DNA of 30,626 bases from a virus. Its lineage: Duplodnaviria; Caudoviricetes. The notes under the pieces were generated by a model that ran no database searches, was not told the origin of the DNA, and was given only the letters and a program-made list of their open reading frames with translations. Shown one piece after another: positions 1 through 30,626 of the stretch. Numbering within the stretch: position 1 is the first letter of the stretch; each line of letters starts with the position of its first letter. Position numbers and translations under genes: made by a program. The DNA is taken from IMG/VR virus record IMGVR_UViG_3300031519_003965, positions 1 through 30,626 of that record; one strand, 5' to 3'.

Positions 1-72
1 GCTGATGACTTTGCTAACGAATATGCTGTGAAATGCTTTAAGCAGTATAAATGGCTATGGAGAGGAAAATGA
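1..72 (+). CDS. 3' end of an upstream gene (partial, unknown product)
   Basis: Frame 1 is open from base 1 (ADDFANEYAVKCFKQYKWLWRGK) to TGA at 70-72, which overlaps the next ATG at 69 (ATGA coupling). Confidence 0.55.
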   Translation, partial: ADDFANEYAVKCFKQYKWLWRGK

Positions 73-782
73 AAAACTATAAATTAATAACGCTTCTTGC
101 AGTTTTCTCTGTAGGAATTTGGTCAGCAGATAACGAAATATATATAGATCAATCAGGAGCAACAGCAAACATAGACCTAGAACAACTAGGATCTGGAAAC
201 CTTATAGGCGGATTACTAGCCATAGCAGGTCAAATGACCGCAGCTGATTTTGACGGCGGAAACCTTACCTTAGATGTAAACCAAATTGGTAATACTAACA
301 AGTTCCTAGCAGACGTATACGCAGACTCACTTACAGCCTTCTTTGAATTTGATGGTGACAGCAATAACTATACCCTGACAATAGATCCAGATAATACTTT
401 TGGTGCAGATGGCTCAGACTTAAACGTGGTTGCCACTGGATCGTCTAATACATTTACCCTAGACCTAGGAACAACAGGCTTGGCATCTAACACAGACCTT
501 GACTGGATCATTAACGGCGACAGCAATACTTTTGATTTTGATATAAACTATGATGGTGCTACCAACTATGTAGATGTTGATGGCAACAGTAACAACGTAA
601 ACTTTACAGGAAGTGGATATGCAGGTGGGTACTTCTATCTCGACCAAACAGGAAATAGTAGAACATTCAATATCATCCAGTCTTCAACTCTTGCTTCTGA
701 TTGGCTACAGATTAACTCTACTGGCTCTAATGGTACTATCTGTGTCGTTCAAAACGATGGCGGAACCACAACAAGCTGTTGA
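69..782 (+). CDS. Secreted curlin-like (CsgA/CsgB-like) beta-solenoid repeat protein
   Basis: Start at ATG 69 (GGAGAGG upstream) is better than 51. Sec-type signal MKNYKLITLLAVFSVGIWS. Repeated beta-strand + (Q)xGxxN units (EQLGSGN, NQIGNTN, DGDSN, TGSSN, NGDSN, DGNSN, DQTGNSR); rich in G/N/D/S/T; C-terminal Cys pair. Confidence 0.75.
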   Translation: MKNYKLITLLAVFSVGIWSADNEIYIDQSGATANIDLEQLGSGNLIGGLLAIAGQMTAADFDGGNLTLDVNQIGNTNKFLADVYADSLTAFFEFDGDSNNYTLTIDPDNTFGADGSDLNVVATGSSNTFTLDLGTTGLASNTDLDWIINGDSNTFDFDINYDGATNYVDVDGNSNNVNFTGSGYAGGYFYLDQTGNSRTFNIIQSSTLASDWLQINSTGSNGTICVVQNDGGTTTSC

Positions 783-1809
783 AGTAGGAAACATATCTGA
801 GCTTAATGGCTCGGCACAAATTGTAAGAGATAAGTCCTATGAGGCTACAGAGTCTTTTGATATACAACAAAATGACGAGGCTGTTACGTCAAATGGTCGT
901 ATGGCTATTACGTTCTTAGATGACTCCCAAGTAAAACTAACAGAACATTCTCAACTTATAATAGATGAATATATCTATGACCCAGATCCATCTAAGTCAA
1001 AGATGGCTCTTACCTTCGGTCTTGGTACTGCTAGGTTTATAACTGGTGGTCTAAACAAGATAGACAAAAACAATATAGATCTTAAGACACCTACGGCAAA
1101 CATAGCAATACGCGGAACTGACTTTACGGTAACGGTGGACGAGACAGGCAGGTCGCTTTTGATTCTGTTACCAGATGAGTTTGGTGTATCTTCTGGGGAA
1201 ATACTTGTAACCACAGCTATGGGTACAGTTACCCTAAACAAACCATACCAAGCTACAACTGTAGATGTCTTTGAGAAAGCTCCAAGCAAACCAGTTATCC
1301 TAGATCTAACCTTAGACCTTATAGACAACATGCTAATCGTCAGCCCTCCTAAAGAAGAGTTGGTTATAGAAGAGGTTATACAAACTAAAAAGAAAAACAT
1401 ACTAGACTTCGATGGTCTTGACGAAGACTTCTTAGAAGAAGACTTTTTAAAAGAAGATGAACTAGAATTTAATGAACTGGATATTAACTACTTAGACGTT
1501 AATTTCTTAGAGGACTTGCTTGATGTTATAGATGCGTTAGGCGAAATAAACGAAGAAGATCAGTTGGCTCAAGATGCAACATCCACCAATATAACAGGCA
1601 CTAAGATGGGTCAAGATCTGGGAACTCAGATAACCACATTCCTGACTGGTCAAACATTAACCCTACTAAGAAGCGTAAGCGATACAGCTAGAGTAGATAT
1701 AGATGGTGCCGGGTCTTACACTGTTATCTTTATACAGGACGGAACCTCAAACATTATTAAAGTAAATGGTGGTAACGGTAGCACTATAAAAATAACCCAG
1801 AGTAATTAA
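613..1809 (+). CDS. FecR-domain periplasmic protein with acidic linker and C-terminal curlin-like strands (start uncertain: 613/619/730)
   Basis: FecR-type motifs VTSNGRMAITFLDDSQVKLTEHSQLII and LKTPTANIAIRGTDFTVTV. Hydrophobic N-terminal segment LQLLLLIGYRLTLLALMVLSVSF. Stop overlaps next ATG (TAATG). Confidence 0.8.
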   Translation: MDMQVGTSISTKQEIVEHSISSSLQLLLLIGYRLTLLALMVLSVSFKTMAEPQQAVEVGNISELNGSAQIVRDKSYEATESFDIQQNDEAVTSNGRMAITFLDDSQVKLTEHSQLIIDEYIYDPDPSKSKMALTFGLGTARFITGGLNKIDKNNIDLKTPTANIAIRGTDFTVTVDETGRSLLILLPDEFGVSSGEILVTTAMGTVTLNKPYQATTVDVFEKAPSKPVILDLTLDLIDNMLIVSPPKEELVIEEVIQTKKKNILDFDGLDEDFLEEDFLKEDELEFNELDINYLDVNFLEDLLDVIDALGEINEEDQLAQDATSTNITGTKMGQDLGTQITTFLTGQTLTLLRSVSDTARVDIDGAGSYTVIFIQDGTSNIIKVNGGNGSTIKITQSN

Positions 1810-3563
1810 TGAACAAGCTATTATTACCTATACTTATAATACTAGGACTCCCCCTAGTCTTTCAAAGTACCCCTACAGAAATACTTAAACTAAAGATATT
1901 TGATGCCTTGGTAGAAATTCCAGAGGAATCCGGGAACTTTGTTATTTTAAATATAGAGGAATCTGATATAGACAGGGAGGGTGGATATCCTATACCTAGG
2001 CAAAGACTTGGCGAGATACATAGAGAGATAATTGCTAAGGGGGCTATAGGGGTTGGATGGGTTATTTCTTTTCCCCACCCTGATCGTTTCGGGGGAGATA
2101 AATATTTTGCAGACTCTCTTCAACAAGGTACATCTATTTTGGCAATGTTTGAAGCCCCAAATCAAATATACCCAAAAACAGTTGGCACGGTGATACAAGG
2201 ACCAAACATCGGTGGTATGGTATCCAAGGGTGTAGTACAGAATACTTACAACCTTAGAAACAAATATATACAAGAAGGTATATCTGCTGCACCCACCGAC
2301 ATTGACAATCTAGTCAGAAGAATGCCATTACTATTAAAGACCCCAGACGGATATGTAAGCTCGTTTGGTATAGAAGTATTAAAAAGCTTGGTTGGAGCAA
2401 GAACCTATATTATTAAAACAAACGAAAATGGTATAGAGCAGATTGCAGTCAGGGGACTGCCACCAATTCCAACAGATAGTTTTGGTCGTAAATGGATATC
2501 ATGGGTAGATACCCCCCAAACAAATTTAAAAGACATGGATGTTAAAAATAGATTTGTTTTTGTCGGCATTACTGCCCCCGGAATCATGCCACAAGTTGCA
2601 ACTCCAGTTGGATTATTAGAGCCACATAAAATTCAAGCAGCACTATCTGAGTCAATCCTTATTGAAAACTCTCCAATGATCCCAGATTATGCCTTGGCGT
2701 TAGAAATTTTAATTTTTGGAATTTTTGTGTCTCTGACATGGCTTGTAATTAATTATCTTGGTATAACTAAGGGCATAAGTATAGCTATAGCATTACTCTT
2801 TACCACGGGCTTCTTAGGAGCCTACAGTATACATAGGGGTTTTTTAGTAGACTTTTCATGGACTTTTATCTCACAATGCGTAGTTTCTGGTATTGCCTTC
2901 TATTTAAACTTCAGGAAACAGTTTAAACTCCGACAACAGGTCAAGAAACAGTTTGAACATTACCTTGATCCAAGACAAGTTAGGCAATTACAAGATAACC
3001 CGGAGATGTTAAAATTAGGAGGAGAAAAAAGATACGCAACATTTCTCTTCACAGACGTAAGAGGCTTCACATCCTTATCAGAAAAATTGGAACCAGAAGA
3101 AGTAACCGAGATAATGAATAAGGTTCTTACCATTCAGTCAGATACTGTAAAGTTTTATGATGGAATGGTAGATAAATATATTGGCGATGCAATGATGGCA
3201 ATCTTTAATGCACCTTTAGACTTAGAGGGTCATGAAGAAGCAGCCGTCTTATGTGCCAAGGAAATACAAGACAAAGTACAACTATCTGGATTGGGTCTTG
3301 AGATAGGCGTTGGGGTCGCTACAGGATTCGCGGTGATTGGAAATATGGGGAGCTCAACTAGGTTTGATTACACAGCTATTGGTGATTGTGTAAATACCGC
3401 AGCAAGGCTTGAATCAGCCACTAAAGAGGTTGGCGTAGATATATTGATTGGAGAAGAGACTGCCAAAAAGTGCGGTTTTGAGTTAAAATTATTAGAACCA
3501 ATTAAAGTTAAGGGTAAAGAGAAGCCCTTGCAAATTTACACTATCAATCATGATAGAGGATAG
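1809..3563 (+). CDS. CHASE2-domain membrane adenylate cyclase (class III, IIIb-type)
   Basis: N-terminal TM, CHASE2-like periplasmic region (VILNIEESDI..GYPIPRQ, DIDNLVRRMPL, FVFVGITAPG..TPVG), three TM helices, then cyclase motifs FTDVRGFT, VDKYIGDAMMAIF, IGVGVATG..IGNMGS, DYTAIGDCVNTAARLES and IKVKGK. Confidence 0.93.
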   Translation: MNKLLLPILIILGLPLVFQSTPTEILKLKIFDALVEIPEESGNFVILNIEESDIDREGGYPIPRQRLGEIHREIIAKGAIGVGWVISFPHPDRFGGDKYFADSLQQGTSILAMFEAPNQIYPKTVGTVIQGPNIGGMVSKGVVQNTYNLRNKYIQEGISAAPTDIDNLVRRMPLLLKTPDGYVSSFGIEVLKSLVGARTYIIKTNENGIEQIAVRGLPPIPTDSFGRKWISWVDTPQTNLKDMDVKNRFVFVGITAPGIMPQVATPVGLLEPHKIQAALSESILIENSPMIPDYALALEILIFGIFVSLTWLVINYLGITKGISIAIALLFTTGFLGAYSIHRGFLVDFSWTFISQCVVSGIAFYLNFRKQFKLRQQVKKQFEHYLDPRQVRQLQDNPEMLKLGGEKRYATFLFTDVRGFTSLSEKLEPEEVTEIMNKVLTIQSDTVKFYDGMVDKYIGDAMMAIFNAPLDLEGHEEAAVLCAKEIQDKVQLSGLGLEIGVGVATGFAVIGNMGSSTRFDYTAIGDCVNTAARLESATKEVGVDILIGEETAKKCGFELKLLEPIKVKGKEKPLQIYTINHDRG

Positions 3564-3568
3564 AATAA

Positions 3569-4054
3569 ATGAAGTTCGGATTAATTAAAAATTTAGTAGG
3601 TGCTGTAGCTCCAACACTTGGATCAGCATTAGCAGGACCCCTTGGAGGTCAGGCGGCATCGGTAATAGCAAATGTTTTAGGATGCCAGTCAGACGCAAAG
3701 TCTATTAATAAAGCAATACAAAGTGCAACCCCGGAGCAAATGCTAGAACTTAAAAAAGCAGAGCAACAATTTGAGGTTCAAATGAAAGAGCTGGATGTTG
3801 ATATATTTTCTTTAGAGACGGCAGACAAGCAAGATGCTCGTGGTAGATTCAGTAAAGACTGGACAGCTCGTATCATAGGTGTTGTAGTAGTAGGCGGATT
3901 CATGGGATATATCTTTCTTGTAACCTTGCAGCCCCCAGAACAGAACTCTGAAGCTTTAATCAATTTAGTTTTGGGATATCTAGGAGGATTGGCTAGTGCT
4001 GTGATATCTTTTTATTTTGGTGCGTCACATTCGCCAGATAAAGAAAAGGATTAA
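3569..4054 (+). CDS. Putative holin (3TM/GTA-holin-like membrane protein)
   Basis: Gly/Ala-rich N-terminus APTLGSALAGPLGG, charged middle with DKQDAR, two C-terminal TM segments ending ISFYFGAS; pattern typical of phage 3TM holin-like proteins. Confidence 0.65.
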   Translation: MKFGLIKNLVGAVAPTLGSALAGPLGGQAASVIANVLGCQSDAKSINKAIQSATPEQMLELKKAEQQFEVQMKELDVDIFSLETADKQDARGRFSKDWTARIIGVVVVGGFMGYIFLVTLQPPEQNSEALINLVLGYLGGLASAVISFYFGASHSPDKEKD

Positions 4055-4057
4055 AAC

Positions 4058-5740
4058 GTGGCTGGATTTAAATTACAAACATTTAGTGGACTAAATAAAA
4101 AAATAGGTCCTAGGTTATTGCCAGAGGATGTAGCTCAGGAAACAACCAATACATTTCTAGATAGAGGAAGGCTAGAGGGCTTACCTGCGGACGTTAATGA
4201 TGCCTCAGAGACAGGACCAACACACCCAGCATCAAACATAAGTGCCTCAACAAGCACTATATTTAAAGCAACCGACAGTGCTTGGTTTACTTTCAACAAT
4301 GACGTTGATGTTATTAAGAGCCCTATAAGAGAGGACTCCTTTAGTAGATTTTACTTTACTGGTTTCTCAGGAAGTTCTGGGTTCCCAAGGATGGTAGATG
4401 CGGCAAACGGAATATCAGGAAGTGGTCCCTATCCAGTAACAAGTTATAGGCTTGGACTGCCTGTTCCAGCTCCATTCACTTCAGCCCCAAGCATAGACAA
4501 TTCAACTGCGGACGATGGTGCTACCACTAGCTCAAGGGCTTATGTTTACACAGAGATAACCACCTTCGGAGAGGAGGGTCCCCCAAGTCTTGTAGCATCA
4601 ACTGATATTATTGATGCAGCTAATGGGTCTACAATAACCCTATCTTTACCAGCAGGATCTAGCGGTGTTTATACAATAGCTAAAAGAAGAATATATAGAA
4701 CAGACCTTAATGGTGTGTTTAGATTTGTCAAAGATATTGCAGGTATTACTTCTGGAACTACAACAGATGCCGTCCTAGACGCTTCTCTCGGGGAAGAAAT
4801 AGAATCCGCCGATAACCTAGCACCGCCAGATGATGTATCATCAGACCATCCAGACGGACCTATGTTTGGAATCACTACTATGCCTAATGGAATAACAGCA
4901 GGCTTCAGTGGTAACACGTTATTATTTAGTGAGCCATTCCTACCCCATTCATATCCTAGGGCTAATCAATTAACAACAGCCTCTGACGTTGTAGGTATAA
5001 CATCTATAGCCTCTGGTCTTTTAGTAACAACCAAAGGCAAGCCAGTTATTGTTTCAGGTACAGATCCTAGATCAATGGCTTCAGTAGAAATAGACGCTAA
5101 TCTACCAAACACAAACAAAAGATCATTGGTTGACATGGGAGAGTACGCAATATATTCATCTCCAGACGGGCTAGTTCTAGCAACCAACACTGGGGTTCAG
5201 CTAATAACACAGTCAATATTCACTCGTGATCAATGGCAGAGCTACTACCCAGAAAACATAGAAGCTTACGAGTACGAGGGTAAGTACATAGGATTTACTT
5301 GGGACGGATCTAACTCAGGAACCAAGAAAGGATTCTTATTTGACCCAAGGGGTCAGAAGAATGCGTTTATAGATTTAGATTTTTATGCACAAGCAGGATT
5401 TAATGACAGAGAGAATGACGAGCTTTATCTTGTTATTAGTGGTGTTCTTAAGAAGTTTGCTAGATCAACAAGTCCAAGGTCATACTCTTGGAAGTCAAGA
5501 GAGTTTTATTCAAACAAGCCCATGTCGCCGGGCGTAGCTAAGATAAGTGCTGAGTCCTATAGCGATTTAACATTTAAGCTATACGCTGATGGATCTTTAA
5601 AACACACCCAAACGGTTACTAATAATAATATCTTTAGATTACCCGGAGGTTATCAGGCTAAAGCATTTCACATAGTTATTGAAGGCACAGATGCCGTTAA
5701 CGAAGTTTGTGTTTATGAAAGCCCTAGGGAGATAACCTAA
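4058..5740 (+). CDS. Podovirus tail nozzle / tail tubular-type structural protein
   Basis: 560 aa, beta-rich. Motifs FSGL..IGPRLLP, SRAYVYT..FGEEGPPS, RRIYRT, FSEPFLPHSYP and YSSPDGLV, as recalled for 933W/phi24B-like nozzle proteins. Lies directly before the central fibre. Confidence 0.7.
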   Translation: MAGFKLQTFSGLNKKIGPRLLPEDVAQETTNTFLDRGRLEGLPADVNDASETGPTHPASNISASTSTIFKATDSAWFTFNNDVDVIKSPIREDSFSRFYFTGFSGSSGFPRMVDAANGISGSGPYPVTSYRLGLPVPAPFTSAPSIDNSTADDGATTSSRAYVYTEITTFGEEGPPSLVASTDIIDAANGSTITLSLPAGSSGVYTIAKRRIYRTDLNGVFRFVKDIAGITSGTTTDAVLDASLGEEIESADNLAPPDDVSSDHPDGPMFGITTMPNGITAGFSGNTLLFSEPFLPHSYPRANQLTTASDVVGITSIASGLLVTTKGKPVIVSGTDPRSMASVEIDANLPNTNKRSLVDMGEYAIYSSPDGLVLATNTGVQLITQSIFTRDQWQSYYPENIEAYEYEGKYIGFTWDGSNSGTKKGFLFDPRGQKNAFIDLDFYAQAGFNDRENDELYLVISGVLKKFARSTSPRSYSWKSREFYSNKPMSPGVAKISAESYSDLTFKLYADGSLKHTQTVTNNNIFRLPGGYQAKAFHIVIEGTDAVNEVCVYESPREIT

Positions 5741-8142
5741 TGGGAACGCCCAAGGGAAACTTTGTAGTCCCAAGAAATTTTGACCCAGAGCAGAAAAGAT
5801 TTGCCCAGTCATTAAATGAATCTGTTGCTGTACTCAGGGGAGAACTTGGAGATCCACTCGATGCTGCGGTTACTTATAATGATTTAATAGACTCTGGTAT
5901 TGCTAAGAGGGATCTTAGAATTGGAAGCGGTGGATTTATAGGAGGACCGGGAAGGGTTATTATTATCCCCGGAGACGGAACTGTCCTAGATATACCGCCA
6001 GCACCAACAGGTGTTGAGGTAAGTGGTGCATTTCAAAATATACTTATTACATGGGATGCTGCCACATTTGTTGGATTTTCTTATGCTGAAATATGGACTG
6101 CAACCTCCAACACATTTGCTGACAGGGTTTTGGTTGGAACATCTACCGCCTCAGTATTCTCGCATCAGGTGGGCAACGGACAAACAAGATACTATTGGAT
6201 TCGTTTTGTTAATATACAGGGCGTAATAGGACCCTTTAATTCAACAACAGGTATAGGCGACAGCACGGTTATTGATATTGGTGCACAGATGGCATTGCTT
6301 TCAGAGGGTCTCCAAAACCTGCCCGGGTATGCTGCTCTTACTACACTAATTACAAATGCGGACGTAGCTGTTGCTGCCACAGCAGCAGTTGCAGCCAGAG
6401 TAATAAGAAGTAGCGGGGCACCTACAACCAGAGAAGACAGCTCTGCCTTAACGGTAAATGATATTTGGTTTGATACAGATGATGGTCAGGTCTACACAAG
6501 AAATGCAGCCAACAATGATTGGGTAGCAGGACGAGACGCTACTTTAGTTAGTGTATTTGGTGCCACTAGTTTTACAGGAAGTACACTCACGGGGGCTATG
6601 GCTGCCGCACAATCAGATATTGTTACAGTTACTAATGCACAAAGCTCTACTGCATCTTCTTTAACAAGTTTGACTTCAACTGTTGGAACTAATACATCAG
6701 CAATATCTACAGAGCAGACTACCAGAGCAGATGCAGACACGGCTCTTGCTACGGCAATAACAAATCTAACAGCTTCAGTTAATACTAATACAGCAGGAAT
6801 AAGCACTGAACAAACTGCCAGAGCAGATGCTGATACAGCCTTGGCAACAGATATAACAAATCTAACAGCTTCAGTTAATACTAATACAGCAGGAATAAGC
6901 ACTGAACAAACTGCCAGAGCAGATGCTGATACAGCCTTGGCAACAGATATAACAAATCTAACCGTTACAGTTGGAACCAATGCAGCATCCATATCTACCG
7001 AAGCTACAGCTAGAGCAGATGCTGATACAGCCAATGCATTAGCTATAACCAACCTAACATCTACCGTTGGAGATGCAAACGCAAGCATTACATCACTACA
7101 AACAGTTACTACAAACTTATCAAATGATGCTAGTGCGGCATACGTTCTTCAGGTAAATGCAAATGGATCTGTTGCTGGTATGGTTATTGAAGCAAACGCT
7201 TCTGATGCTGGTGACAATAGTGGGTCGGCAATTCAGTTTGTTTCTGATAAATTTGCAATTTGGAATGGGACTAGTGGGACTGCTCCATTTATAGTTTCTG
7301 GTGGCACGGTGTTCATAGCAAACGCAATGATAGAAAATGGTGCTATAACCAACGCAAAGATACAAGACGCGACAATTGATAATGCAAAAATAACTGCGAC
7401 ACTAGATGCAGCTAAAATAACAGCAGGAACCATATCAACTGATAGGTTAGATGCCTCTGTTATTGTTGCAACAGACCTTTCAGCAAACACATCCACTGTT
7501 ATACATGGTGGAAATATAACAACTGGAACAATATCAGCCAATCGTTTGGATACCTCTGTTATTGTTGCAACAGACCTTTCAACCAATACCTCGACTGTTA
7601 TACATGGCGGAAATATAAGCACCAATACAATTACAGCAGATAAAATAAATGTTACTAACTTGGCTTTAGACTATACAGCCGCGACTGTTTCAGGATCTAC
7701 TATAGGAGGGTTTGCAAACAACCAAATGAGGCTTCATCTAGTTGCTGAACTTGGAACCGAGCCGGGCTTGTACCATATATTTTGTCGAGTCTTTGGCGGA
7801 ACTGGTCAGGTTAAAACTCTGTCTATTGTTGCGGGTGATGGCACTTGGGGATCAGGATCTAGTTTTCAATTAAGAAGCGATTTTGCATATCAGGATGGTC
7901 CATCACCCACAATACCAACACTAGATCAAGGTTATGCTCAATATCATTCAGGGCAAACTCAATATTGGTCAGCCATTAATAGGTTTGATAGTAGTTACGA
8001 AATGGTTCAAAAAGATTTTATTGTTAGAAAGGTAAGCAGTACAAGTAGCACATTAAGACTATTCGTTCTTGGACAGGGAGACAATGGAACCAGATACTTA
8101 TCCAATGTTCAATACGGGTTCTATAAATTCTCGGAGATATAA
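5740..8142 (+). CDS. Central tail fibre / host-specificity protein (FN3 + coiled-coil repeats + DUF1983-like)
   Basis: FN3-like PPAPTGVEVSGAFQNILITWD...TRYYWIRFVN; 32-aa EQTARADADTALA repeats; J-like AYVLQVNANGSVAGM...DKFAI..PFIV.GGTVFI.NAMIENGAITNAKI; distinct C-terminal head region. Confidence 0.8.
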   Translation: MGTPKGNFVVPRNFDPEQKRFAQSLNESVAVLRGELGDPLDAAVTYNDLIDSGIAKRDLRIGSGGFIGGPGRVIIIPGDGTVLDIPPAPTGVEVSGAFQNILITWDAATFVGFSYAEIWTATSNTFADRVLVGTSTASVFSHQVGNGQTRYYWIRFVNIQGVIGPFNSTTGIGDSTVIDIGAQMALLSEGLQNLPGYAALTTLITNADVAVAATAAVAARVIRSSGAPTTREDSSALTVNDIWFDTDDGQVYTRNAANNDWVAGRDATLVSVFGATSFTGSTLTGAMAAAQSDIVTVTNAQSSTASSLTSLTSTVGTNTSAISTEQTTRADADTALATAITNLTASVNTNTAGISTEQTARADADTALATDITNLTASVNTNTAGISTEQTARADADTALATDITNLTVTVGTNAASISTEATARADADTANALAITNLTSTVGDANASITSLQTVTTNLSNDASAAYVLQVNANGSVAGMVIEANASDAGDNSGSAIQFVSDKFAIWNGTSGTAPFIVSGGTVFIANAMIENGAITNAKIQDATIDNAKITATLDAAKITAGTISTDRLDASVIVATDLSANTSTVIHGGNITTGTISANRLDTSVIVATDLSTNTSTVIHGGNISTNTITADKINVTNLALDYTAATVSGSTIGGFANNQMRLHLVAELGTEPGLYHIFCRVFGGTGQVKTLSIVAGDGTWGSGSSFQLRSDFAYQDGPSPTIPTLDQGYAQYHSGQTQYWSAINRFDSSYEMVQKDFIVRKVSSTSSTLRLFVLGQGDNGTRYLSNVQYGFYKFSEI
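6757..6962 (+). repeat. Perfect 96-bp tandem duplication within the tail fibre gene (part of about 4 degenerate 32-aa units, ~6706-7090)
   Basis: 6757-6852 is identical to 6853-6948, and the first 14 nt recur at 6949-6962. Confidence 0.95.
7426..7625 (+). repeat. Degenerate 99-bp (33-aa) tandem repeat in the tail fibre gene
   Basis: cctctgttattgttgcaacagacctttca at 7454 and 7553; protein (A/T)SVIVATDLS.NTSTVIHGGNI occurs twice. Confidence 0.9.
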
Positions 8143-8489
8143 TGGCAATACATAACTTTAACTACACTTATGATTATGTTGGAATTAAAACAATGCCAAT
8201 GAGCATTGACGACTCTACACAAATAGTTAGAGAAATATGCGTAGAGGTAACGGCAGTAGATCAGGCGGACTCAAGCCAAACACTATCAGAGAATCTTTAT
8301 GCACCATTGCAAGGTATCTTTTCAATACGAGACAACGGTCTTCCAGATAACTTTATTACTGTAGATAATTTAACAGAATCAAACATTATTAATTGGTATA
8401 AAAATAGCACTACCACAGAAGACTTAGATGGTTACTTTACATGGAAAATATATGGACCTGATGAGGCTAGTGAAACTACGCCAGAATAG
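8142..8489 (+). CDS. Small acidic protein after the tail fibre, possible fibre chaperone or assembly factor
   Basis: Starts immediately after the fibre gene; 115 aa, with NFITVDNLTESNIINW motif. Function inferred from position. Confidence 0.5.
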   Translation: MAIHNFNYTYDYVGIKTMPMSIDDSTQIVREICVEVTAVDQADSSQTLSENLYAPLQGIFSIRDNGLPDNFITVDNLTESNIINWYKNSTTTEDLDGYFTWKIYGPDEASETTPE

Positions 8490-8538
8490 TAATATAATGG
8501 TACATAATTATGCAATTTAATGATATCTTAAAAAAGAA

Positions 8539-8943
8539 ATGTTAACTCAGGTTGATGTAAGAGTTTACTGGGATTCCATAGAGGACGGTTTGCGGGAAAT
8601 AAAAAAAGAAGCAAACCCAGAATGGAGACCAGAAGACATATACACTGCTATAGTAAACGGGGTGGCAGAGCTCTATATAGACATAGAGCAAAGTCCATGT
8701 GAGAGCTTTATTATTTTACAAGAGAAGCCAAGCATGTTTAGTCCAACAAAGTCTTTATTGATTTGGGTAGCGTATGATAAGAGAGGCGATGCCAATGGAA
8801 TCTACATGGATTACATTGAGGAAATGGCAAGGCAGAGAGGGTGTAGCAAAGTAGAACTTTGGACACCTTGGGAAGGTCTAGCTAAAACATTGGCTCACAG
8901 GGATTATGAAACGAAATTATATATAGTGGAAAAGGAGTTATAA
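8539..8943 (+). CDS. GNAT-fold-like protein preceding the ejection genes
   Basis: Motifs LLIWVAY, IEEMARQRGCSKVELWT and GLAKTL...Y; a small acetyltransferase-like gene at this position is typical of podoviruses. Confidence 0.6.
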   Translation: MLTQVDVRVYWDSIEDGLREIKKEANPEWRPEDIYTAIVNGVAELYIDIEQSPCESFIILQEKPSMFSPTKSLLIWVAYDKRGDANGIYMDYIEEMARQRGCSKVELWTPWEGLAKTLAHRDYETKLYIVEKEL

Positions 8944-9512
8944 TGAGCGGAGGCGGATCAACAAATATACCAGATTCAGCATCACAGAAGGCGTTAGCCT
9001 CTATTGCTGCACAAAGGTTTAATCTTTATCAACAATACTATGTTCCATTGGAGAATGAGTTTATGGGACAAGTGGCTTCCATGAATACTCCAGAATCTTT
9101 TGAGAATGTTGAGTCGTATGTAACAGCATTACAACAACCAGAATTTCAAGCGGCAAGAAAGCAGTTAGAAACACAAGCATTTACACAAGGGGTTGATCCA
9201 ACAAGTGGTCAATACCAAGCGGCAAGTCAACAAGCAACCCAAGCTCAGGCAAGGGGAATGGGATTAGGAACTTCTGAAGGGCTCTCTGGTCAAGTAGACA
9301 GATACTATCAAGGAATGCAAAACATAATTGCCATGGGTCAGGGTCAAGCAGGATCGGCTATATCTGGTCTTGGCGATGTTGGGGCATTAGCACAACAAAG
9401 GGGAATAGCGGAGGCTAGGCAATCCTTCCAGTCAGGACAGGGCACATCAAGTATAGTTGGAACTGGACTAGGAGTCGGTGCAGGTTTATTTATAGGCAAT
9501 AAGGGAACGTAA
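8943..9512 (+). CDS. Putative ejection / internal virion protein
   Basis: MSGGGST start, YQQYYVPLENEFM, GVDPTSGQY, C-terminal GTGLGVGAG glycine zipper; resembles the equivalent 933W-like protein from memory. Confidence 0.65.
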   Translation: MSGGGSTNIPDSASQKALASIAAQRFNLYQQYYVPLENEFMGQVASMNTPESFENVESYVTALQQPEFQAARKQLETQAFTQGVDPTSGQYQAASQQATQAQARGMGLGTSEGLSGQVDRYYQGMQNIIAMGQGQAGSAISGLGDVGALAQQRGIAEARQSFQSGQGTSSIVGTGLGVGAGLFIGNKGT

Positions 9513-9991
9513 TGGGATTTTACGATCAAGAGGATGAGCGTAGAGATGACCCATATAATCAAAATGACTTATATGTAAATCCATACAGGTCTGGTGATAA
9601 GTCAGCTCAAGACACTCTTGCTGATCTGTACGAGAATGAATTTGAAGACTACTTAAGAAGATTTTTCCCAGTAGAGCAAGACCTAATACAGCAAATGACC
9701 ACGGGTTTTGAGGGTCTACAGCAAGAAGAGATAGGAAGGGCTCAGTCAGCAGTTGCAAGGCAGTATGCTAACACAAGAGGTCAAGAGCAAAGAAGACAGG
9801 CTGGCTTTGGTATAAATCAAGGACAGGGAGGGGTGGGAGATTTTCAAAGATCAGAAACATCTGCATTAGTAGCTGCAAGAAACTTTGCAAAAATGAGATC
9901 AGAAGAAAGAAGAACCCAAATATTGTCTGGTGGATTAGGTAGTAACGTTACACAGAAAAGTGTAATTCAAGGAGGTGGCTTAAATGGCTAG
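9512..9991 (+). CDS. Putative ejection / internal virion protein
   Basis: Helical and Q/E-rich, with FEDYLRRFFP and EERRTQILSGG; coupled to its neighbours. Confidence 0.55.
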   Translation: MGFYDQEDERRDDPYNQNDLYVNPYRSGDKSAQDTLADLYENEFEDYLRRFFPVEQDLIQQMTTGFEGLQQEEIGRAQSAVARQYANTRGQEQRRQAGFGINQGQGGVGDFQRSETSALVAARNFAKMRSEERRTQILSGGLGSNVTQKSVIQGGGLNG

Positions 9992-10280
9992 TGGATTAGG
10001 TGGATTATTGGCAACAGGTCAGAAGACCAAAGAGCAGGCAAAAGCAGGCTTGCTTGGAGCTGCAAGGCTTGAGGCAGGACAAGATATAGCAAAAAGAAAT
10101 CTTGAGATGCAAAAAGAAGCGGGACAACAACAACTTACAGGGACTGCTGTAGGAATAGGTGCCGCATACGGAGCCAACGCAGCTATAGGACTTAAAGGGG
10201 GTGCAGCGGTGGGTGCAGTGGCTACACCAGTGCTTATAGCATTAGCAGCAGCAACATTATTAAATAAACTTTTCGACTAA
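9984..10280 (+). CDS. Putative ejection protein with C-terminal hydrophobic Gly/Ala segment
   Basis: GTAVGIGAAYGANAAIG..AVGAVATPVLIALAAATLL is a likely membrane-inserting tail. Confidence 0.6.
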   Translation: MASGLGGLLATGQKTKEQAKAGLLGAARLEAGQDIAKRNLEMQKEAGQQQLTGTAVGIGAAYGANAAIGLKGGAAVGAVATPVLIALAAATLLNKLFD

Positions 10281-10282
10281 TT

Positions 10283-11845
10283 ATGGCAAACTTATCATCA
10301 GGAATTATAGACGGATTTAACATAGGACTTAAGATATCAGGTCTTGCCTCGGAGAAAGAGAAAGACAAGCTCTTAATGGAGAAGACTAGATTGGATATGG
10401 AGCAGTCAACAGAACTCTTGAACAGCAACCTAAAGACAGCAGGTCTTACTCAAGAACAAACACAACAAGGAATAGATCTTAATAATATTACACTTGGTTA
10501 CGCTAAAGATATGGCTGCGGCGGATCTTGCGGGGAAAGAATTAAATAATACATACTCTCAATCAAGGATTGATTATACTAATAACCTAACGAAAGGCATT
10601 GTGTCGGATCAAAGAAGAGCTCAGATAACTGAAGATTCTGCACTAGCGGTAAATATTTTAGAAAGTGCATCTAAGCTGGGACCTGACTCAACAGAGTTTG
10701 AAAGAAACAGCATAGCATCCCAAATAGGCTTTATAAAATCTCCACTTATAAAAGCACAGTTCAAAAACCTAGATGTGGACTTTAGGAAGTCATTAAATAA
10801 TCTTATGCCAGTTTTTGAATCAGGTGATTTTGCCAATGCCCCTGAAAGTTTTAACGAGGACTTAACAAAAATTTTAAAGCCACAAATACAAACATCTTTT
10901 TTAGGTGCAGACTTTATTACTAAAGACGGAATAACTGGAAAAGTCCAAGATGTTGTTTTAAATGGAGACTTTATAGCCAAGGGAAGAGGGGACGAGATGA
11001 TCCTTGGATCAAAAGTAACAGTTGACTTTGGTGACGATGGGGTAAAGGAATACCAAACATTTCTACCAGATGCAACTGATGATGGTAGAAGAACATTTAG
11101 AGAAGACTTACAACCAGATGATTCAAAGGCAGTGTCAGTAAAAGACACTGTTGATTTTGTTGCTGGGCAAAAACATTATGGATTCCTATTAGACCAAAAT
11201 CCAAGAATGCTTAAATTTTTACAAGAATCGGTTGGTTCTATAGAAGACGCTTATACTCCTCTTGCAAAAACCTTAGAGGCACAAAAGGCAGCAGGGATAA
11301 ATAATATTTTTAAACAAGAAACAGTTGAATATAATGCTCTATTAGCTTCAACTGACGTTGAATCTCTTACAGGTATTAAAGACCCAAAAGATCTACAAAT
11401 ACAAAGCATGTTACGAACATTTTATAACGCCTATGGAAAAGATTCTGGGGTTATTAAAGATGGGGAACTTTTTGTAACAGCAGAAACTGGTGCAGATCCG
11501 TTAAGCGTAATTTACAATAATTCCCCAAAATATAGCACGGCTAGAAGCATGTATGATGGATCTTCTATTGAAGATACTTTGAATAGGTATAGTAATGATG
11601 GTAACGCCAAGGGTGCACCAACATTAAGTATGCTTAATATAAACTTTCCATTCGATGCCCCAGCTAATCAAGTTAAAAATACAATGATAGACCATTTTAG
11701 TGGTAACACAGAGATGCAGGCAGAGATTGAAAATTTTGACCAAGCTTTTAATCAAGCACTAAAGTCAGGAAATGTTCAGCAAAGTGACTATACTCGAGAA
11801 CTTAAAAAACATATAGAAAAAGCGTTAACAAGTTCGGGGTCTTAA
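10283..11845 (+). CDS. Putative ejection / internal virion protein (520 aa)
   Basis: Amphipathic N-terminus LSSGIIDGFNIGL followed by coiled coil; sits between the small ejection genes and the giant gene. Confidence 0.55.
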   Translation: MANLSSGIIDGFNIGLKISGLASEKEKDKLLMEKTRLDMEQSTELLNSNLKTAGLTQEQTQQGIDLNNITLGYAKDMAAADLAGKELNNTYSQSRIDYTNNLTKGIVSDQRRAQITEDSALAVNILESASKLGPDSTEFERNSIASQIGFIKSPLIKAQFKNLDVDFRKSLNNLMPVFESGDFANAPESFNEDLTKILKPQIQTSFLGADFITKDGITGKVQDVVLNGDFIAKGRGDEMILGSKVTVDFGDDGVKEYQTFLPDATDDGRRTFREDLQPDDSKAVSVKDTVDFVAGQKHYGFLLDQNPRMLKFLQESVGSIEDAYTPLAKTLEAQKAAGINNIFKQETVEYNALLASTDVESLTGIKDPKDLQIQSMLRTFYNAYGKDSGVIKDGELFVTAETGADPLSVIYNNSPKYSTARSMYDGSSIEDTLNRYSNDGNAKGAPTLSMLNINFPFDAPANQVKNTMIDHFSGNTEMQAEIENFDQAFNQALKSGNVQQSDYTRELKKHIEKALTSSGS

Positions 11846-11846
11846 T

Positions 11847-14800
11847 ATGGCTAACGAATTTAGCGTCCCCTTACTTGGGGAAAAGGAAGAAGAGAAAAAA
11901 GATGCATTCTCGGTACCTTTATTAAATCAACCGCTTGAAAAAGAAGAAGCCAAGCAAGAAGTCTTTGAAGTTCCATTATTAGGAGAACAGCAGGGTTCGT
12001 ACATTGGTGCATTTAAACCAACGGGAACAAAGTTATTCGACGCAGTAGTAATGGCTGGTGAACAAGGTGCCAACCTTCCCGGAAGAATGATGCGGTCAGC
12101 GAAGAACGCAGCTATACAAGACATCACCGATGATATAAACAGATCTATAGATAGTGGTGATAGATCTTTAATTGATCAACTTCTATTACGCGGAAATGGA
12201 ATTAAATATAGATACGAGAAACAAACCTTAGAAAACGAACTAGGCATATCTGATAAAGGAAACTTAGCTATACTTTGGGAGACAGCATTTGGAGAAAGTG
12301 CAAGATCAATTTTAAAAGACCAAGTTAAATACAAAAACATGTCAATGCAAGAAAGGTCTAATGCAAGAGAAGAGTTAAAGAAAGAGTCTAAAGAACATGT
12401 GGCAGAAACAAAAAAAATAAATGATGCATATAACTTAAAAAAACAAAAGCTTTGGGATAAGAGAGATTACACAACCGAAGAGATAGCATTAATTGGCGGT
12501 GTCTCCTCTATGGCTGTTTCATTAACGAGCATGGGGGCTGCGGTATTTACTAAAAATCCAAAAATCGCCTATGCAACACTCCCTTATTTTGGTCTTGTAA
12601 CACAACAAGAAACCTATGAAAGCTCAATATCATCTGGCATGTCAGATAAAGATGCAAGATATAACTCTTACATTCAAGGCGGAACAGAGGTTGCTTCAGA
12701 AATGCTAACTCAATTTACTGTTGTAAAAAGTTTAAACAAATTTTTAAAAAACCAAAAACAAAATATAAAAAGTTTGGTATTAGAGGGCGGTGGAATACTT
12801 GTCGCAGAATCACTCGGTGAACAAGCAAATGGATTCTTACAATCTATTACTCAGGCATATTACGACAATACAGATGAATTAAAAATTGCTTGGGACAACA
12901 AAGACAATCCTTTATACGAGGGAACAGATTATAAAGATATATTATGGGAAAGAGCTAGGCTAACATCTATAGCAAGTTTAGCAGCTGGTGGTGGTATAGT
13001 GACTACAAATGGTGCTATAAAATATAACGCCTCAAAAAATTGGATAAAAAATAGTTCCAATCCTCAAAAAACACAAGAGTCTGTAAAAAATGTCATACTC
13101 GCCAAGGAGCTGGACAAGGTAGCCCTCGAGCAGGCAGGAGCTAGATCTTTAGAAGACGAAAATTTAAATGATGCCAACGTTGATCCAATGGAAATATTGG
13201 CAGAAGAAATTCTCAAGATAGAATTGCCGGGCAATAAATCTGAAACTGTATCTGAGCCAAGTAATGAATTTGCTGGAGACCCAGAAAATAATGTTCTTAA
13301 CATAGACGATGGTCTTTCAAATGTAGGAAAGTATCTACAAGCAAAAGGATACGACATAGATAAAATGAATCTTACAACAGGTACTGATTTTGCAGCGGGT
13401 CTAAGAAATGAACCGCCAAATCAAATAAGACTTTTAGACTCAATAGGATTTCGTGTAGACCTAAATAATGTAAAAGAAACAGCAAACAAGATAGACCAAT
13501 TTATTATTGACCAAAAAGCAGAAAATAAATTTAAGATAAAGGTTAAGCCAACCCCCAAGCAAACAATAGAGTTACCTAAAAAACCTAAAGTCATAACAAC
13601 AAGAAGTCTGGCTCTAGGGGCTATGAGTAATAATGCTATCAAACAAGAAGAGATTAGAAGGGCTTTATCTGATGGTGGAGATAATGTATCTCCCGCATAT
13701 AGAGTTGCTAGAGGTAAAAAAGGAGAAGATACTTTAGATAATATTGGCGAGCAATTAATGGAAGCTGGTTTCTTTAAAGATCAAAATGAAGGCGGTACTA
13801 TAGAAACAGCAGGAGAAGCATCCAGACCAGACCTAAACCAAGTAGCTGATATTTTAGAGCAAAACTTATTAATGCCTGAGTCCCAAAGACAGTTGGATCA
13901 ATACGAGGCAGAGATGGAAGAAATCATCTATGACTTCATATTAAAAAATCCAGATGCAACAGTAGTTGGTATAAGAAAAGCAGCTGGTGGTAAGACTAGC
14001 AAGATAAACATAGACGATACCCTTAACAGGCTTGAGGAAAAGGATGGTATAGAGAAGTCCTCTGTGACTGGTGAATATACCTACAAGGTAACTGGACAAG
14101 AACAACAAGCAAAGACAGACCCAGTAACAATAGAATTTACAGAACAAGTAGTGCCCGATTCATCACAGCCAGTAACCTTGGAAGATTTTGAAAACATACC
14201 AAACTTTCCAGCAGATGATTATTTTAATGAACAAGATAAGATTCCAGTTTATCCTGAGTTTGAAGAATACACCCCGAAGAACACCCCATTAAAACCAGCA
14301 AGATCTGGGAATAAAAGTGATTTAGATAAAGGTTCTAACATTACAGACCCGCCAAAAGAGGAAGAGGTTGATCCGTGGGGAGTCGGTGAAGTATCTTCTT
14401 TGGAAGAAAAAAAACAAGAGTTAGAATTTAAATTTCAAAATACAGTTGGCTATGTCAAAGATGTAGAAAAGGCAAGAGATACAAAGGCAAAAGAGCTAGG
14501 CTTGCCAAGCCTTACCATATCTGAAAAACCATCAGAAGCCTTTGTAAGATTACCCGGGGTAAGGGCTACTAAACAGCAAAAGTCTTTAGAAGCAGCAGAA
14601 GTTATTGTTGAAAAAATGCAAGAACAAAATGTCAAAGCAGATGATGTTGATATTGTTGCTAGAGCATTACATGCACCAGAAAGAAATAGAAAGGTTTATA
14701 AAGATAAGTTGAACAGCATTGATGAACTAATAAAAGAAGCAGGTGAAACCCCTACTAAAAACCAAGAAGCTCAAATAGAAAAAGCAAAAAAAGATGCAGC

Positions 14801-17375
14801 AAGGTTTGAGGATAGTGGTTCTGGGATAAAAACAGAAGAGGCAATAGATGCCTTGAAAGATTATGGCATAGAACATAATGGTATGGAGGCAACAGCACTT
14901 AACGAAGATGGTCAAGCATTATTAGATATAGTAAATGAGTACCATCAATACATCAAAGAGACAGTGGAACTTTACAATGAGGGTGGTTTAATAGATGACT
15001 CTACTTCAGAAGACTTTAGGTCTGGAGAAAATTATAAATATTATGTTCCCTTAACAGGATGGGCTGCAGATACTACAGTTGACAACAAACCAAACAGGAA
15101 GGGTAAGGGTCTATCTATTAGGGATGGTGAATTCATAAAAGCAGAAGGAAGAAGGTCTATATCAGCCTCTCCGTTTATTCAAATGGTTAATCAAAGACAA
15201 ACAGCCATAGAAAGAGCCACAAAAAATGATGTATTAAATAGAATAGGAAAACTATTTACAGAAGACTTTGATGGAAGTGACATAGCAGAAGTTGTTGACA
15301 TAAAGCCAAAAGAAATGGAGATGGTGTTTGGTTTTAAAGAGGGTGGTAATCAAAAGTGGTTAAAAGTTTATGACGAAAAACTAGCCAGATCTCTAAATGC
15401 CTACGATGCAGATACATTGGATGCATTCTCAAAAACAATGAGACCTATAACAAGGTTACAGTCAGCATTATATACAGCATTCTCTCCTCCATTTGTTTTA
15501 AAGAACTTTATGCGAGATCTTATTGGGGGTGGTATAGGAATATACACAGAGCAAAATTTACCCGGCGGAAGGGCTGAAGGAAAAGCTATACTTGAAAGCA
15601 GTGTTAAGAATGTCTTACCAAGGCTAAGGCAATTTTATCAAGGTATAAAAGGAAAGCAGATAGAGGAAAATGGGATACAGGAAGCCTATGAAAGATTTAA
15701 TGAGTATGGTGCCAACTCTGGTTTTGTTACTACCTTAGGTCAAGAAAGGATAGGTGATTTTTATAAAGACTTAACAAAAAAATATGAAGGAACGGCATCA
15801 TTAGAAGGAAAAGATAAACTACTTCTTAGAGTTACTGGTGGTCTTAAAAAACCATTTAAAGCAACGTCTGACTGGATGTATGATTTAAATAGTGCAGTAG
15901 AAAATGGAATAAGATTCTCTACATTTGTAGAATTTATCAAAGCAGAAAATGGCGGTAGGGTACAAGGTGCTAAAAAGGAAACCTTAGAGCAAGCTGCCTC
16001 TTTAGCTAAACAATTGACCATTGACTACACCACAAAAGGTCAACTGAATAATACTATTAACTCACATTTTATTTTCTTTAATGCTGCGGTTCAGAGTAAT
16101 GTTCCTCTTTACAGGGCGTTGGCTAAAAATAAAAAAGTAGCCCTACAAGTTGGCGGTGGTATTGCAACTTATGGAACCATGCTTACTTTATATAACTTCT
16201 TGGTCTCTGAAGAAGATGAGACTGGAAGACCTATCTATGAAAATATAGCAGAAAGATATGGCAACAGATATATTATTACTATGATCCCCGGGGTAAAGAT
16301 TAATAGTAATGACGAGCTTCCTAAACTTTCTTTCGGAGGCGGACCAATAAAAGTTAATGGTAAGACTGTTGCTTTTGCATACCCACAAACCCTAGGATTT
16401 AACGTGCCATTTAACTTGGCAAGAAATGCCGTTGAAACTCAGGCACATAAAATATTTAAACTTAATAGACAATCAAAGACTGTCGGCAAGGCTGCTTTAG
16501 ATATGTTTGATACGTTCAGCACTGGTGTTATGCCATTGGGTGTCAACGTTTCCAAGAAGGGAGACCTAGAGGGGTTTGCCTCTACAGTTGTAAGAGCCAT
16601 AACACCATCTTATGCAAGACCGCTCACAGAAATAGCTGTTAATGAAAACTTTTTTAACATTCCTATTACAAAACAATTTTATGGTGGGTCTAAAGGAATA
16701 CCAGAATCATCTGTAGTCACAAGTTATGATAAAGATGTTTATGTATCATTAGCTCAGTTTGTCAATCAGATGACTGGGGGCAATAACGAGATGCTGGAAA
16801 AGGGTTTTGTTGATTTACAACCGGGTCAAATAAAATACATAACAGAATATTACGGTGGCGGACCAATGTCTTTTGCAAATAAAACAGTAGAAGGTTTGAG
16901 AAGGTATATGTATTCTGAAATACAAGATGTAAAAGATATAAACTTTGTTAATACTTTCTTAGTTCAAGAACAAGATGGTGTCTATTCCAGAAGATTCTAT
17001 AGTGCTATGGACGACATTGAGAGCAAGACCTTCAAGTATGACAAAATAGAAAACCCAGAAGCAAAAGCTGATTTTTATAGAAAAAATAAAAATGTAATTA
17101 AGTTAAATTACTTAAGTGATATGGATAAACAAATTAAAAAATCCTTACCATCAGAGTTAAAGGGTGTTGTAGAAAAACCACTAACTGATATTAGACGTAG
17201 AATGGATAAGATAAAAGATGCTGACAAAACACTATCTGCATTAAAGCTTAGACAAAAAGATCCTTCTTCTTATTATTTAAAAATAGATAAAATAAAAGAA
17301 GAAAAAAGAGAAGTCCACATAGACTTATTGAAACAGTATGAGAAAGCTATGGCGAAAGACGAGAAGCAGGACTAA
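11847..17375 (+). CDS. Giant internal virion/ejection protein with C-terminal LPD38-like domain
   Basis: 1842 aa. C-terminal half has KYYVPL, PPFVLKNFMRD, NSAVENGIRFSTF, AKQLTIDY..KG, FIFFNAAVQS and PLTEIAVNENFFNIPI, recalled as typical of LPD38-containing polyvalent phage proteins. Confidence 0.7.
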   Translation: MANEFSVPLLGEKEEEKKDAFSVPLLNQPLEKEEAKQEVFEVPLLGEQQGSYIGAFKPTGTKLFDAVVMAGEQGANLPGRMMRSAKNAAIQDITDDINRSIDSGDRSLIDQLLLRGNGIKYRYEKQTLENELGISDKGNLAILWETAFGESARSILKDQVKYKNMSMQERSNAREELKKESKEHVAETKKINDAYNLKKQKLWDKRDYTTEEIALIGGVSSMAVSLTSMGAAVFTKNPKIAYATLPYFGLVTQQETYESSISSGMSDKDARYNSYIQGGTEVASEMLTQFTVVKSLNKFLKNQKQNIKSLVLEGGGILVAESLGEQANGFLQSITQAYYDNTDELKIAWDNKDNPLYEGTDYKDILWERARLTSIASLAAGGGIVTTNGAIKYNASKNWIKNSSNPQKTQESVKNVILAKELDKVALEQAGARSLEDENLNDANVDPMEILAEEILKIELPGNKSETVSEPSNEFAGDPENNVLNIDDGLSNVGKYLQAKGYDIDKMNLTTGTDFAAGLRNEPPNQIRLLDSIGFRVDLNNVKETANKIDQFIIDQKAENKFKIKVKPTPKQTIELPKKPKVITTRSLALGAMSNNAIKQEEIRRALSDGGDNVSPAYRVARGKKGEDTLDNIGEQLMEAGFFKDQNEGGTIETAGEASRPDLNQVADILEQNLLMPESQRQLDQYEAEMEEIIYDFILKNPDATVVGIRKAAGGKTSKINIDDTLNRLEEKDGIEKSSVTGEYTYKVTGQEQQAKTDPVTIEFTEQVVPDSSQPVTLEDFENIPNFPADDYFNEQDKIPVYPEFEEYTPKNTPLKPARSGNKSDLDKGSNITDPPKEEEVDPWGVGEVSSLEEKKQELEFKFQNTVGYVKDVEKARDTKAKELGLPSLTISEKPSEAFVRLPGVRATKQQKSLEAAEVIVEKMQEQNVKADDVDIVARALHAPERNRKVYKDKLNSIDELIKEAGETPTKNQEAQIEKAKKDAARFEDSGSGIKTEEAIDALKDYGIEHNGMEATALNEDGQALLDIVNEYHQYIKETVELYNEGGLIDDSTSEDFRSGENYKYYVPLTGWAADTTVDNKPNRKGKGLSIRDGEFIKAEGRRSISASPFIQMVNQRQTAIERATKNDVLNRIGKLFTEDFDGSDIAEVVDIKPKEMEMVFGFKEGGNQKWLKVYDEKLARSLNAYDADTLDAFSKTMRPITRLQSALYTAFSPPFVLKNFMRDLIGGGIGIYTEQNLPGGRAEGKAILESSVKNVLPRLRQFYQGIKGKQIEENGIQEAYERFNEYGANSGFVTTLGQERIGDFYKDLTKKYEGTASLEGKDKLLLRVTGGLKKPFKATSDWMYDLNSAVENGIRFSTFVEFIKAENGGRVQGAKKETLEQAASLAKQLTIDYTTKGQLNNTINSHFIFFNAAVQSNVPLYRALAKNKKVALQVGGGIATYGTMLTLYNFLVSEEDETGRPIYENIAERYGNRYIITMIPGVKINSNDELPKLSFGGGPIKVNGKTVAFAYPQTLGFNVPFNLARNAVETQAHKIFKLNRQSKTVGKAALDMFDTFSTGVMPLGVNVSKKGDLEGFASTVVRAITPSYARPLTEIAVNENFFNIPITKQFYGGSKGIPESSVVTSYDKDVYVSLAQFVNQMTGGNNEMLEKGFVDLQPGQIKYITEYYGGGPMSFANKTVEGLRRYMYSEIQDVKDINFVNTFLVQEQDGVYSRRFYSAMDDIESKTFKYDKIENPEAKADFYRKNKNVIKLNYLSDMDKQIKKSLPSELKGVVEKPLTDIRRRMDKIKDADKTLSALKLRQKDPSSYYLKIDKIKEEKREVHIDLLKQYEKAMAKDEKQD

Positions 17376-17433
17376 TAGGTACATACTAAGTCGGGGGGAA
17401 ATATGACAAAACCCATAAGCCCTGCTGTAAATA

Positions 17434-18234
17434 CTAGGATATCAGACTATTACTAACCTCACAAGCATCGCTCAAATAATCCTTTGATAGATGTGCATAC
17501 CTGTTTACTATATTAAAATCAGACCACCCACCAAGATGTTGTAACGTGTGCAGCGGAGTTCCATTTTGCACATGATGGGTAGCCCAAGTGTGACGTATGT
17601 CATGCCATCTAAATCCCTCTAGGTTGGCTTTCTTTAAAGCGGTATACCAACCAGTGTTAGACGCTCTGGTAATTCTTCTTCCCGCATAGGTGAAAACATA
17701 AGGACTAACTTTTTCAATTGAATCTAGGAGCTCTCTGCATTTAATGTTTAATGGAACACAAAGACTTCTGCCGTTTTTAGTTTCAGATCCATCAATGGCT
17801 ATCTGGTTTTCCATTATATCAACCCACTTAAGATTGAAGCAGTTGGACATCCTAACCCCTGTAAGGAGGGAGAATATAAAAGGTTTCTGCAAGTGTAGGG
17901 GGAGCTCATTATGCAGTTTCTTTATATCATCCAAAGAAAAGTATTTGACTCTTAATGAATCTTCTTTTACTTTCTTTATTACAGGCTTGGCATCCAACCA
18001 CCCCAATTCTTCGTAGGCATACATAAGTATTGCCCTGAAGTAGTTTAAATATCTATTGACAGTTCCGGGCTTGCCTTTAATCTTAGACCTAACCATCGCG
18101 ATATGTTCTTTTTTTATATCTTTTAAATCCATGCCCTCAAAGAAGGGATCAAAAAATTTTCTAAAGGTAAAATCATTCTTACCCATGTGACTGAATTTAT
18201 AGTATTCAGTAACTGCTTCTTTCCATGTATTCAT
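17434..18234 (-). CDS. int: Tyrosine recombinase / integrase (short, 266 aa)
   Basis: Catalytic set TGVRMSN (R), ETKNG (K), HDIRHTWAT (HxxR), LGGW (W) and RYAH (Y); core-binding motif PGTVNRYL..RAI. Confidence 0.92.
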   Translation of the reverse strand: MNTWKEAVTEYYKFSHMGKNDFTFRKFFDPFFEGMDLKDIKKEHIAMVRSKIKGKPGTVNRYLNYFRAILMYAYEELGWLDAKPVIKKVKEDSLRVKYFSLDDIKKLHNELPLHLQKPFIFSLLTGVRMSNCFNLKWVDIMENQIAIDGSETKNGRSLCVPLNIKCRELLDSIEKVSPYVFTYAGRRITRASNTGWYTALKKANLEGFRWHDIRHTWATHHVQNGTPLHTLQHLGGWSDFNIVNRYAHLSKDYLSDACEVSNSLIS

Positions 18235-18361
18235 TTTGTATCCTTGTTGACCAGTTTAATAATTCCTTAAGCTTTAAATCCCAAAGCTTTTTAAACTCCG
18301 GGTCTTTTGCATTTTTCTTTGCTTCCTTTAAGGCAATGCATCTTTTGGTTATGTTATGCAT
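18206..18361 (-). CDS. Small hypothetical protein (51 aa, not in ORF track)
   Basis: MHNITKRCIALKEAKKNAKDPEFKKLWDLKLKELLNWSTRIQNEYMERSSY*; overlaps both neighbours in the leftward operon. Confidence 0.55.
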   Translation of the reverse strand: MHNITKRCIALKEAKKNAKDPEFKKLWDLKLKELLNWSTRIQNEYMERSSY

Positions 18362-18434
18362 TAGTAAGAACCAAAGCTGCTGCGGACAAAAGCATCCCTA
18401 TAACAGAGACAATAATTAAAGTATCATGTTTCAT
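18354..18434 (-). CDS. 26-aa single-TM membrane peptide (not in ORF track)
   Basis: MKHDTLIIVSVIGMLLSAAALVLTNA* preceded by strong SD AGGAGGGG; fills the gap between two ORFs. Confidence 0.55.
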   Translation of the reverse strand: MKHDTLIIVSVIGMLLSAAALVLTNA

Positions 18435-18714
18435 TTTTCCCCTCCTTTTTTTTGTTTCTATGTAGTTTATAAAGTTCCTTAAAGTATTCTATTTCTTCCT
18501 GCATGTTAGCCCAAATTTCATCTTTGGCTTCTTGCTTTTGTTTTGCATCAAGCTTTGTTAAGATCTGGAAGTCTGACTTCTTAGGTGTCCACCATTGGTG
18601 ATTAAGGGATTTGTATGCAGGGGAGGGATCTCCCTCAGTCTTCCACCTCCACTCAACTGCCCCATGTTCTGTGTCTTCATTAAAAACTAGTAATGCGTTT
18701 GGATATAGTTCCAT
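18424..18714 (-). CDS. Hypothetical protein
   Basis: 96-aa ORF with AGGAG SD; no family recognised. Confidence 0.7.
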   Translation of the reverse strand: MELYPNALLVFNEDTEHGAVEWRWKTEGDPSPAYKSLNHQWWTPKKSDFQILTKLDAKQKQEAKDEIWANMQEEIEYFKELYKLHRNKKKEGKNET

Positions 18715-18715
18715 T

Positions 18716-18850
18716 TTATTCTCCTAAATAATCATCGACAATCAAAGCTAAAACTTTTGCCATTGATAAACCTGTTTTTTTCTTTAATTTTTTAAGTTTA
18801 TCAAGTGTATCTTGATTTAAACGCATACTTGTTTGTGTTTTTTTATTCAT
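18716..18850 (-). CDS. Ribbon-helix-helix (Arc/CopG-like) DNA-binding protein (44 aa, not in ORF track)
   Basis: MNKKTQTSMRLNQDTLDKLKKLKKKTGLSMAKVLALIVDDYLGE*: beta-strand TSMRL, helix, G-x-S turn, helix. GGGGA SD. Confidence 0.8.
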   Translation of the reverse strand: MNKKTQTSMRLNQDTLDKLKKLKKKTGLSMAKVLALIVDDYLGE

Positions 18851-18879
18851 TTTATTCCCCAATAATTTATGTTGTAAGA

Positions 18880-18908
18880 ATTGTAATCTTTTATTGCATC
18901 AATGTCAA
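18880..18908 (-). promoter_or_regulatory. Sigma70-type promoter for the RHH-...-int operon
   Basis: Minus strand TTGACA (18908-18903), 17 nt, TACAAT (18885-18880). Confidence 0.8.
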
Positions 18909-19336
18909 ATGGTGTATTTTCTAAATATGTCAATAGGAATTAAACAGGCTATCTTTTCTTGGTCATCTCCGCTACCCAATATAGATTGAGATCTTATATT
19001 GTTTATCATGATGCACTCAATAATTTTCTTCGGAGTAATCCAAAATGTTTTTGTGGTTGTTTTTATAATCCAAAAGTCAGCCTCGGTAGTAAGAAGTGCC
19101 GAGGGTTTGCCAAACATAAAGAGCTCAATAAGAATATTCCCAGTGTCTTGGCTTTTATAATCAACCTTAACTTCTACTTTTAAGTTTTTCTCAGGAATAA
19201 ATATGTCGTATGGTTTGAATTTACCCGGAACAAGAACTGCTGTGGGGTATTTTTTTCTTAATGATAAGAGTATTTTGTTTTCTGTTTCTTGACCAATCAA
19301 AAGATCTTTCTTAAAAGCCTCTGATGAGTTTGTCAT
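18905..19336 (-). CDS. PD-(D/E)xK nuclease-superfamily protein
   Basis: G..TE...YDIF....KVEVKVD...TGNILIE motif set. Confidence 0.65.
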   Translation of the reverse strand: MTNSSEAFKKDLLIGQETENKILLSLRKKYPTAVLVPGKFKPYDIFIPEKNLKVEVKVDYKSQDTGNILIELFMFGKPSALLTTEADFWIIKTTTKTFWITPKKIIECIMINNIRSQSILGSGDDQEKIACLIPIDIFRKYTI

Positions 19337-19605
19337 TCTTCTTCGTCTGGCTTTTGTGTAAAGGTTTGTCTTATTTTATAGCCATGAGAAACATTTCTTA
19401 TATTAATATTTTTCCTAACAACCTCTGATAACTCATTCCACTCAAGGATCTCATTATCAAACCTTCCACAAGTTTTGCATCTTGTGTCTCCTAGGGTAGT
19501 GGTGCAAACACCACCAGTACAAGGTGATCCAGAAAGCGATCCCTTTCCTAGAATAGCCGAGAGCCTCTCGAAGTTTGAAAGGCTCTTGTCTATATCATCG
19601 CTCAT
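19333..19605 (-). CDS. DUF1289-family Cys-rich (putative Fe-S/Zn) protein
   Basis: SPCTGGVC......CKTCGR...EI.EW motif. Confidence 0.7.
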   Translation of the reverse strand: MSDDIDKSLSNFERLSAILGKGSLSGSPCTGGVCTTTLGDTRCKTCGRFDNEILEWNELSEVVRKNINIRNVSHGYKIRQTFTQKPDEEE

Positions 19606-19904
19606 TACGATTCTTTTGTAGGCTCTTCTGTAAGAGTTTCTTCAACAACAGCCTCTTCAACCGCTTCTTTAAGAACCTCATAGCCTCCCTTTGGAAGTAA
19701 TGATACAAGCTTATCAGAATCTACAGCAGCACCTATCTGGATTAGTCTTATGACCTCACCGAGAAAGGGTTGAATGTTATTCTTATAGTATTGTATTGAA
19801 GCAACACTTCTATTAGCCTCTTCTGAAAGAGTCTCTAAAGGAAAAGACCTCATCTCACCACCAACGTTAATTACTACAGTTGGTTTTTTATTTTCTTCTG
19901 TCAT
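19605..19904 (-). CDS. Hypothetical protein
   Basis: 99-aa ORF with AAGGAG SD; coupled to the next gene. Confidence 0.7.
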   Translation of the reverse strand: MTEENKKPTVVINVGGEMRSFPLETLSEEANRSVASIQYYKNNIQPFLGEVIRLIQIGAAVDSDKLVSLLPKGGYEVLKEAVEEAVVEETLTEEPTKES

Positions 19905-19913
19905 GCTATCTCC

Positions 19914-20186
19914 TTAAAATGGTAAATCGTCTTCAACGATTCCAGATGGGAAAACCTCTTCAGACTTTGGTGCTGGTGCTGAAGCACTATAACCCTCTGT
20001 CTTTGGCATTACACTAAAGCTCATTGCAGGAGCTTTTGGATTTGCCCCCGGCTTTCTTGTCCAACCATTCAGGAAGTATTGCTTTCCTTCAACATCTATA
20101 GCCCCAGTAAAGTCTGGTTGTGTTTCTTTTTCTTTCTTATCGTTTTTCCAAATAGATCCACGATTGGTGTTGTCGTACTGTGTCAT
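19914..20186 (-). CDS. Phage single-stranded DNA-binding-like protein
   Basis: YDNTNRGSIWKN..K...QPDFTG.IDV.G..Y.L.GW plus an acidic SSB-like tail EDDLPF; adjacent to exo/ERF. Confidence 0.75.
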   Translation of the reverse strand: MTQYDNTNRGSIWKNDKKEKETQPDFTGAIDVEGKQYFLNGWTRKPGANPKAPAMSFSVMPKTEGYSASAPAPKSEEVFPSGIVEDDLPF

Positions 20187-20188
20187 AT

Positions 20189-20347
20189 TTATTTCTCCTT
20201 GTTAGACCAATCCTCTAAAACTTTATTTACAATATAAGCAACCTTGCGATCATAATATTTATGACCACTAACCTTGCTAACTTTTACAAGCTTATTGTAG
20301 ATATCGCTGTCGATTCTTGAACTAATTGATTTTTTACTATTAGCCAT
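20189..20347 (-). CDS. Second ribbon-helix-helix-like protein (52 aa, not in ORF track)
   Basis: MANSKKSISSRIDSDIYNKLVKVSKVSGHKYYDRKVAYIVNKVLEDWSNKEK*; GGAGGA SD; fills the gap exactly. Confidence 0.65.
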   Translation of the reverse strand: MANSKKSISSRIDSDIYNKLVKVSKVSGHKYYDRKVAYIVNKVLEDWSNKEK

Positions 20348-20348
20348 T

Positions 20349-21296
20349 TTATTCCTCCAGTAGTTTGGTATAAATCCTAGAATCTCCTTCCGATCTGTAA
20401 CTTTCCATTACATCTCTTGGGATCTCCTGATCCTTAACCAATCTGGCGTAGTTTATTCTCCCTCTTGCTTGTGTCATGTGACATTTCACTTGTGAGGTAC
20501 CAAACGCTCCGCCGTGCTTTGCTATTAACAAGGCAGACAGTTCTTTTTTCCTTTCGTCTAGGATAGAAGACCTATCTTTGAGCTGCTTTAGTTCTGTTAA
20601 GACGGATGCCAACTCAGATGTCTCATCATCATCATCAATCGTCTTGTAATTTATTCCGGGTTCTTCTTGATCTTGAGTCCATCTCTCAATATAGTCCGGG
20701 TCTAGTTTTTTTTCGTTATACCAATCCATAAATTCTTTTGCTTTTGGTATATAAACATCAGCCCATTTAGGGTCTCTTTTAATCCACTCTTGGTAGTGCT
20801 CTTCATCGCTATACCATTGAAAGAAAAGCATCTCATCAAGATCCATACACTCTAATGCCATTTGCATTTGGTGCCAGTAGTTTCTTTTTTGCTCTTTAAC
20901 ATCAGTTGCTGGCTTTCCTTGAGGACACTTAACCTCTACAGCAGAAACATTTCCGTTTCTACCCTCTAACATTATTCCGTCTGGGGATATACCCATCCAG
21001 TCATACTTAGGATGCACAACAAAAGATGGTTGTGTAATCTTGTATCCCATGTTTCCCAGTGTGGCTAAAGCCAAAGGCTCGCTGTCTGTTCCGTGTTTCA
21101 TAGCAAAAATTGCAAATTGGTTAAATGGGTCTTGTGTTAAGCCGTTAGCCTCTCTATACATGTCTCTTCCCAAGGAGTCCCATTGGTCTCCCTTAGTCCA
21201 AATACACTCGTGAGCGGTCTTACACATCCTCGTGCCTGTAATTCTATTAGATCTCTGCTTGTGCCAAGCTTCTGTGCCTTGCTGTATCTGTGTCAT
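20349..21296 (-). CDS. YqaJ / lambda-exonuclease family protein
   Basis: QGTEAWHKQR..RITGT, AMKHG..SEP.A, WMGISPDG, VEVKCP and YWHQMQ motifs. Confidence 0.9.
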   Translation of the reverse strand: MTQIQQGTEAWHKQRSNRITGTRMCKTAHECIWTKGDQWDSLGRDMYREANGLTQDPFNQFAIFAMKHGTDSEPLALATLGNMGYKITQPSFVVHPKYDWMGISPDGIMLEGRNGNVSAVEVKCPQGKPATDVKEQKRNYWHQMQMALECMDLDEMLFFQWYSDEEHYQEWIKRDPKWADVYIPKAKEFMDWYNEKKLDPDYIERWTQDQEEPGINYKTIDDDDETSELASVLTELKQLKDRSSILDERKKELSALLIAKHGGAFGTSQVKCHMTQARGRINYARLVKDQEIPRDVMESYRSEGDSRIYTKLLEE

Positions 21297-21913
21297 TATT
21301 TAATTACCTTGCTATATAACAGATTTAGTTGAATTCTAGTTTCTTTATCGTTACTAAGCTCTGCAACCTTGTCATACTGTTGAAAAAGTTTTAATGCCTT
21401 TTCTTTGTCTTTATAGACTTTTCTTAATTCTGTTTTAAATTGCTCTATCATGGAAACTTCTGGTTGATTTGCCTCGGGCTTGGAGTTATTGTCAACACCC
21501 TCAAGCTCTGGCTCAACAACACCCTCGAAAGGTACACAGAATGTTTCAAGCAATGCATTTCTATATGCAAACGATCTTGCAGCCTCTAGGTCTTTTGCTT
21601 GGTTAGACAGGCTGTGCCCAACATAAGACCTGTCAACATAACTTCCGTCCTCTGTGCATAAAAATCTTAGAGTCCCAACAACCCTAGTCAAAGTGTTCTT
21701 TCCATCTAAAAACTTGGTAGAAACATTAAGATCTGGTTGGACTATTGTAAGAATCTTGTTCTCATAAAGTGGTTTAGAAAAAGATTGTATAATCTGATCT
21801 ATGCCCCTGTAGTTATATTTTTGGTAACTATTAACACCCTCTTTAGCGATAGGGTTAACCACCATGTATTCTTGTACGTTCTGTAAAGCTTCGTATATTT
21901 TTTCTTTTGCCAT
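21296..21913 (-). CDS. ERF-family single-strand annealing protein
   Basis: IAKEGVN..QKYNYRGID, DGS......GHS..AKD..AARSFAYRNAL...F motifs; paired with the exonuclease. Confidence 0.8.
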   Translation of the reverse strand: MAKEKIYEALQNVQEYMVVNPIAKEGVNSYQKYNYRGIDQIIQSFSKPLYENKILTIVQPDLNVSTKFLDGKNTLTRVVGTLRFLCTEDGSYVDRSYVGHSLSNQAKDLEAARSFAYRNALLETFCVPFEGVVEPELEGVDNNSKPEANQPEVSMIEQFKTELRKVYKDKEKALKLFQQYDKVAELSNDKETRIQLNLLYSKVIK

Positions 21914-21933
21914 AATTATATCTCCTTGGAATG

Positions 21934-21962
21934 ATTGTAAACTTTATATTTTCTTATAGCAA
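21934..21962 (-). promoter_or_regulatory. Leftward sigma70-type promoter for the recombination arm
   Basis: Minus strand TTGCTA (21962-21957), 17 nt, TACAAT (21939-21934), followed by the AAGGAG SD of ERF. Confidence 0.7.
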
Positions 21963-22014
21963 GTCTTTACAATAATTATTTTTTAAGGTTAAATAGAATC
22001 TCACGAGGGAAAAT

Positions 22015-22647
22015 ATGTCGTTAGAATACATCACAAAAGTTTTAAGAGTTGAGGTCAACTCTACGCAAAAGCTTATATTAATAGTGCTAGCCAACTACTC
22101 AGATGAGTTTGGTCAGTCATATCCATCACACAGAAAACTAACAGAGCTAACCAATTTATCCTTAACGGCAATTAAAGATAACTTAAAAAAATTAAAAGAT
22201 CTGGGTTTGTTGGATTGGGATAAAAGAAATAATACAAGCAATCTTTATAAATTAAAGGTGTCGCCGTCAGGTGGCTACCCCCCGCCGTCAGGTGGCTACA
22301 ATACTAAAGGTTATACTAAACAAATATATATATTAGATTTGGATAGGATGAATGAAATTTTTAAAGAGCAATGTGACAAGGTGTTTTATCAACATAGTGC
22401 TAATTCATTTAAAGCAAATGCAAGATGGAAAGAGCTGCGTGAATTGGGGAGAAAAGGAATAATCTCACCAAAGACAGGTAACAAGGTAGACCTATCAACA
22501 GAAGAGTTTTGGTATAAGTATTTTGAGATAGCAAATTCAGAGGGTCATAAGAAGTGGATTAGATCATTCTGGGATAAGAAGCCAAGCCTTATGACAATGA
22601 TAGGACTAAATCAATTTGAATCAATTATAGAGAGAAGGTATGGATGA
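22015..22647 (+). CDS. Phage replication initiator (N-terminal HTH)
   Basis: KLILIVLANYSD..GQSYPSHRKL...TNLS..AIK..LK.L.DLGL...NTSNLY; directly upstream of DnaB; contains iterons. Confidence 0.85.
   Translation: MSLEYITKVLRVEVNSTQKLILIVLANYSDEFGQSYPSHRKLTELTNLSLTAIKDNLKKLKDLGLLDWDKRNNTSNLYKLKVSPSGGYPPPSGGYNTKGYTKQIYILDLDRMNEIFKEQCDKVFYQHSANSFKANARWKELRELGRKGIISPKTGNKVDLSTEEFWYKYFEIANSEGHKKWIRSFWDKKPSLMTMIGLNQFESIIERRYG
22262..22340 (+). repeat. Putative replication origin: two 17-bp iterons plus an AT-rich tract
   Basis: CGCCGTCAGGTGGCTAC at 22262-22278 and 22283-22299 (21-bp period), then ATACTAAA twice and an ATATATATATT tract, in the initiator's linker region as in lambda O. Confidence 0.75.
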
Positions 22648-23944
22648 GATATACGAATTAGAGGCAAACATATTAGGGTCTATGATTTTAGACTACAAGA
22701 GGTTTCAAAGCGGTCAAGAAAAAGGGTTGGTGCCTGATGATTTTGAGGTCAACTCTTATCGGAGGGCTTACGAAATAATGTTAGAGGAAAATGCTAATGA
22801 CATTGTTACCATTAGAAGCAACCTAGAAAATGACGAGGTATTTAGAGAGGTACAACATGCTACGGCACACTGTATTAGTTCGGCAGGTTTTGATGGTTGG
22901 CTAACCCTAATTCAAAACAAATCATCCAATAATAAGTTATTAAGATTGGCGGAAGAGATACCTAGGATTGTTGGAGAGAAACTTAATATATCTGAGAAAA
23001 TTGACAGGGTTAATCAGTTACTCATTGACAACAAGATAACCAAGAACAACGGTTCTCCAAGAGAGGTGAAAGATATCTTGGAGATAGTCCATCAAGAATT
23101 AAGAAATGCTGGAACCAATTTACAAAACATAGTCAAAACAGGTTTTGGTCAGATAGATAAAAAGATAAGAGGCTTTAAACCGGGTGACTTAGTGATAGTG
23201 GCAGGAAGACCCGGAATGGGTAAAACCACATGGGCTTTAAACGTAGCAACGAATAATATATTTGATGGTAAAAATGTATTAATCTTTAGTCTTGAAATGA
23301 CCAACGAACAACTTATAAAAAAGATAGTTAGTTCCGAGTCAGGCATATCTATTGATAAGATGGATAGTGGAAATCTTACCCCTTCGGATTGGAAACTCTT
23401 TGAGCAAATAAAAGAAAAGCTTTCTGGCTCAAACCTTTATGTGTATGACAAGTCGCCAATAACGATTGAGACACTGGTAAATAAAACCAAGGCAATACAA
23501 TCCGTAAAACAAATAGACTTGATAGTCGTGGATTATTTACAACTCTTGATGACAACAAGTAAAGCACCAGCTGGGTCAGATAATAGGACGGCTTCTATGA
23601 CTTACATATCAAATCTTTTAAAGGGATTAGCTAAGGAAGTGGGGTGTCCTGTTATATCTTTATCTCAGCTAAATCGTGGTGTTGAGTCAAGACCTGACAA
23701 GCGTCCTTTACTTTCAGACTTAAGAGACTCCGGGTCTATAGAACAAGACGCTGATATGGTTATAATGTTATATAGAGCAGACTATTATGATTCGTTAGAT
23801 ACAGGATTGTCTGAAATTATAGTTAAGAAAAACAGGATGGGTGAAATGGGAACTTTTGAATTAAGTTTTGATGGAGCTCTATCTAAATTTATTGACCCAG
23901 AGGACGTGGCTTTTGGGAGGAAAAAAGAATATGGACCAATCTGA
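22640..23944 (+). CDS. dnaB: Replicative DNA helicase, DnaB family
   Basis: Walker A AGRPGMGKT, FSLEM, VVDYLQL, SLSQLNR and DLRDSGSIEQDAD. Confidence 0.96.
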   Translation: MDEIYELEANILGSMILDYKRFQSGQEKGLVPDDFEVNSYRRAYEIMLEENANDIVTIRSNLENDEVFREVQHATAHCISSAGFDGWLTLIQNKSSNNKLLRLAEEIPRIVGEKLNISEKIDRVNQLLIDNKITKNNGSPREVKDILEIVHQELRNAGTNLQNIVKTGFGQIDKKIRGFKPGDLVIVAGRPGMGKTTWALNVATNNIFDGKNVLIFSLEMTNEQLIKKIVSSESGISIDKMDSGNLTPSDWKLFEQIKEKLSGSNLYVYDKSPITIETLVNKTKAIQSVKQIDLIVVDYLQLLMTTSKAPAGSDNRTASMTYISNLLKGLAKEVGCPVISLSQLNRGVESRPDKRPLLSDLRDSGSIEQDADMVIMLYRADYYDSLDTGLSEIIVKKNRMGEMGTFELSFDGALSKFIDPEDVAFGRKKEYGPI

Positions 23945-24266
23945 GAATTTTCATGAACAACTAAGGGCGATCATCCCAAAAATATCTGAGACTAGAATTA
24001 ACGTTCTTAAATCAGAGGTAAATCTTAAAAGAGTTTTCTGGAAAGAGCTATGCCTTGCTAAAGAAGAAGGAGAGCGTAGCTATAACTCACAGAAATCTAA
24101 GGCTGAGGCAACTGACGAGTACGCACACGCCTCTATGAAGGTAGCCGTTGCCAAGGCATCACTTGACGCATTGCAGACCGAGAAACTTGCAGTGGATATG
24201 CAGTTCGAGGAATGGAGAACCAAGATGGCTAACCTAAGGACGGAGAGGAATAGATATGGGGCATGA
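23931..24266 (+). CDS. Helical hypothetical protein (probable start 23931)
   Basis: GGGAGG upstream of ATG 23931; coiled-coil character ending FEEWRTKMANLR. Confidence 0.65.
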   Translation: MDQSENFHEQLRAIIPKISETRINVLKSEVNLKRVFWKELCLAKEEGERSYNSQKSKAEATDEYAHASMKVAVAKASLDALQTEKLAVDMQFEEWRTKMANLRTERNRYGA

Positions 24267-24414
24267 TAACTTTAAAGAATTTTGTAAGATGATGTATGCA
24301 GAGTGTAGTTCTGAAAGAAGGAAATACGGCGAGGACGTTATTTCATTTGAGGATTATGTAAAAGAAAACAACAAAATGTTATTGAAAGAGTATGAAGGGC
24401 AGATCACCCAATAA
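24256..24414 (+). CDS. Small hypothetical protein (52 aa, not in ORF track)
   Basis: MGHDNFKEFCKMMYAECSSERRKYGEDVISFEDYVKENNKMLLKEYEGQITQ*; GGAGAGG SD. Confidence 0.6.
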   Translation: MGHDNFKEFCKMMYAECSSERRKYGEDVISFEDYVKENNKMLLKEYEGQITQ

Positions 24415-24685
24415 AGAGGAGAGGACTTGGATGGACTCTGTAGCTAATTTTGGATGCATAGTCTGTCATTTATTTCATGAGTGCTATTCTCCGTCAGAGG
24501 TTCATCACATTGACGGAAAAACAAAACCCAATGCACATCTAAACACAATAGGATTATGTTTCAGGCATCACCGGGAAGGTGCTAACAATGACATGTATGT
24601 TTCCAGACACCCATTTAGGTATGAGTTTGAGGAAAGGTATGGGACTCAGGAAGAGTTATTAAAAAAAACCAAGGAGCTAATTTGA
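24392..24685 (+). CDS. Ref-like (recombination enhancement) HNH nuclease
   Basis: MKGRSP...GCIVC....EVHHIDG....AH..TIGLCFRHHR...FEERYGTQEELL. Confidence 0.8.
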   Translation: MKGRSPNKEERTWMDSVANFGCIVCHLFHECYSPSEVHHIDGKTKPNAHLNTIGLCFRHHREGANNDMYVSRHPFRYEFEERYGTQEELLKKTKELI

Positions 24686-24686
24686 A

Positions 24687-24812
24687 ATGGGCAAAGGATC
24701 ACTAAGAAGAAAGACGCAGGTTGACCAAAAGACTATGCAGGATAATTGGGATAAGATTTTTAACAAAAAAAAGAAGGAGCAAGAATGCCAAAAGCCAAAA
24801 AAGAAAAAATAG
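24687..24812 (+). CDS. Small basic phage protein (41 aa, not in ORF track)
   Basis: MGKGSLRRKTQVDQKTMQDNWDKIFNKKKKEQECQKPKKKK*; AAGGAG upstream. Confidence 0.6.
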   Translation: MGKGSLRRKTQVDQKTMQDNWDKIFNKKKKEQECQKPKKKK

Positions 24813-25078
24813 ATTACAAATACAATGAAGGAGAGTTGATTAAACAATTCGCTGAGTATGTAGATGGGACTTATAAACAGCACTACTCGTTAAATAAGTT
24901 CCAAGCCACTGAATTCATAATGGATAGTGGTCATGGTGAAGGTTTTTGCATGGGCAATGTTATGAAATATGCACAGAGGTATGGCAAGAAGGAGGGCAAG
25001 AACCGGGCTGACATTCTTAAGGTTATTCACTACGGCTTCTTTGCACTATACAACCACGATACCTATAACAGCAAGTGA
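24785..25078 (+). CDS. DUF3310-family protein (T7 gp1.7 nucleotide kinase-like)
   Basis: QHYS..FQ..EFI.....GFCMGNVMKYAQRYGKK.G...DILK..HY. Confidence 0.75.
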   Translation: MPKAKKEKIDYKYNEGELIKQFAEYVDGTYKQHYSLNKFQATEFIMDSGHGEGFCMGNVMKYAQRYGKKEGKNRADILKVIHYGFFALYNHDTYNSK

Positions 25079-25398
25079 AGCATAGGACTCATTTCGGTGA
25101 TATAGATACTCTTACCTACGCTGATAAGATTGGAAAAATTAAGTCACAAAAAATTAGAGAGGCTTATTTGTCAGATGTTGATGATAAATTTCACGATATG
25201 TTGTATCTTTTAGCTATGCAGATGGGAATCTCTAAGACCATTGCCAACCTCCCAAATCGGGGGGAAAGAAAAAAAGCATGGCAAGAGTTACCTGAGCACA
25301 CTAGGGCGTTAAAGAGCATGAAACAAATGGTCTATAACAGGGTAGTAACAATGCATAAGGAGAGACTAAAAGATGAGCTTGTATGGAAATATCAATAA
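25075..25398 (+). CDS. Hypothetical protein
   Basis: 107-aa ORF with GTGA overlap to the previous gene. Confidence 0.6.
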   Translation: MKHRTHFGDIDTLTYADKIGKIKSQKIREAYLSDVDDKFHDMLYLLAMQMGISKTIANLPNRGERKKAWQELPEHTRALKSMKQMVYNRVVTMHKERLKDELVWKYQ

Positions 25399-25504
25399 AA
25401 GAAAAAAAGCAGGAACTAGTAGAACTAAAAAGAACTCTACCATTTCTGAAAAGTCTTACAAAGCAATGAAGTCTGGATTTAAAAAGTCAAAAAAGAAAAA
25501 GTAA
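25373..25504 (+). CDS. Small lysine-rich protein (43 aa, not in ORF track)
   Basis: MSLYGNINKRKKAGTSRTKKNSTISEKSYKAMKSGFKKSKKKK*; AAGGAG upstream. Confidence 0.65.
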   Translation: MSLYGNINKRKKAGTSRTKKNSTISEKSYKAMKSGFKKSKKKK

Positions 25505-25531
25505 TTATGCCAAAGGGCAGGGCTTGTTAAT

Positions 25532-25705
25532 ATGAAAGGCATGAAACATTATAAAAAAGATGGGACCGAACACAAAGGCAGCTCTCATAAAATGCCTAAT
25601 GGAAGTTTACATACAAATAAATCACACACTAAAACAAGTGTAAAACTTTTCCACCTTAACGAGCTGGGTAAAAAGGCAAAGTTAAAAGCTAAGGGTAAAA
25701 AATAA
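25532..25705 (+). CDS. Small Lys/His-rich protein (57 aa, not in ORF track)
   Basis: MKGMKHYKKDGTEHKGSSHKMPNGSLHTNKSHTKTSVKLFHLNELGKKAKLKAKGKK*; TAATG coupling to the next ORF. Confidence 0.65.
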   Translation: MKGMKHYKKDGTEHKGSSHKMPNGSLHTNKSHTKTSVKLFHLNELGKKAKLKAKGKK

Positions 25706-25836
25706 TGATAGGCAAATTGTTCGATAGGTTTGTTGAGTGGTCTCTTAAAAGAAACGCAGAGAACATCAACAAGAAGGCAAAAACAAAACCCAAACCTTCT
25801 AGGGTTCGCAGGAAAGCAAACACAAAAAGAAAATAG
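25705..25836 (+). CDS. Small basic protein (43 aa, not in ORF track)
   Basis: MIGKLFDRFVEWSLKRNAENINKKAKTKPKPSRVRRKANTKRK*. Confidence 0.55.
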   Translation: MIGKLFDRFVEWSLKRNAENINKKAKTKPKPSRVRRKANTKRK

Positions 25837-25838
25837 TC

Positions 25839-26186
25839 ATGGCTACAACCAAAGATACAAAAAGAATCTCAGGCGGAGTTGTCTATAGAGGAAAGAAATT
25901 TCCGGGTTTTAATAAACCCAAAAGAAATAGCGGTTCAAGTAAGCATAAGATGGAGGTTCTTGCTAAGAAAGGTAATGAGATTAAAGTCGTTAAATTTGGT
26001 CACAAGGACTATGGTCATAATTATTCTGGTGAAGCTAGGGACAATTACCTTAAGCGATCCGCTGGAATCAAGAACAAATCAGGTGGGCTTACGAAGGATG
26101 ATAAGTTCTCTGCGAACCATTGGGCTAGAAAAGTTCTCTGGGCAGGTTCCGGGGGAAAGAAAAAAAGCCCTCCCAAAAAATCATAG
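25839..26186 (+). CDS. Basic hypothetical phage protein
   Basis: GFNKPKR...K..VLAK.G..IK.VKFG...Y....R...KFSANHWARK.LW; family recalled from aquatic phages, function unknown. Confidence 0.75.
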   Translation: MATTKDTKRISGGVVYRGKKFPGFNKPKRNSGSSKHKMEVLAKKGNEIKVVKFGHKDYGHNYSGEARDNYLKRSAGIKNKSGGLTKDDKFSANHWARKVLWAGSGGKKKSPPKKS

Positions 26187-26210
26187 GTGAATTAATGACC
26201 AATATCGTTT

Positions 26211-26390
26211 ATGATAATAGGTGTGATTTTATACAGTGAACATGAATTGCGTACTGCCTATAGGAAATACGTTGCCACGTTCAGAGAAACCCCTAACCTA
26301 ACCATACCAAACCTTAAAGAATTCAGAGAAATCTATGAGGAGTATTGGTACTACTACTTTAACGATGAGCAGAAAGGAAGAACTCACTAG
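26211..26390 (+). CDS. Small hypothetical protein (up to 59 aa, not in ORF track; start uncertain)
   Basis: [59 protein letters not shown]. Confidence 0.55.
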   Translation: MIIGVILYSEHELRTAYRKYVATFRETPNLTIPNLKEFREIYEEYWYYYFNDEQKGRTH

Positions 26391-26562
26391 CCTCTTTAAA
26401 GAGAAAGGCTACGAAAGGGTTTCATTAAGATGGATCCCCTCAACTCCCTACGGCAAAAAACATAAACTATCTGGTTGGATTTATAAAATATCCGGGGAGA
26501 CTGAATGGGCTGTGCTTGGTAAGAACTTTGAAGCTTCCTCAAGAGCAATAGATTTACTTTAG
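26365..26562 (+). CDS. Hypothetical protein (probable start 26365)
   Basis: [11 protein letters not shown]...; last gene of the rightward arm, converging on a leftward unit. Confidence 0.55.
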
Positions 26563-26715
26563 TTTAGTCTTTTTTCTCTCAGGCTCTTCGTAGGTTGTAT
26601 ATCTTTTCCCACAAACCTCTGATAGACACTCCCTTCTTCTTTTTAAAACAGTGCCGTCAACAAACTTCCTTACATCAACAACCTTGGTATCCGTTCCACA
26701 TTCATAACAAAGCAT
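26554..26715 (-). CDS. Stand-alone NrdR-like N-terminal Zn-ribbon protein (53 aa, not in ORF track)
   Basis: [53 protein letters not shown] matches the NrdR pattern MxCxxC..TKVxDxR......RRRxC..C..R(F/Y)TT(F/Y)E; TAATG coupling. Confidence 0.85.
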
Positions 26716-27056
26716 TAATCTTCAACCACGCAAACTTCCCAAGGCTCAAAGGCTTGTAGTTCATCATCACCATAGTATTCTAATGACCAAGTTGTTCTAG
26801 CCTCCCATTTGTTGGTAAATATTCCACGATCCCTAAGATCGGCAAAAAGCTCATAGAACCTAGTACCCCTTTTTTGAACGACAGAGCTTCCAAAATCACT
26901 ACATACTTTATATGAGTTATGTAACTTCTGCTGTGCTTCTACAAATCTGCAAACATAATGCCTGTCATCCCATGAAATTGGTATGACTTGATTCTTTGAA
27001 CACATCCCATGCCTTGACATATCCCCATCAATAGATACTAAACATAAGCCAATCAT
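26715..27056 (-). CDS. Hypothetical protein
   Basis: 113-aa ORF coupled on both sides. Confidence 0.6.
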
Positions 27057-27277
27057 TGGTCGTCACCATACATATCCTCTGCCAAATCTTGAGCATCTAT
27101 CCAAGCACCCACGGACAATGCAAATATAGACCTTCTCATAATATCCAGATCTATCTTTCCATTAACAACCTCTTCTATGAAAACGGTTGGCGATTGAAAA
27201 TTAAAATGATCTAGCCAATAAATAACATCCATGCTGTCAAGTTGTAGTAATTTTTTTTCGTTAAGTTCTATACTCAT
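27053..27277 (-). CDS. Hypothetical acidic protein (probable start 27277, not 27340)
   Basis: AAGGGG SD before ATG 27277; the upstream TTG start in the track coincides with a promoter -35. Confidence 0.65.
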   Translation of the reverse strand: MSIELNEKKLLQLDSMDVIYWLDHFNFQSPTVFIEEVVNGKIDLDIMRRSIFALSVGAWIDAQDLAEDMYGDDQ

Positions 27278-27311
27278 TTGTTTCCCCTTATGTATGTAAT
27301 GAATGTTTACA

Positions 27312-27340
27312 ATATTAAATGAATGATGGCTCTTAGTCAA
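27312..27340 (-). promoter_or_regulatory. Leftward sigma70-type promoter
   Basis: Minus strand TTGACT (27340-27335), 17 nt, TAATAT (27317-27312). Confidence 0.65.
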
Positions 27341-27393
27341 TGCAATATTGTTTTATTTCTTAATTAATGTATCTTTAGAACATTATCAATAGA

Positions 27394-27681
27394 ATGTTTT
27401 ATATAAACAACATGGAAACATCTGGAATAGAAATGCGTATGGCAAACCTTGAAAAAAACATGGACGAGGTGTTGTCTTTTGTTCGTCACATTCCAGTGCT
27501 TGAGGAAAGAGTAAGTCTTTCATTAACTCAGTCCTCAGATCACGAGGTAAGATTAAGAAACCTTGAGTCATCTCAGATGAGAGATAATGTCCACGCAAAA
27601 TGGAGCGAGAGAATCATTGGCGGTGTAGTTATTGGTTCGATTATAGGAATAGGCGGAGTCGTAGCTAATTATGTTCTTTAA
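27394..27681 (+). CDS. Coiled-coil + C-terminal TM protein, holin/XhlA-like (start uncertain)
   Basis: DHEVRLRNLE coiled coil followed by IIGGVVIGSIIGIGGVVANYVL; directly upstream of the putative endolysin. Confidence 0.55.
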   Translation: MFYINNMETSGIEMRMANLEKNMDEVLSFVRHIPVLEERVSLSLTQSSDHEVRLRNLESSQMRDNVHAKWSERIIGGVVIGSIIGIGGVVANYVL

Positions 27682-28099
27682 TAAAAAAACTCCGGGTGCT
27701 ACCCTTGAAAGGATTGCCTATCTACCACAAGGTACTTTGGGTAAATTAACTATAGAAGGAGAAGTCTTCTGGACTGCTGAACGTCCTTGGAGAAACAACC
27801 AACAAGAGGTGAGCTGCATACCTAATGGTGAATACACCTGTAAAGCATACACATCAAAAAGATTTGGCGAAACATTTGAAGTAACTGATGTTGAGAATAG
27901 AACTTATATACTATTCCATGTTGGCAACTTCCCAGAAAAAGATTCTCATGGGTGCATACTCGTTGGGGAAAAACTGATGGACAACCAACCTGCCGTATCA
28001 TCTAGCAAGGTGGCTATGGGTAGGTTTAGAGAAACTCTAAAAGATGTCGAAAGTTTCCAAATCACAATTAAAGACACAACCCCATACGACTGGTCATAA
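27671..28099 (+). CDS. DUF5675-family protein, putative L,D-peptidase-like endolysin
   Basis: TLGKL......TAERPW..N....SCIP.G.Y, V.NRTYILFHVGN...DSHGCILVG and SSK.A. Confidence 0.8.
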   Translation: MFFNKKTPGATLERIAYLPQGTLGKLTIEGEVFWTAERPWRNNQQEVSCIPNGEYTCKAYTSKRFGETFEVTDVENRTYILFHVGNFPEKDSHGCILVGEKLMDNQPAVSSSKVAMGRFRETLKDVESFQITIKDTTPYDWS

Positions 28100-28553
28100 G
28101 ACTAGGGTCTGTAGGTCTTGTGATAAACGCAAGGCGATCACTCGCTACGAATTAAAGAACAATCGTTGGAGATCAAGGGAATGTATGGACTGCCGTTCCG
28201 CGGGGAGAAGAAAAAGACTCAGCAACAGTCCGCATCTATATATAAGCAACCTATACACTCATTTATCACATAGACGAAAAGCAACCCACGTCTTTAATAT
28301 AACAAGGGAATACCTTTATAAGTTATACGATAAACAAAAAGGAATCTGTGAATACAGTGGAGTACCTATGACGAATGTTAAGGATGGAACCGGGTATCAT
28401 TTAAAAAACATTTCAATAGACCGCATTGACAACACTAAGGGTTACGAGGAGGGTAACATTGCCCTAGTGTGTCTAGCAGTAAACATGATGAAATACACTT
28501 TGGATCTTAAAGACCTTGTTGCTTGGTGCAACGAGATATCTAAAAACAATTAG
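28044..28553 (+). CDS. Zn-finger + HNH-like endonuclease
   Basis: N-terminal CRSC...CMDC; C-terminal Q.GICEYSG..M...ISIDRIDNTKGYEEGNI.LVC..VN.MK. Confidence 0.75.
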   Translation: MSKVSKSQLKTQPHTTGHKTRVCRSCDKRKAITRYELKNNRWRSRECMDCRSAGRRKRLSNSPHLYISNLYTHLSHRRKATHVFNITREYLYKLYDKQKGICEYSGVPMTNVKDGTGYHLKNISIDRIDNTKGYEEGNIALVCLAVNMMKYTLDLKDLVAWCNEISKNN

Positions 28554-29638
28554 GCTTCCATATTCCCAAGGATGTGTGCGATTACTTCAATAGTCCATCC
28601 ATTGCCTAAAAGTTTATATTTTTGCGTGTTACTAACAGGCATAAGATAATCATCTTGAACTGTTTGCAATCTCATACATTCTAAAGGCGTTAGCTTTCTC
28701 CAATAAACATCATCCTTAACTAACACATTATCCTTTTGAACTGTTGATATGTTATTTGTTTTGTCGTCCCTTCTCAGTTCAAGCATCTGTGTAGACTTTC
28801 CTGCAATAGAACCCTTGTGGTCTTGTCGTACTCCATCCACCTTATACCTTCCAACATATCTGCCACAAATCACCTTGGGTTCTCTATTGCCACCTTGACA
28901 AGTGTTTACTGTTGGAGACTTTCCGTCTGGGCTATAGACCCTCTTCAAAATATCATGACCATTGACATCAACAGCAGTTCCTATTTGTTGTGGAACTAAA
29001 GTCATTCCATTGTTCCCTGCCCCCTTATACATGGTGGCGGTCATGCACAAAGACTTATCACCTAATTTTTTAAGATGTCTTGCGTTCCTTTCTGTTCTCT
29101 TTACAGGTTTGTGTTCTCCTGTGTCGCCCTCTAGGATATCTCTTAGAACAATTCCCCTTTCTTGTGGAAGTTCCACATTAGGAATATTAGTCCAATAATA
29201 TCTTTGCCTCGACTGTGCAGAGACAAGCGAACTATTTATAAAGAGGGGTTCTACTCCCATGTATTCAGAGATAACATCTAGGTACTCCTTTTTCATTCTT
29301 ACATTTTCAAGTAAGAAGTATTTAGGTTTTAATGTCTCAACACATTTAACAAACTCAAAAAATAACATGGATCTGGGGTCGTCAAAGGCTAGTTGTTTCC
29401 CTGCAAAACTGAATCCTTGACATGGAGAGCCTCCCATTATTAGATCAATCTTTGGTAAGGTTGAGAGATCGAGCTTTGTAATGTCCCCAACTTGAATAAT
29501 TTCCGGGTAGTTAGCCTTGCTTACTTCAATGGCATATTTATCTATCTCACTTGCATAATAGTTATCTACTTTAATACCTAAGCGGTCTAGGGCTATCCTT
29601 CCACAACTCATTCCATCAAATAAACTTAATACATTCAT
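28550..29638 (-). CDS. DNA (cytosine-5)-methyltransferase
   Basis: Motif I SLFDGMSCG, IV GGSPCQGFS, VI LLENV, VIII QSRQRYYW, IX RKLTPLECMRLQ and X LGNGW. Confidence 0.95.
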   Translation of the reverse strand: MNVLSLFDGMSCGRIALDRLGIKVDNYYASEIDKYAIEVSKANYPEIIQVGDITKLDLSTLPKIDLIMGGSPCQGFSFAGKQLAFDDPRSMLFFEFVKCVETLKPKYFLLENVRMKKEYLDVISEYMGVEPLFINSSLVSAQSRQRYYWTNIPNVELPQERGIVLRDILEGDTGEHKPVKRTERNARHLKKLGDKSLCMTATMYKGAGNNGMTLVPQQIGTAVDVNGHDILKRVYSPDGKSPTVNTCQGGNREPKVICGRYVGRYKVDGVRQDHKGSIAGKSTQMLELRRDDKTNNISTVQKDNVLVKDDVYWRKLTPLECMRLQTVQDDYLMPVSNTQKYKLLGNGWTIEVIAHILGNMEA

Positions 29639-29799
29639 GTCAATCTTTCCTTTTGATATGTTTCTCTTAATTGTGTTACCTTAACTTTGATTATCTCATT
29701 TGTCTCCTCATCTAGGAAATCCACCCTAGTCCTTTTAAGGTCTTTGATATCACCCCTAACATAACCAAATATAGTTGTCCCTTTAATTTGTACTCTCAT
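29635..29799 (-). CDS. Small hypothetical protein (54 aa, not in ORF track)
   Basis: MRVQIKGTTIFGYVRGDIKDLKRTRVDFLDEETNEIIKVKVTQLRETYQKERLT*; starts in a junction repeat; ATGA overlap with the MTase. Confidence 0.7.
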   Translation of the reverse strand: MRVQIKGTTIFGYVRGDIKDLKRTRVDFLDEETNEIIKVKVTQLRETYQKERLT

Positions 29800-29811
29800 T
29801 AGTCTTGCTCC

Positions 29812-29991
29812 TTATATTTCGTTTGTTTTTATTTTCTTGCCATCTAAATAATATTCATATTTTATTTTCCATGTATGGTTAGATAGTATGTCGTCTATCG
29901 TTCCTTCAGAATAAAGATTATCTAACTCTTTAAGGTCTTTAACCTCTGCATTTCCACAATTTACAGTAGTTCTTTTAATTTCAATTACCAT
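29812..29991 (-). CDS. Small hypothetical protein (59 aa, not in ORF track)
   Basis: MVIEIKRTTVNCGNAEVKDLKELDNLYSEGTIDDILSNHTWKIKYEYYLDGKKIKTNEI*; bounded by repeats. Confidence 0.65.
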   Translation of the reverse strand: MVIEIKRTTVNCGNAEVKDLKELDNLYSEGTIDDILSNHTWKIKYEYYLDGKKIKTNEI

Positions 29992-30169
29992 TGTCTTGCT
30001 CCTCTAACATGTCCCATTCATCATCTCCATATACATCAAGCGAAGAAATATATTTATGATTGCCTTTGTATAGTTGTTCTTCTATATATTCGTTAGCTTG
30101 TTCTTGTGATTCAGCAAATAGATGATAAGTTCCCTCAACCTCTACTGTATATTGTTTTTCTTTACTCAT
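29981..30169 (-). CDS. Small acidic hypothetical protein
   Basis: 62 aa with YTVEV....LFAESQEQA motif; starts in a junction repeat. Confidence 0.7.
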   Translation of the reverse strand: MSKEKQYTVEVEGTYHLFAESQEQANEYIEEQLYKGNHKYISSLDVYGDDEWDMLEEQDNGN

Positions 30170-30471
30170 TAGTCTTGCTCCTCTGCTTCAACATGGGTTG
30201 TATGGTCAGATGATTCCCAATCTTGTTCTTCTTGATGTCCCTTTTCTTCTGCATCCTCCCAATCAGTAGCCATGACATAACAGTATTCGTATGTCGTTGT
30301 TGTTCTTTTTAAACAAAACTCTTTCAATTCTTTTTTATCTGAATTCATTTGCTCCTCCTTTTCAATGTGTTTGTCATCCAATGCTATTGGTATGATATTG
30401 TTTGTTTTCTGGGCTTCTCTAATAGACTTCATGTGTCTCTCATGCCTTGCATAATTACCTTCATTGTTCAT
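30169..30471 (-). CDS. Hypothetical protein (probable start 30471; internal in-frame start at 30348)
   Basis: ATG 30471 overlaps the previous stop (ATGA); internal AAGGAGGAGCAAATG; ends EEQD* within a repeat. Confidence 0.65.
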   Translation of the reverse strand: MNNEGNYARHERHMKSIREAQKTNNIIPIALDDKHIEKEEQMNSDKKELKEFCLKRTTTTYEYCYVMATDWEDAEEKGHQEEQDWESSDHTTHVEAEEQD

Positions 30472-30611
30472 TTTTTTACCTCTAATATGTAACATCTTTT
30501 ACCTTCTTCTTCTCCCTCTTCCATTTCTTTGAAATCCTTGGGTTCGCTTCTGTAAGCATTTACATCAGTCACAGTCCCCCAAAATTCTTCTACTACTACA
30601 AATATTTTCAT
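30468..30611 (-). CDS. Small acidic hypothetical protein (47 aa, not in ORF track)
   Basis: MKIFVVVEEFWGTVTDVNAYRSEPKDFKEMEEGEEEGKRCYILEVKK*; starts in a junction repeat. Confidence 0.65.
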   Translation of the reverse strand: MKIFVVVEEFWGTVTDVNAYRSEPKDFKEMEEGEEEGKRCYILEVKK

Positions 30612-30626
30612 TAGTCTTGCTCCTTT

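Follow-up and report, generated by a model that had tools for sequence, protein, structure and literature searches.

A viral T8SS/curli module at the start of the window

The window, by which we mean the whole stretch of marine tailed-phage DNA that was analysed (30,626 nt), begins with three verified plus-strand ORFs encoding a curlin-like protein (69-782, 237 aa), a FecR-domain protein (613, 691 or 730 to 1809) and a receptor cyclase (1809-3563, 584 aa). They make up the 3' half of the viral T8SS/curli module already described in the literature. The features of the locus and its surroundings are as follows:

1..72, plus strand: last 23 codons of a small phrog_2315-family passenger gene, which is complete in L156 and L157
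1..134, plus strand: 3' part of a 338-bp insert, ending at the Ala-Asp-Asn codons 126-134
69..782, plus strand: curlin-like beta-solenoid protein, 237 aa, from predicted fold and transitive homology
691..1809, plus strand: FecR-domain protein, start uncertain (GTG 613, TTG 691/CTG 697, ATG 730)
865..1341, plus strand: FecR domain with PupR-type fold (residues 36-194 counted from base 760)
1114..1119, plus strand: Gly-Thr of the RGTDF motif, the position of FecR/FoxR self-cleavage
1351..1575, plus strand: acidic stretch, conserved, with 37% D+E and an L-D/E rhythm of 5 residues; modelled with low confidence
1582..1806, plus strand: C-terminal beta-rich domain of the FecR protein, from the model
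1809..3563, plus strand: inner-membrane receptor cyclase, 584 aa, from Pfam and alignment
3569..4054, plus strand: holin-like membrane protein directly downstream, from two hydrophobic helices and position
17434..18234, minus strand: tyrosine integrase, shared at 79-83% by all 5 related records

The module CsgF-CsgG-curlin-FecR-cyclase was published for pelagiphages in 2022 by Wittmers et al. (PMC9599517), with HTVC023P-type podophages and pelagimyophages as carriers, and also figures in an earlier paper (PMC7029224). The gene block itself is thus not a discovery, being already in print, and the combination seen in a preliminary description of this DNA is not new. In its six-gene form the block consists of a small membrane gene, CsgF, CsgG, curlin, FecR and cyclase, the last three of which lie in the window. 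The FecR and cyclase genes are coupled by TAATG at 1807-1811, and the curlin and FecR genes overlap by 53-170 nt, varying with the start codon chosen for FecR. The ATGA at 69-72, previously counted as a third coupling within the trio, instead joins the curlin start to the stop of an upstream fourth gene truncated by the contig end. Positions 1-72 were rejected as a csgG end, as they showed no similarity to it in any frame. Promoter and terminator scans gave no excess over shuffles, and Rfam and tRNA scans returned no matches.

The upstream search for csgG and csgF, cut off in the window, succeeded in relatives: G405, whose genome is complete, has both genes ahead of curlin, as do the insert carriers L156 and L157, and CsgF is always kept in module loci. 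Across 153 viral loci, counting scorable genes, the order was CsgG-curlin in 112 of 113 cases, curlin-FecR in 121 of 121 and FecR-cyclase in 128 of 129; myophages show the same gene order at about 33% identity. This near-invariant order and the myophage match imply that the six genes stay together as one block. The cultured phages HTVC008M (gp014-019) and Melnitz (gp99-104) have the same gene set and order as the window's module, with profile matches to all six genes and a cyclase 32-34% identical to ours. Compared with the published module, the version described here lacks a second curlin between FecR and cyclase, has a passenger gene inserted before curlin, and sits on a backbone with an integrase, an O-like initiator, DnaB and RecE/ERF. 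FecR and cyclase are missing from some carriers according to Wittmers et al., whose main text makes no mention of CHASE, integrase, temperate, holin or signal peptide (PMC9599517).

That the genes are phage-borne, as first described, is confirmed by the tailed-phage window and by G405, a complete syntenic relative of 52,282 bp with terminal repeats that carries the same module at the same place. The lineage bears an integrase and has no close cultured relative, and its backbone is likely temperate. Searches for the host gave no tRNA or host match, and the G+C content is 36-43%. CCWGG is absent from the whole window (0 sites against about 27 expected) and from the module (0, where codon shuffles give 2.9; P 0.02). 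The avoidance shared by module and window therefore stands, whereas the long residence previously read from it is too strong a conclusion: G405 has 49 CCWGG sites, which implies a recent loss, and the same avoidance is found on unrelated backbones. Loss through methyl-cytosine deamination is not favoured, with 10 of 20 aligned sites differing only by a middle-base substitution.

The contig starts within the 338-bp insert, which is near-identical in unrelated phages (1 mismatch to L156 in positions 1-136, 1 to L157 in 1-143), and homology to the insert-free G405 begins at 126. The part in the window, 1..134, includes a replacement start and signal peptide for curlin, while the passenger protein takes the resident curlin's signal peptide and has none that is originally its own, which sets it apart from the small secreted proteins of phrog_2315. 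This family is matched by 52 of 52 aligned passenger relatives, with two invariant cysteines; comparison of the passenger protein with solved structures gave no significant match, and the genomic context of its relatives in three cultured phages was uninformative. The insert is an optional passenger exploiting the module's translation start and signal peptide, and the module can do without it. We found no earlier description of such a signal-peptide-borrowing insert in literature searches of general scope.

Features of the three proteins

The curlin-like protein has a 20-aa signal peptide, predicted by inspection, is strongly acidic (29 D+E against 2 K+R) and carries two invariant C-terminal cysteines. 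Its AlphaFold model (pLDDT 85) is all beta and aligns with CsgA 8C50 (Z 15.5, rmsd 9.2, 191 aligned residues, 19% identity), a score tied with those of SufB/D-type solenoids; Foldseek returned nothing at E<=0.001. The curlin family profile matches HTVC008M gp018, which itself carries Curlin_rpt. Our assignment is based on predicted fold and transitive homology because Pfam Curlin_rpt was absent even at E<=1 and only 2 exact QxGxxN motifs were found. Of the exported QxGxxN beta-solenoid originally described, the predicted solenoid and signal peptide remain and the repeat signature does not. The module resembles bacterial curli (CsgA/B/F/G) in predicted solenoid fold, signal peptide and, in relatives, CsgF and CsgG, and differs in lacking CsgE, C and D as well as Curlin_rpt in its curlin.

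The FecR-domain gene was correctly recognized from the start (PF04773, E 8e-10). A single hydrophobic N-terminal segment of the protein, encoded inside the curlin overlap, is likely a Sec signal; its position at the extreme N-terminus means that a cytoplasmic anti-sigma domain is absent. The model (mean pLDDT 52, about 65 in the domain) places the FecR domain close to 6OVM_R (Z 16.9, rmsd 2.3, 135 aligned residues), the match covering PupR residues 111-265 only. The unmatched receptor-binding subdomain of PupR binds the TonB-dependent transducer. The phage protein thus shares the FecR domain fold and Gly-Thr motif with the anti-sigma factors FecR, FoxR and PupR, but has neither their cytoplasmic anti-sigma domain nor a match to their C-terminal subdomain, carrying instead the acidic stretch and another C-terminal domain. 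Neither a sigma factor nor a TonB-dependent receptor is encoded in the window or G405. The restricted match and the missing anti-sigma and sigma partners imply that this protein needs another partner. GTDF is present in 168 of 168 distinct FecR ORFs, and self-cleavage at the Gly-Thr is predicted from this motif; FecR and FoxR self-cleave at Gly-Thr, and the halves of E. coli FecR remain associated until a signal separates them (PMC12036975). A C-terminus acting as a curlin repeat that joins the fibre was rejected (profile-profile probability 1%, model without solenoid). Residues 198-349 found no usable match in the Atlas, nor did the FecR alignment find any at E<=1 when searched against the sequences of solved structures.

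The cyclase comprises an N-terminal helix, a CHASE2 domain (14-306; Pfam E 2e-26), a membrane segment and a class III catalytic domain (410-579; Guanylate_cyc E 6e-18). Its catalytic residues were assigned by alignment to CyaB 3R5G and relatives. All 65 aligned cyclases retain D416, K456, D460, R533 and K570; 64 of them have N529, and 64 have Ser or Thr at position 522 (T522 here). Both metal-binding Asp, the adenine-specifying Lys and Thr/Ser and the transition-state Asn and Arg are present, so the intact motifs noted earlier are substantiated. By comparison with known families, the adenine-type K456 and T522 suggest specificity for ATP, and the enzyme is predicted to make cAMP. A Pycsar system was rejected: PycC profiles match only the common catalytic fold, the residues are adenine-type and nearer CyaB/CyaC, and the neighbouring genes match no PADLOC model. 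No cNMP-binding domain (PF00027) was found in the window or in five carrier records, four of them at least 90% complete, consistent with the earlier remark that no cAMP effector is visible in the window; a host target is therefore implied.

FecR-CHASE2 pairing and lysis neighbours

FecR-domain genes lie beside CHASE2 receptors in Burkholderiales and Campylobacterota, and this known bacterial pairing favours a relay between the two proteins. Further arrangements are FecR-OmpA-CHASE2 cyclase in locus L279, CHASE2-SpoIIE/TPR/FecR in L280 and, in a member of the Deferribacterales (L161), a CsgG-family gene two genes ahead of a CHASE2-type cyclase. Among the closest bacterial relatives the link is loose: only 2 of 78 cyclase loci (two phage-like contigs excluded) had a FecR-like gene nearby, and 2 of the 20 best FecR-like loci a CHASE2 gene. 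The FecR domain's divergence correlated with that of CHASE2 (rho 0.74) in non-myophage rows, a value explicable by linkage alone, and with rho 0.38 in myophages; as the two clades gave opposite results, we discarded this correlation as a test of co-adaptation. A FecR-CHASE2 partnership in the phages is thus suggested by analogy with known families.

CHASE2 cyclases of Sinorhizobium are activated through an outer-membrane protein (PMC13001267). The NsrA-CyaD1/CyaD2/CyaK-Clr pathway of Sinorhizobium meliloti shares with the module a CHASE2 class III receptor cyclase, there driven from the outer membrane, and its regulon also contains a FecR-domain gene; this gene, smc02177, is dispensable for signal perception (PMC5498481). 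Unlike that pathway, the phage has no NsrA-like barrel or CRP-type regulator, and its outer-membrane part would be CsgFG plus curlin.

In 98 of 122 loci, library-named lysis genes follow the module within 1.2 kb downstream, and the count rises to 115 when the holin-like cluster is included; holin, lysozyme or M15 peptidase, and spanin genes adjoin it in these phages. In two annotated myophage genomes viewed, the module is not beside lysis genes. The window's own downstream neighbour had been called a holin; its two hydrophobic helices and position fit, while no library name was returned for the product. Of the 64 cases of the holin-like cluster, 43 adjoin a lysozyme gene, and the cluster's identity with GTA_holin_3TM was rejected (profile comparison probability 0.3%).

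A proposed surface-to-cAMP relay and its alternatives

The reading that we tentatively prefer, at somewhat below even confidence, is that the module relays a surface cue to cAMP. The curlin-like protein would leave the cell by way of a CsgF/CsgG pore and stay held at the surface; the periplasmic, predicted self-cleaving FecR protein would pass a change at this structure to CHASE2; and the cAMP made by the cyclase would act on a host protein, the response most likely tuning late infection, e.g. lysis timing. The localisations follow known families, and cue and output are speculative.

A published proposal, compatible with this relay, is that curli-like fibres clump cells together (sibling capture) or protect them against other phages, with FecR and cyclase merely regulating expression via host cAMP signalling (Wittmers 2022; Zaragoza-Solas 2020). 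The predicted solenoid match to CsgA, the constant retention of the fibre-anchoring partner CsgF and the second curlin of the myophage module, which in HTVC008M gp018 combines a PA14 sugar-binding domain with curlin repeats in a slot of about 111 to 507 aa, agree with fibres. The retained CsgF and this PA14-bearing curlin also leave unsupported the earlier idea that the curlin serves as a sensor in place of an amyloid. In Melnitz infections, however, no clumping was observed (PMC9004378), the acidic protein lacks Curlin_rpt, its conserved C-terminal cysteine pair could cap the curlin, and a membrane receptor cyclase exceeds the needs of expression control. We therefore consider fibres as the main function possible yet rather unlikely.

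It is less probable still that the pore is a lysis device gated by other genes, a gated secretin or pinholin analogue (Buchholz 2022), as proposed in PMC9004378, even though the module lies within the lysis cluster in most non-myophage loci. The dedicated lysis genes already stand beside it, and the CHASE2 cyclase would be left without a role. Moreover, CsgG is an outer-membrane pore and would leave the inner membrane polarised. Import of a nutrient or iron carrier, reported by FecR, is suggested by the FecR name and by the absence of CsgE, which could leave the pore open (PMC9599517). We regard it as highly improbable: the fold match ends before the transducer-binding part of PupR, no TonB-dependent receptor or sigma factor is encoded, and curlin would be unexplained. 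A segment of host sequence flanking a prophage, or an assembly error, which the position at the contig end and the first 125 bases unmatched in G405 might have suggested, is refuted by that complete relative, by contigs from public runs that span the cyclase and the downstream gene, by the occurrence of the odd 5' end as a real insert in other phages, and by nearest bacterial cyclases just 27-45% identical, two short phage-like contigs aside.

Taken further, the surface-to-cAMP relay would mean that a wide range of marine phages make an envelope-spanning receptor of their own, in which a curlin antenna in the CsgG pore is coupled by self-cleaved FecR, its halves parting once a neighbouring cell or second phage engages the antenna, to a CHASE2 cyclase. 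The cAMP from this enzyme would determine when lysis occurs or whether the phage takes the lytic or the lysogenic course, and the curlin start would be a plug-in site where a near-identical passenger spreads between unrelated phages by borrowing resident signal peptides. In this full form we think the scheme unlikely.

In an ocean survey, the module contributed about 0.1% of the viral proteins assembled (PMC9599517). Our analysis adds to it the PupR-type FecR fold, the downstream lysis genes, an integrase-bearing lineage, the lack of a cAMP-binding domain in five carriers and three points that open the relay to simple assays: the CHASE2 sensor with ATP-type residues, the predicted self-cleavage site and a compact version without second curlin. 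By borrowing a signal peptide, the insert illustrates a neat, if minor, way for genes to spread. If the relay is true, phages install in streamlined bacteria a surface sensor with second-messenger output, which would be a new way of timing infection.

Genes of the window and order of the module

The 30,626-bp window is an entire virus contig with a completeness estimate of 59%. All three genes claimed in the preliminary description were found as open reading frames, and their annotation was mainly correct:

69-782, plus strand: curlin-like open reading frame (ORF call; no match in Pfam)
end at 1809, plus strand: FecR-domain gene, start uncertain (GTG 613, TTG 691/CTG 697 or ATG 730); Pfam FecR, E 8e-10
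1809-3563, plus strand: CHASE2 cyclase; Pfam CHASE2, E 2e-26, and Guanylate_cyc, E 6e-18

The FecR, CHASE2 and Guanylate_cyc assignments were thus recovered in the Pfam search, whereas the first protein gave no match there. Of the junctions in the preliminary description, TAATG is common to the FecR stop and the cyclase start, and ATGA at 69-72 belongs to a fourth gene truncated by the contig end. The hydrophobic leader of FecR is encoded within the 3' end of the curlin gene in 38/38 aligned relatives.

Pelagimyophages and nine HTVC023P-type genomes have been described as carrying CsgF, CsgG, CsgA/B, FecR and adenylate cyclase, with a second curlin as an option (PMC9599517), and module genes stand in identical order in cultured HTVC008M and Melnitz. 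Among 153 IMG/VR loci retrieved by cyclase or curlin (80 best of about 597 per query; at least four contigs retrieved twice), CsgG preceded curlin in 112/113 scorable cases, curlin was followed by FecR in 121/121 and FecR by the cyclase in 128/129. The neighborhood conservation expected of the module was therefore confirmed as a nearly constant order. Eighty additional loci, retrieved with HTVC008M FecR as query, showed unchanged order plus a variable gene of about 111-507 aa preceding the cyclase. Likewise, the csgG and csgF genes sought upstream were found in G405, a complete relative of the window phage with the whole six-gene module. The window module is a further member of the known module, from a lineage without coverage in the searched main text of PMC9599517.

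In most loci a gene of 93-116 aa precedes csgF (cluster c3, e.g. L450:10189-10539), apparently the 'histidine kinase' of PMC9599517. It has no kinase match in Pfam or NCBIfam, resembles a membrane helix combined with a coiled coil, and is doubled in myophages. The slot of about 111-507 aa between FecR and cyclase of myophage modules (L364-L443), which holds a PA14 and curlin-repeat protein in HTVC008M (gp018), suggests exchangeable surface-binding tips.

Curlin-like and FecR proteins

The model of the first protein is all-beta (pLDDT 85) and aligns with CsgA (8C50) over 191 residues (Z 15.5, rmsd 9.2, 19% identity), although SufB/D-type solenoids score level with CsgA. The curlin family profile matches HTVC008M gp016 (E 1e-24) and gp018 (E 7e-9), the latter containing both Curlin_rpt and PA14. 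The first protein is curlin-like, not a Pfam curlin.

The FecR protein comprises a leader, the FecR domain, an acidic stretch and a C-terminal beta domain. Its model is weak overall (pLDDT 52); residues 36-194 nevertheless match PupR (6OVM) with Z 16.9 and rmsd 2.3, unrelated folds scoring far lower (6.3). In E. coli, FecR undergoes self-cleavage at Gly181-Thr182, and signalling follows separation of the two halves (PMC12036975). Gly-Thr-Asp-Phe is conserved in 168/168 distinct phage FecR sequences, and on the basis of the Pfam domain and the motif its Gly-Thr is probably the equivalent position. The conserved acidic stretch (window 1351-1575) has a 5-residue repeat rhythm and may bind cations or thread a pore.

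Backbone, restriction sites and mobility

The window backbone encodes an integrase, RecE/ERF, an O-like initiator, DnaB and short-tail-type virion genes, with closest cultured matches at 30-39% identity, and is common to 19/153 IMG/VR loci; an integrase is present in 5/5 related records. G405 (52,282 bp, terminal repeats) is syntenic with the window, shared proteins being mostly 75-90% identical, and its entire module sits between tail-fibre genes and a holin-like gene. A quick tree was built from 65 cyclases, namely the window's and 64 of 134 locus pairs left once near-copies had been removed. In it the eight rows with the window backbone require five changes, at least four forced by well-supported branches; the module therefore moved repeatedly between backbones. 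The window's tail-fibre gene has tandem repeats of 96 bp and 99 bp (6688-7071, 7414-7618). A candidate attachment site is the short gap that separates a large virion gene from the end of the integrase (17376-17433) and contains a run of seven G; no tRNA match was found for it. Three short contigs in bacterial MAGs (L158, L159, L240; titled Parvibaculum or Vicingus) contain a 67-70% identical copy of the phage module adjoining phage genes, and are probably mis-binned phage DNA rather than host evidence.

CCWGG, GGCC and GCGC are absent from the window, the module having 0 against 10.1 in codon shuffles. G405 also lacks GGCC and GCGC but keeps 49 CCWGG sites; 20/20 of those aligned are altered in the window, four of them in the module. 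Triple avoidance recurs in L157, another insert carrier, and in five loci of another backbone. The purge therefore affected module and backbone alike, took place recently and occurred in a shared host pool; the long residence previously read from CCWGG avoidance goes beyond this evidence. A C5 DNA methyltransferase gene (28550-29638, minus strand) has no counterpart in G405; the window holds no CCWGG site.

A 338-bp insert lies at the curlin start, near-identical in unlike phages:

window 1-134
L156:1396-1754; L157:3190-3550 (approximate, minus strand)

Window 1-136 differs from L156 and L157 by one mismatch each, whereas the CsgG, curlin and FecR proteins on either side share only 57-72% identity. 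In L156/L157 a copy of the Ala-Asp-Asn codons stands on each side of the segment; a 92-aa protein with two cysteines begins with the signal peptide of the resident curlin, and curlin takes a replacement start and signal from the insert. This passenger (phrog_2315, a family of unknown function; 253 distant clusters) occurs in five protein clusters with 73 member sequences at 91-100% identity, with 8 different leader ends among 29 retrieved sequences. G405 lacks the insert, its similarity to the window beginning at base 126. Several different flanks adjoin the insert contig in public runs, and a single contig omits exactly 338 bases (short side 23 bases, depth 3). In run X7 the insert contig's depth of 66 against 260-290 for the module suggests a mixed population; this is probably why the window contig ends at base 1. 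The insert is uncommon (2 IMG/VR contigs), CsgG directly abutting curlin in 181/184 scored cases. It contains no transposase and no repeat except the short duplicated motif, from which we infer spread by recombination.

The cyclase and a proposed relay

The nearest solved relatives of the cyclase are CyaB/CyaC-type adenylate cyclases, with every catalytic position aligning; Pycsar profiles match only the catalytic fold. In non-myophage rows of alignment A6, catalytic-domain divergence (window 3010-3550 and relatives) is nearly uncoupled from that of CHASE2 and FecR (rho about 0.2), which suggests frequent recombination inside the gene. As claimed earlier, no cAMP effector was seen: a cNMP-binding domain was found neither in the window nor in 5 carrier records (control positive in 11-12/14 genomes).

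That the six genes are kept together across lineages down to 33% identity argues for one function. A putative relay from a CsgFG-curlin structure through cAMP to a host target is the leading though tentative reading, to which we give slightly less than even weight. CHASE2 cyclases of Sinorhizobium are described as receiving their input from the outer membrane, and clustering of FecR-domain genes with CHASE2 receptors, described for Burkholderiales and Campylobacterota, also occurs in L279 and L280; with no sigma factor present for the phage FecR, its natural partner would be the cyclase. Against the relay, FecR-CHASE2 pairing occurs in only 2/78 bacterial cyclase loci and 2/20 FecR-like loci, a Sinorhizobium FecR gene is described as dispensable for perception, and distance correlations conflict between clades. 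In a Deferribacterales genome (L161:29-5655), a CsgG-family gene and an FlgT_N gene immediately precede a CHASE2-type cyclase, which may represent a counterpart in cells of the link between CsgG and cyclase.

That the module forms fibres appears less likely, although this is compatible with the relay. Published proposals for its function are sibling capture, uptake or a part in lysis (PMC7029224, PMC9004378). Library-named lysis genes lie within 1.2 kb downstream in 98/122 loci (clusters named from one representative each), which suggests late expression and is among the grounds for the relay; that the module is not beside lysis genes in the two myophages viewed counts against it. A lysis pore seems improbable to us, and uptake more so. 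Under the relay, a cue received by the CsgFG-curlin structure would be passed on to cAMP and then to the host target.
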